The notes under the pieces are model-generated. The model was not told where the DNA came from and made no database searches. It saw only the letters and a program-made list of their open reading frames with translations. 64,000 nt of DNA from Dehalococcoidia bacterium (lineage in GTDB: Bacteria > Chloroflexota > Dehalococcoidia > Bin125), in contig OY820591.1 in the NCBI GenBank assembly GCA_963555985.3, positions 1,632,001 through 1,696,000 of the forward strand, in the 5' to 3' direction. The first letter of the stretch is position 1. Every line of letters begins with the position of its first letter. Of this stretch, positions 1 through 64,000 are shown one piece after another. A program made the translations under genes and the position numbers.

Positions 1-415
1 CGGCGCAGTAACGATGACGCTCGTGCCAGTCGAGGAAAGCTCGCGCTTGGGCGGCGATGCCGGCGTCGTCGGCGTCCATCACGGCGGCGGCGGCGCGGAG
101 GTCTTGGAAGGACACATCCGCCGGCAACTCCCAGGTTTGAGGGGCGGCGTCGGCGTTGATGGCGAACCTCGCGCTCCCCTGGTCCGTGCCCAGAAGCAGC
201 GGTGGATGGCGTTCCGTATCGGCATTGGCGGGCAGATCGGCCCAAGCGAGCCGCAGAGCGCCGTTGACGTTCTGTACCGGGAAGAGCAGACGCTGTAACG
301 GAAGCCAGCGGGTTTGAAGATTCACGATTTGTTCTCGCACCCAGTCTTCGTCGCGCCGCTGCGCGGCGACCCGATCGAGTGGATTGCCGGAGAAGGTGTT
401 GCGATGTTCAGACAA
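1..415 (-). CDS. nudC: NAD(+) diphosphatase / NADH pyrophosphatase, N-terminal part (runs off window)
   Basis: Not in ORF track. Manual translation of the minus strand from TTG at 415 gives SEHRNTFSGNPLDR...DLRAAAAVMDADDAGIAAQARAFLDWHERHRYCA, matching the NudC N-terminus and the start of its Zn ribbon. Confidence 0.8.
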   Translation of the reverse strand, partial: MSEHRNTFSGNPLDRVAAQRRDEDWVREQIVNLQTRWLPLQRLLFPVQNVNGALRLAWADLPANADTERHPPLLLGTDQGSARFAINADAAPQTWELPADVSFQDLRAAAAVMDADDAGIAAQARAFLDWHERHRYCA

Positions 416-443
416 GGCTCTGCTCCGCGATGTTCCCGGCCCG

Positions 444-2075
444 TCAGGCGGTGTGAATCTCGGCAGTGTGATCAAAGTGGGTCGCTGCCGGCGACTTCGG
501 GAGACCGGGCATCGTCATGATCTCGCCGGAGATGATCACGACAAAGCCGGCACCGGCTGAGGGACGAACCTCACGCACGGTGAACTCGTGATCCCGAGGG
601 CGTCCGAGTCTGCCCGGATCATCGGAGAGCGAGTACTGCGTCTTGGCGATACACACCGGCCACTCGTCTTGACCGAGCCGGCGCGCTCGCCGCAAGGTCG
701 TGTTGGCACTGCGCAGATAAGTGATCGTCCCGGCGCCGTAGACGTTGCGGGCAACCGTTTCGATCTTCTCGGTGAGCGGTTGGGTCAAGTCGTAGAGCGC
801 CTGAAAATCGAGTCGCTCGCCATCCAGCGCCGCCCGCACTTCGCCTGCAAGGTCCAGACATGCTTCGCCGCCGCCGCCAAACGGATCCGCGATCGCAGCG
901 CGCACGCCTCGATTGCGGCAGTGGCTGAGCATCGCGTCGAGTTCGGCCTGCGTATCGGAAGGGAAGCGATTGACCGCCACGACCGGCGTCACACCGTGCT
1001 GGAGCACGTTGTCGATATGCGCATCGAGATTCGGCATTCCCTTGCTCAGGGCCTCTAGGTCTTCCACTTCGAGGTCGCGTGCGCGTCGTCCGCCGTGACG
1101 TTTGACCGCGCGCGCAGTAGCGACAATCACCGCCGCTTGAGGGCTGAACCCGCCGATCCGCGAGACGACGTTGAAGAATTTCTCCGCGCCAAGGTCAGAG
1201 CCAAATCCAGCCTCAGTCACAGTGATCTCGGCGCTCGACAACGCCGCCCGGGTCGCGGCAATCGAGTTGCAGCCAAGCGCGATATTGGCGAACGGGCCGC
1301 CATGCACGAACGCGGGACCGCCTTCGCCGGTCTGGACGAGATTGGGCCGAATGGCGTCTTGAAGCAGAACAGTCATCGCGCTATCCACGCCCAGATCGCG
1401 ACATCTGATCGCCTGTGGCTGCCGTTCGGGCGTGTAGCCGATGATGATGTCGCCTAGCCGCCTGTTCAGATCGTCAAGGTCGGCAGCGACAGAGAGGATC
1501 GCCATCACTTCCGAGGCGGGTGTGATGTCAAACGACTCCTCACGCGGTACCCCATCACTTGCGCCACCCATGCCGATCACCGTGCCGCGCAGGGCGCGAT
1601 CGTTCATGTCGAGGCATCGTCGCCAAGTGATCCGGCGCGGATCGAGGCCAAGTGGATTGCCGTGGAACAGGGAGTTGTCGATTGCCGCGGCGAGCAGATT
1701 GTTCGCCGCAGTGACGGCATGTAGGTCGCCCGTGAAGTGCAGGTTGATGTCGTCAGCCGGCAATACCTGCGAATGGCCGCCGCCGGTACCGCCGCCCTTG
1801 ATCCCGAAGACCGGTCCCATGGAAGGCTCACGCAGCGCGACAGCAGCGTTCGCGCCGCTTTTGCGCAGCGCCTGCGTTAGCCCGATCGCAGTGGTCGTCT
1901 TCCCCTCCCCGGCCGTGGTTGGAGTGATGCCAGTGACCAGCACAAGATCGCCCTGAGGCTGCTCGCGCAGACGCGCAAGCGCGGGTGCGCTCAGCTTTGC
2001 CTTGTTCCGTCCGTAGAACTCAAGGTCGTCGCCGCCCAGTCTGAGTTCCGCAGCTACGTCGACGATCGGCCGCAT
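444..2075 (-). CDS. fhs: Formate--tetrahydrofolate ligase
   Basis: TPTTAGEGKTT P-loop, LREPSMGPVFGIKGG, VHGGPFANIA, TEAGFGSDLGAEKF. Start moved to ATG 2075, which follows an AAGGGAG RBS. Confidence 0.96.
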   Translation of the reverse strand: MRPIVDVAAELRLGGDDLEFYGRNKAKLSAPALARLREQPQGDLVLVTGITPTTAGEGKTTTAIGLTQALRKSGANAAVALREPSMGPVFGIKGGGTGGGHSQVLPADDINLHFTGDLHAVTAANNLLAAAIDNSLFHGNPLGLDPRRITWRRCLDMNDRALRGTVIGMGGASDGVPREESFDITPASEVMAILSVAADLDDLNRRLGDIIIGYTPERQPQAIRCRDLGVDSAMTVLLQDAIRPNLVQTGEGGPAFVHGGPFANIALGCNSIAATRAALSSAEITVTEAGFGSDLGAEKFFNVVSRIGGFSPQAAVIVATARAVKRHGGRRARDLEVEDLEALSKGMPNLDAHIDNVLQHGVTPVVAVNRFPSDTQAELDAMLSHCRNRGVRAAIADPFGGGGEACLDLAGEVRAALDGERLDFQALYDLTQPLTEKIETVARNVYGAGTITYLRSANTTLRRARRLGQDEWPVCIAKTQYSLSDDPGRLGRPRDHEFTVREVRPSAGAGFVVIISGEIMTMPGLPKSPAATHFDHTAEIHTA

Positions 2076-2127
2076 GGTCTGCGCTCCCTTGTCCGCGCGC
2101 TCCGTCGGCAGGCAGGGTAGCGCAGGC

Positions 2128-2562
2128 CTAATTCTCGACCGTGACCTTGACATCGGCCACCTTGCGGGAGTTGACGATCAGGGCGATGTTGAAGTCACCG
2201 TCGTCGTTGAGCCGGAGGGGGATCGCGGCGACAATCCAGGGTGGATCGACACCCTCGTAACGATAGTCGCGGAGTTCGAAATACTCACGCGCGCCGGCGT
2301 CGTATTCGACCCGTACGAGGACATGATCGGCGTCGACGGGTTCGTTCATTTCGAGTCGCAGCCAGAAGGGTTCGTCGAGTTTGAGCGGTCGGTTGAGCGG
2401 GGTGAGGACGGCCTTGTCGTCGGCCTGTTCGTCTATGTGGAGGGCGGCCTCGGCGGCGCCGCCGACGCCGGAGAAGATGCCGCCTCGGGAGGCGTTGCAG
2501 CCCGCAGCGACGATGATCAACAAGGCAAGGACGACGATCGCGCAGAGCCACTGAACACGCAT
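2128..2562 (-). CDS. Hypothetical lipoprotein
   Basis: Signal peptide with lipobox (LLIIVAAGC) followed by a beta-rich domain. Lies directly upstream of fhs. Confidence 0.6.
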   Translation of the reverse strand: MRVQWLCAIVVLALLIIVAAGCNASRGGIFSGVGGAAEAALHIDEQADDKAVLTPLNRPLKLDEPFWLRLEMNEPVDADHVLVRVEYDAGAREYFELRDYRYEGVDPPWIVAAIPLRLNDDGDFNIALIVNSRKVADVKVTVEN

Positions 2563-2608
2563 CGATTGACAGAGTAGTCTGCATTCCAAACCCGAAGGAG
2601 GCTGCGCG

Positions 2609-3844
2609 GTGTCAGCAGACCGAGAAACAGCGCTCTCAATCCGGGGGCTGTACAAGGTGTTCGCCGACGACGATGGCGTTGGTCTGAACCTGGCGCGCCA
2701 AGGCCGGGGCAAAGACGAGATTCAGGAGGAAACCGGCGCGGTCGTCGGTTTGCGCGACGTCAACATCGAGATCGCGCGGGGCGAGCTGTTCGTGGTCATG
2801 GGGCTGTCGGGCTGCGGCAAGTCGACGCTGGTGCGCTGCATCAACCGGCTGATCGAGCCGTCGGCGGGCGAGGTGCGGCTGGACGGACGGGAGATCACGG
2901 AGATGAGCGAGGAGGAGCTGCGCGAGGTTCGGCGTCACGACATGGCGATGGTCTTCCAGCATTTCGGACTGATGCCGCATCGCAACGTGCTCGACAACGT
3001 GGCGCTGCCGCTGGAGATCGGCGGCGCAGCGAAGGCGGAACGGCGCGAGCGGGCGGCGGCGGCGCTGGAAATCGTGGGGCTGGGCGACTGGACCGGATCG
3101 ATGCCTAATCAGTTGTCGGGCGGGATGAAGCAGCGCGTCGGACTGGCGCGGGGTCTAGCGATGGAGACGCCGGTGCTGTTGATGGACGAACCGTTCTCGG
3201 CGCTGGATCCGGTGATCCGGCGCGATTTGCAGGACGAGTTGTTGGGCTTGCAGGCCTCGGTTCAGAAGACGATCGTGTTCATCACGCACGACCTGAGCGA
3301 GGCGGTGAGGGTGGGCGACCGGATCGCGATCATGCGCGATGGCGAGGTGGTGCAGGTCGGGGCACCCAACGATGTGGTGCTCAATCCGGCCGACGACTTC
3401 GTGCGCGAGTTCACCCAGGACGTGCGGCTGCACGGGATGGTGACGGCGGCGTCGATCATGGATGCGTCGTTCCGCTCGCTGAGTGGCGCTACGCCGGTCG
3501 AGGAGGCGATCAGCTTCATGCAGGACTCCGATCTGACCGGCATCTGTTGCGTCGACGATGAGCGTAAGTATCTGGGCACGGCGTACCTCTCGCGCCTCCT
3601 GCCGGCGCAACGCAGCGGCCTCAGGCGGTTGGATGAAACCGCTCTCTACATCGGCGATGCGGTTTGGGAGGAGACGGTGTTGGACGATCTGGTGCCGGCC
3701 GGTCTGCGGGCGCAGCATCCGCTGGCGGTGCTGGACAACGACGGCGTGCTGATCGGCGTGATTCCGCTCGACCGCCTGGCCCGAGCGATGGCGTCGGACG
3801 AAGCAGCGGCGGCCGTCGCGGCTGAGAGCGGAGTCGAAGCATGA
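2609..3844 (+). CDS. proV: Glycine betaine/proline ABC transporter ATP-binding protein with CBS domains
   Basis: MGLSGCGKST Walker A, LSGGMKQRVGLAR, LMDEPFSALDP, C-terminal CBS-like pair. Confidence 0.92.
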   Translation: MSADRETALSIRGLYKVFADDDGVGLNLARQGRGKDEIQEETGAVVGLRDVNIEIARGELFVVMGLSGCGKSTLVRCINRLIEPSAGEVRLDGREITEMSEEELREVRRHDMAMVFQHFGLMPHRNVLDNVALPLEIGGAAKAERRERAAAALEIVGLGDWTGSMPNQLSGGMKQRVGLARGLAMETPVLLMDEPFSALDPVIRRDLQDELLGLQASVQKTIVFITHDLSEAVRVGDRIAIMRDGEVVQVGAPNDVVLNPADDFVREFTQDVRLHGMVTAASIMDASFRSLSGATPVEEAISFMQDSDLTGICCVDDERKYLGTAYLSRLLPAQRSGLRRLDETALYIGDAVWEETVLDDLVPAGLRAQHPLAVLDNDGVLIGVIPLDRLARAMASDEAAAAVAAESGVEA

Positions 3845-4860
3845 GCGAAGCCGGTCAGCCGCCGCCCTCGTCGCCAGCGCGGACGGTCTTGCGTCTGCTC
3901 GCCTTCGGCAGCGATCGACCACTGCCGTCGAAGTGGTGGATCGCGCCGAGTGTGATCGCGGCGGTCGGTTTGCTCTTCGTGCTCGCCTACTTCCTGGTCG
4001 CCGATGAGTTTCCCTTCGACGTGGGCCGCGATGTGGGCTACCGGATCGATGTCTGGCTGGACTGGCTGAAGGACAACCTGTCGGGGCTGTTCCAAGCGAT
4101 CAAGAACGTGATTGTCTGGTTCCTGGTCTCGCTGGAAGACATGATGCTGTGGCTGACCTGGCCGGCGTTGATCGGCGGCATCGCGCTGACCTCATGGCTG
4201 CTGGTCTCGTTCCGCATGGCGCTGTTCTCGGCGGCGTCGCTGCTGCTGCTGGCGACCTTCGGGCTGTGGGAATCGACCGTCGAAACGATCGCGCTGATCG
4301 TTGTGACGGTCACCCTCTCGATTCTGATCGCAGTGCCGATGGGCGTCTGGGCGTCGCAGAGCGATCGGCTCGACGCCCTGCTGCGCCCGATTCTCGACGC
4401 GATGCAGACGATGCCCTCGTTCGTCTATCTCGTGCCGGCGATCGCGTTCTTCTCACTGGGCGACACGCCGGCGGTGCTGGCGACGCTGATCTACGCGGTG
4501 CCGCCGGCGGTGCGGTTGACCAATCTGGGCATTCGGCAGTTGCCGGCCGACACGCTGGAGGCGGCGGAGTCGTTCGGAATGACCCAGAGCCAGATGTTGA
4601 TCAAGGTCAAGGTGCCGCTGGCGATCCCGACGATTATGGCGGGGGTCAACCAGACGACGCTGATGGCGCTCTCGATGGTGGTGATCGCCTCGCTGGTCGG
4701 CGCAGGCGGTCTGGGTCTGGACGTGAACCGCGCGCTGGGGAGGATCGAGCCGGGTAACGCCTTCCTGGCGGGGCTCGGGATCGTCTTCGTGGCGATCATC
4801 ATCGACCGAATCACGCAGGCGCTGACGCGGCGTCAACAAGCGTCCCTGGGTTCGGACTGA
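3841..4860 (+). CDS. proW: Glycine betaine/proline ABC transporter permease
   Basis: RPILDAMQTMPSFVYLVP, EAAESFG (EAA loop), IMAGVNQTTLMALSMVVIASLVG. ATGA overlap with proV. Confidence 0.92.
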   Translation: MSEAGQPPPSSPARTVLRLLAFGSDRPLPSKWWIAPSVIAAVGLLFVLAYFLVADEFPFDVGRDVGYRIDVWLDWLKDNLSGLFQAIKNVIVWFLVSLEDMMLWLTWPALIGGIALTSWLLVSFRMALFSAASLLLLATFGLWESTVETIALIVVTVTLSILIAVPMGVWASQSDRLDALLRPILDAMQTMPSFVYLVPAIAFFSLGDTPAVLATLIYAVPPAVRLTNLGIRQLPADTLEAAESFGMTQSQMLIKVKVPLAIPTIMAGVNQTTLMALSMVVIASLVGAGGLGLDVNRALGRIEPGNAFLAGLGIVFVAIIIDRITQALTRRQQASLGSD

Positions 4861-4882
4861 GGCTGATTGGAGGAGGACGGCA

Positions 4883-5101
4883 ATGGCGAATCTGTTGCGG
4901 CGCATCGCAGAGGTACCGGGGCTGACGCTAGGTTGCGCAACGGTGCTCTGTTGGGTCTTGACCGCGTTCGCGTTGGCCGACCCCGATCTGTCGGAAAACG
5001 CCACACTGGGCGGGGCGAAGGCGCTGTTCGTGGTCTTCGCGGTGCTGATGACCCTGCTCACTGTGTGGAAGGCGACGGCAAGGCGACGCAGCGATGGGTA
5101 G
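4883..5101 (+). CDS. Small two-TM membrane protein inside the proVWX operon
   Basis: GGAGGAGG RBS, two hydrophobic segments, overlaps the next start codon. Confidence 0.65.
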   Translation: MANLLRRIAEVPGLTLGCATVLCWVLTAFALADPDLSENATLGGAKALFVVFAVLMTLLTVWKATARRRSDG

Positions 5102-6074
5102 CCGCTGGATTGCGGTCGTCGTCGCGGCGTTGTTGGGACTGCTGGCGCTGGCCGCATGCGGCGGGAACGGGGGTGAGCGCGAGCCGATCGTGTTCTCCGA
5201 TCTGAACTGGTCCTCAGCCGAGATTCAGAATCGGATCGCGGCCTTCATCGTCGAACACGGCTACGGCTATCCGACCGAATTGATTGCGGGCGACTCGATC
5301 TCGCTGCAACAGGGGCTGGCCAACAACGATACGGACGTGACGATGGAGGTCTGGCTGCCCAATCAGGTTGATTTGTGGCGCGAAGCGCTGGCCGAGGAGA
5401 TCGTGGTGGATGTGGGATCGTCGTTGGACGACAACTGGGAGGCGATCGTCGTTCCCCAATATGTGAAGGACGCGCATCCGGGCCTGGTCTCGGTGGCGGA
5501 CATCCCCACGTACGCGGAGCTGTTTGAGACGCCCGACTCGCGCGGACGGGCGCGGCTAGTCGGTTGTCTGGCGGGCTGGGCCTGCGAGCAGGTGATTCAC
5601 GAGAAGCTGCGCGGCTACGGAATCGCCGAGTCGGTGCACGTGGTCGATCCGGGCAGCGAGGCAGCTCTGTTCGCCGATCTGTACAGCGCCTACGAGCGGG
5701 GCGAGGCCTGGTTGGGCTACATGTGGGGGCCGACGCGCCCGACGGCAGAACTGGACCTGTATGTGTTGGAGGAGCCGCCGTTCAGCGAGGAGTGCTGGGA
5801 GGCGGACAAGGACTGCGCCTGGCCGATCACGAATGTGCGGATTTACGTCCACCACACGCTGATCGAGCGTGCGCCCGAGGTGATTGCGTTCCTGGGCGAG
5901 TGGTCGTTCCCGGCGGCGTTCCAGGTCGCGGCGGAGAAGTGGATGCTGGCCAACAACGAGACGCCGGACGGTGCGGCGATCTGGTATCTGCAAACGCAAC
6001 GCGAGCAATGGGCGTCGTTCGTGCCGCCCGATGTGGCGGAGAAGATCGATGAAGCGTTGGAGGCGTTAGGCTGA
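5094..6074 (+). CDS. proX: Betaine-type ABC substrate-binding lipoprotein (copy 1)
   Basis: Lipobox LAAC, IVFSDLNWSS, HGYGYPT, GWAC, YMWGPT (OpuAC/ProX type). Confidence 0.88.
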   Translation: MGSRWIAVVVAALLGLLALAACGGNGGEREPIVFSDLNWSSAEIQNRIAAFIVEHGYGYPTELIAGDSISLQQGLANNDTDVTMEVWLPNQVDLWREALAEEIVVDVGSSLDDNWEAIVVPQYVKDAHPGLVSVADIPTYAELFETPDSRGRARLVGCLAGWACEQVIHEKLRGYGIAESVHVVDPGSEAALFADLYSAYERGEAWLGYMWGPTRPTAELDLYVLEEPPFSEECWEADKDCAWPITNVRIYVHHTLIERAPEVIAFLGEWSFPAAFQVAAEKWMLANNETPDGAAIWYLQTQREQWASFVPPDVAEKIDEALEALG

Positions 6075-6137
6075 GGGCAGCGCGGCTGAGCGGCTCGCCT
6101 AGAGTCGTTCGAGAGCGGGCCGTGAGGGGCGTACGTT

Positions 6138-7262
6138 ATGTCACGATTGACCTCAATACTGAGGATCATCGCCATCCCGGCGTTGATCGTCGCAGCGATT
6201 ACAGCGGCAGCATGCTCATCGGACGACGAGCAAGGTCAGCAGGCGCAGTCCGCGGCGGCGCAGGCAGAAGAGCAACAGCAGGCCGTCCAACCGGCTGCCC
6301 AGCAGCAGGCGGCTCAGGCCGAACAAACTCAACAGGCCGAGCAGGCCCAACCCGCCGACGACGGCGACAAGACCACCATCGTCTTCTCCGACCTCAACTG
6401 GACCTCCTCCGAGATTCAGGTGCGGGTCGCCGCTTACATCGTGGAACATGGTTACGGCTATCCGACCGACCTGATCGCCGGCGACACCACAAACCTGTTC
6501 CAGGGGCTGATCAATGGCGACACACAGGTGACGATGGAGATTTGGCCAGCGCAGCAGCCCTGGATCGACGAGCTCGACGATCCCAGCGTGATCGAGATCC
6601 TGGGCGACTCGCTCGACGAGAACTGGGAAGGCTGGGTCATCCCCCAGTACCTGAAGGACGCCAATCCCGGGCTCGTTTCAGTCTCCGATATCCCCGACTA
6701 CATGGACCTCTTCGTGACCGCCGACTCGCGCGGCAAGGCGCGCTTCGTCGACTGCGTGCCCGGCTGGGCCTGTGAGCAGGTCAACGGCAACAAGGTCGTC
6801 GCCTACGGCCTCGAGGACGTGCTCGAGCTGGTCAAGCCCGGCTCCGGCGCGGCGCTGTTCGAGGACCTGGAATCGACCTACAACCGCGGCGAGCCCTGGA
6901 TCGGCTACATGTGGGGCCCGACCAAGCCGACCGCCACGCTCGACCTCTACCGCCTGGAGGAGCCGGAGTGGACCGAGGAATGCTGGAACGGCGATCAGGG
7001 CTGCGCCTACCCCGCCTCCGAGGTGCGCATCGCGGTCTACCACACGCTGCTCGACGACGCGCCCGACGTGGTCGAGTTCCTGCGCGCCTGGGATTTCGCC
7101 GCTGAAGTCCAAATCCAGTCGGAAATCTGGATGTCGGACAATAATGCCTCGCCCGACGAAGCGGCGATCTGGTACCTGAGGACCTATCCCGAGGTCTGGT
7201 CGGCTTACGTGCCGGACGACGTGGCCGAGGCGGTGCAGGAAGCGCTGGCCGAGGAGAGCTAG
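6138..7262 (+). CDS. proX: Betaine-type ABC substrate-binding lipoprotein (copy 2, Q/A-rich linker)
   Basis: Paralogue of copy 1 (IVFSDLNWTS, HGYGYPT, GWAC, YMWGPT) with a Gln/Ala-rich N-terminal linker. Confidence 0.88.
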   Translation: MSRLTSILRIIAIPALIVAAITAAACSSDDEQGQQAQSAAAQAEEQQQAVQPAAQQQAAQAEQTQQAEQAQPADDGDKTTIVFSDLNWTSSEIQVRVAAYIVEHGYGYPTDLIAGDTTNLFQGLINGDTQVTMEIWPAQQPWIDELDDPSVIEILGDSLDENWEGWVIPQYLKDANPGLVSVSDIPDYMDLFVTADSRGKARFVDCVPGWACEQVNGNKVVAYGLEDVLELVKPGSGAALFEDLESTYNRGEPWIGYMWGPTKPTATLDLYRLEEPEWTEECWNGDQGCAYPASEVRIAVYHTLLDDAPDVVEFLRAWDFAAEVQIQSEIWMSDNNASPDEAAIWYLRTYPEVWSAYVPDDVAEAVQEALAEES

Positions 7263-7269
7263 AAGAGCG

Positions 7270-7491
7270 CTAACGGGCGCGTCCCCACAAGAACCAGTAG
7301 CCGGCAGCGGTCGAGAGCAGTCCGACCGCTGCCAAGGGCGGCCACCAGGGGCGCAGTTCGGCGAACAACGGCGGATGCACCAGCACCGCTGCGCTGACTG
7401 CGAGCGCAGCCAACAATCCGCTCAAGGCCAGCAGCCCAACTGCCCGCAATCGCCAAGACAACCAGCGCTCGCGCCAGGTCAGATCAGACAT
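7270..7491 (-). CDS. Small hypothetical membrane protein
   Basis: MSDLTWRERW... two hydrophobic segments; fills the gap between proX2 and smpB. Confidence 0.5.
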   Translation of the reverse strand: MSDLTWRERWLSWRLRAVGLLALSGLLAALAVSAAVLVHPPLFAELRPWWPPLAAVGLLSTAAGYWFLWGRAR

Positions 7492-7533
7492 GCAGACCAT
7501 GCTATTCCTGTCCCCGCAGCCTAAGCTCGGCAC

Positions 7534-8046
7534 ATGGCGAAGAAATCGAAGTCTCGCAAACAAGGCGCTCGGAACAACGGGGCGCAGCCGAACGATCGCG
7601 TCGTCGCGCGTAACCGCCGTGCCGGATTCCAATACGAGATCCTGCGGCGCTACGAAGCCGGCATTGAGCTGACCGGCAGCGAGATCAAATCGATCCGCGA
7701 AGGACGGGTCAGCATCGCCGAGGCCTATTGCCGCCCGCGCGAACGCGAGCTCTGGTTGGTCGGTGCGCACATCGCCCGCTACGAGCCGTCCGGACAGACC
7801 AACCACGAACCTACCCGCGACCGCCGCCTACTACTCCATCGCCGCGAGCTCGCCCAACTCGAAGAAGCCTTCGCCCAACGCGGACTCACCCTCGTTCCGA
7901 TCCGCCTCTATCTGACTCGCGGCCTAGCCAAGCTCGAGATTGGTGTCGGCCGCGGGCGCCGCGTCCACGAAAAGCGCCAACGCATGGCGGAACGCGACGC
8001 CCAGCGTCAGATCGCACGCGCAGTCGGCCGAACCAGCGGCCGCTAG
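7534..8046 (+). CDS. smpB: SsrA-binding protein
   Basis: ARNRRA...YEAGIELTGSEIKSIR, NHEPTRDRRLLLHRRE, LTLVP. Adjacent to tmRNA. Confidence 0.97.
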   Translation: MAKKSKSRKQGARNNGAQPNDRVVARNRRAGFQYEILRRYEAGIELTGSEIKSIREGRVSIAEAYCRPRERELWLVGAHIARYEPSGQTNHEPTRDRRLLLHRRELAQLEEAFAQRGLTLVPIRLYLTRGLAKLEIGVGRGRRVHEKRQRMAERDAQRQIARAVGRTSGR

Positions 8047-8181
8047 CAGACCGCCTCGATTCATCCGCCACCGAACCTGGACTGTACGGCGAGTATCAGA
8101 TCTCGTCGCTCGGCCGCGCCCCTTTTCTGTCGCGCCCGGCTACCATTGACCTCACGCCGAGACGGACTCGGTGCAACCGAT

Positions 8182-8539
8182 GGGGACGAAAGGGTTCGAC
8201 AGCGGCTGACTGATCGGAGCTGCGCGCCGAGGAGCCGCACCTCGTAAATCCGCGGCGACCTTCCTTTACCCGGCGAAACCAAGGAACTCGCCCTCGCCGC
8301 CTAACCGCGGCGACGCCGAACCCGAGCTGCCGCCGAGCCGGCTGGGTCCCGGCGCCGACTAGCACGGCTGCCTGCGATGGACGGTCAGGACCATTGCGGA
8401 AAGACCAACTGACTCACCTGAAGGTAACGGTAGGCCGACGCGCCGGCCTTCGGGGACAGACCAAGCGACGGCTACGCGCGTAGACGCGACGAGGAGCGGT
8501 CGTCTGGACGGGGAGTTCGATTCTCCCCCGTCTCCACCA
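8182..8539 (+). ncRNA. ssrA: tmRNA; tag peptide (A)GETKELALAA* at 8272-8304
   Basis: 5' GGGGACGAAAGGGTTCGAC and 3' GTTCGATT...CGTCTCCACCA with G3-U acceptor pair. Tag frame ends ALAA-TAA and has UA five nt before the resume codon. Follows smpB. Confidence 0.96.
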
Positions 8540-8743
8540 TCTCCCCCGCCGACGTACCCGGTGCCTGCCCGCTCCCAGCGACACAGCCTCGCGCGGCTGT
8601 GTTGATGAGCCGACCGACTCTAACGACAACTACGACACAGTTTGTGATATGACACAGGTGCCGTTCTCCAAGCATATGCTGACGCAATCTAGGCTAGATA
8701 CGCCGGGTTATGAGTAGCATTATGAGGTTGCGGAGGCGTCGAA

Positions 8744-9139
8744 ATGGAGTCTCTCGGAGCGAGGATTCGGCGTTTGCGTGCGGACCAAGGGCTCTCTCTG
8801 AGCGAGTTGGCCCGGCTCTCGAACGTGTCCAAAGGATATCTGTCGCAAGTCGAACGTTCGCCCCAGGCGCGACCGTCGGCCGCCACGCTTTTCGCCGTCG
8901 CACGTGTGCTCAGTGTCTCTGTTGCGGATCTGTTTGAGGGGACAGACAGTGATGAGAGTGCGGATACGGGCGCGGAACTGCCGCCGGGCCTGGCTGAATT
9001 CGCAGAAGAAGCAGGATTACCGCCGGCGGATTTGGAGATGCTGTCTCACATTCACTATCGCGGAATGGTACCGCGAAACAAAGAAGACTGGCGCTTCATC
9101 TACGAATCGATCCGCCGCAGCGTGAGAGTCGACCGCTAA
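8744..9139 (+). CDS. XRE-family HTH transcriptional regulator with C-terminal helical domain
   Basis: LGARIRRLRADQGLSLSELARLSNVSKGYLSQVER HTH; GGAGG RBS. Confidence 0.85.
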   Translation: MESLGARIRRLRADQGLSLSELARLSNVSKGYLSQVERSPQARPSAATLFAVARVLSVSVADLFEGTDSDESADTGAELPPGLAEFAEEAGLPPADLEMLSHIHYRGMVPRNKEDWRFIYESIRRSVRVDR

Positions 9140-9202
9140 GAAACTTCCCGCAGATTTGTCCCCTTTCCCGTGTTCCGAGAGAAGAACTCGTACAGCGCAA
9201 AT

Positions 9203-9247
9203 CCTCTCTCCCGCATCGGAGAGAGGTCGCGAAGTGACAGAGGCGTC
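9203..9247. repeat. REP-like palindromic element
   Basis: CCTCTCTCC-cgcatc-GGAGAGAGG hairpin followed by GTGACAGAGG. Its reverse complement resembles the CCTCTG(T/C)C...TCTCCC...GGGGAGA elements at 56410-56572. Confidence 0.5.
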
Positions 9248-9475
9248 CGGCCACCCCCCTCCGCAACTCCCCGTCGCTCTAATCGCCGAGCCGCAATTCG
9301 ACGAAGCCCTTGAGTGCGCACATCGACGGATGCGCAGACAATTCGTGTCGCTGAACTAAGTTTCAGAAACCGCCACCCTGTGATGTACGCTGCGTTACAC
9401 CACGTGAATGGACTGATCGTGAACCAGTTCCGTTCAGCACGAAGGCGGGGACGGTCCCCGTCGCAGGAGGAAGAC

Positions 9476-11560
9476 ATGAGCGAGCGAAACTATTGGACTC
9501 GGATGCGTCGCCGCCGGATGTCGCGGCGCGCCCTGCTCGGCGCGTCAGCCCGCGCCGGCGTTGGCGCCGCTGGTCTGGCGCTGGTCGGCTGCGGAGACGA
9601 TGACGACGACGGCCAGCAGGCCGCCGCGCAGGTCCAGCAGCAGGCGCAGCAACAACAGCAGGCGATGCAGCAGCAAGCGCAGCAACAGGCCGACCAGCAG
9701 GCGGCGCAGGCTCAGCAGCAGGAACAGTCCGCCGAGGACGCGGCTGAGCAGCAGGCGCAAGCCGAACAGCAGGCCGCCGTTGCGGCCGCCGGACCCGTTC
9801 GCGGCGGCATCCGCACCGCCCCCTTCGTCGGCCCCTACTCCGGCGACCCGCCCACCCTCGACCCCTACGAGAACCTCACCTACCGCGCCCAGATTCCCTC
9901 GGGCTTCCACTACTCGAAGCTGATCCAGGCCATCACCGGCGCCGACGGCGTCAACCCGATCAACCTGGCCGAGTACGAGCCCGACCTCGCTGAGGCGATG
10001 CCCGAGATCCCCGACCCGACCACGTTCGTCTTCCGCATCCGCGAGGACGCCACTTGGCACGACGTCGACCCGCTCAACGGCCGCCAGGTGACCCTGGACG
10101 ACGTGGTCAAGACCCACGACCGCTTCCAGGAGACATCGCCCAACGCGGCTGGCTGGAACAACGTGATCTCCAGCTTCGAGCCCGGCGAGGACAACTCCCT
10201 CACTTTCAAGCTGCACCGCCCGCACGCGCCGATCCTCACCCTGATCGGATCGAGCCAGCACCTCTGGGTGATCCCGCAGGAGATCGTCGACGACGGCACG
10301 GTCGCCCAGCGCCCGGTCGGCTCTGGCGCCTTCATCTTCGAGGAGTTTGAGCCAGGCGTCGCGATTCGCTGGCGGAAGAACCCGAGCTGGCACCGCAGCA
10401 ACGACTACGGCCTCGACCTGCCGCTCATGGACGGCATCATCGCCACCATGAACGGCGCCACCGACGTGCTGATCCCGGCGCTCGGCGACGGGTCGCTGGA
10501 CTTCTCCCAGCTCTCGCCTGCGATCTACCTCCAGGCGGTTGAAGCGGCCCCGCAGATCGAGGAAAACGGCTACGTCTTCACCCCCAACACCGTCCCCGGC
10601 GGCTTCTACTTCAACTTCTCGATCCCGCCCTGGAACGATGTCCGCATGCGCCAGGCGCTCTCGCTAGCGATGGACCGCGACGGCGTGCTCAGCGTGACCG
10701 ACGACACCGGCCGCGGCGGCTGGATGTCCGGCATCTCGCAGTTGCCGCCGTACTGGATGGACCCCAAGGACCTGGACAAGTTCGGCGAGAGCTTCGAGGG
10801 CGAGCCCTCTGGTTCGCTCTTCCACGTGAACATCGCCGAAGCACGCAAGCTGATGGATGCTGCCGGCTACCCGGACGGCATCCAGGCCACTCTGCACGGT
10901 ACCGCCGACTACGGCGCGACCGTGGTCAACTTCTACGAGGCCTGCGCAGCCTCGGTGGCGCTGGCCGGCTTCCAGTTCGAGTTCTTCTTCAAGGAGTACG
11001 CCGCCTACATCGCCTCGATCTTCCGCGGCAACTTCCCCGACGGCTGGGACGGCGAGTCGAGCCACCTCGCGATCGGTCCGCTCTACGGCGGCGCGACCGA
11101 CCCCGAGGACCTCTTCGCCGCCTGCTACGCCCGCACCTCCGGTCGCCACAACTGGGGTTCCGCCGGTCGTGTCGCCGAGGACTCCGTCTCAGCGATCGAC
11201 ACCGGCGGCAACGCCGAGGCATGGCATCACCCGAACGCCGTTTCCGGCGGCGGTCCCGAGACCGACGAGCGCCTGCACGACATGTTTGAGACCCAGAAGG
11301 GCCTCCTCGACCTCGAGGAGCGGATCGAGTACATCAACGACATCCAGCGCTACATGGCGACCAAGATGTACCTCGTACCCTACACCGCGGCCCCCGGCGT
11401 CTACGCCTTCAACCCCTGGATGCAGCAGTGGGACGTCAACACCGGCGGCCCGATCGACAACGCCACCCAGCGCATCTGGCCGAAGGCTACCTACGGCTGG
11501 GGCCAGGAGTCCGAGCACACCTTCATGCTCAACCAGGAGATCAAGGACGAGTACGTCTAG
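9476..11560 (+). CDS. Family-5 (peptide/nickel-type) ABC substrate-binding protein, Tat lipoprotein with Q-rich linker
   Basis: AGGAGG RBS, SRRALL Tat motif, lipobox LVGC, LDPY, EPDLAE, PVGSGAF, DVRMRQALSLAMDR. Confidence 0.9.
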   Translation: MSERNYWTRMRRRRMSRRALLGASARAGVGAAGLALVGCGDDDDDGQQAAAQVQQQAQQQQQAMQQQAQQQADQQAAQAQQQEQSAEDAAEQQAQAEQQAAVAAAGPVRGGIRTAPFVGPYSGDPPTLDPYENLTYRAQIPSGFHYSKLIQAITGADGVNPINLAEYEPDLAEAMPEIPDPTTFVFRIREDATWHDVDPLNGRQVTLDDVVKTHDRFQETSPNAAGWNNVISSFEPGEDNSLTFKLHRPHAPILTLIGSSQHLWVIPQEIVDDGTVAQRPVGSGAFIFEEFEPGVAIRWRKNPSWHRSNDYGLDLPLMDGIIATMNGATDVLIPALGDGSLDFSQLSPAIYLQAVEAAPQIEENGYVFTPNTVPGGFYFNFSIPPWNDVRMRQALSLAMDRDGVLSVTDDTGRGGWMSGISQLPPYWMDPKDLDKFGESFEGEPSGSLFHVNIAEARKLMDAAGYPDGIQATLHGTADYGATVVNFYEACAASVALAGFQFEFFFKEYAAYIASIFRGNFPDGWDGESSHLAIGPLYGGATDPEDLFAACYARTSGRHNWGSAGRVAEDSVSAIDTGGNAEAWHHPNAVSGGGPETDERLHDMFETQKGLLDLEERIEYINDIQRYMATKMYLVPYTAAPGVYAFNPWMQQWDVNTGGPIDNATQRIWPKATYGWGQESEHTFMLNQEIKDEYV

Positions 11561-11579
11561 TCTCTTGCCGATTCCCGCC

Positions 11580-11611
11580 TGGAGAGCCTGGCCTCGCGCC
11601 GGGCTCTCCAG
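11580..11611 (+). terminator. Stem-loop after SBP gene (mRNA stabiliser or attenuating terminator)
   Basis: TGGAGAGCCTGGC-ctcgc-GCCGGGCTCTCCA inverted repeat between the SBP and permease genes. Confidence 0.55.
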
Positions 11612-11698
11612 TCTGGGAGTGGCGTGATGCTCGCCGCCGCCTCACCCTTGGGCGGCGGCGCGACCGTCTAGGCCACGCACACGGAGAGGCTGCGGACG

Positions 11699-12664
11699 AT
11701 GCGGCAGTACATCTTTCGCCGAGTCTTGCTGATCATCCCGACGCTGATCGGGGTCACGATTGTCGTCTCGCTGCTGACGCAGCTCCTGCCCGGTGATTTC
11801 ATCGACGTGATGCTCGCCGACCACGTCGCCGGCGGTGAGGACAAAGAGGCCATTCGGGCCGAGTGGGAAGAGCAGCTCGGCTGGGACAAGCCCTGGATCG
11901 TGCAGTACGGCATCTGGCTCTGGGACGCGGTCCGAGGCGACCTAGGCACCTCCTTCATCGGCGGCTTCCAGCCGGTCACGGCAGAACTGGAAAGCCGGAT
12001 CCCGGTGACGCTCCAGCTTGGCGTCCTGGCCCTCCTGGTCGGTGTCGCGATCGCGCTGCCGATCGGGATCATCTCCGCCGTCCGGCAGGACTCGGTGATT
12101 GACTACGTCTTCCGTGGCGGCGCGATCCTCGCGCTCTCGGTCCCCGGATTCTGGCTCGCCGTGATCATCATCCGGATCGTCTTCCCCCAGTTGGGCCTGC
12201 CCTCGCTTCCACTGCTCTACAACGATCCGACCGAGAATCTCGCCGAGAACATGCGCCAGATGTACGTCCCGGCGATCATCCTCGGCATCGGTCTGGCCGG
12301 ACCAGTCATGCGCCTCACTCGCGGCGAGATGCTGGAAGTCCTCCGCCAGGATTATGTCCGCACCGCGCGGGCCAAGGGCCTCCAGGAAAACTCCGTAATC
12401 GTGCGCCATGCCATGCGCAACGCGCTGATCCCGGTGCTCACATTGATCGGGCTATCCGCCTCGATCCTAATCGGCGGCTCCGTGATCATGGAGAGCATCT
12501 TCTCGCTGCCCGGCATGGGCCTGCGCATGCTGGTGGCACTCAAAGATCGCGACATCCCCGTCGTGATGGGCATCATGGTCGTGATCTCGATCGTCGTGGT
12601 CGTGGCCAACCTCGTGATCGACGTCGCCTACTCGCTGGTCGATCCGCGCATTCGGTACAACTAA
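11699..12664 (+). CDS. Dpp/Opp-type ABC permease (DppB-like)
   Basis: MRQYIFRRVL, LLPGD, GDLGTS, LRQDYVRTARAKGL, HAMRNALIPV, DPRIRY. Confidence 0.92.
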   Translation: MRQYIFRRVLLIIPTLIGVTIVVSLLTQLLPGDFIDVMLADHVAGGEDKEAIRAEWEEQLGWDKPWIVQYGIWLWDAVRGDLGTSFIGGFQPVTAELESRIPVTLQLGVLALLVGVAIALPIGIISAVRQDSVIDYVFRGGAILALSVPGFWLAVIIIRIVFPQLGLPSLPLLYNDPTENLAENMRQMYVPAIILGIGLAGPVMRLTRGEMLEVLRQDYVRTARAKGLQENSVIVRHAMRNALIPVLTLIGLSASILIGGSVIMESIFSLPGMGLRMLVALKDRDIPVVMGIMVVISIVVVVANLVIDVAYSLVDPRIRYN

Positions 12665-12703
12665 CCCGGCTGGCTGTCGGCCGTCTGCGAAAGGGCGCCG
12701 TTC

Positions 12704-14071
12704 ATGGCCCAAGCGGAAACCGCGATCACCACTGAGGCCCAGGCTGGCATCGCCGACTGGCTGCGGGACCAACAGCAGCTCCTGATCGACCGCTCAGTCT
12801 CGAGTCCGCTCGGATTCCTGGTCGCGGTTGCGACCCTGCTCGTCGCTGGCTCGATCGGCTTCCTCGTCGGCGTGTTGATCATGCCCTACTGGATGTTCCG
12901 CCGGAAGAAGTACCTCGGTGCGTTCGGCGCGCTGATTCTGCTCTTCTGTGTGGTCGTCGCAGCCGTCGCGCCGCTGCTCGAGACGACGGAGCCCCCCGAA
13001 GGCGTCGCCATTGCCCCCTACGCACTGGCCGTCTTCTCCGACCGCTTCGTGGCCCCCAACGCCGACCACATCTTCGGCACCGACAACCAGGGCCGCGACA
13101 TGGTCACCCGGATCATCTACGGCACCGAGGTCACGGTGCTGGTCGGATTTGGCTCGGTGATCGCGACCGCGCTGTTATCCACCTTCATCGGGCTCACGTC
13201 CGGCTACTTCGCAGGCACGCAGATGCAGTGGGGGATGCGAGGGCCGGGGCCCATCGTCAACTTCACGCTTCCTGGACCGTTAGCGCCCGTTCCGGTCTGG
13301 TGGTTCCTCACCCTGCCGTTTGCCCTCCTGGTGCTGGCAGTTCAGGTGGTCATCAAACTCATTGACATCGGCACGCTGGGTCTGTTCAGCGAACAGATCG
13401 AGCGATTCTCCGACAACCTGCTCGGAGGCATCCCGCAACGCGGGGGGGCGCTGCCCGACATCGATCTGCTCTTCCAGCGACTCGTCGACGTGTGGAACGC
13501 GTTCCCGGCGATCTTCCTGATCCTCGCCGTGCTAGCCGTGCTCGGATCCGGCGGAAACGGCTTCTTCGGCCTCGGGTTCGGGCCGGATATCGGCCCGCAG
13601 GCGAGCATCGGCGACGAGTGGTTCTGGCAGGTGTTCGCCCGCACGACCACCGTGATTCTGGTCGTCGCGCTCGTGCTCGCCGCCGGTAACTCGCGGATCA
13701 TCCGCGGCTCGGTGCTGGCCACTCGTGCAGCCCAGTACGTCGAAGCCGCACGCACCCTGGGCGCGTCCAACGTCCGCATCATGGTTGCCCACATCGTGCC
13801 CAACATCATGGCCACGATCATCATCCTCGCCTCGCTCAACCTCGGCGCTGCCGTGCTGATTGAAGCCGCAGTCTCCTTCCTCGGCTTCGGCATCCCGCCG
13901 CCTTTCCCCACCTGGGGCCGCGACACTGGAGGCCTCGCCCTGACCTACGCGACCGAAGCCTGGTGGCTCGGATTCTTCCCCGGCTTCTGCATCATGGTCG
14001 CCGTCTTCGGCTTCAACATGATGGGCGACGCCATGAGAGACATCCTCGACCCACGCCTCCGCGGTACATAG
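12704..14071 (+). CDS. Dpp/Opp-type ABC permease (DppC-like) with insertions
   Basis: HIFGTDNQGRDMVTRIIYG, YVEAARTLGAS, HIVPN, GDAMRDILDPRLRG. Confidence 0.9.
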   Translation: MAQAETAITTEAQAGIADWLRDQQQLLIDRSVSSPLGFLVAVATLLVAGSIGFLVGVLIMPYWMFRRKKYLGAFGALILLFCVVVAAVAPLLETTEPPEGVAIAPYALAVFSDRFVAPNADHIFGTDNQGRDMVTRIIYGTEVTVLVGFGSVIATALLSTFIGLTSGYFAGTQMQWGMRGPGPIVNFTLPGPLAPVPVWWFLTLPFALLVLAVQVVIKLIDIGTLGLFSEQIERFSDNLLGGIPQRGGALPDIDLLFQRLVDVWNAFPAIFLILAVLAVLGSGGNGFFGLGFGPDIGPQASIGDEWFWQVFARTTTVILVVALVLAAGNSRIIRGSVLATRAAQYVEAARTLGASNVRIMVAHIVPNIMATIIILASLNLGAAVLIEAAVSFLGFGIPPPFPTWGRDTGGLALTYATEAWWLGFFPGFCIMVAVFGFNMMGDAMRDILDPRLRGT

Positions 14072-14100
14072 CCCCACCCCTCAGAACCCCAACCCGCACG

Positions 14101-14124
14101 TGAGGCCGCCTACGGGCGGCCTCA
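14101..14124. terminator. Bidirectional terminator-like hairpin between convergent permease and mutL
   Basis: TGAGGCCGCC-tacg-GGCGGCCTCA perfect inverted repeat. Confidence 0.7.
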
Positions 14125-14140
14125 ATCGTTGATGCAACTC

Positions 14141-15964
14141 CTACGTGCGCCCAAACTCCCGCAGCAAGTCGTCGGCAGCGATCTCAACCAGCGTCGGGCG
14201 TCCGTGCGGGCAAGAATGCGGATTCCGGCAGCGCTCCAAGTCTCGCAGCAGCGACCCCATCGCCGCCGCGTCCAACGCCGCGCCGCGTCGCACCGAGCCA
14301 TGACAGGCTGCCGAGGCGGCCACTGGATCGAACCGATCCGGCGGCCGGTCGATCGCGCTCAGATCCGCAAGAATCCCCCGCAGCAACCGCTCGCCATCGG
14401 CCACCGATGGCAGCGCCGCAGGCAACGCGCGCAACCGCACAGCGCGGTCGCCAAAGAGATCAATCTCAAATCCGAGCCGCGCCAGCGATTCGTTCGCCCC
14501 GCTCCAGGTCGCCGCTTCGTTGGCGTCCAGCGTGATCACTGGCGGATCGAGCAGCGGCTGTCGCACCGCTCCCGCATGATCATCACTCGCGGCGAGAAGC
14601 CGCTCGTAGACGACCCGTTCATGCGCGCCGTGTTGGTCGATCAGGACGAGACCGTTCGGACCTTCGGCAATGATGAAGGTGCGATGCAGCTGTCCGACCA
14701 TACGCAGCGGCGGCAAGCGCCCTGGCCACGTCGACTCAACAGGCTTGGCTGCGGTGGAAGTGTCGGGAATGGCGCTGCGCGGACTCCCTGCCAGCCCCGG
14801 CTGAATAGGCCTGAAAGGGCGCAGCTCCTCGGCGTACTCGAGATCGGGGCGCTGACCCTGCGACGAAGCGAGCCGAACCGGAGCGGCGGAACGATCTTGC
14901 GCGAGCGTTTCCCGCAGCGTCCGCTGCACCAAACCGAAAGCCCGATCCGCGTCGCGCAGCTTGACCTCGGTCTTCGCGGGATGAACATTGACATCGACGC
15001 GATCCGGCGGCGCGTGCAGTCGAACAATTGCAAGCGGAAAGCGGCCCGACGGCAGCCAATCGCGATACGCCTCCTGAACCGCATAGCTCAGACGGCGGTC
15101 GTGGACCGGACGGCCGTTCACGAACAGACGGATTCCGTCACGATTGCGCCGGGCGTCCTGAGTTGCGCCCGCGAAACCGTCAAGGCTGAGTCCGTCCTCG
15201 TCCGTCGCTGCGAAGACGACCGCACGCTGAGCGGGGCCGGGACCGAAGACACTGGCGAGCGCGTACCGCAGGTCGGTGTAGCGTTGCTCCGTTATGTCTT
15301 GACTTTGTGCTTCGGCCGCTTGATGGTTGAGCACCTCGCGTCCGTCAATCTGGAGCCGGATCGAAACAGACGGATTGGCGAGAACGGCGTCCGACGCAAC
15401 TCGAACCAGCGCCGCACGCTCAGCGCGAGGTCCGGCAAGAAACGCCTTGCGAGCCGGCTGGTTGGCGAACAGGTCAAGCAGTTCCACGCTGGAGCCGGGC
15501 GCACGAGCAGCGGCCCGCACGTCTTCTTCCCGTCCGTCGCGGAACGTGATTTGTGCAGCGGCAGGGCTGTCATTCGTCCGTGTGGTGAAGGTGAGAGTTC
15601 CAGCAGCAGCGGCGATAGCGGGCAACGCCTCGCCGCGAAAGCCGTAGCTCGTCAGACTGAAGAGTTGGCGTGCAGTTCGCAATTTGGAGGTCGCATGACG
15701 AGCGAACGCGAGCGTGAGCTGCTCTGTCGGGATTCCACAGCCGTCATCATGTACCGCGATCCGCTCACGACCCGCATCTTCAACTTCAATGCTGATTCTG
15801 GTCGCGCCCGCGTCCAGGCTGTTCTCAATCAGCTCTTTGAGCACCGCGGCCGGGCGCTCGATCACCTCGCCTGCGGCAATCTGAGCCGCCACTACGTCGG
15901 GAAGCCGCTCGATCACTGCTTGACCATCGAGCGGCCGCGCGGAGGCGCCCGCCGCGCGGCTCAC
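14141..15964 (-). CDS. mutL: DNA mismatch repair endonuclease MutL
   Basis: IAAGEVIERP, KELIENSLDAGA, HATSK, YGFRGEAL, DVNVHPAK, DQHGAHER and CPHGRP endonuclease motifs. Confidence 0.96.
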   Translation of the reverse strand: MSRAAGASARPLDGQAVIERLPDVVAAQIAAGEVIERPAAVLKELIENSLDAGATRISIEVEDAGRERIAVHDDGCGIPTEQLTLAFARHATSKLRTARQLFSLTSYGFRGEALPAIAAAAGTLTFTTRTNDSPAAAQITFRDGREEDVRAAARAPGSSVELLDLFANQPARKAFLAGPRAERAALVRVASDAVLANPSVSIRLQIDGREVLNHQAAEAQSQDITEQRYTDLRYALASVFGPGPAQRAVVFAATDEDGLSLDGFAGATQDARRNRDGIRLFVNGRPVHDRRLSYAVQEAYRDWLPSGRFPLAIVRLHAPPDRVDVNVHPAKTEVKLRDADRAFGLVQRTLRETLAQDRSAAPVRLASSQGQRPDLEYAEELRPFRPIQPGLAGSPRSAIPDTSTAAKPVESTWPGRLPPLRMVGQLHRTFIIAEGPNGLVLIDQHGAHERVVYERLLAASDDHAGAVRQPLLDPPVITLDANEAATWSGANESLARLGFEIDLFGDRAVRLRALPAALPSVADGERLLRGILADLSAIDRPPDRFDPVAASAACHGSVRRGAALDAAAMGSLLRDLERCRNPHSCPHGRPTLVEIAADDLLREFGRT

Positions 15965-18726
15965 GAGCCACCCCCCGCAGCAACGTCGGGCGCAATCGTG
16001 CGCAACTCCCGCTGCGCCTGATCGCGTAGCGCATAGAGCGCCGAAATCGCCTCCAGCGGAGTCATCCCATCGATATCAAGCTCGGCAAGATCTTGCAGCA
16101 CGGGATGAGTCGGCGGCGGCATCAGCATGAGCTGAGGCGTAGCCGCCGATCGCCGCCCAGAGAGCGACCGCCGGCTCCGCTTCCCTGCTCGTGCATTACG
16201 ATCCCCCGACTCCAACTCGCGGAGTAGCTCGGCTGCGCGGGCGACCACGCCGGCAGGAATCCCGGCCTGCGCGGCAACCTGCACACCATACGATCGGTCA
16301 GCCGCGCCGGGGCGAATGCTGTGCAGAAATTGAATTTTGCCTTGCTCGTCCTCTTCAACCTCAACGGCTGCATTGGCAATTCGCGGCATAGCGCCAGCGA
16401 GCGCCGTGAGTTCATGGAAGTGAGTCGCAAAGAGCGTGCGCGGCCCACGCCGCGGACGGCTCGATTCGCTCGCCAACTCCTCCGCCACCGCCTGCGCAAT
16501 CGCCAGACCGTCCCAGGTGCTGGTGCCGCGACCGATCTCGTCCAGCAGAATCAGAGAACGATCGGTCGCTCCGTGGAGCAAACGCGCAGTCTCAAGCATC
16601 TCGACCAGAAACGTGCTGCGTCCGGCCGCGAGATCGTCATGCGCGCCCACGCGGGCGAAGATCCGGTCAACCAATCCAATGCGGGCGGACTCCGCAGGCA
16701 CATAGGCGCCCATCTGGGCGAGGATGACGATCAGCGCCGCCTGACGCAGATAGGTGCTTTTGCCGGCCATGTTCGGCCCGGTCACGAGCAGGAGCTGGGG
16801 CGCGTGCAGGCCGTCGTCGGAGAGTTGCAGGTCGTTGGGCACGAATGCGCCCTGTGCGGCGGCGGCTTCAACCACGGGGTGCCGTCCTGCCGCGATCTCG
16901 AGCTCGCCGCTTACTTCAATCTGTGGCCGTGTCCAGGCATGGTCGGCGGCAAGGTCCGCGAGCGCGCAGGCGGCATCCAGGCGCGCGATCGCGCCCGCCG
17001 AGCGCAAAATGATCCCCGAGTCGCCGACCAGGGCGACGCGAAGCTGCTCCACACATTCCCGCTCAGCCTCGGCGAGCGCAATTTGGGCCGCCGTCAGTTC
17101 CTCTGCAATCTCGCGCAGCCGAGGCTCGCTATAGCGCTCACGGTCGCGCAGCGACTGCCGCCGTTCCCAGCCCTCCGGCGCGAGCCGCGCCTGTCCTCGC
17201 CGGAGCTCGATGTAGTGCCCGAACGTGCGGTGGTACCCGACTTTGAGATTGTTGATCCCGGATTCCCCGCGCAGTTGCGACTCCAGCTTGGCCAGACGTT
17301 CGTTCGCTGCATCGATCCGGGCAGCCGCACGATCGACGGCAGCGTCAATCCCGGCCCGGATCACACCTTGCCCGTACTCCGCCGGTGGTCGTTCGACCAG
17401 TGTCTGTGCGAGCAGTCTGGCGGACTCCGGAACCCGCCTCATGGGTTCGACAAGAGATACCAGCACGTCTTCGCCAGCCTGATCGACGGCGCGTTCGATT
17501 TGGGAAGTCAGCTCCCCGGCCGCAATCAGCCCGCGTGCAAGCGCGGCAAGGTCAGCAGGCGACGCGATACCCGTGGCGGCCCGCCCGAGCAGACGCTCCA
17601 GGTCGGGAATGTCGCGAAGTTCGGCAGCGAGCGAGCGGCGCAACGGCTGGCGGCGGAGCAAAGCCTCAATCCGATCGAGGCGGCGCTCAATCCGAGCCTG
17701 ATCCAGCAGTGGCGAGAGCAAGGCCGCGCGGAGCCAACGTCGACCGAGCACGCTCGCGCAACGATCCAGCACATCGAACAGGGTCCGCGGCATGCCGGGC
17801 GAACCAGCTCCCGGTCCCGTATCGACCAGCGCCAGCGCACGTTCGGTGGCCGCGTCCCACTGCAACCGCGCTTCGGGGATCACCAGTTGCGGCGCCTCCA
17901 GATGGCGAAACGAGCTGTATTGAGATTCGAGCTCGTCCTCGAGCTGGGGGAGTGCGTCATTGAGATACGCCAACAATGCGCCGACAGCCGAAAGCGTCGC
18001 CGGACGCTCGTCGAGGCCGAACGCGGCGGCCGGCGCTGAGTATTGGCTCTGCAACGCGGCTTCTGCACGGTCGCGGCGAAAGTCACGCGCCGGGCGTGGA
18101 TGCGGTTCGATGCCCAGGTCCGGCGGCGGCGCGGGATCGCCACTCTCATCGGAGCCAAAACCGTCGGATACAAGCAACTCGCGCACGCCGAACCGCTGAA
18201 GTTGATCGCGGAGCAGCTCCCACAGCTCAGACGGATCGGAGTCGGCCGCCGTTTGGATCAGCTCGCAGACCTGAAAGCGGCCGGTCGTGACATCGGCGCT
18301 GGCCAACCCGATGCGGAGCCGCCGCCGCTCTCGTTCGACATGGACAGCCGCGCAAGCGCTTGGCTCACCCGCTTCGAGCAAGGTCGGCTCTAGGGCGGTG
18401 CCGGGCGAGACCACCCGCACGACCCCGCGACGGACCAGCTTGCGCGAGGCTCGGGGATCTTCGAGTTGTTCGCAGATTGCGACCCGGTGCCCGCGTTCGA
18501 TCAGACGGGCGAGATGATGATCGACGTTTCTGACCGGCACGCCGGCCAAAGGGACGCGAAGGCCTGCGCCCATCGGTTTCGAGGTGAGGGTGATCCCCAG
18601 CTCACGCGAGACCAGCTCCGCGTCTTCGTCGAAGGTCTCGTAGAAATCACCCAGGCGGAAGAACAGGATCGCATCAGGATGGCGAGCCTTGAAGTGGAGG
18701 TACTGGCGGCGAACGGGTGTCGTCAT
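15961..18726 (-). CDS. mutS: DNA mismatch repair protein MutS
   Basis: FRLGDFYETF, TGPNMAGKSTYLRQ, STFLVEM, LDEIGRGTST, FATHFHEL. Confidence 0.97.
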   Translation of the reverse strand: MTTPVRRQYLHFKARHPDAILFFRLGDFYETFDEDAELVSRELGITLTSKPMGAGLRVPLAGVPVRNVDHHLARLIERGHRVAICEQLEDPRASRKLVRRGVVRVVSPGTALEPTLLEAGEPSACAAVHVERERRRLRIGLASADVTTGRFQVCELIQTAADSDPSELWELLRDQLQRFGVRELLVSDGFGSDESGDPAPPPDLGIEPHPRPARDFRRDRAEAALQSQYSAPAAAFGLDERPATLSAVGALLAYLNDALPQLEDELESQYSSFRHLEAPQLVIPEARLQWDAATERALALVDTGPGAGSPGMPRTLFDVLDRCASVLGRRWLRAALLSPLLDQARIERRLDRIEALLRRQPLRRSLAAELRDIPDLERLLGRAATGIASPADLAALARGLIAAGELTSQIERAVDQAGEDVLVSLVEPMRRVPESARLLAQTLVERPPAEYGQGVIRAGIDAAVDRAAARIDAANERLAKLESQLRGESGINNLKVGYHRTFGHYIELRRGQARLAPEGWERRQSLRDRERYSEPRLREIAEELTAAQIALAEAERECVEQLRVALVGDSGIILRSAGAIARLDAACALADLAADHAWTRPQIEVSGELEIAAGRHPVVEAAAAQGAFVPNDLQLSDDGLHAPQLLLVTGPNMAGKSTYLRQAALIVILAQMGAYVPAESARIGLVDRIFARVGAHDDLAAGRSTFLVEMLETARLLHGATDRSLILLDEIGRGTSTWDGLAIAQAVAEELASESSRPRRGPRTLFATHFHELTALAGAMPRIANAAVEVEEDEQGKIQFLHSIRPGAADRSYGVQVAAQAGIPAGVVARAAELLRELESGDRNARAGKRSRRSLSGRRSAATPQLMLMPPPTHPVLQDLAELDIDGMTPLEAISALYALRDQAQRELRTIAPDVAAGGGS

Positions 18727-18828
18727 GAGCTGATCTTACACGGAAACGTGTACGCGCCGATGCGCTGAACCGTACACCCAGATTAGCAATAGGAGATGCA
18801 GACTCGCGTTCCGGACCTGAAGACGCCG

Positions 18829-19206
18829 TCACGACGGTCGCCAGCGCGGATACTGATTCCCACAGTAGGCGCTGAGCCTGGTGCAGTCGGCATCAGGTTC
18901 TGTGAAGTGAACGCAGGGGGCGTCTGCGCGCCTACGAGCAGAGTTCGAGCACAGTCGCTCCGGTGCTTGTTCGAATGGACGAAGGTCTGTGCGGAGCGAC
19001 TCGGTTGCCGGTTTGCTCGGAGCGGGCCTAGGAATTTCCGGGTGGACGCGACGAATTCGCGGCCGAGGGCGGGGAATTGGGCGAGAGGTAGTCCGAGATA
19101 GTCCAGATTCGTCCAGATTCATCTGGATCTCAAGGGTGTTTGGAGTCGAACTGAACGTGTTGCTCCGAGTTTGTCCTGGATTGTCTAGGTGGATTCCGGT
19201 GGTCAT
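18829..19206 (-). CDS. Hypothetical low-complexity ORF (may be non-coding)
   Basis: Open frame in an atypical intergenic region; no recognisable motifs. Confidence 0.25.
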   Translation of the reverse strand: MTTGIHLDNPGQTRSNTFSSTPNTLEIQMNLDESGLSRTTSRPIPRPRPRIRRVHPEIPRPAPSKPATESLRTDLRPFEQAPERLCSNSARRRADAPCVHFTEPDADCTRLSAYCGNQYPRWRPS

Positions 19207-19445
19207 GGCGAGTTCCGTTGGTTGCAGATGAGGACCGGATGCGGTCGATCGTATATGCACGAGCGTTCTGTAGCAGATCGGGGAGTGAGTGGGGTGTTGC
19301 AGAGGGCACAATGGGGTTAGAGGCGACAGCAACTTCGTAGGCGCGGGAGGTAGCCGACTCCCTCCGCCCTCTGTCCAAGCCAGCGGCAGGCTTTCGGCCT
19401 CTCCCTCATGTGAGGGAGGGGAAAGAAGGCCGTGGCAAAACTCGA

Positions 19446-21350
19446 CTAGTCTCCGGCGACTGCGGTGAGCATGGCGACGAAGCGATCTTCCACGCGCACG
19501 GCGTTCGGGGCGAGTTCGCGGCAGACATCGCAGCGGATGCACTTGGCGTCGTCGATGCTCCAGCCGCTCGGCTCGCCTTCGTCGTCTTCACGCTGAAGGA
19601 TCGCCTGCGTGGGACAGAGCTCGGCTGCCTCTGCGAGCGCCGGTTCCGCTGGGTCGGTGACGAGGTAGCGAATCAACCCGGGCGCGGCCTTGGCCGGATC
19701 GCGCTTGTCGTCGATGTGAATGTCGAGCTCGTCGCGGAAGTAGTTGACCAATCCGCGCACGGCGTAGGGCGTGAACTGTCCGTGCAGACAGTTGGCGTTT
19801 TGCAAGGTGCGATCGATCGCGCCGATCCGTTCGAGGTCTTCCTGGCGTCCGTCGCCGTGCAGGATTCGCTCGAGCACTTCAACCAAGCGCTGGGAACCGC
19901 CGTGACAGGTGGTGCAACGGCCGCAGGACTCGTCCTCGCAGAACTCGGAGAAGTAGAGCGTGAGGTCAACCGCCGAGGCGCGCTCATCGAACAGAATCAG
20001 CCCACCGGAGCCGAGCAGCACCCCGCGCTGGGTGAAGGGCGGGCGTTCGAGCGCCAGCCCGAGATCGGAGGCCGGCAAGAGTCCGCCCAGGGGACCGCCG
20101 GGTTGGATGCCTTTGGGCGTATGTCCGTCCGGCGGACCGCCGCCTGCGCCGAGCAGCAACTCGTCCATCGGCAGCCCGAAGGGAACCTCGAGGATGCCCG
20201 GGCGTTGCAGCGAACCGGAGATGCTGAACATCTTGGTGCCCGGATCGGACTCGGTGCCGAACTGCCGGTACCAGGCTGCGCCGTTGCGGACGATCGAGGG
20301 GACGTTGGCGTAGGTCTCGGTGTTGTTGACGTTGGAGGGCTGATCGAAGACTCCGCGCTGAGCAGGGAAGGGCGGACGAATCTTGGGCATCCCGCGCAGA
20401 CCCTCAACGGAGGCGATCAGGCCGGTCTCCTCGCCGCAGACATACGAGCCTGCGCCGCGGGTGATTTCGAGGTCGAAACTGAAGTCGGAGCCGAGCAGGT
20501 TTGAGCCCAGCAAGCCGCGCTCACGCGCCTGCTCGATCGCCAATTCCATTCGCGCAATGGCCAACGGGTATTCGTCGCGGATATAGACGAAGCCGTAGTC
20601 GGAGCCGGTCGCGCGGCCCGCGATCGCCATGCCCTCGATCACGAGGTGCGGGTCGGATTCCATCAGGACGCGGTTGACGAACGCGCCGGGGTCGCCCTCA
20701 TCGGCATTGCAGACCAGGTACTTGGTCGGGCCCGGCGCGCCGAGCAGGAACTTCCACTTCTGACCCGCAGGGAAACCACCGCCGCCGCGACCGCCGACGC
20801 CGGCGGCGAGCACGAGGTCGCAGATCGCCATCGGGTTCATCTCGACCGCGCGGTCAAGCGCTTCATATGCGCCCTCGGCGATCGCCTCGTCGATCCGCTC
20901 CGGGTCGATGATGCCCATGAACTCCATCAAGCGGCGCTCCTGGAGCGACCAGAAGGGATGCTCGCTGAGCGGGGGCACGCCGGGCGCGGGCAAGCGCGCG
21001 CCGATGATCCAACGTTCGGCGTCAGCGGCCGGGTTGTCGCCCAAGGCGGCCGAGAGGAAATCCGCTGCGTCGGCAGGCTGTACCGGTCCGTAGACCACGG
21101 CTCCGGCGCCGGGCGTCTGAATCTCGACGGTCGGTTCCAGCCAGGAAAGTCCGAGCGTTCCCACCCGCATCAGTTCGGCGTCGTAAGCGCCCGACTCCAG
21201 TTCGGCCTCCAGCGCTTCCCAGAGCAGGTCGGCGCCGGCGGCGATGGAGGAGGTTGAGAGATCGACGCGGATCAGGGGGCGCGCAGGGGCTCGGCGCGCG
21301 GCGGCGCTGGCCTCAGCGGCTTCGCGGACGGCCTGGTATTCGCTGCTCAT
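19446..21350 (-). CDS. NuoF/HydB-like NADH-binding flavoprotein Fe-S subunit
   Basis: GGRGGGGFPAGQKW, CNADEGDPGAF, GAGSYVCGEET, ESCGRCTTC...C, C-terminal ferredoxin-like domain. Confidence 0.9.
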   Translation of the reverse strand: MSSEYQAVREAAEASAAARRAPARPLIRVDLSTSSIAAGADLLWEALEAELESGAYDAELMRVGTLGLSWLEPTVEIQTPGAGAVVYGPVQPADAADFLSAALGDNPAADAERWIIGARLPAPGVPPLSEHPFWSLQERRLMEFMGIIDPERIDEAIAEGAYEALDRAVEMNPMAICDLVLAAGVGGRGGGGFPAGQKWKFLLGAPGPTKYLVCNADEGDPGAFVNRVLMESDPHLVIEGMAIAGRATGSDYGFVYIRDEYPLAIARMELAIEQARERGLLGSNLLGSDFSFDLEITRGAGSYVCGEETGLIASVEGLRGMPKIRPPFPAQRGVFDQPSNVNNTETYANVPSIVRNGAAWYRQFGTESDPGTKMFSISGSLQRPGILEVPFGLPMDELLLGAGGGPPDGHTPKGIQPGGPLGGLLPASDLGLALERPPFTQRGVLLGSGGLILFDERASAVDLTLYFSEFCEDESCGRCTTCHGGSQRLVEVLERILHGDGRQEDLERIGAIDRTLQNANCLHGQFTPYAVRGLVNYFRDELDIHIDDKRDPAKAAPGLIRYLVTDPAEPALAEAAELCPTQAILQREDDEGEPSGWSIDDAKCIRCDVCRELAPNAVRVEDRFVAMLTAVAGD

Positions 21351-21910
21351 GCGATCTCCTCGCCGGAGTGCCCATTGCCCTGGTGGTACGTCGCCTCAGC
21401 ATCAACGAAGACCGCCGGCGCGATCTTGATCGGGCGTTGCGGCCATTCGAGCACGTCTTCGCCAGCGCGCAAGCGTCGCGCGAGCTTGACCGTCTCGACC
21501 ATCGTCAGCGGTCCCACCACGCGCCCGTTGACCCAGACCATCGGCGCTTTCTCACAGGTGCCGTTGCACTGGCCCAGCCAGAGCCCGAGCTCGTCGTCGT
21601 CCGTGTTCTCTCCGAGCTTGCAGCCGAATTCAGCCTCGAAGATGCGGCGAACCCGGTCGCCGCCGACCACGCGGCAGGATGGTCCGGAGCACCAGGTGAC
21701 CAGCGTCTTGGGCGGCGGCGAATGCCGGAATTCGGCGTAGAACGTGGCGGGACCGTAGACCTGCGCCTCGCTCACGCGGAGGTGACGAGCGATCAGGCGG
21801 ATCGCGTCGCGCGAGATCCAGCCCAGTTCTTCCTGAGCGAGATGAAGGGCGCGCAGCATCTGACCCTGATGGCGGGGCAGCTGCTTCAAGAGTCCGGCAA
21901 AGCGTTCCAT
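21347..21910 (-). CDS. NuoE/HydC-like [2Fe-2S] subunit
   Basis: VYGPATFY, C-x4-C and C-x3-C (CSGPSC...CNGTCEKAP). ATGA-coupled to the NuoF-like gene. Confidence 0.88.
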   Translation of the reverse strand: MERFAGLLKQLPRHQGQMLRALHLAQEELGWISRDAIRLIARHLRVSEAQVYGPATFYAEFRHSPPPKTLVTWCSGPSCRVVGGDRVRRIFEAEFGCKLGENTDDDELGLWLGQCNGTCEKAPMVWVNGRVVGPLTMVETVKLARRLRAGEDVLEWPQRPIKIAPAVFVDAEATYHQGNGHSGEEIA

Positions 21911-22003
21911 GGCAGTCCAGAGCGCGGGCGCGCCGGTCGGGAGCGACGCTGAGCTAGATGCTATCCGCGCACCAGCGGGCGAACAAGGCCGCGTCTTCGG
22001 CGG

Positions 22004-22930
22004 TTAGGCGTTGTAGTTGAGACGCAGCCCGGGACGCGGCCAGTCGCAGGCGATCAGGCGTCCGGTGGTGCTCAACGTGATGTAGGCGGTGCGCATGTCT
22101 GCGCCGCCGAAACAGATGTTGGTCGTGAGCGGATCATCACCGACGGCGACGTGTTCGACCTCGCCGCTCTCGGGGTTGATCACGGTGATACCGCCCGGGC
22201 CAATCGTGGCGACGCAGACGTTGCCGTTCTCTTCCACGGCCAGCGAGTCGAAGAGCGTGTAGCCGCCTGCGTTGGCGATGAAGGCGTGGAATCCCGCAAC
22301 AGCGTTGTCCGCCGCGAGCACACCCGGCTCCGCGATCTCCCAGCCGAAGAGACGTCCGGTCGGCGTCTCGGCGATGTAGACGTGGTCGCCGTTGGGCGAG
22401 AGACCAACCCCATTCGCGCCGCCCGGGATCGGGAAGACGGCGCGCGAGATCTGCGATCCGTCCGCCTTGGCGTAGTAGAGCGCGCCGAGATCGCGGTCGA
22501 ACTCCCGATTCTTGCCGAGATCGGAGAACCAGAATCCGCCGTGCGCGTCGAACACGATGTCGTTCGGCCCCTTGAGCGGGATCCCGTCGCATTCCGTGTA
22601 GACGGTCTCGACCGCGCCGGTTTCGAGGTTGACGCGCTGAATGGAGCCGCCCGCGTAGTCGTCCGGCTGCGGACCCGGCAGAATCCGGCCGCCGCTGCGA
22701 TTCCAGCGAAAGCCGCCGTTGTTCGTAATCCAGACATGCCCATCGGGTCCAAGCGCCGCACCGTTAGGACCGCCGCCGGTGTCGGCGATCACGCTGACCC
22801 GACCGTCGGGTGTGACACGAGAGAGGGTGGGCCGGGCGATTTCGGTGAGGATGACGGATCCGTCGTCCATGGCGATCGGGCCTTCGGGGAACTGAAGGCC
22901 GGAGGCGAGCTCGCGGAATTCCATCGTCAT
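22004..22930 (-). CDS. SMP-30/gluconolactonase/LRE family protein
   Basis: GLQFPEGP, GGPNG, GPNDIVFD, ANGVGLSPNG, FDSLAV, TTNICFGG. Confidence 0.9.
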   Translation of the reverse strand: MTMEFRELASGLQFPEGPIAMDDGSVILTEIARPTLSRVTPDGRVSVIADTGGGPNGAALGPDGHVWITNNGGFRWNRSGGRILPGPQPDDYAGGSIQRVNLETGAVETVYTECDGIPLKGPNDIVFDAHGGFWFSDLGKNREFDRDLGALYYAKADGSQISRAVFPIPGGANGVGLSPNGDHVYIAETPTGRLFGWEIAEPGVLAADNAVAGFHAFIANAGGYTLFDSLAVEENGNVCVATIGPGGITVINPESGEVEHVAVGDDPLTTNICFGGADMRTAYITLSTTGRLIACDWPRPGLRLNYNA

Positions 22931-23003
22931 GGGGCGCTCCAGACGCTGAGCGGGAGATGAGTGTCGCGTGAATGCAGAATATGCGACAACGCGAGCCGAC
23001 CGG

Positions 23004-23342
23004 CTAGCCGGTCTGGAGGAAGTAGGTGCGGCCGTTGGGTGGACCGGTGATGTGGTCGATCCGCAGCAGGAGTTGCGCGTCCCGACCGGCCCGGAGCACG
23101 ATCTCCGGCCGTCCGGCGTAGAACAGCGCCTCGAGCGCGCCGTGCGGTTCGACGTTGGTGATTTGGAGGTCGTACGCCTCGTCGGGGATCGACGGGTCTC
23201 GAGGCCGGACTGAGCCGCGCGCCACGAGTGCGCCTGAACGGGTCAAGATCGTGCAGGACTCGGGGCTGACCTGGGAGCGGGCTCGCTGAGCAGTTGGGGT
23301 GACGGGCAGGGGAGCTGCATCGACTCGGGTGACCATGGACAT
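23004..23342 (-). CDS. Hypothetical protein
   Basis: GAGAGG RBS, host-like codon use, co-oriented with the lactonase. Confidence 0.55.
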   Translation of the reverse strand: MSMVTRVDAAPLPVTPTAQRARSQVSPESCTILTRSGALVARGSVRPRDPSIPDEAYDLQITNVEPHGALEALFYAGRPEIVLRAGRDAQLLLRIDHITGPPNGRTYFLQTG

Positions 23343-23553
23343 CCTCTCGCTCGCCGCCGCCAGGCTCCATTCCGCTTTAGCAAGCGCGGCGAAGCAGCGT
23401 CAAATTGGACTTCCAAATCAGGCGCGAACGAGGGCCGCCTATCCACGATCAGGGACGTGCTGCTGTGGAGACGGTGTACGCGCTGCCCGCTGAGCGATCG
23501 CAGACCGGCTTGTATTCTGCAAACGAATCGAGATCGACAGAAAGGGAACGATT

Positions 23554-24504
23554 ATGGCAGGACGACTGGATGGACGGGTGGCGATCGTCACCGGCGCCGG
23601 GCGCGGGATCGGACGGGGCCACGCGCTGCTGCTCGCGCAGGAGGGCGCGAAGGTTGTGGTCAACGACTACGGCGGCTCGCAGGGTGGGGAATTGGACGGC
23701 GCTGCCGGCCCCGCCGACGAGGTGGTCGCTCAGATCAAGGAAGCCGGCGGCGATGCGGCGGCCAACTACGAGTCAGTGGCTGAGATGGCCGCCGGCGAGC
23801 GGATGGTGCAGCAGGCCCTGGACTCGTTCGGACGGCTGGACATTCTGATCAACAACGCCGGCATCTTGCGCGACCGGATGGTCTTCAACATGACCGAGGA
23901 AGAGTGGGATGTCGTCGTTGATGTGCATCTCAAGGGTCACTTCACGGTCACCAAGTACGCCGCCCAGGTCTTCCGCCAGCAGCGCGGCGGGCGGATCGTG
24001 AACACGTCCTCCGAGTCTGGCCTGGGCAACATGGGCCAAGCCAACTATGCGGCGGCCAAGGAAGGCATCGTCGGACTGACCCGCACGCTCGCCCGCGACC
24101 TCGGCCGCTACGGCGTGACGGCGAACGCGATTCGACCCCGAGCAGGCACGCGGCTAACGCTGACCGAAGAACTGGCCGAAGCCCAGCGCCGCGCGCGCGA
24201 AGCCGGACTCGTCGCCGGTGACGCGGGCGACATCGACTTCGGCTCCGACCGCGAAACGATGATGCAGCCGGAGAACGTCTCGCCGTTCGTGGTCTGGCTC
24301 TGCACCGACGCGGCGGCGAACGTGAACGGGCGCGACTTCCTGGTCTGGGGCAACGAGGTCGGGATGTATTCGCTGCCGAAGGTCGAAGCGTCGATCTATG
24401 CCTCCGGCCTGAGTTGGACGATGGACGAGCTCGATCGCGTTGCCTCCCAGTCCTATCTGGGTAGCCAGAAGAATCTGTGGCCGGCGCAGGCGCCGCGGCA
24501 GTGA
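23554..24504 (+). CDS. SDR family oxidoreductase (3-hydroxyacyl-CoA dehydrogenase-like)
   Basis: TGAGRGIG, NNAGILRD, YAAAK catalytic motif. Confidence 0.92.
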   Translation: MAGRLDGRVAIVTGAGRGIGRGHALLLAQEGAKVVVNDYGGSQGGELDGAAGPADEVVAQIKEAGGDAAANYESVAEMAAGERMVQQALDSFGRLDILINNAGILRDRMVFNMTEEEWDVVVDVHLKGHFTVTKYAAQVFRQQRGGRIVNTSSESGLGNMGQANYAAAKEGIVGLTRTLARDLGRYGVTANAIRPRAGTRLTLTEELAEAQRRAREAGLVAGDAGDIDFGSDRETMMQPENVSPFVVWLCTDAAANVNGRDFLVWGNEVGMYSLPKVEASIYASGLSWTMDELDRVASQSYLGSQKNLWPAQAPRQ

Positions 24505-24545
24505 GGTCTAGGCGCTGAACCGCGCTCCAAGAGGAAGGAACTGAG

Positions 24546-25238
24546 ATGGCGATTCTGAGCCATGAAACCGTTGAGTTCGCCGCCAATGGCGGAACCGCGA
24601 GCGGATACCTCGCGCGTCCGGTCGACGGCGGCCCCTACCCGGGCGTGGTCGTGATCCAGGAATGGTGGGGACTGAACCCCAACATCTGCGATATCGCAAA
24701 CCGGATCGCAGCGGAAGGCTACGTCGCCTTAGCGCCGGATCTCTTCCACGGCGCAGTCACCGCCGAACCGGATGAGGCGCAGAAGCTGATGATGACGCTC
24801 CAGGAGCCGCAGGCGCTGGTCGACATGTCCGGCGCGGTAGCTGCGCTTCAGGCGCGTGACGATGTTCGCGCCGATCGCATCGGCGTGACCGGCTTCTGCC
24901 TCGGCGGCGGCATGTCGCTGCTGCTAGCGATGAACGATCCCGCGATCACGGCCGCGGCGCCGTTCTACGGTGTCCCGGGCGCGGGCATGGACGACGCCGA
25001 CCAGATCATGGGCGCGGTGTTGGGCTTCTACGCCGGTCACGACGACTGGGTAAACGCCGAAGTGGTCGCCGGGATCGAAGCGGCGCTCAACAACGCGGGC
25101 GTCCGCAACGAGATCCACGTCTACCCGAACTCGCATCACGGATTCTTCAATGACACCAGCGACATCTACGATCCCGAAGCCTCAGCCGACGCCTGGGAGC
25201 GGCTGAAGGCGTTCTTCGCGGCGGAATTGCAAGCCTGA
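24546..25238 (+). CDS. Dienelactone hydrolase family protein
   Basis: VIQEWWGLN, APDLFHG, GFCLGG nucleophile, HGFFN. Confidence 0.92.
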   Translation: MAILSHETVEFAANGGTASGYLARPVDGGPYPGVVVIQEWWGLNPNICDIANRIAAEGYVALAPDLFHGAVTAEPDEAQKLMMTLQEPQALVDMSGAVAALQARDDVRADRIGVTGFCLGGGMSLLLAMNDPAITAAAPFYGVPGAGMDDADQIMGAVLGFYAGHDDWVNAEVVAGIEAALNNAGVRNEIHVYPNSHHGFFNDTSDIYDPEASADAWERLKAFFAAELQA

Positions 25239-25261
25239 GCGTACGCAACTCAGGAACGTGA

Positions 25262-25287
25262 AACGCGCCCGCTCGCACGGGCGCGTT
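25262..25287. terminator. Hairpin between convergent genes
   Basis: AACGCGCCCG-ctcgca-CGGGCGCGTT inverted repeat. Confidence 0.65.
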
Positions 25288-25324
25288 CTCGTATGTACGG
25301 CGGAGCTCGGACGGGATGTTTCGC

Positions 25325-25657
25325 CTACAACTCCAACATCCCCGTCTCGCCGTGCTCGTCGTCGCCTTCGAGTTCTTCATCTGCGCCCAGACCGACGCCG
25401 ATGTAGACGAAGCCGCCGGCGGCGAGACCGATGAACAATCCCGCGGCGATGATGATCCAGAGCAGCCAGGCGTCGAAGCCGCCGTTGGCGGAGGAGAGAT
25501 GCTGGTTGCCGGCGCCGAGGTTGACCAGGATTGCGTGTACAACGATGCCGACCACCCCGCCGACGACCATGCCCGGCAGCAGCAGGGCCATCTGGATCGG
25601 AATCGGAGCGTCTTTGAGCCACTGCGGCATCATGAAGGACGGTACGAGCGGGGGCAT
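25325..25657 (-). CDS. Small two-TM hypothetical membrane protein
   Basis: GGAGG RBS, two hydrophobic helices, acidic tail. Confidence 0.6.
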   Translation of the reverse strand: MPPLVPSFMMPQWLKDAPIPIQMALLLPGMVVGGVVGIVVHAILVNLGAGNQHLSSANGGFDAWLLWIIIAAGLFIGLAAGGFVYIGVGLGADEELEGDDEHGETGMLEL

Positions 25658-25786
25658 GAGCAAACCTCCGGTACGTGTGCGGTTGTACCATGCAGTATCG
25701 CGCGGGAGCGGGTTGGCGTCTAGCCGGAGCGCCGTAATTGTCGAAAGCGATACCGCCAGAGCCGGATCATGGCTAGGCTGACCGTC

Positions 25787-27697
25787 ATGGCCATATCGAG
25801 TCAGCCGAGTCGTTATGACGCGCTGCGGCGCAGGCGAGTCAGCAGGCGCGCGCTGTTTGCCGCATCCACGCGCGCCGGGGTGGGCGTGGCTGCACTGGCG
25901 CTAGTGGGCTGCGGCGAAGACGAGCCAGAGCCGCAGGAAGCACCCGAGCCGCTTCAGCAACAGGCTCAAGCTCAGGCTCAGCAGGCGGAGCAGAGCGACC
26001 AGGAGCAGCCTCAAGTCGCCCAGCAGGAGCAGGAGCGAGTCGCTCCCATGGAACCGTCAAGAGGCGGCATTCTGCGCGTCTGGTTCCCGGTCGAGCGGCA
26101 TGACCGCTGGGATCCCCATCGCTCGCGCTATCGAACCACGCAGGCGTTTCACAGCCTCATGTACAACCGCCTGATCCGCCCCGTCTCGGTCTCCACCGGC
26201 GAACTCGAGGCCGACCTGTGCGGGTTGCCGGAGATGCCCGACGAATCGACCTACGTGTTCAGCGTGACCCCCGGCGCGGTGTTCTGGACGCAGGTGCCGA
26301 CCGAAGGCCGCGCATTCACGGCTGAGGACATCCGCTGGAACATCGAACGCCAGCAGTCAGCGCTCGATGCCGAGGGCGCGCCCGATCCGTACTTCTTCCG
26401 CCATCGCGCATACGAGCGCACCGCAGCGCTGGAGGTCACGGGCGACGAGACGATCCGACTGACCACGAACGGTCCGGATGCGGCCTACCTCGGCAGCGTC
26501 CATGCGGGTCCGTATGCGTGGACGACCAGCCCGGAGGCGGCTGAAGAGTGGGGCGATGGGTGGCGCGACAACGCCTTCGACGTACAGCTCAACAGCGGCA
26601 CGGGACCTTACGTCCCGATCCAGTACGACGGGCGAGAGCTGATCCTGGCGCGCTCGGAGAACTGGTGGGGCGCGAACGACGCCTGGCCCGACGGCATCGT
26701 CTTCGGCGGCGGCGCCGAAGGCCAGTTGGTCGGCACTTACAGCCTCAAACAAGTCGACTTCGTCGACTATCCGGTTCCCAACGAGGTCGTGCAGGCGCTC
26801 CGCGATGAGCGCCCCGATGACGCCGCCTACGAACTGCCGATGCCGGCCCCGGTGCAGTTACTCGCGCCGCAGGCGGAAGACGCCGCGTCACCGCTCAGCG
26901 ATCCTCGCATCATCCGCGCATTGGGCTTGGCGGTCGATCGGACACGGCTGTTAGAGCGGCTCTACCAAGGCGAGGGGCGAGCCTCCGGGCCATGGCCGTC
27001 CCATCTCAAACCCTGGGCGTTGCCGGAAGACCGTCTGGCGACGCACCCCGGCTACGGTGACGCGCGCGACGCCGACCTTGAGGAGATCGGCGCGCTGATC
27101 GCCGCTGCGGGAGGCGCGAACGCGCTTGGACAGGTACCATTCGTCGCCGCTGATGTGTTCGAAGGCTTCTTCGCCGGCTCAGGCGAAGCGGTGCGCTCAA
27201 TGCTGGCGGACGCAACCGGCCTGGATGTTGACCTGGAGTATCGAGCGTTGGCCGATGCGATCGCTCAAATCGCGAACGGCGAACGCTTCCTCTTCCTCAG
27301 TTGGGGAGAAACTCCGCTCTCGGCAGACCCGACCGATGCCTGGCGGGCGGCGCTGCACTCTACGGGCGAGCGCAACTGGGGCGGCGCACCCGATCCGGAG
27401 CTGGACGCGCTGATCGAGGAGATGGGCATCGCCTTCGATCTCAACGCGCGGCGCGGGCTGGCGCATCAGGTGCAGGAACGGCTGCTGAGCGGGGATTCGC
27501 CGCAGTGGATGATCAATCTGATCAATGGAACCCAGCTAGGGATCGCGCAACCCTATCTGCATCTCGACCCCCGCGCCCGCGAGTTCTCCTGGTCCTGGGA
27601 TCGGCTTGCCAACAGTTGGCTCGACACGGGTCACGAGGAATACGACGCGGAGCGGGCGCTGCCGGAGCCGGAACCAGAGGCAGAAGGCGGCGAGTAG
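25787..27697 (+). CDS. Family-5 ABC substrate-binding protein, Tat lipoprotein (divergent, orphan)
   Basis: SRRALF Tat motif, LVGC lipobox, Q-rich linker, SGTGPY, DPRIIRALGLAVDR. Confidence 0.85.
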   Translation: MAISSQPSRYDALRRRRVSRRALFAASTRAGVGVAALALVGCGEDEPEPQEAPEPLQQQAQAQAQQAEQSDQEQPQVAQQEQERVAPMEPSRGGILRVWFPVERHDRWDPHRSRYRTTQAFHSLMYNRLIRPVSVSTGELEADLCGLPEMPDESTYVFSVTPGAVFWTQVPTEGRAFTAEDIRWNIERQQSALDAEGAPDPYFFRHRAYERTAALEVTGDETIRLTTNGPDAAYLGSVHAGPYAWTTSPEAAEEWGDGWRDNAFDVQLNSGTGPYVPIQYDGRELILARSENWWGANDAWPDGIVFGGGAEGQLVGTYSLKQVDFVDYPVPNEVVQALRDERPDDAAYELPMPAPVQLLAPQAEDAASPLSDPRIIRALGLAVDRTRLLERLYQGEGRASGPWPSHLKPWALPEDRLATHPGYGDARDADLEEIGALIAAAGGANALGQVPFVAADVFEGFFAGSGEAVRSMLADATGLDVDLEYRALADAIAQIANGERFLFLSWGETPLSADPTDAWRAALHSTGERNWGGAPDPELDALIEEMGIAFDLNARRGLAHQVQERLLSGDSPQWMINLINGTQLGIAQPYLHLDPRAREFSWSWDRLANSWLDTGHEEYDAERALPEPEPEAEGGE

Positions 27698-27705
27698 CGC
27701 GACGC

Positions 27706-28113
27706 TCAGGCGTAGCGGGCGCGATGGCTGCGCTCGAACTCCAGAATCCGCCGGTAGATTCTGACCATCTCGCGGTCCTGCGCCAGCGGTTCGCGCGGCG
27801 GACGGATCACCGCGCCGCCGAGCGCCGCGACGATCTCGTGGTGATCGTCAATGATGAAGTCCGGCTCGATGTCGGTGAAGAGGTGCAGCCGCTGGCGGTA
27901 CTGGAAGATCGGCTTGCCCATGATCCCGGCCAGCAGCGGCCAGAGGTCGTGCTTGTCCGCCACCTCGCGCCGCGCCCCGTAGCCCGACCACATGTAGACA
28001 TGGTGCCCCCGATCCTGCAAGCGCTCCAGCACCTCCCGCGCATACGGGCGAATCTGCAGATTCCAGGAGACCAGACAGCCGTCGACGTCGAAGAAGATGT
28101 TGAGCGGGCGCAC
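27706..28113 (-). CDS. Small cap-less HAD-superfamily phosphatase
   Basis: DVDGCL motif I, WSG motif II, GKP motif III, IIDD motif IV. Confidence 0.75.
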   Translation of the reverse strand: MRPLNIFFDVDGCLVSWNLQIRPYAREVLERLQDRGHHVYMWSGYGARREVADKHDLWPLLAGIMGKPIFQYRQRLHLFTDIEPDFIIDDHHEIVAALGGAVIRPPREPLAQDREMVRIYRRILEFERSHRARYA

Positions 28114-28144
28114 GAAATGTAGGGTACGCCATCAGACAAACCGT

Positions 28145-28190
28145 GGGTCAGGAATGGCGGGCCTGCTTCAAGCCCGACCATCCCTGACCC
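28145..28190 (-). terminator. Long stem-loop downstream of the Zn-ribbon ORF
   Basis: GGGTCAGG...CGGGC...GCCCG...CCTGACCC nested inverted repeat. Confidence 0.5.
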
Positions 28191-28237
28191 TGTGCAAACG
28201 CCACGGCTAGAATGGCGTCACCTATCCGACAGGCCCC

Positions 28238-28384
28238 TTAGCACCGTCGATAGGTCGTGCGCTGGCCCTTGCCGCAGTACCCACACGGCGGCAAGCGGTC
28301 AGTGGCATCGTCCAGGTACACGGACCACCTGCAGCTAGTGCAGCAGTAGCGCCCGATGCCTGGTCGTTGGCCAACTTTCCACAT
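28238..28384 (-). CDS. 48-aa zinc-ribbon protein (below ORF-track cutoff)
   Basis: AAGGAGGTGA SD, then ATG. Translates as MWKVGQRPGIGRYCCTSCRWSVYLDDATDRLPPCGYCGKGQRTTYRRC* with two CxxC knuckles. Confidence 0.8.
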   Translation of the reverse strand: MWKVGQRPGIGRYCCTSCRWSVYLDDATDRLPPCGYCGKGQRTTYRRC

Positions 28385-28480
28385 ACGAAATCACCTCCTT
28401 CCGTTTGGATTCATCCCGTGTTCCGTCTTCACGCCGGGGCAATCCAGCGACAGACGACGCACGCGAATGTGCCAATCAGT

Positions 28481-29656
28481 TCACACCGAGGCCATCATCG
28501 GTGCAGTCTGACTGTCCGCTCCGGCGACGATCAAACGGATCGCCTCCTTGACTTCTTGTCGACGCGCCACCAGAGTTACCTTGCGCAGGTCAAGGACACC
28601 GCTTTCAACCAAGATGCCCTGATTCCCCTTCGATCGGAGGTCGAGGGCATGTATGTGCTGCGCGAGTGCATCAGTCCTTGTGCCAGCGTGTTCCTGCCGC
28701 CATTCAAAGTGACACCCTGCGATGATTCTCAACATCGTCCCGTTGTAGGCGACCGTTTGGCTTCTGCGACCGCTGATGTGATCAGGCTCAAGATCGTCGC
28801 TGAGGAGCTCAACATACTCCTCTCGTGCGGCCGGGAGGAAATCGTCGACCCATTCGATGCCTTCGTCGATAATTCGAGGAAGCTCCAGCTCCGCCTGACG
28901 TTCGCGTTCCTGACTGGCTCTGCCGTAATAGCCGTACTGCAGCGTCTTGATGTTTGTCGCAAGCTGGTTGAATGGCATCAGCTTGTTGCTGGTGCGTGAC
29001 AGGGTCGACAAATTCATGTCGACGAAAGGACTGAGCCAACTGCTCTGCGCCATGACCTCTTCAGCGGCGCGGTTGAATGGATTACGCATATCAAACCGGG
29101 CGGTCGTGACAGCATCCATCTTCCGCTGCTGCGCCATGTCGGCGAACATCTGCCGCATCGCCACTTCATCAGCCTCAGCGTAGAGAGCCACCGGCATATG
29201 GCACGCATCGAATCGCTCGAGGCGATCTTGATCCTCGCCATCGATTGCGGCTTTCCTGAAATCACGGATCGCCCGGCGACGATGTTGGCCATCGAGGATC
29301 TTCAGGCTCTGTGCTCTGCCCTTTTGGATGCGGAGTTCCCCTATCACTGGTGCACCAGTTCCGTCATCCTCTTCCCAAAGCTCAAACTCGATCATCGCAG
29401 GATCGAGGCTCAGGGTGATTGGTCCTAGGACCCAGGAATCGACCCGCCCGAGGTAATCCTGAATTGCTCTGGCATGATTGTGGTTGAATCGGCGATTGTG
29501 AGTGATGATCTTGCTGTCGACATCCGTGGGCAGCGCGTCGTCGAAGTCACCCATCGGGAGGGAGAAATAGTAAACCGACCTACCACCTTGGGCGAGGCGC
29601 TGTGCCGGCTCACGGATCGCGAATGCCGTTGGCTGTCTCTGGATCTTAACTGCCAC
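28481..29656 (-). CDS. DGQHR-domain (DndB-like, ParB/Srx-fold) protein
   Basis: QGGRSVY, NRRFNHNHARAIQDYL, LKILDGQHRRRAI, RQMFAD. AGAGGAAGGA RBS. Confidence 0.85.
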   Translation of the reverse strand: MAVKIQRQPTAFAIREPAQRLAQGGRSVYYFSLPMGDFDDALPTDVDSKIITHNRRFNHNHARAIQDYLGRVDSWVLGPITLSLDPAMIEFELWEEDDGTGAPVIGELRIQKGRAQSLKILDGQHRRRAIRDFRKAAIDGEDQDRLERFDACHMPVALYAEADEVAMRQMFADMAQQRKMDAVTTARFDMRNPFNRAAEEVMAQSSWLSPFVDMNLSTLSRTSNKLMPFNQLATNIKTLQYGYYGRASQERERQAELELPRIIDEGIEWVDDFLPAAREEYVELLSDDLEPDHISGRRSQTVAYNGTMLRIIAGCHFEWRQEHAGTRTDALAQHIHALDLRSKGNQGILVESGVLDLRKVTLVARRQEVKEAIRLIVAGADSQTAPMMASV

Positions 29657-29874
29657 AACGATGTCCTTCCTCTAAGCGCGACGATTAAAGATTCACGAAG
29701 CGCTTCATGTACAGGTTATTTTGCCTGTTCAGTGGACTCTTGTCAACCGGCCCCGTGTATACCGCGATACGATCTCTAGAGTGTGTCGCGGGCGTTCGAC
29801 GGATCGCGGTGAATCTGATGGCCGTAGCTGCTTGCCTCCATCTCTCAATTCCGCCGTCCGGACGCCACTTCCGC

Positions 29875-30111
29875 ATGAAGAACCGTCTGGAGTGTTGGCG
29901 CTGCGCCCTCCGCAACCGGCGAATGCTCCGCCGCTCGATCCTGACCAGCGCAGTCGTCGGGACGATCCTCGTGGCGATCAATCAGGGAACCGTGATCGTC
30001 GCCGGCGATGGCACGTGGGAACTGGCCTGGAAGATCCCACTGACCTACTGCGTCCCGTTCCTGGTCGCCTCCTGGGGTGCGCTGGGCAACGCCTACGCGC
30101 GCAGCGATTAG
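29875..30111 (+). CDS. NrtS-family small membrane protein
   Basis: VVGTILVAINQG...KIPLTYCVPFLVAS signature. Confidence 0.7.
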   Translation: MKNRLECWRCALRNRRMLRRSILTSAVVGTILVAINQGTVIVAGDGTWELAWKIPLTYCVPFLVASWGALGNAYARSD

Positions 30112-31487
30112 GTGCGAATCCCCTGATCACGCAGCCGTGCGATCAGGTCCTCTTGCGTACCCGTGCCCTTCGTCGAATTGCACGCCCCGCAGAGCAGTTG
30201 CAGATTCTCAATGTGATCAGTGCCCCCGCGAGAACGCGCCACGACATGATCGATCGTCATGTTGCGGAACGGGAACCAGGTCAGACAACCGTTGCAGCGA
30301 CCCTCTTGCGCGCCGTAGAGCAACTGCCTGTTCGACGGCGAACTGTACGGCGGCAAATCGCCCAGGTCAGTCCGCTGGGGGACATCGGTGCGGTGCGCTC
30401 CGGTGTAGAACAGGCCCAGCTCGCGCTGCATACGAGTGCGGACGAGCTCGGCCGCCTTTGGTGAAATGTCGATCCCGACCCACTGACGCTCCAACTTCTC
30501 CGCCGCCACGCACGCAGTCGCGCAACCGCAGAACGGATCGAAGACGAGATCGCCTGGGTGGGACGAGAGCGAGACGATCCGCTCCAGCAAGGCAAGAGGC
30601 TTCTGCGTCGGATAGCCAGTGCGCTCTCTGGCCCGTCCCTGGATCGGGCCAATGTCATCCCAGACTGAATCAACTGCGCGTCCGGGCTGTTCGTCCAGGT
30701 AGCGCTTGTAGCGAGGGACGCGCCCAGGTGCTGTCTGAACGACGCGACCTTGGGCGAGCGCCTGCTCCATCCGCTCGCGCGTCCAGCGCCAGACTCGATG
30801 AACGCCCAAAAACTCGTAGGTCAGATTCGGGCGGTTCCGATTGGGGTTCGTGAGATCCGTAAGCTGATAGCGCCGCCCCGTTTCTGGCTCGATGTGTCGA
30901 TAGGCTCGCTCCGCGTATTCGGCGTCGTGCGGCTGGTACTGAGCGTGGTACGTCGCGGCGTCGGAGAGCGCATAGCGCAGGAGCAAATCGTGGTTGTTGG
31001 CCATGTTCCGCGTGGCCAGGCCTTTCGCTCGTTGCCGACGCCAGATGATGTCGTTGCGGAACTGCGCCTGGCCGAAAATCGAGTCCATCACCGTCTTCAG
31101 GTAGTGACCGGCGGTCAAGTCGCAATGCAGATAGATGGTGCCGTCCGGCTTCAGGATGCGCTTCAGCTCCAACAGCCGCACCGACATCATGATCAGGTAG
31201 GCCTTCATCGGCCTCCCGTGCGAGAGCCCCGCCGACTCAATCACCGCCGCCAGCGCCGGCTCGCGCTCCGCCACTTCGCCGTGCCAGGCGACATCGAAAT
31301 CGTTCAGCGTCCAGGTGTCCTTGAAGGCAGCGGGCGCGGCCTCCGAGCCGATCGGCGCAGCGTAGTCGCGGTTGGAGTTGAACGGCGGATCGAGGTAGAT
31401 CAGGTCGACAGAAGCGGAGTTCATGCCCCGCATGATGTCGATGTTGTCACCCGTCCAGAGCGTCTGATTGGCCCAGTTCGGCGGCAT
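30108..31487 (-). CDS. Beta-class N6/N4 DNA methyltransferase fused to C-terminal HNH endonuclease (copy A)
   Basis: DLIYLDPPF, YPTQKP, DPFCGCAT, then CNGC...IDHVVARSRGGTDHIENLQLLCGACNSTKG. Confidence 0.9.
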   Translation of the reverse strand: MPPNWANQTLWTGDNIDIMRGMNSASVDLIYLDPPFNSNRDYAAPIGSEAAPAAFKDTWTLNDFDVAWHGEVAEREPALAAVIESAGLSHGRPMKAYLIMMSVRLLELKRILKPDGTIYLHCDLTAGHYLKTVMDSIFGQAQFRNDIIWRRQRAKGLATRNMANNHDLLLRYALSDAATYHAQYQPHDAEYAERAYRHIEPETGRRYQLTDLTNPNRNRPNLTYEFLGVHRVWRWTRERMEQALAQGRVVQTAPGRVPRYKRYLDEQPGRAVDSVWDDIGPIQGRARERTGYPTQKPLALLERIVSLSSHPGDLVFDPFCGCATACVAAEKLERQWVGIDISPKAAELVRTRMQRELGLFYTGAHRTDVPQRTDLGDLPPYSSPSNRQLLYGAQEGRCNGCLTWFPFRNMTIDHVVARSRGGTDHIENLQLLCGACNSTKGTGTQEDLIARLRDQGIRT

Positions 31488-31554
31488 GGACTCACTCTAG
31501 CGGGGGAGACCCAGGCCTCTCGTAGCACAACGATGTCGCATGAACTTCGCTGTC

Positions 31555-31740
31555 TCACAGGCATTCGCTGCCACCGATCGCCGGCCGGCGCTCAACGCAA
31601 CGGGCACACACCCAGATCGCCCAAAGCGCAGATTCAGCGGTCGGAGCGCTCGGGCATGAGATTCTGTGACCTACTGCGCACCGAATCCCAGCGGCGTCCG
31701 GGCGTGCATTGGGTAACACATGGACGTGAGACTGAGCCAA
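31555..31740 (-). CDS. Possible small Cys-rich protein
   Basis: TTG-start ORF with CxxGH...C...CxxC, just downstream of the 46-aa ORF. No clear RBS. Confidence 0.3.
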   Translation of the reverse strand: MAQSHVHVLPNARPDAAGIRCAVGHRISCPSAPTAESALWAIWVCARCVERRPAIGGSECL

Positions 31741-31758
31741 AGATCCGCTGGTTATCAG

Positions 31759-31899
31759 TCAGCTCTTCTTCTTCGGCGCTTTGGGGCGCGGCCGTTCGTC
31801 GTAACGGCCGCGATCGTCACGACCGACCAGACGCTCTTCCGTCTGGCCATCCCTGTCCGGGTCTTGTGGTTCACGCCGTCGGCGCGTCTGCTTTGCCAT
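31759..31899 (-). CDS. 46-aa highly charged small protein (below ORF-track cutoff)
   Basis: AGGAGAAGG RBS; MAKQTRRRREPQDPDRDGQTEERLVGRDDRGRYDERPRPKAPKKKS*. Confidence 0.55.
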   Translation of the reverse strand: MAKQTRRRREPQDPDRDGQTEERLVGRDDRGRYDERPRPKAPKKKS

Positions 31900-31977
31900 G
31901 GTGCCTTCTCCTAACCAAGTCCGATCGGTCACCTCGATCTTCTAGAGGCCAGCGTATCGGGGCTGGAGCGCTTTGGA

Positions 31978-32030
31978 TGAGACAATTGATCAGACATATA
32001 AACCATTTGTCAGATTATGTCAGGTAAAGA
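31978..32030 (-). promoter_or_regulatory. AT-rich putative promoter/operator
   Basis: Local AT-rich patch with repeated TGTCAG and AGACA boxes upstream of the 46-aa ORF. Confidence 0.35.
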
Positions 32031-32092
32031 CTGGGACGCGAGTGATTGAGGAAGAGCAGGCTCTTGAAGCGCTAGTGGCTCGGTTCGCCCCA

Positions 32093-33532
32093 CTACCGAA
32101 TTCCTTGGCTGCGCAGTTTGGCCACCAACTCCTCCTGCGTCCCCGTACCCTTTGTCGAGTTGCAGGCACCACAGAGGAGTTGGAGATTCTCGATATGGTC
32201 AGTGCCGCCGCGCGAGCGCGGAACGATGTGGTCAACTGTCATGTTGCGGAACGGGAAGGACGTCAGACACCCCATACATTTCCCTTCCTGTTGTCCGAAG
32301 AGTCTTCGTCGATTGATAACCGACGCCGGGGGTGGAATAGGGCCGAGGTCCGTTCGCTTCGGGATGTCAGTGCGATGCGAACCGGTGAAGAACAGCCCGA
32401 GTTCATCCTTGAGCCGCGTGACTACGAGGTCCGCCGCTTTGGGGGCAATGTCGATCCCTACCCATTGTCGTTCAAGATCCTCAGCCGCGACGCATGCGGT
32501 AGCGCAGCCACAGAACGGGTCGAGCACCACATCGCCGGGATTCGAGGACGCGGCAATAAGTCTCTTGACGAGGTCCACGGGCTTCTGTGTGGGGTAGCCG
32601 GTGTCCTCCGCACCAGTTACACGAAAAATGTCGATGATGATGTCGCCAACATGCACCCCCTCGCGCATCGAGAGGTAGCTCTTGTAGCGAGGGTTTCCTG
32701 TCTGTGACCAGTGAATCAGACTGGCGGAATCCAGCGCCTCGCATTTTGCGATCGGGCCGAGCTGCTCGTAGTTGTTCGGAAGGAGGGCTTGTGCATCAGG
32801 TGGAAATTTCTCACGCCGTGGAGGCGCCCAAGCACGCCCTGCCGATGGCAAGATTCCTCTGAACTCTCCGTAGGCCTCTGGTCCGCCCGGTCGACCGCCC
32901 GTCAGCGGCTGCGTGTTGTACTTCCCAAGGTCATCCTCGTACCGAAACGTCGCCAGGTACTTCTCGGAGAATTCGACATACTGCTGATTCCATGTAGATT
33001 CCTTGCTCATGCGGTAATACAGGATGCGGTCGGAATTTCTCGCGTACTTCCGAATACTCAGAGCCTTACTCGAATGGCGCTGCCAAGTGAGCGCATTGCA
33101 GAACGCATCACTTCCGAAAATGGAGTCCAGTGTGAGTTTCAGATATGCGTCTGCGTAATCGTCGCAGTGCAGATAGATGCTCCCCGTCGGCTTGAGCAAG
33201 CGCCTCATTTCGAGGAGTCTGACCGACATCATCACCAAGTACGCCTTCATGCTGTCGCCATTGGCGGCCCCCGCCGCCTCGATTACTCGATAGAGACCCG
33301 GTTCGACATCAGCGATTTCACCGTGCCAAGCGAGATCGACGTCTTCGAGTGTCCACACATCCTTGAATTGAGCACCTTCCGCTGGGCTCCCAATGGGCGC
33401 TTCGTAGTCCTGGTCTGAGTTGTAGGGCGGATCCAGATAGATGAGGTCGACCGACTCAGAGTTCATGCCGCGCATGACATCGAGATTGTCGCCAGTCCAG
33501 ATTGTCTGATTTACCCAGTTCGGTTCACCCAC
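32093..33532 (-). CDS. Beta-class N6/N4 DNA methyltransferase fused to C-terminal HNH endonuclease (copy B)
   Basis: DLIYLDPPY, YPTQKP, DPFCGCAT, then CMGC...VDHIVPRSRGGTDHIENLQLLCGACNSTKG. GTG start chosen by alignment with copy A. Confidence 0.9.
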   Translation of the reverse strand: MGEPNWVNQTIWTGDNLDVMRGMNSESVDLIYLDPPYNSDQDYEAPIGSPAEGAQFKDVWTLEDVDLAWHGEIADVEPGLYRVIEAAGAANGDSMKAYLVMMSVRLLEMRRLLKPTGSIYLHCDDYADAYLKLTLDSIFGSDAFCNALTWQRHSSKALSIRKYARNSDRILYYRMSKESTWNQQYVEFSEKYLATFRYEDDLGKYNTQPLTGGRPGGPEAYGEFRGILPSAGRAWAPPRREKFPPDAQALLPNNYEQLGPIAKCEALDSASLIHWSQTGNPRYKSYLSMREGVHVGDIIIDIFRVTGAEDTGYPTQKPVDLVKRLIAASSNPGDVVLDPFCGCATACVAAEDLERQWVGIDIAPKAADLVVTRLKDELGLFFTGSHRTDIPKRTDLGPIPPPASVINRRRLFGQQEGKCMGCLTSFPFRNMTVDHIVPRSRGGTDHIENLQLLCGACNSTKGTGTQEELVAKLRSQGIR

Positions 33533-33568
33533 GGCGCTGGAGCCTCTCAACGTCGTTCGTCCGATGAG

Positions 33569-34765
33569 TCACCGCGGCAACCCCAGACCCCTCGTCGCAA
33601 TAATGTTCCGCTGAATCTCGCTCGTACCCGCCGCAATCGTCAGCGGTACCGCGTTCAGGTATTCGTCGGGCATTCGGCCGTGGAGGGGAGCGTGCTCGTG
33701 CTCTCCGGCGATGTTGCCTCTGAGTCCGAACATGTTGATCATTCCGGCCAGGCGCTGGTTGATCATCGTGCCGTAGAGCTTCGACATCGACGCCTCGTGG
33801 TTCGGGACCAGCCCCTGCGACTGCATCCAGGCGACGCGATAGGCGAGCCAGCGACCGACCGTGAACTCGATCTGCAAATCGGCGAGCTTGTTGCGCACGC
33901 GCACATCCTCGTCGGGACGCCGACCGTCGGGGCCGGGGATTGAGGCCAGCTCGGTCAGCTCGTTCAGCAAGCGCACCCCCGAAACGACGCGGCTAATCCC
34001 GGAGCGCTCGAAGTCGAGCGTGGTCGTCGCCACATACCAGCCGCGATTGACCTCGCCGACCATGTTCGCGCTGGGCACGCGCACATCCTCGAAGAAGACC
34101 TCGTTGAAGTGGTGGCGGTTGGCCATATTGACCAGCGGTCGCACGGTGATCCCGGGCGTCTGCATGTCGATCAGGAAAAACGAGATCCCGCGATGTTTGG
34201 GCGCGTCCGGCTCCGTGCGGGCGAGCATGAAGATCCAGTCGGCGTGCTGCGCGCCGGAGGTCCAGATCTTCTGACCGTTGATGATGTAGTCGTCGCCGTC
34301 GCGCTGAGCGCGGGTCTGGAGCGAGGCGAGGTCGGAGCCGCTGCCCGGCTCGGAGAAGCCCTGGCACCACTGGATGTCGGCGCTGCGGATGCGCGGGAGG
34401 AAATACTCCTTCTGCTGATCGGAGCCGTACATGATCAGGGTCGGCCCGACGCGGTCGACGCCCTGGTTGTAGGTGGGCGCACGGTGGTGCGCCATCGTTT
34501 CATTGAACATCGCTTGACGAACGGGACCTGCGCCTGCGCCGCCATGCTCGACCGGCCAGCCGAGCGTGAGCCAGCCGCGGTCGGCAAGCCGGTGATGGAA
34601 CTGTCGCGTGAACTGCCAGCGCGCCTCATTCGCCGCGCCGTCCTCAGCCGGCCCCTCGGAGAGGTCAGCCCAACCGGGTGGCAGTTCGTCGGCGAGGAAA
34701 TCGATCACTTCCTCACGAAAGGCGAGGTCGGCGTCGGAGAAGCGGAAGTCCATCTCGGGCTCCAT
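33569..34765 (-). CDS. Acyl-CoA dehydrogenase family protein
   Basis: WCQGFSEPGSGSDLASL, INGQKIWTSGA, FNEVFFEDVRVP, IAAGTSEIQRNII. Confidence 0.95.
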   Translation of the reverse strand: MEPEMDFRFSDADLAFREEVIDFLADELPPGWADLSEGPAEDGAANEARWQFTRQFHHRLADRGWLTLGWPVEHGGAGAGPVRQAMFNETMAHHRAPTYNQGVDRVGPTLIMYGSDQQKEYFLPRIRSADIQWCQGFSEPGSGSDLASLQTRAQRDGDDYIINGQKIWTSGAQHADWIFMLARTEPDAPKHRGISFFLIDMQTPGITVRPLVNMANRHHFNEVFFEDVRVPSANMVGEVNRGWYVATTTLDFERSGISRVVSGVRLLNELTELASIPGPDGRRPDEDVRVRNKLADLQIEFTVGRWLAYRVAWMQSQGLVPNHEASMSKLYGTMINQRLAGMINMFGLRGNIAGEHEHAPLHGRMPDEYLNAVPLTIAAGTSEIQRNIIATRGLGLPR

Positions 34766-34832
34766 CGTTGCGGCTGCTCGGCGTGCTCTGAGAGTATCAG
34801 CGACCGGAGCGGCTGACGTTAGACTCTCGCGC

Positions 34833-35990
34833 ATGGCAATCGCGAATACGGGCGCGCTGGCGCAGGTGCGGGTGCTCGATCTCACCGACGACCGCGCCAT
34901 CTACGCGGGTAAGTTGCTGGGCGATCTAGGCGCGGAGGTGGTGCGCCTGGAACCGCCCGGCGGCGATCCGCTGCGCGAGCGCGCGCCCTTCCACGCTGAG
35001 AGCGGCGCATCGCTCTGGCACGCCTTCTTCGCCAGCTCTCGCCGTTTCGTCGCAGTCGCAGACGAGCCCGCCGCAATTCGCGCACTCGCCTCCGAAGCCG
35101 ACATCGTGCTCGATTGCGGGCGGCTCGCCGCCGCGGGATTGAGCGGCGAGCAGCTAATCGCGGCGAATCCGCCACTTGTAGTGGTGGATGTCAGTTCGTT
35201 CGGCCCGGACGGGCCGTGGGCCGACTATCTCGCGCCCGGGTTAGTGGCCGAGGCGCTCGGTGGCGTCGCGGCAACGAGCGGCGACGCGGACACGCCGCCG
35301 CTCAAGCTCTACGGAGACCAGTACGCCTTCGTCGCCGGAACCTACGCAGCCGTGGGGGCGCTGTCGGCGCTGCGACATGCGAGAGTGGCCGGAGCAGGTC
35401 AGGTCGTTCGGCTATCGGTGCATGAGGCGTTGTCGAGCATCCTCGAGCACGTGTTGATGTGGGCTTGGTATCACGAGTTACTGCCCTTTGCCGACGGTCC
35501 GGTCTTGCCGCGCCAGGGATCGCTGCACTGGTCGGGCGCCTATGTGGTGATGCAGGCGCTCGGCGGCTCGATCATGATCACGCCGACGCCCGACTTTCAG
35601 AAGCAAGTCGTCTGGCTGATTGAGGAGGACACCGGACTGGAGCTGCTGGATGAACGCTTCCTCGACCCGGCCAATCTGGCTGAGATGGTCGAACTGACCA
35701 TGAACACGCTGCGCGAATGGGTCGGAACGAAGGAGGTGGAGCCGTTCTTCCACGAGGCGCAGGGGCGGCATCACCCCTACGGCTGGGTGATGACGACGCC
35801 GGAAGTCGCCGCCAATCCGCAACTGGAGGCGCGCGATTGGTGGACGGACTACCAAGCCGACGGCGCGTCTGTAACGGGACCGGGCGCGCCCTATCACTTC
35901 TCGGCGACTCCGTGGTCGCTCGCGGACGGCGGAGACACGCGCTCGGTCTCGGCGGACGAAGTGATCAACGCAGTGGGTTGGGGCGACTGA
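34833..35990 (+). CDS. Class III CoA-transferase subunit (CaiB/BaiF, BbsE-like)
   Basis: VRVLDLT, KLLGDLGAEVVRLEPPGGDPLR, SSFGPDGPW. Confidence 0.85.
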   Translation: MAIANTGALAQVRVLDLTDDRAIYAGKLLGDLGAEVVRLEPPGGDPLRERAPFHAESGASLWHAFFASSRRFVAVADEPAAIRALASEADIVLDCGRLAAAGLSGEQLIAANPPLVVVDVSSFGPDGPWADYLAPGLVAEALGGVAATSGDADTPPLKLYGDQYAFVAGTYAAVGALSALRHARVAGAGQVVRLSVHEALSSILEHVLMWAWYHELLPFADGPVLPRQGSLHWSGAYVVMQALGGSIMITPTPDFQKQVVWLIEEDTGLELLDERFLDPANLAEMVELTMNTLREWVGTKEVEPFFHEAQGRHHPYGWVMTTPEVAANPQLEARDWWTDYQADGASVTGPGAPYHFSATPWSLADGGDTRSVSADEVINAVGWGD

Positions 35991-37183
35991 TGGCAGGGCC
36001 GCTTGAGGGCGTGCGCATTCTCGATTTCACGCACGTACTGGCGGGCCCGTTCTGCACGCGCGTGCTCGGCGACATGGGCGCGGATGTGGTCAAGATCATG
36101 ACGTCGACGCGGGCGGGGCTCGCGGGCGGGCCGGAGCATCCGTACCACGTGATGTGGAATCGCAACAAGCGGGTGCTGCAATTGGATCTCAGCCGCGACG
36201 AAGCGCGTGCGATCGCACGCGACCTCGCGCTCAAGGCCGATGTGGTGATCGACAACTTCTCAGTCGGCGTGCTCGACCGCTGGGGGCTGGGCTACGAATC
36301 GGTTGCGGCGGAACATCCCGGCGTGATCTACGTCGGCATGAGCGGCATGGGTGTGACCGGGCCGTGGGCGTCGTATGTGACCTACGCGCCGACCGTTCAC
36401 GCGCTGGCGGGGCTGACCTATCTGACCGGCGTTCCGGGGCGGAATGACATCGGGATTGGCTTCTCCTACAACGACCACATGGCTGGACTGCACGGAGCGG
36501 TCGCGGTGCTGGCGGCGCTCGAAGCTCGGCGGGCAACCGGCCGCGGCCAACGAGTAGACATGTCGCAGTTCGAGGTCGGGGTGACGTTCTCAGGCGTGGC
36601 CCTGTTGGACTGGTTCGCTAATGGGATCGCAGCGGAACCGGTCGGGAACGATCCGGCCTGGGAGCGCTGGGCGCCTCATGCGGTCTACCCGTGCAGCGGA
36701 GAAGACGCCTGGGTTGCGATCGCGGTCGTGTCGGATGATCAGTGGCGTTCATTATGTCGTGTTCTAGACGCTTCGGACTGGGCGGCGGACGCGAGCTTGG
36801 CGACCACGGAAGGTCGCTGGGGGCGGCGATCCGAATTGGATGAACGCATCGCCGAATGGACCTCGGTTCGTAACCGATATGAGATTATGGAAATCTTGCA
36901 AGCGGCCGGAGTCCCGGCCGGAGTCGTGCAGACCGGCGAAGACCTGACCACCCGCGATCCGCAGCTTCGACACGCCGAGATGTACTTCACGTTCGAGGAG
37001 ACGCATCCAGCCCTGGGAGAGGTACATGGCGACCGTTTACCGCTGCAATTTTCAGCGACGCCGGTGAGCGAGTACCGGCGCAGCGAGATGTTCGGCGAGT
37101 CGAATGCGTCGGTCGCGGCGGACTGGCTGGGCATGAGCGCCGACGAGGTGGCCAAGCTCGAAGCCGACGGCATCTTCGAATAA
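35990..37183 (+). CDS. Class III CoA-transferase subunit (CaiB/BaiF, BbsF-like)
   Basis: PLEGVRILDFTHVLAGP, NRNKR, ADVVIDNF, GFSYND catalytic Asp. TGATG coupling to the previous gene. Confidence 0.9.
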   Translation: MAGPLEGVRILDFTHVLAGPFCTRVLGDMGADVVKIMTSTRAGLAGGPEHPYHVMWNRNKRVLQLDLSRDEARAIARDLALKADVVIDNFSVGVLDRWGLGYESVAAEHPGVIYVGMSGMGVTGPWASYVTYAPTVHALAGLTYLTGVPGRNDIGIGFSYNDHMAGLHGAVAVLAALEARRATGRGQRVDMSQFEVGVTFSGVALLDWFANGIAAEPVGNDPAWERWAPHAVYPCSGEDAWVAIAVVSDDQWRSLCRVLDASDWAADASLATTEGRWGRRSELDERIAEWTSVRNRYEIMEILQAAGVPAGVVQTGEDLTTRDPQLRHAEMYFTFEETHPALGEVHGDRLPLQFSATPVSEYRRSEMFGESNASVAADWLGMSADEVAKLEADGIFE

Positions 37184-37184
37184 C

Positions 37185-38171
37185 TCATCCACGCTCCAAG
37201 GCCTGGTATGAGTCGGCGATCCGGCGGAAGTTGACGATTCGTACGTCGAGTCCGCTCTCGGCGCAGAGCTCGAAGGCTCGATTCATTGCACTGACGATCC
37301 AGCGTTCGTCATTGCCGAAGACGCCGCCGCCAACGCTGGTGAGGTAGACGGGCGCGCCCGGGTAGCGATCGGCGTTCTCAATCGCAGCCAACAGCGTCGC
37401 CTCGTACAGCGCTTCGAGGATGAGCGCCGCAAAGCGATTGGCCTGCCCACTTGACTCAGGCCAATACGCGAGCGGCAACGCTGAGCAATAGGCCTGCGAG
37501 ACGAGATGTCCCGCGTTGGGATGTGTGACTTCAACGTCCCAGTGAAGACCAATGCGGAGCCGCGAGCGGAGTTCGTCCTCGTCGCTCAAATTCATCGCCG
37601 CGAGCTTCGCGCCAAGCGCTTCCAAACCGCCAGGGGCAGGCATGGCGTATCCGTTGCGCAGCTCGAACAGCGGCTCTCCGCTGCCAGAGAGCCAGTCCTG
37701 GACGTCACGCAGACAGTCGATCTGCTGGTCGGCGGTCTGTCCAACTTGATCGCCGAGCGGCACGAAGTAGTTGCGATACACCGTTCCCGCCCCGGCAGCG
37801 ACCGCACAGGCAGGCCCCTGAGTGCGGTCGTGGGCGTAGCCGCTGATCCCTGCTTCGGGAGTGACGTCCGGACTAATCATTTCGAGCAGGTTGAATTGGG
37901 AGGCGGCCTGGATCAGTGCGTGGGCGTTGGCGGGGTCGCGGTGGAGCGCGCCGGCTTCGCCGACGGCGTTGCGAACGCGGATTGGGGTTCCGCGCCGAGT
38001 GTCAACCCGCTCACGCAGTTCGGCGAGAGTTGGGGTTTCGAGTCGGCCAATGGCGAAGGAGCGTCCGTTGGCGCGAGAGCGCAGGCTGTCGCCGACGACC
38101 GTGAGATGGGCGTAGACGGCGTCCGAGGTCTCCTGGAAGCCGAAGAGTCGCTCGAACCAGTCAGCGGGCAT
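37185..38171 (-). CDS. Uncharacterised protein, probable macro-like domain
   Basis: DWFERLFGF, QAASQFNLLEM, DRTQGPAC, LTSVGGGVFGN (Gly-rich loop like macro/PARG diphosphate loop). Confidence 0.6.
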   Translation of the reverse strand: MPADWFERLFGFQETSDAVYAHLTVVGDSLRSRANGRSFAIGRLETPTLAELRERVDTRRGTPIRVRNAVGEAGALHRDPANAHALIQAASQFNLLEMISPDVTPEAGISGYAHDRTQGPACAVAAGAGTVYRNYFVPLGDQVGQTADQQIDCLRDVQDWLSGSGEPLFELRNGYAMPAPGGLEALGAKLAAMNLSDEDELRSRLRIGLHWDVEVTHPNAGHLVSQAYCSALPLAYWPESSGQANRFAALILEALYEATLLAAIENADRYPGAPVYLTSVGGGVFGNDERWIVSAMNRAFELCAESGLDVRIVNFRRIADSYQALERG

Positions 38172-38592
38172 CGGCGGCGCTCCTCCCCGGCGTGTTCAGG
38201 GTGTTCAGCGATAAATTTTTTGGGCGGCGTTCGATCCGCTTCGCCTTGGAATTTGCAGGGTTTTGGCGTTCAGGCCGTTCAGGGATGTTCAGCATGGGTT
38301 TGAGGGCTGCCAAGAAAAAAAACGGAGACAGGCAGAAAAACAGCCGCACGCGGGCAGAACACCCACACCAGGACCAGGAGAAGGAGGTAGTAGGCATGAG
38401 CGGCACCTTTCGGTTGATCTTTTCTAGAACGGGACATCTAATTATATCGCGCTAGGAGTTGGATGGGGCGTCAGCGGGCGGTTTCGCGCCAATTGCAGAT
38501 GTAGTTGGACTGCTCAGTCTTATCGCTCGGGTAGTTGCCGGCGAAGAACTGGTCGGGAAGGACCCAGAAGGACTCTGAACGAGGGAGTGCCG

Positions 38593-39582
38593 TCATGCAG
38601 GTACGAGGCCAGGTTTGAGACCTAGCCGGTCGCGGATTTCGTCCGACATTTCCGACCAGTGCTCCACGAGTAGTTCTACGAGCTGATTGCCGTTGATCAG
38701 CTCGATCGGCTGGAATCCCTCTGCCGTCGCCCGTTTCTTTGTACGCTTTGCAAAGTCAGAGGTGGTGATGATCGCTCCGCGCCCGCCGTCCGGGATTCCA
38801 CCACGTAGTTCTTGCACCGTCTTAGGGTTGACGTTCCGCCCGACCTCGTATCGTTTTGCCTGAACGAACACCCGAACGCGAGCGAAACTCGCACCAGATA
38901 GCACGCCAACGACATCAACCCCTTCATCGCCGGAGCCTCCAGTTCGCTCAACGTCCTCGTATCCCACCGCGGTCATCAAGTCTTTCACGAAGAACTCGAA
39001 CTCGGTTGGGTCAAGCGTCAGGATTCGCTCAATGACGGCCTTCGTGGCATCCACTTGCTGAACTACGAGTTCCGGCGATCGCCCTTCGGACATCGCGACT
39101 ATCGCGAGAAAGTCGCGACGACTGTTCACGGAGAAGACGGTTATGCGTCCGCGAAGATTGTTCTGAAGCGCGATCGGCAGCGCCCACCGATCCAATGGCT
39201 GCTCCCTCCACTCGACGGTGCGTCGGTGTCGGAATTCGCATCCGTCGGAGCCACTGAAGAAGCGGTAGGCACCTGCGGAACCGATCTGGCCATAGAAGAG
39301 CCAGCGCGAGTCAGCCGCCGGGGTAATCACCCAATCTCCCTCGCGCATCTCAAATCCGAACCTGCGGATCTGACCTGCGGCCTGCCCAAGCTCCATCTGG
39401 GTACTCCACGACCACTGATTGCTCAGCGCGTCTTGGATCGCATCTGGCCCGCCGAGATCCTCCAAATCGCCGATTTCGTTCCAACCGATGGCAATGTAAC
39501 CGCCCTCTACCCAGAGGTCGGTGAATCTACCGCCGTCGGCCCGGACGACCCAGACGTTCGGTATCCGCGCTGCCGTGGCCAT
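38593..39582 (-). CDS. Mrr-like (type IV) restriction endonuclease
   Basis: N-terminal VWVVRA...YIAIGW domain; C-terminal Mrr_cat FE...DEGVD...VQAKRY...IELINGNQLVEL. Confidence 0.85.
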   Translation of the reverse strand: MATAARIPNVWVVRADGGRFTDLWVEGGYIAIGWNEIGDLEDLGGPDAIQDALSNQWSWSTQMELGQAAGQIRRFGFEMREGDWVITPAADSRWLFYGQIGSAGAYRFFSGSDGCEFRHRRTVEWREQPLDRWALPIALQNNLRGRITVFSVNSRRDFLAIVAMSEGRSPELVVQQVDATKAVIERILTLDPTEFEFFVKDLMTAVGYEDVERTGGSGDEGVDVVGVLSGASFARVRVFVQAKRYEVGRNVNPKTVQELRGGIPDGGRGAIITTSDFAKRTKKRATAEGFQPIELINGNQLVELLVEHWSEMSDEIRDRLGLKPGLVPA

Positions 39583-39592
39583 CGGGTGCCCC

Positions 39593-41239
39593 CTAGTGCC
39601 GATTGGAGTAGTCGATCTCCTTCGACGTGATCACCTCGATCAGCGCCGGCTGACCTTCCTCCGTCGCCGCGATCCCGCGCTTGAACGCCTCCTTCAGATC
39701 ACCAGGCGACTCCACTCGCTCTCCGTAGCCGCCGAAGGCCTTGGCCATATCGGCGTAGTGACCGGAGATATCGGTCGCCCGATACTTCTCCGTCGCCGTC
39801 TTCATGATTGGAAGCTCGATCGCCATCGAGAAGTTGTTGAGCAGCACACTGAGGATCGGGATGTTTTCGCGCACCGCCGTCTCGAAGTCCATCCCGGTCA
39901 TGCCGATCGCGGCGTCGCCCCAGACGTTGAGACAGGTCTTCTCGGGGGCGGCGACTTTTGCGCCCATCGCGTAACCGAGGCCGGTGCCGAGTTGGGTGGT
40001 CTTGCCCCAGCCGATGTAGCTCAGCGGCGTGGTCGAGTTCCAGAACGGCGACATCTGGTCGCGCGGCGAGCCGGCGTCGTGGGTAGCGACCACGTTGTCG
40101 ATCCCGACCGTCTCGTCCAGCGTCGCGTGCAGATCCTTCAGCGCCCGGTACGGGTTGATCGGAGCTTCATTGTGGTCGCTCTTGTGCGACCAGTCCGCGC
40201 GCCACTCACCGTTGATCCGGGCGATCTCGGCGGCGATGGCGTCGGCGCGTCCGCGCGGTCCCGAGATCAGCTCCCGCACCTCGCCGATGATCGCGTCAAG
40301 CACGAGCCCTGCATCGCCGACGATGCCCTCCGAGATCTCCACCTCGTTGTTGAAGTCCTCAGGGTCGAGCGTCGAGTGGATGTAGTACGGACCCTTCGGC
40401 ATCGCCAGACCGAAGCCGGTCTTGGCGAAGGAGCAGCCGATCCCGAAGATCACGTCGGCATTCTGGACGAATTGATGCACTGCGCGCGGGAAGGCGCGAC
40501 CACCCGAGCCCAGCGAGAGCGGATGCGTTTCCGGGAACGCGCTCTTGCCCTGGAGCGAGGTCGTGACCGGCGCTTCGAGCAGCTCGGCCAGTTCCTTGAG
40601 CTGATCCCAAGCCTTGGCGTAATGCACGCCCTGCCCTGCGTAGATCACTGGGCGCTCGGCGTTGACCAGCGTCTGGGCGGCTTTGCGGGCGTCAGCCGGG
40701 TCGGGGCCGGTGCGGTGTGATGGCGTGGGCCGGTAGTCGATCGGCTCCTCGTGCTCAGCGCCCCAAATGTCGCCGGGAATCTCAAGCACTACCGGTCGCG
40801 GACGACCGTTGCGGGCGTGGGTGAAGGCGCGGCGCACGGCGTTGGAGAGATCGTTGGGGTCGGTGAGCTGCTCGGTCCACTTGCTCACGTGCTGGAAGTT
40901 GACCAGGCCGCTGAAGTTGGGCGCGACGTTTGTCTGCGCGCGGGCGTAGCCACCGGGAATGGCGACCATTGGAGCGGACTCGCTGTAGGCCTGGGCGAGA
41001 CCGCCGAATGAGTTCTCGGAACCGGGGCCGTTCTGGGTCAAGTAGACGCCGACCTGATCGCCCGACGTCATCCGGCCGAAGGCGTCGGCCATATGGATCG
41101 CCGTGCGCTCCTGCCGCACGACAATCGTGCGGATGTCGGCTTCGGCGGCGGCTTCGAAGATCGGATTGACGGGGTAGCCGACTACAAAGTCGACCCCCTC
41201 ACGCTTCAACATCTCGGCGATCGCGTTTGCGGTTCTCAT
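39593..41239 (-). CDS. Thiamine pyrophosphate-dependent enzyme (acetolactate synthase-like)
   Basis: VRQER, GPG, GRPRPVVLEIP, WGDAAIGM...LLNN TPP-binding motif. Confidence 0.9.
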   Translation of the reverse strand: MRTANAIAEMLKREGVDFVVGYPVNPIFEAAAEADIRTIVVRQERTAIHMADAFGRMTSGDQVGVYLTQNGPGSENSFGGLAQAYSESAPMVAIPGGYARAQTNVAPNFSGLVNFQHVSKWTEQLTDPNDLSNAVRRAFTHARNGRPRPVVLEIPGDIWGAEHEEPIDYRPTPSHRTGPDPADARKAAQTLVNAERPVIYAGQGVHYAKAWDQLKELAELLEAPVTTSLQGKSAFPETHPLSLGSGGRAFPRAVHQFVQNADVIFGIGCSFAKTGFGLAMPKGPYYIHSTLDPEDFNNEVEISEGIVGDAGLVLDAIIGEVRELISGPRGRADAIAAEIARINGEWRADWSHKSDHNEAPINPYRALKDLHATLDETVGIDNVVATHDAGSPRDQMSPFWNSTTPLSYIGWGKTTQLGTGLGYAMGAKVAAPEKTCLNVWGDAAIGMTGMDFETAVRENIPILSVLLNNFSMAIELPIMKTATEKYRATDISGHYADMAKAFGGYGERVESPGDLKEAFKRGIAATEEGQPALIEVITSKEIDYSNRH

Positions 41240-41290
41240 GCGTGCTCCTCGTGCATTCGCGCTCAGGGGCGCGGATTTGGGCGGCTAGGA

Positions 41291-42721
41291 CTATCCGTCT
41301 GAGTGTACGGGAGGTTTCCGGTTCGCCCAGGGCTGCAACTGCTCCAGCGCCGAACCGATCCGAATCAGCGACGCTTCGTCGGCATAGGGCGCGATGAAGT
41401 GGGTACCGATCGGCAGGCCGTCCTCGTTCCAGTAGAGCGGGATCGAGGCGGCGGGGTTGCCGGCTGAGTTGAAGGTAGAGGTGTAGGCGACGGTGTAGGC
41501 GACGTCCTCGCCTTGGGCGCGCATGTCGTCGCGGTCGAGGTTGAGGTGACCAAGCGGGAACGGCGGCATCGCCATCGTCGGCGTCAGCATCAGGTCATAG
41601 CCGGTAAAGAAACCGGCCACGATCCGCCCGATCGCGTGGACGGCGCGAGTAGCGCGGATGTAATCGGCGGCGCTGGGCTGTTCGGAGTTGATCATCTGCC
41701 ACGTGATCGGCTCGACGTCTTCGGGATTAGGTTCGCGGCCAAGTTGGGCAGCGCGATCTTGGACGGCGACAAGCGTGCTGGGGCGAACGACATTCCAGAG
41801 GGCAATCCGCAGTTCTTCGGGAATCTCCAACTCCGCCTCTTCAACCTCAAGCCCAAGCTGGCGGCAGAGGTCGGCGGCGTGATCAACTGCCGCGATGCAG
41901 TCAGGATGCGTCTCAACGCCGTTAAAGGCGTTCGTGATCACGCCAATCCGCATTTGACCAAGATCACGTCCAACCTCCTCAGCCCACGGGCGCTCGGGCG
42001 GCGGCGCATAGTACGGAGCGCCAAGATCGGGACCGGCAGTCGCATCGAGCAACGCCGCAGAGTCGCGCACGCTGCGAGAGACCGCGTGAATCGTCGACTG
42101 CCCCGCCCAACCTTCGCCCACATCGGGACCCGAGGGAGTACGCGCCCGGGTCGGCTTGAGCCCAAACAGGCCGCAGCAGGAGGCGGGAATGCGAATGCTG
42201 CCGCCCCCATCGGAGGCGTTCGCAATCGGCAAGATTCCCGCCGCCACCGCCGCGGCCGCGCCCCCGGACGATCCGCCCGCCGTGTGCTCGAGATTCCACG
42301 GGTTGCGAGTCTTGCCGTGAACGATCGACTCGGTCGTCGCGGTGATCCCGAACTCAGGCGAGGTGGAGCGTCCAAAGATGGACAATCCCGCCGCCTTGTA
42401 TCGCGCCGTCAGCTCATGGTCGTGATCGGGCACGTAGTCGACGAAGATCCGCGAGCCGTTGCTCATTGGCTGACCCGCATAGAGCAGGTAGAGGTCCTTG
42501 AGCAGAAAAGGCACGCCCGTGAACGGTCCCTCGGGCAGACCGGCGTAGGCGCGTTCTCGCGCCTCGTCGTAGTAGGGATAGACCACTGCGTTGATCTGCG
42601 GGTTGACCCGTTCCGTGCGCTCGATCGCTTCTTCGAGCAGCTCGGCCGCTGAAACCTGCCCGCTGCGAACCATTTCGGCGAGGTCGGTCGCGTCATAGTC
42701 GGAGTAGTTCTGAATAGCCAT
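41291..42721 (-). CDS. Amidase-signature family protein
   Basis: [37 protein letters not shown]. Confidence 0.93.
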
Positions 42722-42810
42722 GACAATCCTCCACGTGGCGTAAATGGCGCGTTCGCTTCGAGCAGGATACCGAGTAGGCGTAGGCTGGCGGCAGTGCCGA
42801 AGGAGCCACA

Positions 42811-43518
42811 ATGCGCGTCGATGGCCGCCGAACCAGCGAAATCCGTCCGCTCTCCTTCGAGACCAACGTGCAGATGCACGCCGCAGGCTCCTGCATCGTC
42901 AGCGCGGGTAACACCCGCGTGCTCTGCGCCGTCTCGTTCGAGGACAGCGTGCCCCGCTTCCTGCGCGGTACCGGTTCCGGCTGGGTCACAGCCGAGTACA
43001 ACATGCTCCCGGCCAGCACCAACACACGCACGAACCGCGAGCGCGCCCTTTCCTCCGGACGCACGCACGAGATTCAGCGCCTGATCGGGCGCAGCCTGCG
43101 CGCCGCGCTCGACCTCGATCGGCTCGGCGAACGCACCTTCACCATCGATTGCGATGTGCTCCAAGCCGACGGCGGCACCCGTACAGCCGCCATCACAGGC
43201 AGTTGGGTCGCTCTGCGCCTGGCCCTAGCCCGCGTCGGCATGGCAAACCCGCCTCTGAACGGAGCGGTCGCCGCAATCTCAGTCGGGATCGTCGCCGGCG
43301 AGGTCCTGGTTGATCTCTGCTACGAGGAGGATTCCGCCGCCGAAGTCGACTTCAACGTCGTCGCTCTGGACACCGGCAGCCTGATCGAGGTCCAGGGCAC
43401 AGCCGAAGGCGCTGTCTTCAGCCGCGATCAGTTGAACGAAATGGTGCGCGCCGCCGAGTCCGCTTTGCCCGGCATCTTCGCCGCGCAAGAGCAGGCAATC
43501 GAGGCCGCTCAGAAATAG
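42811..43518 (+). CDS. rph: Ribonuclease PH
   Basis: GWVTAEYNMLP, GRTHEIQRLIGRSLR, DCDVLQADGGTRTAAITG, EVQGTAEG. Confidence 0.97.
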   Translation: MRVDGRRTSEIRPLSFETNVQMHAAGSCIVSAGNTRVLCAVSFEDSVPRFLRGTGSGWVTAEYNMLPASTNTRTNRERALSSGRTHEIQRLIGRSLRAALDLDRLGERTFTIDCDVLQADGGTRTAAITGSWVALRLALARVGMANPPLNGAVAAISVGIVAGEVLVDLCYEEDSAAEVDFNVVALDTGSLIEVQGTAEGAVFSRDQLNEMVRAAESALPGIFAAQEQAIEAAQK

Positions 43519-44378
43519 TCCGCGTAGAGACCGAGGTAGTCGCCGCCCACGACCAGGATGTGCGCAGGACCGGATTCCTCGTCAGCCTGCTGCCCGGGGA
43601 AATTGCTCAGCAGACGGAACCCGCCGGGCGATCGCTCCTCGGCAAAGTCAACCACATCAGCCCCGACCTGGCCCACATCCTCCCACAGCGCCCGCTGCGA
43701 CACTCCGCTGCGCGGAACCGCCAATACAGCCAGTGGCGGCAGCGCCCGATTGGGACTGGAGAACCCCACCGAAACCGTCACCTGCCACAGATTCGACCTG
43801 CCCGCCGCCAGCACCGGCAGCGCGTTGTAGAAGACCGTCGATTCGGTCTCGTGAACGACTTCCCGGCCGTTCGCCCTCACAGCCTCTAGCCACGGCTCTC
43901 CGGTCGGTGCAAACCTCGAGACGTCAAGCTCAGGCGCCGCGTGAACCTGCAAGTGCGCATGCGGCTGCGACTGCTCGCCCATCGAGCCGAAGTTGCAAAA
44001 CACGCGAAAACCGGAAGCCGCCCGCTGCGGATTGCGATCTTGCATCCACTCGATCACCTGAAGCGCGTGATCTCGAGCGGTGCGTCCCACCTCGCCTAAA
44101 TCCCGCCACAGCTCCGACTGTTGCGAGTAGAAGCGCCGCCCGTTCGTGGGCGGATGCTCAAGCGGGATCACCAGCGACGTCAGATCGAAAAAGAGGAACT
44201 GATTCTCGAAGACGAAGACCTCGGGCCGCTCATCCGACCAGGGCGAACTCGGATCACCCCGCCGCGAATCGATAAACCCTCGATGACCGTCCCGAAAAAA
44301 GAGCGCAGACTCCCGCCCCTCGGCAATGCCGCAGAAGACGCAATAGCGCGTGTGCTCTTGTCCCGGCTTAAGTGGCAT
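43509..44378 (-). CDS. Tandem HIT-fold protein (HxHxQ motif in repeat 1, degenerate repeat 2)
   Basis: CVFCGI, LVIP..H, GFRVFCNFG, QSQPHAHLQV; second repeat LAVPR, GFRLLSN, AHILVVGG. Confidence 0.65.
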   Translation of the reverse strand: MPLKPGQEHTRYCVFCGIAEGRESALFFRDGHRGFIDSRRGDPSSPWSDERPEVFVFENQFLFFDLTSLVIPLEHPPTNGRRFYSQQSELWRDLGEVGRTARDHALQVIEWMQDRNPQRAASGFRVFCNFGSMGEQSQPHAHLQVHAAPELDVSRFAPTGEPWLEAVRANGREVVHETESTVFYNALPVLAAGRSNLWQVTVSVGFSSPNRALPPLAVLAVPRSGVSQRALWEDVGQVGADVVDFAEERSPGGFRLLSNFPGQQADEESGPAHILVVGGDYLGLYADYF

Positions 44379-44465
44379 GAATGCAGCGTCGCACTGAACG
44401 CGCGGGCGATCAATCGGGGCGTTGATACGCTCTACACATCCGACGCGCTCGAAAGGCGGTGCTCA

Positions 44466-45689
44466 ATGGTCCGCGTAATCCCGTTTCGCGGTCTGCGCTA
44501 CGACCCGACGGTCGTCGGAGACTGGGGAGCAGTCTTGGGGCCGCCCTACGACATCGTCGACGCAGCCCAGACGGCAGCTCTGAGATCAGCGAGCCCCTAC
44601 CAAATCGCGCACATCGAGATGGCGACCGGAGAAGACGAGATCGCGACTGCCGCACAGCGGCTCAGGGACTGGCAAAACGCAGGCGCGATCGTCCGCGACG
44701 CACAGCCCGCGTTCTACCTGCACGAGCATCGATTCACCGCCGGCGGCAAGGAGCAGACCCGGCGCGCCCTCTTCGGTGCGGTAGAACTGTCCGACTGGGG
44801 CATCGGGGGCGTCATGGCGCACGAACGCACGATGCCCGGCCCAAAAGCGACCCGCACCGCGCTGCGCTCAATCGTCGGCGCGGATGTCTCGCCGCTGATG
44901 GCCTTCGTCCCCGACACAGAGGGCGCGCTTGCAGCCCTGATCGACACCGCGGCGCAATCGCAGCCTGTCTGCGAGGGAGTCGATCCAATGGGAGACGCCC
45001 ACACCTTGCGAGTGCTGGACGAACCCTCCGCCGTCGCCGCCATTGAAACAGCCTTCGCCTCCCAGCGCGTCTACATGGCCGACGGTCACCACCGCTACGA
45101 GTCCGCCCTCGCCTCCCAGGACGAACGCCCAGGCTCACGAAGTGTCCTCATGGGAATCGTCTGCGCGGGCGATCCGGCGCTGGCGGTCGGCGCAACCCAC
45201 CGCGTCGTCCACACCCCCGCCCCACCCGATCTGCTCGACCGAATCGCCGAATCGTTCACCGTCCAAGCGGTCGCCGAAGCCGTCATCCAAACCGAACTGC
45301 CCGACGGCAGCGCCACAATCGGCATGATCCTCGCCGACACCGCATATGTGCTCACACCAACAGAACGCGCCTACGCGGAAATGCCGAATACCGTGCCTGA
45401 ATCCTGGCGCGAACTTGCCCCTGCCCTCCTGCAATACGCAATCTTGGAACCTGTCTGGAGGATCGACGCCGAAGCGCTCGCGGGAGGCCAAGCCGTCACC
45501 TACACCCACCATCTCTCCGAGGGCCTGGACGCCCTCAAAGAAAGCGCAGCCTCCGCCGTCTTCGCACTCCCGGCCCCAACCTTGCAAGACGTGATCAGCA
45601 CCGCCGACGCCGGCGGCTTCATGCCCCAAAAATCGACCTACTTCGTCCCCAAGCTCCCCACCGGCCTCGTCCTCCACCCGCTCGGCTGA
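44466..45689 (+). CDS. DUF1015 family protein
   Basis: IPFRGLRY, PPYDIV, HERT, YMADGHHRYE, MPQKSTYFVPK. Confidence 0.9.
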   Translation: MVRVIPFRGLRYDPTVVGDWGAVLGPPYDIVDAAQTAALRSASPYQIAHIEMATGEDEIATAAQRLRDWQNAGAIVRDAQPAFYLHEHRFTAGGKEQTRRALFGAVELSDWGIGGVMAHERTMPGPKATRTALRSIVGADVSPLMAFVPDTEGALAALIDTAAQSQPVCEGVDPMGDAHTLRVLDEPSAVAAIETAFASQRVYMADGHHRYESALASQDERPGSRSVLMGIVCAGDPALAVGATHRVVHTPAPPDLLDRIAESFTVQAVAEAVIQTELPDGSATIGMILADTAYVLTPTERAYAEMPNTVPESWRELAPALLQYAILEPVWRIDAEALAGGQAVTYTHHLSEGLDALKESAASAVFALPAPTLQDVISTADAGGFMPQKSTYFVPKLPTGLVLHPLG

Positions 45690-45696
45690 GCCACCC

Positions 45697-47295
45697 CTAC
45701 ATCTGCGCCTGAGCCAACGCCTCAATCCCGTCAATCTCCACGATCGCCCGCTCCTCGGCAGGCGTCAGCGCACGCGAGATCGTCAGCGCCATCAACGCCT
45801 GTCCACTCGGATCGTCCGGGTTGAAACCCACATCCATCGCCGCAATGTTCACGTCCAGCCGACCCAGCGCCAGCCCCACCTCCCCAATCCGTCCCGGCCG
45901 ATCCTCGTTCCGCAGCACCAGCAAATGCAGATGCTCAAGCCTCCGCCGTTGCGGACCGGCGATGTGTACGTGAAACCCGTTGATCTCAACCGTCGCCGCG
46001 CGTCCGTGCTCCAGCGTGCCCATCAGCGAGGTTTCACCATCGGCGGTGTGCAGTTCCACCGTGATCGCCGACGTATACGGCTCCGCGTCAGGCGACTTCC
46101 GCTCCGTGATCCTCCAACCGCGATGACTGATCACGTTGTTCACATTGACCAGGTTCACATGTTCATCGGAGATCGGCGCAAGCAGCCCCGCAATCACCGA
46201 GGCCTTGAGCGGCGTCACATCGTGATTCGCGATCTCGCCCCGATAGTCAATCGCAATATCGCCCCACTGACCCGAAGCGAGCTGGGTCGCCAGCCGCCCG
46301 CACATCTCCGCAACTGCGAGATACGGCCCCACCACTTCCAGCGACTCAGGATCAATAAACGGCGCGTTCACAGCCGCCGCCGTCGGTTCCCCCCGCAGCA
46401 CACGCAGGCTCTCCCGCGCAATCTCAACCGCGACCCGCTCCTGAGCTTCCTGCGTAGACGCGCCCAGATGCGGCGTCGCCAGCACCCGCGGATGCCGAAC
46501 CAGCGGATTCTCGACCGCAGGTTCCTCAGCGAAGACATCAAGCGCAGCCCCGCCGAGCGGCCCCTGATCCAGCGCAGCGCCCAAAGCGGCTTCGTCGATC
46601 AGACGCCCCCTGGCCGTGTTGACCAGCAGCGCCCCCTGCTTCATCCGCCCAAATTCCCGAGCCCCAAGCAGCGGCGGCGCATCCGGCGCAGCGGAGCTAT
46701 GCAGCGTGACCACATCCGACTCCGCCAGCAGATCATCGAGCAATCTGAGTTCGACCCCGACCGCCCGCGCTCGCTCCTCCGGCAGAAACGGATCAAACGC
46801 CAGCACTCGCATCTCCATCGCCTGGAGCCGCCGCGCCACCGCCGAGCCAACTAGTCCCAACCCGATAATCCCGGCCGTCTTGCCCCGCAACTCCGCCCCC
46901 ACAAACTCCGCCCGCGCCCAGCGACCGCCGCGCAGCGCGGCATTCGCGTCAGCCAAATGCCGCGCCAGCGACAGCATCAGGCCAATCGTCAGCTCCGCCG
47001 CCGAGACCGTGTTCCCCCCGGCCGCGTTGATCACCGTGATCCCCTGCTGGCTCGCCGCATCCAGATCAATGTTGTCCACCCCCGCCCCAGCTCGCGCGAT
47101 CAGCCGAAGCTTCGGCGCAGCCCGAATCAGCCCTGCATCAACGCGAGTCCCGCTCCGCACGATCAATCCGTGATACGGCCCAATCGCCTCCCGCAACGCG
47201 ACCGGACCCAGCTCGTAGCACAGATCAACATCCGCCTCTGCCGAGAGCAGAGCGACCCCCTCCTGCGACAGCGGCTCGGTGACGAGGATGCGCAC
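45697..47295 (-). CDS. serA: D-3-phosphoglycerate dehydrogenase
   Basis: ARAGAGVDNID, GIIGLGLVG, NTARG, TPHLGASTQEAQ, ASB and ACT domains. Confidence 0.95.
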   Translation of the reverse strand: MRILVTEPLSQEGVALLSAEADVDLCYELGPVALREAIGPYHGLIVRSGTRVDAGLIRAAPKLRLIARAGAGVDNIDLDAASQQGITVINAAGGNTVSAAELTIGLMLSLARHLADANAALRGGRWARAEFVGAELRGKTAGIIGLGLVGSAVARRLQAMEMRVLAFDPFLPEERARAVGVELRLLDDLLAESDVVTLHSSAAPDAPPLLGAREFGRMKQGALLVNTARGRLIDEAALGAALDQGPLGGAALDVFAEEPAVENPLVRHPRVLATPHLGASTQEAQERVAVEIARESLRVLRGEPTAAAVNAPFIDPESLEVVGPYLAVAEMCGRLATQLASGQWGDIAIDYRGEIANHDVTPLKASVIAGLLAPISDEHVNLVNVNNVISHRGWRITERKSPDAEPYTSAITVELHTADGETSLMGTLEHGRAATVEINGFHVHIAGPQRRRLEHLHLLVLRNEDRPGRIGEVGLALGRLDVNIAAMDVGFNPDDPSGQALMALTISRALTPAEERAIVEIDGIEALAQAQM

Positions 47296-47323
47296 TGGCC
47301 CGCTTCCCCCGCGCTCTTCGGAG

Positions 47324-48451
47324 CTAGCTGCCGGTGATCCCCGGAATCATCGCTCCCGCAGCAGGAGTGAAACCCTCTTCCACCAGGGCGGATTGGAGCG
47401 CCGCAAAGCACGCCGCCATCTCGCCCTCGTCAAGCCAGCCCAGATGACCAATCCGGAAAATGTCGCTCGCCAGCTTGCCCTGACCGCCCGCGATCACCAC
47501 GTCGTACTGCTCCCGCAGCCGCTTCGACAGCGCCGACTGAACTACGCCCTCGGGCACCCGCACAGCAGTCACCGTGTCGGAGGCGTACCGCTCGTCCGCC
47601 AGCAATTCCAGCCCCATCGCCTTCACCGCAGCGCGGGTCCAACTCGCAAAGCGGTGATGACGCGCATAGATCGCCTCAGTCCCCTCCGCAGCAAGCAGCG
47701 GCAGCGCCGCATCCATCGCGTAGAGCGTTGGCAGCGCCGGCGTCCACGGCGGTTGACCGCGCGTCGCGTACTCGTGGTGAGTCGTGAGATCGAAGTAAAA
47801 CTTGGGCATCGTCGACGCTTCCGCCGCCGCCCAACCGCGCTCCGAGAGCGCCGCCATCGCAATCCCGGGCGGCGAGAGCCAGCCCTTCTGCGAAGCCGTC
47901 ACCACCGCATCCAGACCCCACTCGTCCATCTGCATGTCGATCGAGCCGAGCGACGAAACCGCGTCAACGATGATCAGCGGATCCGCGACCTCCCGCACCG
48001 CCGCCGCGATCGCCGCGATCGGATTCGTGACCCCGGTCGACGTCTCGTTATGTGTAATCAGCAGCGCGTCGTAGTCGTCCTCAGCGATCAGTTCCGCCAC
48101 CAACTCAGGCGTCGCCGCATCCCCCCACTCGATCTGCGACCGCTCCACATCGGCCCCGTACTGCTCGGCAATGCTGGCGAAACGATCCCCGAACGAGCCG
48201 ACCGTCACGCAGAGCGCCTTGTCCCCGGGCGAGAGCGTGTTCACGACCGCCGCTTCCATCGCTCCGGTACCGCTGCTGGAGAGAATCAGAATCTCTTGCT
48301 CAGTCCCGAAAAACGGCTGAATTCCGCAAGTCAGCCGCTCGAGCAGCTCCGCGAACTCGGGGCCGCGATGGTTGATCATCTCCCCCGCCGCCGCCGCGAG
48401 CACATCGGGCGGGCACGGCGTGGGACCGGGAATGCGAAGGTTGGTAGGCAT
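47324..48451 (-). CDS. Class V PLP aminotransferase (alanine-glyoxylate/phosphoserine aminotransferase type)
   Basis: IPGPT, HRG, SGTGAMEAA, HNETSTG, DAVSS, ASQK, FRIGHLG. Directly upstream of serA. Confidence 0.9.
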   Translation of the reverse strand: MPTNLRIPGPTPCPPDVLAAAAGEMINHRGPEFAELLERLTCGIQPFFGTEQEILILSSSGTGAMEAAVVNTLSPGDKALCVTVGSFGDRFASIAEQYGADVERSQIEWGDAATPELVAELIAEDDYDALLITHNETSTGVTNPIAAIAAAVREVADPLIIVDAVSSLGSIDMQMDEWGLDAVVTASQKGWLSPPGIAMAALSERGWAAAEASTMPKFYFDLTTHHEYATRGQPPWTPALPTLYAMDAALPLLAAEGTEAIYARHHRFASWTRAAVKAMGLELLADERYASDTVTAVRVPEGVVQSALSKRLREQYDVVIAGGQGKLASDIFRIGHLGWLDEGEMAACFAALQSALVEEGFTPAAGAMIPGITGS

Positions 48452-48528
48452 GGTGCGGCGACAGGCCTTCTCTACGATGTGATCTGCGCGTACTGCACTG
48501 AGCCTAGTCAGCGCTTGGAGTGGCGACA

Positions 48529-49920
48529 ATGTCGGATTTGTCAGCCGCGTTGCGGCAGTTGCCCAGCGTCGATCGGCTGCTCTCCGATCCCGCACTCTCG
48601 GAGCTCCGCGCCCGGCTCCCCCACGACCTCTGCGTAGCGGCCGTGCGTGACGCACTCGCGCAGGCCCGCGCCGAAATTCAGGCAGGACGGAATCCCGTCC
48701 CGACCGCCGAGACCCTTGCGAGACAAACGGCCGCAACCCTGGAGCGCCGCTACGGCCGCTCGCTCCGCTCAGTCGTGAATGCGACCGGCGTCGTCATCCA
48801 CACCAATCTCGGGCGCGCTCCGCTCTCGCAAGCCGCGACCCAAGCGATGACCCAGGCCGCGGCCGCTTACTCCAATCTCGAATTCGAACTCTCCACAGGC
48901 ACGCGCGGCTCGCGTGCGACTCATCTCGATTCACTGCTCACGGCCGCGACCGGCGCAGAAGCCGGCATCGCCGTCAACAACAACGCCGCCGCCCTCTACT
49001 TCGTGATGTCGGTGTTCGCGGCCGGCCGCGATCTGATCGTGAGCCGCGGTCAGGCGGTCGAGATCGGCGGCGGCTTCCGCATCCCCGACGTCATCCGTCA
49101 GAGCGGGGCGCGCCTGGTCGAAGTCGGCACGACCAACCGCACTCGAGCCCAGGACTACCGCGACGCCCTGAGCGACGAGACCGCTGCCCTCCTCCGCGTC
49201 CACTCCTCCAACTTCCGCATCATCGGCTTTGTCGAAGAGACCACCGTCGCCGAACTGCGCGCCGTAGCAGACGATCACGAGACCCAAACCGCATCGCCCC
49301 CGCTGCTCATCGACGACGTAGGCAGCGGCTGCCTGCTCGACACCCGAAACTACGGACTCGCCTACGAACCGCGCCCCCAAGACTCCGTCGCGGCCGGCGC
49401 GGACCTGGTGCTGTTCTCGGGCGACAAGCTGCTCGGCGGCCCCCAGGCAGGAATCATCGTCGGCCGCGAATCGGCAATCGCCCCGCTCCGCCGGCATCCC
49501 CTCATGCGAGCCTTGAGACCGGACAAGACCACGATCGCCGGACTCGCCGCAACCCTGGAACACTACTTGGCCGGCGAAGCCGAAACCCAAATCCCGATCT
49601 GGCAAATGATCGCCGCCGAGCCGGCAACTCTCCGCAAACGCGCGGAATCATGGCAGGCAACCCTCGGTGCGGGCCAAGTCTCCCAATCGGAATCCGCCAT
49701 CGGCGGCGGCTCACTCCCCGGCGAAACCAGGCCAACCTGGGTCTGGAGCATTCGCCGCGAACACCCCTCCAAATTCGCCGAAGCCCTGCGCCGCTCGAAT
49801 CCCCCCGTAATCGCCCGCGTAACCGACGACCAAATCCTCCTCGATCCCAGAACCGTCCTCCCCGGCCAAGACCAACTCGTAATCGCCGCCCTCCGAGCAG
49901 CGCTCGGAGAGGTCGCATGA
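48529..49920 (+). CDS. selA: L-seryl-tRNA(Sec) selenium transferase
   Basis: VNATGVVIHTNLGRAPL, EIGGGFRIPDV, EVGTTNRT, FSGDKLLGGPQAG, GGGSLP. Confidence 0.96.
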   Translation: MSDLSAALRQLPSVDRLLSDPALSELRARLPHDLCVAAVRDALAQARAEIQAGRNPVPTAETLARQTAATLERRYGRSLRSVVNATGVVIHTNLGRAPLSQAATQAMTQAAAAYSNLEFELSTGTRGSRATHLDSLLTAATGAEAGIAVNNNAAALYFVMSVFAAGRDLIVSRGQAVEIGGGFRIPDVIRQSGARLVEVGTTNRTRAQDYRDALSDETAALLRVHSSNFRIIGFVEETTVAELRAVADDHETQTASPPLLIDDVGSGCLLDTRNYGLAYEPRPQDSVAAGADLVLFSGDKLLGGPQAGIIVGRESAIAPLRRHPLMRALRPDKTTIAGLAATLEHYLAGEAETQIPIWQMIAAEPATLRKRAESWQATLGAGQVSQSESAIGGGSLPGETRPTWVWSIRREHPSKFAEALRRSNPPVIARVTDDQILLDPRTVLPGQDQLVIAALRAALGEVA

Positions 49921-50705
49921 TCGTCTTCGCCGCGATCCTCCCCCACCCCCCAATCCTGCTGCCCGAAATCGGACAAGGACGCGAAGCGGCAGCCTCCGCC
50001 ACTCTCAACGCCTACGTCCAAATCGCGCAGCGACTCAGACAACTCAATGTCGACCGCTGCATCCTGATTTCATCGCACGGAATCGTGACCCTGCGCCGCT
50101 TCCACCTCCTGACCGCGCCAATGCGCGGCAACTTGGGAACCTTCGGCACGCCCGGCCTAGAATTCTCCATCAGCCTCGATCACCAACTCGTCACAGCCAT
50201 CGCTGAAGCATCCCGAGAGGCGGGAATACCGCTCACACCAGTAGCCGCGTGGGAGACAAGCGATCACGCCAGCGCCGTACCGCTCACCTTGCTCGCAGAC
50301 GTAATCCCACCCCAAATCGCAGTCGTCAGCATGAGCTTCCTTGACGGTTCCGCGCACTACGAGTTTGGCCAAGCAATCGGCGCGGCGGCGGCAACCGTAG
50401 ATGGAAATCTCGCAATCCTCGCCTCGGGCGACGCCGTTCACACCCTCTCCGAAGCATCCCCCTATGGCTCCCATCCGCTCGCGCCGGAAACGCAAGCGCG
50501 GATCGAGCGAGCCATCGAGAACTGGGATCCCGCCGATCTGATCAGCCTGGATCCCGCAGTGCGGGAAGCCGTAGACGAATCGATCGTCTCGCCCACGCTC
50601 ATTCTGATGGGCGCATTGCACGCGCTGACCTGCCGCCCGCGTATTCTGTCCACTGAAGCGCCTTGGGGCGTGGGGTACCTCTGTGTCGCTGTAGAGATGG
50701 ATTGA
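49917..50705 (+). CDS. LigB/Memo-like dioxygenase-fold protein (AmmeMemoRadiSam-type domain)
   Basis: PHPPILLPEIG, SSH, DH, ASGD.VH, EAPWGVGY. ATGA-coupled to selA. Confidence 0.75.
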   Translation: MIVFAAILPHPPILLPEIGQGREAAASATLNAYVQIAQRLRQLNVDRCILISSHGIVTLRRFHLLTAPMRGNLGTFGTPGLEFSISLDHQLVTAIAEASREAGIPLTPVAAWETSDHASAVPLTLLADVIPPQIAVVSMSFLDGSAHYEFGQAIGAAAATVDGNLAILASGDAVHTLSEASPYGSHPLAPETQARIERAIENWDPADLISLDPAVREAVDESIVSPTLILMGALHALTCRPRILSTEAPWGVGYLCVAVEMD

Positions 50706-50707
50706 GC

Positions 50708-53119
50708 GTGGACGCCAAGAGCGCAACAGCGCTGGAGTTCCCCAAGGTGATCGCTCGCCTCGCCGAGCACTGCGCTACCCCCGCAGGACGCGAACTCGCG
50801 CTCGCCTTGACTCCAAGCGCCGACTCCGACGAAGTCCGCCGCCGGCTCTCCGCCACAGCCGAAGCCCGAACCTTGGCCAGGGTCAAGCCCAACTTCTACA
50901 TCGGCCAAGCCCCCGATGTCGCCGGATCGCTTCTCGCCGCCAGTCGCGGCAGCGTCCTCCCCGCGATCGACATCCTCGAAATCAAGGTCCTCCTCCGCTC
51001 CGCCAGGCACACCCGCAACCACTTGGCCCCGCTCACCCGCGAGTTGCCCCAACTCGGACGGGTCGCCCAGCGCATCGCCGACTTCTCCCCCTTAATCCGC
51101 GAAATCGAAGACACCATTGACGAGCGCGGAGAAGTCCCCGACCGGGCCAGCCCCAGACTCGCGGAAGCGCGCGCCGAAGTCCGCACGATGCAGAGCCGCC
51201 TCGAACAGCAACTCGAACGCATCCTCCGCCGCGCGGTTGGCGAGGGCGTCGCCCAGGAAGCGCTCGTCACCGAGCGCGACGGCCGCTACGTGATCCCGGT
51301 CAAGGCCGAAGCGCGGGGCGCGCTGCCCAGCGTCGTCCACGACGTCTCCGCCAGCGGCGCAACCCTCTTCGTCGAACCGCTCGCCGTCGTCGAACTGGGC
51401 AATCGCCTGCGCGAGGCGCAGCGCGAAGAACAGCGCGAGATCGAGCGCATCCTGCGCGAGCTCTGTAAGGCGATCGGCGCGGAGGCAGGCGCGATCCGCG
51501 CCGCTGTGCGCTGTCTCGCCGAGATCGATCTCGCCCGCGCCAAAGCGCTGTTCGGCGGAGCGCTCGACGCCCCCCTGCCCTCGGAGAACGACGCCCTCAA
51601 CTGGGTCGGAGCCGACGCCGCTGAACTGATCTTGCACTCCGCTCGCCACCCCTTGCTCAGCGGCGAAGTCGTTCCGATCTCGCTCGCCCTCACGCCGGAC
51701 GCTCGCTGCGTCCTGATCACCGGCCCCAACACCGGCGGCAAGACCGTCGCGCTCAAGACCGTCGGCCTGCTCTGCCTGATGGCCCAGGCCGGACTGCCCG
51801 TACCCGCCGAACGCGGCACCCAGCTGCCCATCTTCGCCGACATCTTCGCCGACATCGGCGACGAACAGAGCATCGAACAGTCGCTCTCGACCTTCTCCGC
51901 CCACATGACCAACATCATCCGCATCCTCCGTGAGGCCAGCCCGCACACGCTCGTGCTGCTCGACGAACTCGGCGCCGGCACCGATCCCGCCGAAGGCTCC
52001 GCGCTCGCGCGGGCCTTGCTCGAGCAACTGCTCGAACAGGACGCCGCCGTCGTCGCCACTACCCACCACGGCGAACTCAAGATCTTCGCCCATTCCACCC
52101 CGGGCATCGTCAACGCCAGCGCAGAGTTCGACTCCGAATCCCTCCAACCCACCTACCGCCTCCTGATGGGAATGCCCGGCCGCTCCAACGCGCTCGCCAT
52201 CGCCGAACGCCTGGGGATGCCGCCGGAGGTCCTCTCCCGCGCCCGCACCGACGCATCCGCCGACGCAGCCTCGATCGAGCAGCTGCTCGGCGAGTTGCAG
52301 CACGAACGCGACGCGCTCGCAGACGCCCGCCGCGCAGAAGAAGTCGCGCGCGCCGAAGCTGAAGAGATCCGCAAGAACCTCAGCGAGCGGCGCGACGCCA
52401 TCGAAACCGAGCGCGAAGCCATGCTCGCCCGCACCGAACGGATCATGGAGGACGAACTCGCCGCCTTGCGGCGAGCCTCCCGCGACGCCCTCAAAGAACT
52501 CTCCCGCCAGCGCTCCCGCGAACAGGCGGAAGCGCTCGCCGAGCATCGCGCCGACGAAGCCAGAGATCGCCTGCAACGAGTGCGCCGCGAGCGTTCGCGC
52601 CGCCGACGCCGGCGCACATCCGACGCAAGCGGCCAGGCGTTCGATCCCGAACGCCTCGCGGCAGGCGATTTCATCTACCTACGCGGAATCGCCGAGCCGG
52701 GCGAAGTCCTCTCGAAGATCGACGACGGCTCGCTCGAGGTGCGGCTCGGCTCCTTGCGTACTCGCGTACGCACCGAGCAAGTCGAACGGCTCGCACCCCG
52801 CGAGCAAGCCAACCCGCGAACCGCCTCCCGCGCCCGCAGCGAGCGCGTGCAAATGCCCAAACCCCCGATCGACCCCGGCTCCAAGATCGACGTGCGCGGA
52901 CATACCACCGACGAAGCCTCAACGATGGTCGACTCCTTCCTCGATCTCGCCTACCGCGCCGGTCAGTCCCGCCTCGAAGTCGTCCACGGCAAAGGCACCG
53001 GCGCGCTCCGCAAGGCGATCCGCGAACTTTTGCAGGGGCACCCCCAGGTCGCCTCCTACCAGAGCGCCGAGCCGAAAGCGGGCGGCGAAGGCGTTACCGT
53101 CGTGCAACTGGTGCGCTGA
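50708..53119 (+). CDS. mutS2: Endonuclease MutS2
   Basis: ITGPNTGGKTVALKT, DIGDEQSIEQSLSTFSAHM, LDELGAGTDP, Smr domain VHGKGTGALR. Confidence 0.95.
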   Translation: MDAKSATALEFPKVIARLAEHCATPAGRELALALTPSADSDEVRRRLSATAEARTLARVKPNFYIGQAPDVAGSLLAASRGSVLPAIDILEIKVLLRSARHTRNHLAPLTRELPQLGRVAQRIADFSPLIREIEDTIDERGEVPDRASPRLAEARAEVRTMQSRLEQQLERILRRAVGEGVAQEALVTERDGRYVIPVKAEARGALPSVVHDVSASGATLFVEPLAVVELGNRLREAQREEQREIERILRELCKAIGAEAGAIRAAVRCLAEIDLARAKALFGGALDAPLPSENDALNWVGADAAELILHSARHPLLSGEVVPISLALTPDARCVLITGPNTGGKTVALKTVGLLCLMAQAGLPVPAERGTQLPIFADIFADIGDEQSIEQSLSTFSAHMTNIIRILREASPHTLVLLDELGAGTDPAEGSALARALLEQLLEQDAAVVATTHHGELKIFAHSTPGIVNASAEFDSESLQPTYRLLMGMPGRSNALAIAERLGMPPEVLSRARTDASADAASIEQLLGELQHERDALADARRAEEVARAEAEEIRKNLSERRDAIETEREAMLARTERIMEDELAALRRASRDALKELSRQRSREQAEALAEHRADEARDRLQRVRRERSRRRRRRTSDASGQAFDPERLAAGDFIYLRGIAEPGEVLSKIDDGSLEVRLGSLRTRVRTEQVERLAPREQANPRTASRARSERVQMPKPPIDPGSKIDVRGHTTDEASTMVDSFLDLAYRAGQSRLEVVHGKGTGALRKAIRELLQGHPQVASYQSAEPKAGGEGVTVVQLVR

Positions 53120-53143
53120 ATGCGCTGAATTTGGTGCGTCGAG

Positions 53144-53773
53144 ATGGTCTTGCGCCGAATCGCAGAAGCAATCGACCGCCGCCCCCAGAGCGGGCGGGTG
53201 CGCCGCTCGATCCTCGCCATCGCCGCCCAGGACTTCAGCTCGCAACTGCCCCAAAAGCGGGGGCGCTCAGGCGCAGTCGGCGCAAGCGGCTGGGACATCA
53301 GCAACCTCGCCCATCCTGCCTTCTGGACGATGGCCTTGCTCTCCCAGCGCCGCGAGCGCTTTGCCATGACCCTGCTCGGACAGATCTACGTCGATCGCGC
53401 CGCCGTCACTCCTTATGTCCAGGAGAAGCGAGCCGCCGAGCAGGTCCTGAACGCAATCGGAACCGTAGATCCCGATTCCCTCGTCGGCTTCGTCGACGCC
53501 GCCGTGATGCTGTTCCAACCCCCAGGCTCCAGCGGAGCGCCGCTCGTACCGCTTGACCAAGCCTCGGAAATTCTGCGTCTCGCCCTCCTCAGAGGCGCAA
53601 TGGTGGGCGAACTCCGCCCAGACGAGATCGCAGCGGCCTGGAGCACAGCCCACCCCGATCAGCTCGCCGAACTCGGCGGCGAGCGAGCCTGGAAAAAAGC
53701 CCAAGGACGAGCCGAGATGCTCTTCCAAGACTGGCAGCAAACCCGCCGCGGCGCCGGCCGCCGCCTGATCTGA
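53144..53773 (+). CDS. Hypothetical protein
   Basis: Co-oriented ORF filling the mutS2-rarA gap; no recognised motif. Confidence 0.6.
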   Translation: MVLRRIAEAIDRRPQSGRVRRSILAIAAQDFSSQLPQKRGRSGAVGASGWDISNLAHPAFWTMALLSQRRERFAMTLLGQIYVDRAAVTPYVQEKRAAEQVLNAIGTVDPDSLVGFVDAAVMLFQPPGSSGAPLVPLDQASEILRLALLRGAMVGELRPDEIAAAWSTAHPDQLAELGGERAWKKAQGRAEMLFQDWQQTRRGAGRRLI

Positions 53774-53851
53774 TCCCAATCCCACAGTACGCACGTATCT
53801 GCTGTCGTCAAATGATGTAGGGCTGCGGCCCGATCCGCCTACAGTGAACCC

Positions 53852-55153
53852 ATGACCAGCACCCGCCGGCGATCCAACCCCGACCAGGGCATGCCCCGCA
53901 TGTTCGATCAGGACGCCGGCCTCGATCACAACGCCCCGCTCGCTGCCCGAATGCGGCCCCGCACGCTCGACGAAATCGTCGGCCAGCAGCACCTGCTCGG
54001 AGCCGACGGCCCCATCCGCCGCGCGCTCGAGACCGACTTCCTCCCCTCCTTCATCCTCTGGGGGCCGCCGGGCTGCGGCAAGACCACGCTCGCCCGCGTG
54101 ATCGCCCAGCACACCCACTCCCGCTTCGCCACCCTCTCCGCCGTCAGCAGCGGCGTCGGCGACTTGCGCAAAGTGATCGACGCCGCCGAGCAGGGAAGGC
54201 GCGCCGGCCTCGCCCGCTCCGTCCTCTTCATCGACGAAATCCACCGCTTCAACAAAGCCCAGCAGGACGCGATCCTGCACGCGGTCGAAGACGGGGTCGT
54301 CACCCTGATCGGCGCGACCACCGAAAATCCCTCCTTCGAGGTGATCTCTCCGCTGCTCAGCCGCGCGCGGGTGTTCAAGCTGGAGCCGCTCGCCACCGGC
54401 GACGTGCGCGCCCTGCTCCTGCGCGCCCTCCACGACCGCGAGCGCGGTTTCGGCGCGACGGAGACCCAAGTCAGCGAAGACGCGCTCGAGCTCTTGGCCG
54501 AACTCGGCGGCGGCGACGCCCGCGTCTCCCTCAACGCCCTCGAAGCCGCAGTCCGCCAGGCGGGACGCGGCGGATCGGTCGAACCAGCGCTCGTGGCCAG
54601 CGTCGCCGAACGTCCGCTCCGCTACGACAAAGGCGGCGAACACCACTACGACACGATCTCCGCCTTCATCAAGTCGGTGCGCGGTTCCGACCCCGATGCG
54701 GCGGTCTACTGGCTCGCGCGGATGCTCGAAGCGGGCGAAGACCCGATGTTCGTCGCCCGCCGCATGGTGATCCTGGCGGCGGAAGATGTCGGACTCGCGG
54801 ACGCCAACGCCTTGCCCGTCGCCGTCGCCGCTCAGCAAGCCGCGCACTTCATCGGCCTGCCCGAAGCCACGCTGGTCTTGTCCGAGGCCGCCCTCTACCT
54901 GGCTCGCGCGCCCAAGTCCAACTCCGCCATGACCGCCTACGCCGCCGCCGCCGGAGCCGTCCGCGAGCACGGCGATCTCCCCGTTCCCCTGCACCTGCGC
55001 AACGCCGTCACCGGACTGATGACCAGCATGGGCTACGGGCGCGGCTACCAGTACGCGCACGACTTCAAGGGCGGCGTCGCACAGGATCAAGTCCACCTCC
55101 CCGACCAGCTTGCGGGCGCCAAGTTCTACCAACCGAATGAGCGCGACCGATGA
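53852..55153 (+). CDS. rarA: Replication-associated recombination protein A (MgsA)
   Basis: PLAARMRP, WGPPGCGKTT, DEIHRFNKAQQD, GATTENPSF, SAFIKSVRGSDPDAA. Confidence 0.96.
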   Translation: MTSTRRRSNPDQGMPRMFDQDAGLDHNAPLAARMRPRTLDEIVGQQHLLGADGPIRRALETDFLPSFILWGPPGCGKTTLARVIAQHTHSRFATLSAVSSGVGDLRKVIDAAEQGRRAGLARSVLFIDEIHRFNKAQQDAILHAVEDGVVTLIGATTENPSFEVISPLLSRARVFKLEPLATGDVRALLLRALHDRERGFGATETQVSEDALELLAELGGGDARVSLNALEAAVRQAGRGGSVEPALVASVAERPLRYDKGGEHHYDTISAFIKSVRGSDPDAAVYWLARMLEAGEDPMFVARRMVILAAEDVGLADANALPVAVAAQQAAHFIGLPEATLVLSEAALYLARAPKSNSAMTAYAAAAGAVREHGDLPVPLHLRNAVTGLMTSMGYGRGYQYAHDFKGGVAQDQVHLPDQLAGAKFYQPNERDR

Positions 55154-55500
55154 CGCAGCAGACCCGATTCAGCGGCGTCACCCTGGAGAGCGTCAGCGCC
55201 GTCGCCGAACTCTTCGGCGTCCCCGCCGAGCGCCAGGCCTACGCCCCGCCGGACGACACCGAGGGCGTCTGGGCGGTGCATCATCGCGGCGAATCGGGCA
55301 ATCTGCGCGTGCTGCTCTGGCCGTCGCTGGATCGAATCGACGTGAGCTGCGGCCCGCACATGTGGATCGTGCGCGGCGTGGACGAACTCGAGATCCTCGA
55401 AGACATCGAATTCATCGCGCGCTTCGGCGAGGGCGGCCTGCTCAGCGCAGCCGTGAGCGGCCAGGTGATGATGGTCGCGCCCCGCTCCGACTCGGACTAA
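55150..55500 (+). CDS. Hypothetical protein coupled to rarA
   Basis: ATGA overlap with the rarA stop; host-like codon use. Confidence 0.65.
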   Translation: MTQQTRFSGVTLESVSAVAELFGVPAERQAYAPPDDTEGVWAVHHRGESGNLRVLLWPSLDRIDVSCGPHMWIVRGVDELEILEDIEFIARFGEGGLLSAAVSGQVMMVAPRSDSD

Positions 55501-55512
55501 CCCAAGCAGCCC

Positions 55513-56145
55513 TCAGCCCGGAAGCGGCAGCCCCCGCACCCGCGCAAGGTCGTCCAGCAAGCGCCCCAGCATCGTCGCGGTCGCCCCGAAGATGCGGTGC
55601 CCCTCGTACCAGTACTCGCGCATCTGGAACACCTGCCCCTCGCGTTCCCGCGTCTCGAACGTCAGATTGGCCGGATCGAGCAGGTGCGAGAGCGAGGGCG
55701 TGATCACCTCCCCCACCTCGATTTCGAGCGGCCGGAACGGATAGGGCGCGCGGTCGAGCAGCCCCACGAAGGGCGTGACATGAAAGTCGGTCATGGTGCG
55801 GTAGTGCGACTGCTCGCCCAGGATTTCGACATGCTCGGCGCGAATGCCGACCTCTTCGTCCGCCTCGCGCAAGGCCGCCGCCAGCGGCGTCTCATCGACT
55901 GAATCGAGCGCTCCGCCCGGAAACGAGATTTCGCCCTTGTGATGCTCGACCTGATGCGAGCGCACGGTCAGCACAATCTGCGGATCGTTGTAGGGCAGCA
56001 CCGGAATCAACACCGCCGCCCGCCAGCGGCCAAGCTCAGGAGGCAGCGTCTGGAGGTCATGCAAGACCGCCGCCCGCCGCACTTCGCTCAGCGCAGGCAC
56101 TTCCTCCACCGACTCCGCTACACGGTCAGCGTGAGTACTGGACAT
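55513..56145 (-). CDS. CoA pyrophosphatase (Nudix, NudL-like)
   Basis: AAVLIP, LTVRS...HKGEISFPGG, AALREADEEVG, IFGATA. Confidence 0.9.
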   Translation of the reverse strand: MSSTHADRVAESVEEVPALSEVRRAAVLHDLQTLPPELGRWRAAVLIPVLPYNDPQIVLTVRSHQVEHHKGEISFPGGALDSVDETPLAAALREADEEVGIRAEHVEILGEQSHYRTMTDFHVTPFVGLLDRAPYPFRPLEIEVGEVITPSLSHLLDPANLTFETREREGQVFQMREYWYEGHRIFGATATMLGRLLDDLARVRGLPLPG

Positions 56146-56207
56146 GAGCTCCCATTTCAGCAATGCAGGCCAAACTGTCACTACTGTACTGCGCGCTTTG
56201 CCCTCCT

Positions 56208-56592
56208 TGTCCCCTCTCCCTTGAGGGGAGTTGCGCGTACATCACATTCCCGTTGCTCTCGTCATTCCAGCGAACGCTGGAATCTCGCTCCGACCAGATA
56301 ACCTGCAATTCCGGACGAGATTCCAGGTCAAGCCTGGAATGACGGAATTTGGGATTACGCGCAGGTCTCCTTGGGGGGTTGCTTGGGGCTTGGATGCTGG
56401 GGGTGGGTACCCCCTCTGTCCCCCGCCTGCGCGGCATCTCCCTCCCCGCGTGCGCGGGGGCAGGCTCCGCAGAGGGGGGGGAGAGGGGAGGTTGGTTGGG
56501 GGCGTTTGTGCTGGGGGTGGCGTTTCACCCCCTCTGCCCCGTTGGGGCATCTCCCCCTTGAGGGGGAGATTCTTGGGGGCGGGGATGACGGC
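56208..56592. repeat. Cluster of REP-like palindromic repeats (two families)
   Basis: GTCATTCCAGCgaacGCTGGAATCTCG...CGAGATTCCAGGtcaagCCTGGAATGAC at 56261-56343; several CCCCTCT...TCTCCCCC...GGGGGAGA hairpins. Confidence 0.75.
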
Positions 56593-56610
56593 ATTGTGGG
56601 TGGGCATGGG

Positions 56611-58032
56611 TTAGAGCTGATTTCTCATGCTGGCGATGCGGCCGCGGTCGACGGGCGGGAGGTGGAAGAACTCGATCCGGGTGGTTGGCGGTTCGAGTTG
56701 GGGTTGGGCCAGCTCGTGGCAGTAGCGGTCGGCGTCCAGGAGGTCGTCGTCGCGGTCCCGGGGTTGGGGGTTGGCGGCGCGGGGGTCTCGCCACTGGTAC
56801 TCCCTCATGCGGCGCGGGAACTGGACGAGCTCGGGGGTGTAAAAGGACGTCGGCGGGTCGGCGGCGAGCCGCTCTTGCACCAGGCCGATGCCCTGGTGGA
56901 CGGAGCCGGGGCCGCCCCGGCTGGGGCGGATGTCGCGCCCGCGGCGGTGAAGGTGGTCGATCCAGGCGGACTGCGTGCGGTCGGCGTTCCAACTGATTGA
57001 GCCGAAGCGCCGGCGGCACTGGAGCATCCACTGTTCGAGCCGCTGGGTGACGCCCGGGCCTCTGTCCTCGAACTCGGCCAGGCGGATCAAGACGCCCGGT
57101 CCGCAGACGGCATGGCGGGTGGTGAGGCCGGCGACGATGCCGGCGGTGTAGTGGGCCTGTTCGGTCTGGGCGCCGAAGTCGAGGCCGCCGAGGTAGCGCT
57201 CGAAGCTGGGCAGGCGCTTGTCCCAGAGATGCAGTTTGGGGTCGAACTTGGGGTAGACGAGGCCCTCGAAGGCGTCGAAGCGTCCTTCGATGAAGCGTTC
57301 GACCCAGTCGGGCGGGAGCAGGGCGCGTTGCTGCTCGGCGTAGTTCTCGGGTAGGTGGGGGTTGTCTTCGATCTTGGCGGGGATGAAGCGGGCTTGTCCG
57401 CCGGCGTGCTCGAGTTCAGCTTTGTTCAGTTCGCGTTGGACGAACCAGCGCTCGAACCAGCCCGGGTGCGGATTGGAGGCGGCCACGAACCAGCGTTGGG
57501 GCTGGGCCGGGTGACGCAGGCGAGTGAGCAGCATCTGGGCGGCTTCTTCGGCCACTTCGCCGGCTTCGTCTATGAGCACGGTTCCGTACTGCTGGGAGCC
57601 GAGGCCGGTCCAGTCGGAGAGATGGCGAAAGTGGATCGTGGAGGGTTCGCTCGAGTACTGGAGGCTGCTGACCGTGAGGGAATGGGTGGGTGAACTGCGG
57701 CGTTGGATGGTGAGGTCGGGGTCTGCGGTGCAGATGCGCAGGAACTCGCCCATGGTCGTGGTGTAGAGGTCTGTGAACGTGTCGCGTGCGAGCAGGATGT
57801 TGTTGCCCGGGAAGATCAAGGCCGCGTCCAGGGCGAGCTCGGCCAGGGCGCGGGTCTTGCCGCCGCCCATGGCGCCGCCGTAGCCGACCAGGGCGAGGCC
57901 GGGATTGGGCACGGTAGCGACTGCGCAACAGAGCTCGCGCTGTCTGTCCGTCGGAAAAAAACCGCGAGACTTGTGCAAGCGGTCGAACGCAACGACCGCC
58001 CGCTTTGAGCTGGGGGTATTACTGTGGCTCAT
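56611..58032 (-). CDS. Phage terminase large subunit
   Basis: YGGAMGGGKT Walker A, VLIDEA Walker B, ASNP coupling motif, DNPHL, GLDFG RNase H Asp, DDDLLDADRY. Confidence 0.88.
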   Translation of the reverse strand: MSHSNTPSSKRAVVAFDRLHKSRGFFPTDRQRELCCAVATVPNPGLALVGYGGAMGGGKTRALAELALDAALIFPGNNILLARDTFTDLYTTTMGEFLRICTADPDLTIQRRSSPTHSLTVSSLQYSSEPSTIHFRHLSDWTGLGSQQYGTVLIDEAGEVAEEAAQMLLTRLRHPAQPQRWFVAASNPHPGWFERWFVQRELNKAELEHAGGQARFIPAKIEDNPHLPENYAEQQRALLPPDWVERFIEGRFDAFEGLVYPKFDPKLHLWDKRLPSFERYLGGLDFGAQTEQAHYTAGIVAGLTTRHAVCGPGVLIRLAEFEDRGPGVTQRLEQWMLQCRRRFGSISWNADRTQSAWIDHLHRRGRDIRPSRGGPGSVHQGIGLVQERLAADPPTSFYTPELVQFPRRMREYQWRDPRAANPQPRDRDDDLLDADRYCHELAQPQLEPPTTRIEFFHLPPVDRGRIASMRNQL

Positions 58033-58375
58033 CCTCTTCCTCTTCGCTTTCCTCGTCCTCCGTCAGGGGGACGTCTTCGCCGCGCATGAGGGCGGCTGCT
58101 TGGGCGTGGACCGAGTGGAGGTGGAACTCCTTCTGCTGCTCAGCGGTGAGCGGGGCTTCGGGCAGGTGGGGGGAATGGTTGGGCCGGGGCGGGGGCTCGG
58201 GGTGGGGTTCGATGCCGAGCGCGTAGTGGATCTCGCGGCTCTTGGGGTTGGCGGGGGAGAGTTCGCGGCGCAGGATGGCGAAGGCTTGGGCGCGGACGTA
58301 GCCGGGTTCGCGCTTGGAGAAGGCGAGCTCGCCGACGCCGGCCATGGCGGACTGGTAGCTGTAGTTGAAGGGCAT
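58019..58375 (-). CDS. Hypothetical protein overlapping the terminase start (small-subunit position)
   Basis: AGAGGA RBS, TATAAG-like -10 upstream, 14-nt overlap with TerL, acidic tail. Confidence 0.6.
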   Translation of the reverse strand: MPFNYSYQSAMAGVGELAFSKREPGYVRAQAFAILRRELSPANPKSREIHYALGIEPHPEPPPRPNHSPHLPEAPLTAEQQKEFHLHSVHAQAAALMRGEDVPLTEDEESEEEEDEPQ

Positions 58376-58488
58376 GGGTCGGGGTTCCTCTCTTGCTGAA
58401 TGAAGGACACTTGATCTTATATGGATGGGTGTTCGGGTGGGTAATTTGGGGTGTGTCGTGGTTGACTGAGGGTTGGGTGCTGGTCACG

Positions 58489-58572
58489 GCGAGATACCCG
58501 CGACGGGGCGCGGGTATGACGGAGCTTGTTTGGGGCGGGTATGGCGGAGCTCTGGGCGCGGGTATGACGGAA
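58489..58572. repeat. Tandem truncated REP-like units GCGGGTATG(A/G)CGGA x3
   Basis: GAGATACCCGCG-acgggg-CGCGGGTATGACGGA followed by two partial copies. Confidence 0.7.
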
Positions 58573-58626
58573 ATGGGGATTTAGGCGCAGGTCTCCAAAC
58601 GACAGAGCGACAACTTGACCAACTAT

Positions 58627-58702
58627 TGGTGGGCCGGGCTGGATTCGAACCAGCGACCGAGCGGTTATGAGCCGCCTGCTCTGACCCCTGAGCTACCGGC
58701 CC
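58627..58702 (-). tRNA. tRNA with CAT anticodon, probably tRNA-Ile2 (lysidine-modified); elongator Met not excluded
   Basis: GGGCCGG/CCGGCCC acceptor stem, TAGCTCAG D-arm, CTCATAA anticodon loop, GGTTCGAATCC T-arm, encoded CCA. Paired 1:72 excludes the initiator. Confidence 0.93.
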
Positions 58703-58767
58703 CGTGTTCGTGGCAATCTGGAGCGAGTCTACAGGGGAGTTGCGGGGGCTGTCTTAGGCTGCGGCGT

Positions 58768-59346
58768 ATGTGGCGTTGCCGGCCGGTCTCTGTGCTCTCG
58801 CTTGTGGCGGTTGCGTTTGCGGTGTTGGCCTGTGGGCCGGTGCCGGGCATTTCGGGGGAGTCGGCCAATCTGGGCGGGGTGCTGCCGCCCGCGACCGCGC
58901 GACCGAGCGGTCTAGACGCCTATCTCGAACTCCCCGACGACGTCGAACAGGTCGTCTTCCCCTACTCGGAGGTGACGATTGAACGGGAGGCCGGCGTTCT
59001 CACCCTGGGCGTACTCGTGGCGAACACGGGCGAGCGGCGTCAGCGCGGGCTGATGTACTGGACCGGTTTGCCCGCGCAGATGGGCATGATCTTCATTTGG
59101 GAAGGCGGCGGCGAGCGTTACGGCGGGTTCTGGAACCAGAACGTGCCGATGGACTTGAGCGTCGCGTTCCTGGATCGGGACGGCGTCGTGATGGAGTTCG
59201 TCACCCTGTACGCGCAGGACGACGAGGTGAAAGCGCCCGCTCAAGCCTACGCCTACGCGCTCGAGGTTCCGCGCGGCCGCTTCGAGCAACTGGGCATTCG
59301 CGTTGGCGATCGGGTGCGGATTCCGCAGTCGCTCTGGGCGGAGTGA
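58768..59346 (+). CDS. DUF192-domain lipoprotein
   Basis: Lipobox VLAC, VANT.ERRQRGLM, GMIF, FWNQNV.MDLSVAFLD, YALEVP.G, IRVGDRV. Confidence 0.85.
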   Translation: MWRCRPVSVLSLVAVAFAVLACGPVPGISGESANLGGVLPPATARPSGLDAYLELPDDVEQVVFPYSEVTIEREAGVLTLGVLVANTGERRQRGLMYWTGLPAQMGMIFIWEGGGERYGGFWNQNVPMDLSVAFLDRDGVVMEFVTLYAQDDEVKAPAQAYAYALEVPRGRFEQLGIRVGDRVRIPQSLWAE

Positions 59347-59483
59347 GAGTCGCGCTTGCCGGATTTGACGGCGCTCAACATCCGCCTACGTGGTAGACCA
59401 TCGCCGAGAGTGCTAGGATGATTTCGCAAAATAGGCGGTCGGGCACAGCTCGATCCCGACTGGACGCAGATACGGAGCGCAAG

Positions 59484-59582
59484 ATGAAACGAATCGTTGG
59501 CATCGGAGCGCTGCTGGCCGTTCTGGCCGCGGTCGCCCGCGTGATTATGGGCCGCCGTCGCGACGCGGAGGATGAAGCGTAG
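59484..59582 (+). CDS. 32-aa single-TM small protein
   Basis: GGAG RBS; MKRIVGIGALLAVLAAVARVIMGRRRDAEDEA*. Confidence 0.5.
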   Translation: MKRIVGIGALLAVLAAVARVIMGRRRDAEDEA

Positions 59583-59647
59583 CCAGTCGCCCGAATGGCG
59601 CCAGCCCGCAGCAGCCCCCAGCCCAGTTCACGACCCGGTAGCGGGCC

Positions 59648-61096
59648 GTGAGCGAGCCCCTGTTCCTCGCTCTGGACGCGGGCACGTCCAGTTGCCGCGC
59701 GCTGGTCTTCGACCGACAAGGCCGCCTGCGCGCCAGTGCCCAGCGCCCACTCGCCGTCGGCTTCCCGCAGCCCGGCTGGGTCGAGCAATCCGCGACGGAG
59801 ATCCTGAGCGCGCAGGTCGCGGTCGCGCGGGAGGCGGTCGCGCAAGCCGGCGGCCCCGGCCAGTTCGCAGGCGCCGCCATCGTCAATCAGCGCGAGACCG
59901 CCCTCGTCTGGGAACGCGACAGCCGCAAGCCGATCGCGCCCGCGATCGTCTGGCAGTGCCGCCGCACGGCAGAGCAGGCGGCGGCGCTGTTGCGCGAACA
60001 CGGCGACGAAATCCACACCCGCAGCGGGCTGCGAGCCGATGCGTACTTTTCGGGTCCCAAGATCGCCTGGCTGCTCGAGCACACGCCGGGCGCTCGTGAA
60101 CTCGCCCAGCGCGGAGCGCTGCTCGCAGGCACGGTCGACACCTGGCTGCTGGCCAATCTGTGCGCGGGCAATCCTCATCTGACCGACCGCACCAACGCCT
60201 CGCGCACGATGCTCTGGAACCTGCGCGACGGACATTGGGATGACGAGCTCTGCGAGTGGCAGCGCGTCCCGCGCTCGATGCTGGCCGAAGTGCGACCGAG
60301 TGTCGGCGACTTCGGACGCATCGACCGAGAGCTCCTGGGCCGCGAAATCCCCGTGCTCGCGGTCGCGGGCGACCAGCAGGCGGCGCTGATCGGACACGGC
60401 ATTGCGCAGCCCGGCTCCGCCAAGTGCACCTACGGCACGGGCGCGTTCGTACTCGCCCACGCCGGAACCTCGCGCAGCGCCCCGCCCGGCCTGCTCCTGA
60501 CCGCCTCCGCCGACGGCGGCGTGGCCTACGAGGGCGGTGTCTTCACCGCCGGATCGGTCGTGCAATGGCTGCGCGACCAACTTGGCTTTGCCGAAGACGC
60601 CGCAGGCATCTCGGCGCTCGCCGCCTCCACGCCCGACTCCGGCGGCGTCTCGCTGATTCCGGCGCTCTCCGGCATCGGCGCGCCTCACTGGGCGGCAGCG
60701 GCGCGAGGCGCGATCGTCGGCCTCAGCCGGGGCACGACCAAAGCCCAGATCGCCCGAGCCGCGTTGGAGGGAATCGCCTTCCGCGTGCGCGAGATCGTGG
60801 AGGCGATGGAGGCGGACGGAACCCCAGTCGCCGAACTCAAGACCGACGGCGGCATGAGCGAGAGCGAGATCATGCTCCAAATTCAGGCGAACGCGCTCCA
60901 GCGTCCGGTCGCACGTCCGCAGATGCTGGAGACGACTGCGCTCGGCGGGGCGCGTCTGGCGATGCAGGCGGCGGGCGTGGCCTACGAGGGCGTCGATCAG
61001 GCGGCGATCCGGTTCGAGCCGACCGCCGATCTGGAGGCGGCCTATGCACGCTGGGCCTCGGTGCGCCGCGCTGTGCAACAACTCGACAGCGGCTGA
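59648..61096 (+). CDS. glpK: Glycerol kinase
   Basis: LDAGTSS, PQPGWVEQ, NQRET, IVWQCRRT, YFSGPK, TNASRT, GDQQAAL, KCTYGTG. Confidence 0.93.
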   Translation: MSEPLFLALDAGTSSCRALVFDRQGRLRASAQRPLAVGFPQPGWVEQSATEILSAQVAVAREAVAQAGGPGQFAGAAIVNQRETALVWERDSRKPIAPAIVWQCRRTAEQAAALLREHGDEIHTRSGLRADAYFSGPKIAWLLEHTPGARELAQRGALLAGTVDTWLLANLCAGNPHLTDRTNASRTMLWNLRDGHWDDELCEWQRVPRSMLAEVRPSVGDFGRIDRELLGREIPVLAVAGDQQAALIGHGIAQPGSAKCTYGTGAFVLAHAGTSRSAPPGLLLTASADGGVAYEGGVFTAGSVVQWLRDQLGFAEDAAGISALAASTPDSGGVSLIPALSGIGAPHWAAAARGAIVGLSRGTTKAQIARAALEGIAFRVREIVEAMEADGTPVAELKTDGGMSESEIMLQIQANALQRPVARPQMLETTALGGARLAMQAAGVAYEGVDQAAIRFEPTADLEAAYARWASVRRAVQQLDSG

Positions 61097-61114
61097 TCGG
61101 CATAGACTCGACTC

Positions 61115-62737
61115 ATGGCGACGCCTGAATACGACGTGATCATCATCGGCGGCGGGATCAACGGCGCGGCGGTCGCCTCCGCCGTCGCCGCGCGGGGATA
61201 CCGCACGCTGGTGCTCGAACAAGGCGACTTCGCCTCGGGTACGACGGCGGCCTCGACGAAGCTGATTCACGGCGGCCTGCGCTATCTCGAAACGGGCGAT
61301 GCGCGGCTCGTGCACGAGTCGTTGCAGTCGCGCGAGCGGCTCTTGCGCGAGCGTCCGCATCTCGTCCGTCCGCTCGGCTTCGTGCTGCCGGTCTATCGCG
61401 GCGACCCGCGCCCGCCCTGGCTGATTCGAGCCGGGTTGTCGCTCTACGACCTGCTCTCGCCGCGCAAGGTCTCACCCTGGCACTCGTCCTTCTCGGAGCG
61501 AGCACTCCAGCGCTTCGAGCCGGCGATTGCGACGGACGGCCTGCGCGCCGCCTACCTGTACCACGACGCGCAGGTCTGGATGCCGGAGCGGCTCTGCCTC
61601 GAGTATCTGGCCGAGGCGCGCGCGTCGGGAGCGGATCTGCGCAACTACGCGGCGGTCGATTACATCATCGTGGACGGCGGACGGGCGCGAGGCGTGGACT
61701 TCCACGACGTGCTGAGCGGGCGGCGCTCGTCGGCTCAGGGGCGGTTGGTGATCAACGCGGCTGGGCCGTGGGTCGATGCGGTGCTCGATGCGACCGGGCG
61801 GAGCTTGCGCAGGCGGATCGGCGGGACTCGGGGTTCGCATCTGGTCTTGGACTTGCAAGGCCGCGGGCCCAAGCACGCGGTGCTCGCCAGCGCGCGCTCG
61901 GACGGACGCCCGATCTTCGTCACGCCCTGGCTGGATCACCACATCGCAGGCACGACCGATGTGCGCGACGACGATGAACCCAACGATGTTCGCGCCGCGC
62001 CCTGGGAGATCGACTACCTGATCGCAGAGGCGTCGCGGGTGCTACCCGGGATCGGGATCGAGCATCGCAACGTGCTCTACGCCTATAGCGGCGTGCGCCC
62101 GCTGGCGCAGGCGGGCGAAGGCGTGTTCGAGGGCGCGATCACGCGCCGCTCGTTCGTCGTCGACCACGAGTCCGAGGGTGTGCGGCGGCTGGTCTCGGTG
62201 GTAGGCGGGAAGCTGACCACCGCCGCTGAACTGGGCAAGAGCGTCGCCAGCGAAGTCCGCCGGCAGATCGGTCGCCCGCGAGCGCGAGGGGTCGCTGCGC
62301 TGCCTGCGCGCGTGAGCGGGCGGGCGACCTTCCTGGCGGCGGAAACGCAAGAGCATCTGCGCAACGTCTACGGCCCCAGAGCGCCCGAAGTGGCCGCCTA
62401 CACCGCGCTCGATCCGGCGCTGGCCGAGCCGATCTCGCCGCATCACCGCGAGATCGGAGCGCAGGTGGCCTTTGCGGTGGAACATGAAGGCGCGAGAACG
62501 GTCGGCGACGTGCTGCTGCGCCGCACCGCGGTCGGCCTCACCTGGGATCTCGGTCGCGCCGCCGCGCCGCGCACCGCCGAGCTGATGGCGGAGCGCCTGC
62601 GCTGGGACGCAGACGTGCGCGCCCAAGCGGTGCGCGACTACTTCGCCGAGCTGCACCGGCGCTTCGTCATCCTCGACCCGAGCACCGGTTCGGAGACAGC
62701 TCCGCCGCAAGAGCTGCGCGAGCGTCGGTCGGTGTGA
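61115..62737 (+). CDS. glpD: FAD-dependent glycerol-3-phosphate dehydrogenase
   Basis: IGGGING, DFASGTT..STKLIHGGLRYLE, INAAGPWVD, GVRPL, GGKLTT. Follows glpK. Confidence 0.92.
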   Translation: MATPEYDVIIIGGGINGAAVASAVAARGYRTLVLEQGDFASGTTAASTKLIHGGLRYLETGDARLVHESLQSRERLLRERPHLVRPLGFVLPVYRGDPRPPWLIRAGLSLYDLLSPRKVSPWHSSFSERALQRFEPAIATDGLRAAYLYHDAQVWMPERLCLEYLAEARASGADLRNYAAVDYIIVDGGRARGVDFHDVLSGRRSSAQGRLVINAAGPWVDAVLDATGRSLRRRIGGTRGSHLVLDLQGRGPKHAVLASARSDGRPIFVTPWLDHHIAGTTDVRDDDEPNDVRAAPWEIDYLIAEASRVLPGIGIEHRNVLYAYSGVRPLAQAGEGVFEGAITRRSFVVDHESEGVRRLVSVVGGKLTTAAELGKSVASEVRRQIGRPRARGVAALPARVSGRATFLAAETQEHLRNVYGPRAPEVAAYTALDPALAEPISPHHREIGAQVAFAVEHEGARTVGDVLLRRTAVGLTWDLGRAAAPRTAELMAERLRWDADVRAQAVRDYFAELHRRFVILDPSTGSETAPPQELRERRSV

Positions 62738-62754
62738 GCGCTGTACTTCGGGCT

Positions 62755-64000
62755 TCAGGCGCCCCGAGGCCGCCAGCGCTGCAATCGAAGCGCATTCGTG
62801 AGCACGGTCAGGGAACTCGCGATCATGGCGATCGCGGCGACGATCGGCTCAAACTGACCGGTAGCGCCGAAGAGCCAGATCAAGCCGCCGGGCACGCCTC
62901 CGGCCAGGTCGAAGATCGGTACGGCGATTCCGGCGGCGAGCGGTATCAGCAGCACGTTGTAGGCGAAGGCGAAAGCCAAGTTCTGGCGCACGATTCGGCG
63001 CGTGTCGCGGGCGAGCAGAAGGCCCCAGGCGGCGCGTTCCGGATCGCTCTGCATCACCGTCACTTGGGCGGTCTCCAGCGCGATGTCGGAACCGGAGCGC
63101 ATCGCCAGCCCGACATCCGCCTGGGCCAGCGCAGGCGCATCGTTAATCCCGTCGCCCACCATCGCCACGACTTCGTCCTGCGCTTGCATTCGCGCGATCT
63201 GGGCCGCCTTCTCCTCGGGCAGCACGCGAGCGTAGAGGTCGTGGATTGCGGCATCGGTAGCGACTCGCCGGGCGGCAGCTTCCGTGTCGCCGGTGATCAG
63301 CGTGGAAGGAATGCTGCTCGATCTGAGCAGATTGACCGCTCGCAGCGCGGACGGCTTGGTCCGATCGGCCAGCCGGATTATGCCGATCAGCTTGCCCTCG
63401 CGGGCGACGTAGACCGGAGTCGCCGGGGAATCCGGCGCGTCTTCGATCGAGACCCGCAAATCGGACATCAGGCGCGCGTTGCCGACCGCGACTTCGCAGC
63501 CGGCGACCGTGGCCACGGCACCCCGCCCCGGGCGTGTCCGGAATTCGTGGGCGGGCGGCACGCTGAGCTCGCGCTCGGCGGCGTACTCACAGATCGCTTG
63601 GGCCAGGGGATGCTCGGAGTGAGCTTCGACTGCTGCCGCTGTGGAGAGCAGGAAGTCCAACTCGGATTCGACCAGTTCGCAGTCCACGACCTCGTGCCGC
63701 GCGGTGGTCAAGGTGCCCGTCTTGTCGAAGACGACGCGCGTCACCCGGCCGGCGGTCTCCAGCGCTTCGGCGTCGCGGAAGAGCACGCCAATCCTGGCCG
63801 CTCGTCCGGATCCGGCCGCAACTGCGGCCGGCGTAGCCAGTCCCAGCGCACAGGGGCAAGCGACCACGAGCACGGCGACGGCGCTGAGCAGCGCTGCGGT
63901 GAAGGCGGGCTGGGGGCCAAACGCGGCCCAAAGTGCGAATGTGAGCAGCGCGACGACTACGACCGCCGGGACGAACACCGACGCGATCTGATCGGCCAGC
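62755..64000 (-). CDS. copA: Heavy-metal (Cu+-type P1B) P-type ATPase, C-terminal part
   Basis: ACPCALGLATP, DKTGT, SEHPL, TGD, MVGDGINDAPALA, YN and M.xSS motifs. 5' part lies outside the window. Confidence 0.88.
   Translation of the reverse strand, partial: LADQIASVFVPAVVVVALLTFALWAAFGPQPAFTAALLSAVAVLVVACPCALGLATPAAVAAGSGRAARIGVLFRDAEALETAGRVTRVVFDKTGTLTTARHEVVDCELVESELDFLLSTAAAVEAHSEHPLAQAICEYAAERELSVPPAHEFRTRPGRGAVATVAGCEVAVGNARLMSDLRVSIEDAPDSPATPVYVAREGKLIGIIRLADRTKPSALRAVNLLRSSSIPSTLITGDTEAAARRVATDAAIHDLYARVLPEEKAAQIARMQAQDEVVAMVGDGINDAPALAQADVGLAMRSGSDIALETAQVTVMQSDPERAAWGLLLARDTRRIVRQNLAFAFAYNVLLIPLAAGIAVPIFDLAGGVPGGLIWLFGATGQFEPIVAAIAMIASSLTVLTNALRLQRWRPRGA

Follow-up and report, generated by a model that had tools for sequence, protein, structure and literature searches.

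A family of stand-alone terminase cassettes in Dehalococcoidia, possibly part of a dispersed GTA-like system

Judged from their sequences, the two genes described here form a complete terminase cassette in which both open reading frames are intact and the large subunit, TerL, keeps all of its catalytic motifs. They lie in a window of 64,000 nucleotides, the whole stretch of Dehalococcoidia DNA that was analyzed, and belong to a family of cassettes that, as comparison of related genomes indicates, purifying selection maintains at recurring positions in the chromosome. The best explanation, to which we give about an even chance, is that the cassette is the packaging motor of a dispersed, domesticated and damage-inducible particle system that derives from a phage, as GTAs and PBSX do, a function that we infer. 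The features of the cassette and its surroundings are listed in Table 1.

Table 1. Features of the cassette and its flanks, in window coordinates.
Feature	Position	Strand	Description
TerL, large terminase (predicted ATPase + RNase H-like nuclease)	56611-58032	-	473 aa, intact
Predicted headless TerS (118 aa)	58019-58375	-	Small-terminase core helices + acidic C-tail EEEDEPQ, without N-terminal HTH
Putative promoter-operator remnant	58415-58435	-	GAACACCCATCC at 58424-58435, then -10-like ATATAAGAT at 58415-58423
REP-like hairpin array in the interval between cassette and tRNA	58484-58600	+	GAGAT-ACCCGCG-loop-CGCGGGT-ATGACGGA, two half units, linker GGGGATTTAGGCGCAGGTCTCC
REP-like palindrome cluster between NUDIX gene and TerL stop	56200-56606	+	Unit at 56579-56591, composite hairpin + linker at 56300-56370
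tRNA-Met(CAT)	58627-58702	-	Cassette lies 3' of the tRNA; a neighbor only, outside the conserved anatomy of the family

TerL matches the Pfam families Terminase_6N (7.6e-10) and Terminase_3 (3.4e-7) over residues 52-261, as well as the large terminases of PHROG_2 (5.6e-26). Walker A (G52-T60, GYGGAMGGGKT), Walker B (D155 and E156, LIDEAG), the coupling motif ASN at A185-N187 and the acidic residues of the nuclease (D285, D351 and D433/D435) show no variation in an alignment of 29 sequences, and these acidic residues align with the nuclease motifs of the D6E large terminase (E 3.5e-11). The top Foldseek matches of an AF2 model with a low pLDDT (60.9) are the large terminases of D6E, Sf6, P74-26, HK97 and T4, with an E of 1.8e-15 over about 444 columns and TM-scores of 0.35-0.40. 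The only NCBIfam match is TIGR01547, 'PBSX family terminase large subunit', which scores 44.9 bits where the cut-off is 105, and the best phage TerL match in INPHARED shows an identity of 24-28% and covers no more than 56% of the protein. GC content is 0.65-0.71 over the cassette genes and 0.63-0.74 in the flanks, and the GC3 values of the two genes (0.86 and 0.87) fall within the range of host ORFs. A Pfam scan of the 48 other ORFs of the window (19 + 29) detected no portal, capsid, tail or integrase family. The preliminary description, which reported an uninterrupted TerL with ATPase and RNase H motifs, a host-like GC content and no portal, capsid or integrase nearby, was correct on all of these points. 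It also held that the 118-aa gene is coupled to TerL and has its own ribosome-binding site and -10-like box. Both statements agree with the sequence: the small gene shares its last 14 nt with the start of TerL, and its ATG is preceded by a GAGAGGAA stretch and by ATATAAGAT. A GAGG run in the last codons of the small gene (GAGGAAGAGGATG), just before the TerL ATG, could serve as the ribosome-binding site of TerL. A scan for the sigma-70 consensus over positions 55400-59400 was uninformative (no promoter-like site; 2 terminator-like sites where 2.8 are expected).

The small protein is, by homology to Terminase_2 that is transitive through a profile, a TerS cut down to its oligomerization core and an acidic tail. 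The profile, built from 30 small family proteins, detected 105 representatives with E<=1e-3, from which 25, mostly longer weak matches, were chosen for family assignment. Nineteen of these 25 belong to Pfam Terminase_2 at E<=0.01 and 20 to the TerS family PHROG_51. The HTH part of Terminase_2 occupies residues 1-80 of those longer proteins and the small-protein profile about residues 55-130, while 37 of the 38 strong profile matches (E<=1e-10) are only 85-138 aa long. The small protein begins about 6 residues ahead of the first core helix, and the N-terminal HTH domain is absent. Direct searches returned little: the window protein by itself gave weak matches or none in Pfam and PHROG, none of the 30 small family proteins matched in a Pfam scan, 4 of 30 matched PHROG_51 weakly (best E 0.053), and the best PDB match, to the Pam5 TerS, was likewise weak (E 0.46). 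With an AF2 model (pLDDT 69.3), 0 of 68 Foldseek matches reached E<=0.001; the PaP3 TerS stood at rank 9 with a probability of 0.69 over 26 columns. In the Atlas, the only clusters to come up were unnamed viral ones, at 0.92. The cited account (PMC6854486) proposes that a 'GTA-type' TerS is recognized by the absence of its N-terminal DNA-binding domain, and a TerS without this domain argues for non-specific packaging. Pairwise identities of TerS (mean 27%) and TerL (mean 64%) gave a Spearman coefficient of 0.30, which is weak, comes from pairs that are not independent and was not used as evidence.

Relatives were drawn from 80 of 111 confirmed contig matches, and the copy numbers given here are therefore lower bounds. 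Stand-alone TerS-TerL cassettes were found at at least 67 loci in 40 assemblies, all MAGs of Dehalococcoidia/Chloroflexota. The richest assembly contains at least 4 (OZ241962.1 has four), the paralogues within a genome share 55-65% identity, and the number of cassettes in a genome probably goes up to six or more. One contig of 3,145,412 nt encodes TerLs 97% and 88% identical to that of the window together with six small-protein paralogues, which show 67-97% identity compared with 54% for the best match from elsewhere. The small gene lies upstream of TerL at 61 of 68 loci, co-directionally at 51 and divergently at 10; upstream DNA is missing in 4 of the other 7. TerL is intact at 64 of 67 loci, and dN/dS is between 0.074 and 0.331 in all 24 of the 24 pairs, with no sign of relaxed selection. 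The cassettes always stand amid housekeeping genes, at recurrent syntenic sites, and a Pfam scan of their neighbors (72 + 132 cluster representatives within about 6 kb at 67 loci) found no portal, capsid, tail or integrase. Solo TerL paralogues with no adjoining phage structural gene thus occur at 67 of the 67 loci fetched, which together with the intact TerL and low dN/dS upholds the earlier proposal of a retained stand-alone packaging enzyme. Literature searches on solo or orphan terminases, on terminases of Chloroflexi/SAR202 and on domesticated terminases found no description of the family.

The cassettes also share an operator. Of 61 cassette promoters, 52 carry a GAAC-N4-GTTC box with at most one mismatch and 17 a perfect one, against a background per 270-nt window of 0.11 and 0.005, respectively. 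An alignment of 50 promoters shows the family boxes fused to a -10-like element, and in the divergent cassettes each gene is preceded by a box of its own. The same box is found ahead of 13 of the 14 starts of a capsid-like operon, here called c10 after one of its genes (9 perfect), and of all 13 starts of a gene of about 700 codons (c13). GAAC-N4-GTTC is the LexA motif in B. subtilis and other Gram-positives (PMC3323433), and the cassette operator is probably a LexA-type (SOS) box. A literature search for a LexA/SOS box in Dehalococcoides found nothing. The window copy, GAACACCCATCC, is the positional homologue of the family box; its right half-site contains 2 mismatches, and this copy of the operator appears to have decayed while the ORFs stayed intact.

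The capsid-like operon of the relatives encodes a 150-aa protein, a probable N4-type major capsid protein, three small proteins and, last, an Amidase_2 protein. At 15 of 67 loci this operon is found downstream of the cassette, at a distance of 3.5-9.8 kb and on the same strand as TerL, and c13 lies upstream behind the same box at 13 loci. The candidate capsid protein, c11 (293 aa), is 86-97% identical between species. Among 80 homologues, 6 carry a precomputed match to PF25209, the N4 gp56 major-capsid family (PMC13299392), and 1 to PF19821, which annotates a phage major capsid protein (PMC8515928); the capsid assignment of c11 is transitive and slender, with such a family in 7 of 80 homologues. 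Profile searches of the PDB and tblastn against 50,697 phage records gave no match for c11, and hhalign against N4 gp56 gave a probability of only 0.1-0.3%. Searches with NCBIfam, PDB profiles, phage tblastn and hhalign (N4 gp59) placed c13 in no recognizable family, and PDB profile searches with c10 yielded nothing significant. In the Atlas, c10 falls in scaffolding-protein clusters, which at a score of 0.84 is no more than a lead. The check for portal and capsid genes elsewhere turned up this probable capsid operon; no portal or tail genes were found in the relatives. Within the 64-kb window, tblastn detected no capsid, portal, c10-c27 or c13 homologue. The window is tied to the operon solely through related genomes and through a single protein encoded by a close relative, the c11 homologue P0267 (74% identity) on the 3,145,412-nt contig described above.

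Among the options considered earlier, a dispersed GTA gained most, because of the headless TerS and the operator shared with the probable capsid operon; its particle function is the part that we infer. Under this explanation, DNA damage would cause the repressor, probably LexA, to leave the operator, and the capsid and terminase genes would then be co-expressed. The headless TerS would bring TerL to DNA without sequence specificity, and TerL would cut host DNA and pump it into capsids encoded elsewhere. The window copy would be a paralogue away from the capsid operon whose operator has decayed and whose ORFs have not. A GTA needs one terminase, and this model leaves unexplained why a genome has up to 4 diverged paralogues (the true maximum is probably 6 or more) at sites far from the capsid operon. 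A bolder version, which we propose tentatively and regard as somewhat less than evenly probable, is a new damage-inducible GTA-like system of Dehalococcoidia whose genes are scattered and joined only by GAAC-N4-GTTC, and which, unlike known GTAs, has several diverged TerS-TerL motors per genome, each placed independently. The extra motors could provide added packaging modes or entry points, or they could be semi-autonomous cassettes spread via terminase-made breaks and capsid hitch-hiking, which would make them a novel type of mobile element derived from a packaging enzyme.

The strongest competing explanation, although an unlikely one at perhaps a one-in-several chance, is capsid piracy or phage interference. 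Decoy terminases encoded by the host or by an element, co-induced with prophages or meeting infecting phages, would vie with the phage enzyme for procapsids and load these with DNA of the host, which would lower phage yield and produce transducing particles; the diverged paralogues would match the portals of different phages. Several observations fit. The solo cassettes of the window and of contexts B, C, F, G, H, I and K lie far from capsid genes, genomes hold several paralogues at the identities given above, a damage-type operator would synchronize cassettes with prophage induction, and the headless TerS would favor non-specific packaging. Restriction-modification and toxin-antitoxin-like genes (N6_N4 methylase, PaREP1, Uma2, Mrr_cat and PIN) are also frequent neighbors in one context. 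However, neither protein matched any family among the 5,027 defense models of PADLOC-DB 2.0 at E<=0.1, and the sites are syntenic between species rather than variable islands. The operator also stands on a conserved capsid-like operon, which points to an in-house partner, and no phage is known to have a related TerL, the best match being as distant as noted above.

A selfish cassette is improbable. According to this explanation the unit itself is mobile, and breaks made by SOS-induced TerL are repaired from another copy, so that sites would be overwritten or gain a pasted copy in a homing-like drive or a new form of transposition. Near-identical units do occur in different contexts, both within a genome (L049/L052, 96% over 2,425 nt; L051/L056, 83% over 2,235 nt) and between genomes (L038/L018, 89% over 2,129 nt), and the L038 cassette is inverted relative to the co-directional cassette that four other genomes hold between the same two flanking genes. 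Homology ends at the TerL stop codon and, on the other side, 90-250 nt past the small gene. These comparisons indicate a discrete unit of 2.1-2.4 kb that is occasionally copied between sites or overwritten, and the lineage-specific expansion of the small protein, with six paralogues on one contig, is also in keeping with mobility. Nevertheless, the three boundary pairs examined have no terminal inverted repeats or target-site duplications, the unit lacks an integrase or transposase, and most clades of the TerL tree track syntenic context, which indicates vertical descent. Ordinary ectopic gene conversion of paralogues would give the same boundaries. Moreover, such a lifestyle would need neither an ATP-driven translocase nor a TerS, yet both are under purifying selection.

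A cellular role, in which a domesticated, SOS-induced, ATP-dependent nuclease/translocase and its small regulator would repair or process damaged chromosomal DNA, is very improbable. The damage-type operator, housekeeping surroundings and purifying selection are what it would predict, but the TerS partner is kept at nearly all loci (61/68), the genes appear co-regulated with a capsid-like operon and an amidase, and there are many paralogues per genome.

In the flanks of the cassette, the unit GCGGGKATGACGG, with at most one mismatch, has 4 matches, all on the + strand (56579, 58510, 58535 and 58558), compared with 0.50 expected, and this count was reached in 0 of 100 shuffles. The right-hand three units form a 25-nt tandem array (58506-58571), the palindrome cluster beside the TerL stop gives z = -3.95 over 56240-56375, and inside the window the flanking repeat families are found only at the two cassette flanks. 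In other genomes, however, the hairpin and linker lie many kb from cassettes, with dozens of copies in L032 and L034. Dispersed-repeat k-mers occur at the cassette edges of 29 of 61 loci, no excess over the control of 43%; repeats on both sides were found at only 2 of 60 loci, and a tRNA within 1.5 kb at only 3 of 60. The GAGAT-hairpin-ATGACGGA units are short, dispersed, palindromic, arrayed and present even in-frame within TerL genes of relatives. In these respects they resemble dispersed palindromes of the REP/BIME type and the palindromic elements that are inserted in genes of Rickettsia. The flanking repeats are generic dispersed REP-like elements of the genome background, not cassette parts or ends, and the tRNA is incidental. 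The preliminary description had rightly placed the cassette 3' of tRNA-Met(CAT) between same-orientation units, but neither arrangement is a feature of the family, and its suggestion of a repeat-mobilized cassette fails, since the same elements lie far from cassettes and show no edge excess. Two candidates were rejected: repeats as cassette ends, which have no general association across loci, and an att duplication at the tRNA, where a 35-nt direct repeat (56336-56370/58561-58596) is the generic hairpin plus linker, also found 2.9 kb from TerL in L048 and elsewhere. As separate details, two recent copy pairs have the left edge of their homology exactly at the TCCGTCAT hairpin, which is unexplained, and CCGTCAT in sense orientation is somewhat enriched near cassettes. 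The null explanation, a decaying prophage remnant at a tRNA site or a cassette mobilized by GCGGGKATGACGG repeats, could draw on the tRNA, on the repeat excess confined to the flanks and on these two details, but it is largely refuted and barely credible given ORFs intact at 64/67 loci, a dN/dS of 0.07-0.33, solo paralogues throughout, no integrase, repeats that do not overlap the tRNA and the distribution of tRNAs and repeats across loci.

In textbooks, terminases mark the genomes of tailed viruses, and they serve to recognize prophages and viral contigs. Where a conserved, multi-copy family of cassettes under selection lives alone amid housekeeping genes, virus calling based on terminases would mis-score the genomes. 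The cassette also provides a small, naturally occurring TerS/TerL pair of the 'GTA-type' with which sequence-independent packaging could be studied, and the family points to a possible GTA in Chloroflexota, where a literature search that was poorly aimed at this question found none described. The operator predicts that the capsid-like operon, the ~700-aa gene and the cassettes would be induced together by DNA damage. Should the multi-motor architecture prove real, it would pose a new question, namely how several terminases share one capsid system.

In comparison with known systems, the cassette resembles insertion sequences and transposons in being multi-copy but has no transposase, inverted repeats or target-site duplication. 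It differs from a phage head-packaging module in that TerL is not adjacent to portal or head genes (67/67 loci, about 6 kb, 204 cluster representatives). The pac-type terminases with a Terminase_2 TerS (SPP1/SF6) share a homologous TerS core, the TerL fold and the overlapping terS-terL order, but the cassettes have a TerS without the HTH, no downstream portal or head genes and no place in a virus genome. PBSX-type defective prophages are damage-inducible, contiguous elements of about 28 kb with tail genes that package host DNA non-specifically. Predicted damage-inducibility, phage-derived genes retained by the host, the proposed non-specific packaging and a putative LexA box of the Gram-positive type are points of likeness, whereas the cassette genes are scattered and neither a portal nor tail genes were identified.

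Phage satellites (P4-like, PICI, cf-PICI, PLE and PICMI) are small chromosomal elements that use the capsids of others, as the cassettes would, and some redirect packaging by a TerS (PICI) or a TerS and TerL (cf-PICI) of their own (PMC10803314, PMC10085698). All known satellites, according to the cited account, have site-specific integration, with an integrase and excision/replication functions (PMC10803314). The cassette has two genes in 2.1-2.4 kb and no integrase, excision or replication functions or att, while satellites span about 5.5-18 kb. RcGTA of Rhodobacter capsulatus is a further comparison. Its gp1 (TerS) and gp2 (TerL) head a head-tail cluster beside the portal (PMC6854486), unlike the cassettes, which are solo and at best 3.5-9.8 kb from the probable capsid operon, or, as for the window cassette, would be elsewhere in the chromosome. 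The cassettes, whose particles are putative, also differ in their several diverged paralogues per genome, their phylum and their Terminase_3/6N-type TerL. Both systems have a TerS that begins at the oligomerization core without an HTH, encoded directly upstream of an intact TerL, and both consist of host-encoded, vertically inherited genes that may span several loci (PMC6854486).

The large protein of the window pair is a large terminase (TerL). It matches Pfam Terminase_6N (7.6e-10), Terminase_3 (3.4e-7) and PHROG_2 (5.6e-26), as well as, weakly, the PBSX-family model TIGR01547, and the D6E terminase aligns with its motifs. Its Walker A, Walker B and coupling motifs show no variation across 29 relatives, nor do its three acidic nuclease motifs, and large terminases are the top Foldseek matches (E 1.8e-15) of its AF2 model, which is of modest quality (pLDDT 60.9). 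Both flanks of the cassette, the stand-alone TerS-TerL gene pair, consist of housekeeping genes, with SelA, LigB, MutS2, RarA and NUDIX on one and DUF192, GlpK, GlpD and a P-type ATPase on the other. No phage genes were found elsewhere in the 64-kb window, and the GC and GC3 of the cassette resemble those of the host. The preliminary description, an uninterrupted TerL with all its motifs, coupled to a small gene, host-like in composition and standing alone, was confirmed because of the ORFs, the terminase matches, the host-like GC and the repeat units, which are real. The finding is genuine and out of the ordinary. Elsewhere in the window, SmpB beside the tmRNA and SelA are ordinary host housekeeping markers, and a methylase-HNH fusion lies in a stretch (~28-33.5 kb) where the ORF filter called few genes and which may be a small restriction-modification island.

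Features of the window and of related cassette loci (L handles; c10 and c13 are ORF clusters near cassettes in related genomes)
Feature	Position	Strand	Remark
TerL ORF	56611-58032	-	473 aa, uninterrupted
Small ORF (putative small terminase, TerS)	58019-58375	-	118 aa; 14-nt overlap with TerL ORF
Positional homologue of promoter box, GAACACCCATCC	58424-58435		window copy, two mismatches
tRNA-Met(CAT)	58627-58702	-	same strand as cassette
Site equivalent to REP-like insert in TerL	about 57110-57125		~residue 305, no insert
SmpB adjoining tmRNA	7534-8539		tag GETKELALAA
N6_N4 DNA methylase fused to HNH endonuclease domain	30108-31487	-	
Selenocysteine synthase SelA	48520-49920		
c10 operon	L041:11280-14697; L020:14394-18029; L044:17569-21041		12 further loci
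c13	L011:2390-4480; L061:1215-3338	both -	12 further loci
IS1595-family transposase	L012:11984-12943		600 nt downstream of TerL
REP-like palindrome within TerL	L049:10859-10953		

The TerL protein search returned 193 matches, the best 120 of which had E<=4e-148 and 54-97% identity; the named ones among these 120 were all Chloroflexota. A single contig of 3,145,412 nt carries six paralogues of the small protein (67-97% identity) and also TerLs 97% and 88% identical to that of the window. A genome scan gave 111 confirmed matches, the best 80 of which correspond to 67 loci, and the counts are lower bounds. At least 67 loci are present in 40 assemblies: 23 with one, eight with two, eight with three and one with four. 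The four of the last lie on the complete chromosome OZ241962.1 (L036, L044, L051 and L056); OZ247431.1 and OZ241982.1 are further complete chromosomes with cassettes. Neighboring ORFs, called with a GC3 filter of our own and clustered by BLASTP, include CoA-transferases, DUF885, ClpB/DnaJ, purine and histidine biosynthesis, PriA, PstB/PhoU, P450s and similar genes, along with some methylase, PIN, Uma2 and PaREP1 genes. Among the cluster representatives, 72 of them recurrent and another 132, Pfam portal, capsid, tail and integrase families were absent, so the proposed search for solo TerL paralogues in relatives did find them. Many of the ORFs have no Pfam match, and novel phage proteins may be among these. 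The cassettes occupy at least nine recurrent syntenic contexts, grouped by eye, that are common to different species. The transposase in L012 is the only one adjoining any of the 67 cassettes. The cassette of L003 (VXNE01000402.1, 2,544 nt, binned as Gammaproteobacteria) is nearly identical to that of L002 from a Chloroflexi bin, and its placement probably reflects faulty binning, not transfer.

The LexA of Dehalococcoides uses GAAC-N4-GTTC. When the cassette promoters are aligned, they contain cGAAC-N4-GTTC, immediately downstream of which come a -10-like CATACCAT/TATAAGAT and CGAYC. Of 61 cassette promoters, 52 contain this box with no more than one mismatch (0.11 expected per 270-nt stretch searched) and 17 contain a perfect copy (0.005 expected), and divergent cassettes possess a separate box for each of the two genes. 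In Bacillus and other Gram-positives, this palindrome is described as the LexA motif (PMC3323433). Outside the cassettes, perfect boxes pointed to c10, a gene of 145-166 aa at the head of a conserved same-strand operon, c10-c11-c15-c16-c22-c27. In 15 of the 67 loci, this operon lies downstream of the cassette at a distance of 3.5-9.8 kb. c27 is an Amidase_2 protein; c11 has 293 aa and is 86-97% identical between species. Among 80 c11 homologues, six have a precomputed match to PF25209, the N4 gp56 major-capsid family (PMC13299392), and one to PF19821, which annotates a phage major capsid protein (PMC8515928). Every direct test applied to c11 and c13 gave nothing, whether by PDB profiles, phage tblastn, NCBIfam or hhalign against N4 gp56/gp59; therefore, the assignment of c11 as an N4-type major capsid protein is probable, not proven. 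The conserved protein c13 (~700 aa) is encoded 5-8 kb upstream, on the opposite strand; it has no match in Pfam (E<=1e-6 scan), NCBIfam, PDB or phage records and is a candidate for the portal or another particle part. The box is present at 13 of 13 c13 starts and 13 of 14 c10 starts. No portal or tail genes were identified near the cassettes, and the window contains neither c10-operon genes nor c13; one c11 homologue lies on the 3,145,412-nt contig, which belongs to a close relative.

The reading that the evidence supports best, with about an even chance of being correct, makes the window pair one packaging motor among several in a gene transfer agent (GTA)-like system. The TerS-TerL pair would then package DNA for a system whose genes are dispersed and whose induction would follow DNA damage. 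That the cassettes pirate capsids or cause interference is possible, but unlikely.

A selfish cassette would be consistent with near-identical copies in different contexts. In three such pairs the homology covers exactly the cassette: L049/L052 (96% identity over 2,425 nt), L051/L056 (83% over 2,235 nt) and L038/L018 (89% over 2,129 nt). Moreover, the L038 cassette is inverted between its two flanking genes, whereas in four other genomes the cassette between these same genes is co-directional. Both ectopic conversion and cassette-level mobility fit these pairs. However, the TerL tree (FastTree LG+gamma, midpoint-rooted, 67 sequences; L030, L046 and L065 left out) mostly tracks syntenic context, indicating mostly vertical descent, and the cassette boundaries of the three pairs show neither terminal inverted repeats nor target duplications. 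A selfish cassette is thus improbable. A role of the cassette in repair is very improbable.

The null hypothesis had been a prophage remnant. TerL is a single ORF with the Walker A and DADRY motifs in 64 of 67 loci, with L030 split and L046 and L065 cut or truncated, and dN/dS, an analysis proposed beforehand, is 0.074-0.331 in 24 pairs (Nei-Gojobori). The null was therefore rejected. The repeats noted on both sides are non-random, with four GCGGGKATGACGG units in the window versus 0.5 expected, and within the window the repeat families are confined to the two cassette flanks, as a remnant or repeat-mobilised element might have them. However, the units belong to REP-like hairpins (GAGAT-stem-loop-stem-ATGACGGA, linker GGGATTnnGCGCAGGTCTCC), and the same hairpins and linkers occur in many related genomes kilobases from any terminase, with dozens each in L032 and L034. 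In 29 of 61 loci, dispersed-repeat k-mers are found no more than 300 nt from a cassette edge, versus 43% at control positions. Near cassettes there is some enrichment of sense-oriented CCGTCAT, which is upstream in 12 of 60 loci, downstream in seven and on both sides in only two. A REP-like hairpin marks the exact start of the homology in two pairs of recent copies. The tRNA neighborhood did not hold up as a feature, with a tRNA within 1.5 kb in just 3 of 60 loci. The flanking repeats, although real, and the tRNA are incidental to the cassette, and a prophage remnant or repeat-mobilised element is hardly credible. REP-like palindromes also lie in frame inside one TerL loop, adding 14-148 aa (L049, L052, L045 and ~30 others), and 'RHSCAGRNHEP' in TerL is the translated hairpin CCGTCATTCCTGCGCAGGCAGGAATCACGAACCA.

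The likeness of the window pair to the packaging motor of a GTA extends to the small gene, which adjoins TerL in 61 of 68 loci as detected with an HMM of the small proteins; four of the seven loci without it have no upstream DNA. It is co-directional with TerL in 51 loci, usually overlapping by 14-23 nt, and inverted, hence divergent, in 10 (L006, compared with L067; L016, compared with L005; and L043, L051, L056, L057, L045, L049, L052 and L030). Some inverted loci have their syntenic context in common with a co-directional relative; therefore, the inversion arose more than once. The small proteins have a common core, ..GPAYVRxxAxxxLxRxxGLF.., and an acidic tail ending in DEDEPP. Direct scans were negative or marginal, while the family profile had 105 matches among 1.84 billion representatives. 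When 25 of these were picked, mainly longer and weaker ones, 19 matched Pfam Terminase_2 and 20 the PHROG_51 small terminases. In the matched proteins the N-terminal part of Terminase_2 is at residues 1-80 and the family profile at about 55-130; judging from this alignment, the small protein is therefore a TerS core that lacks the HTH DNA-binding domain. The absence of this domain has been proposed as the defining trait of GTA-type small terminases (PMC6854486). As with the GTA-type TerS described there, the TerS of the window family appears to consist of the core only, the HTH domain being absent from either.
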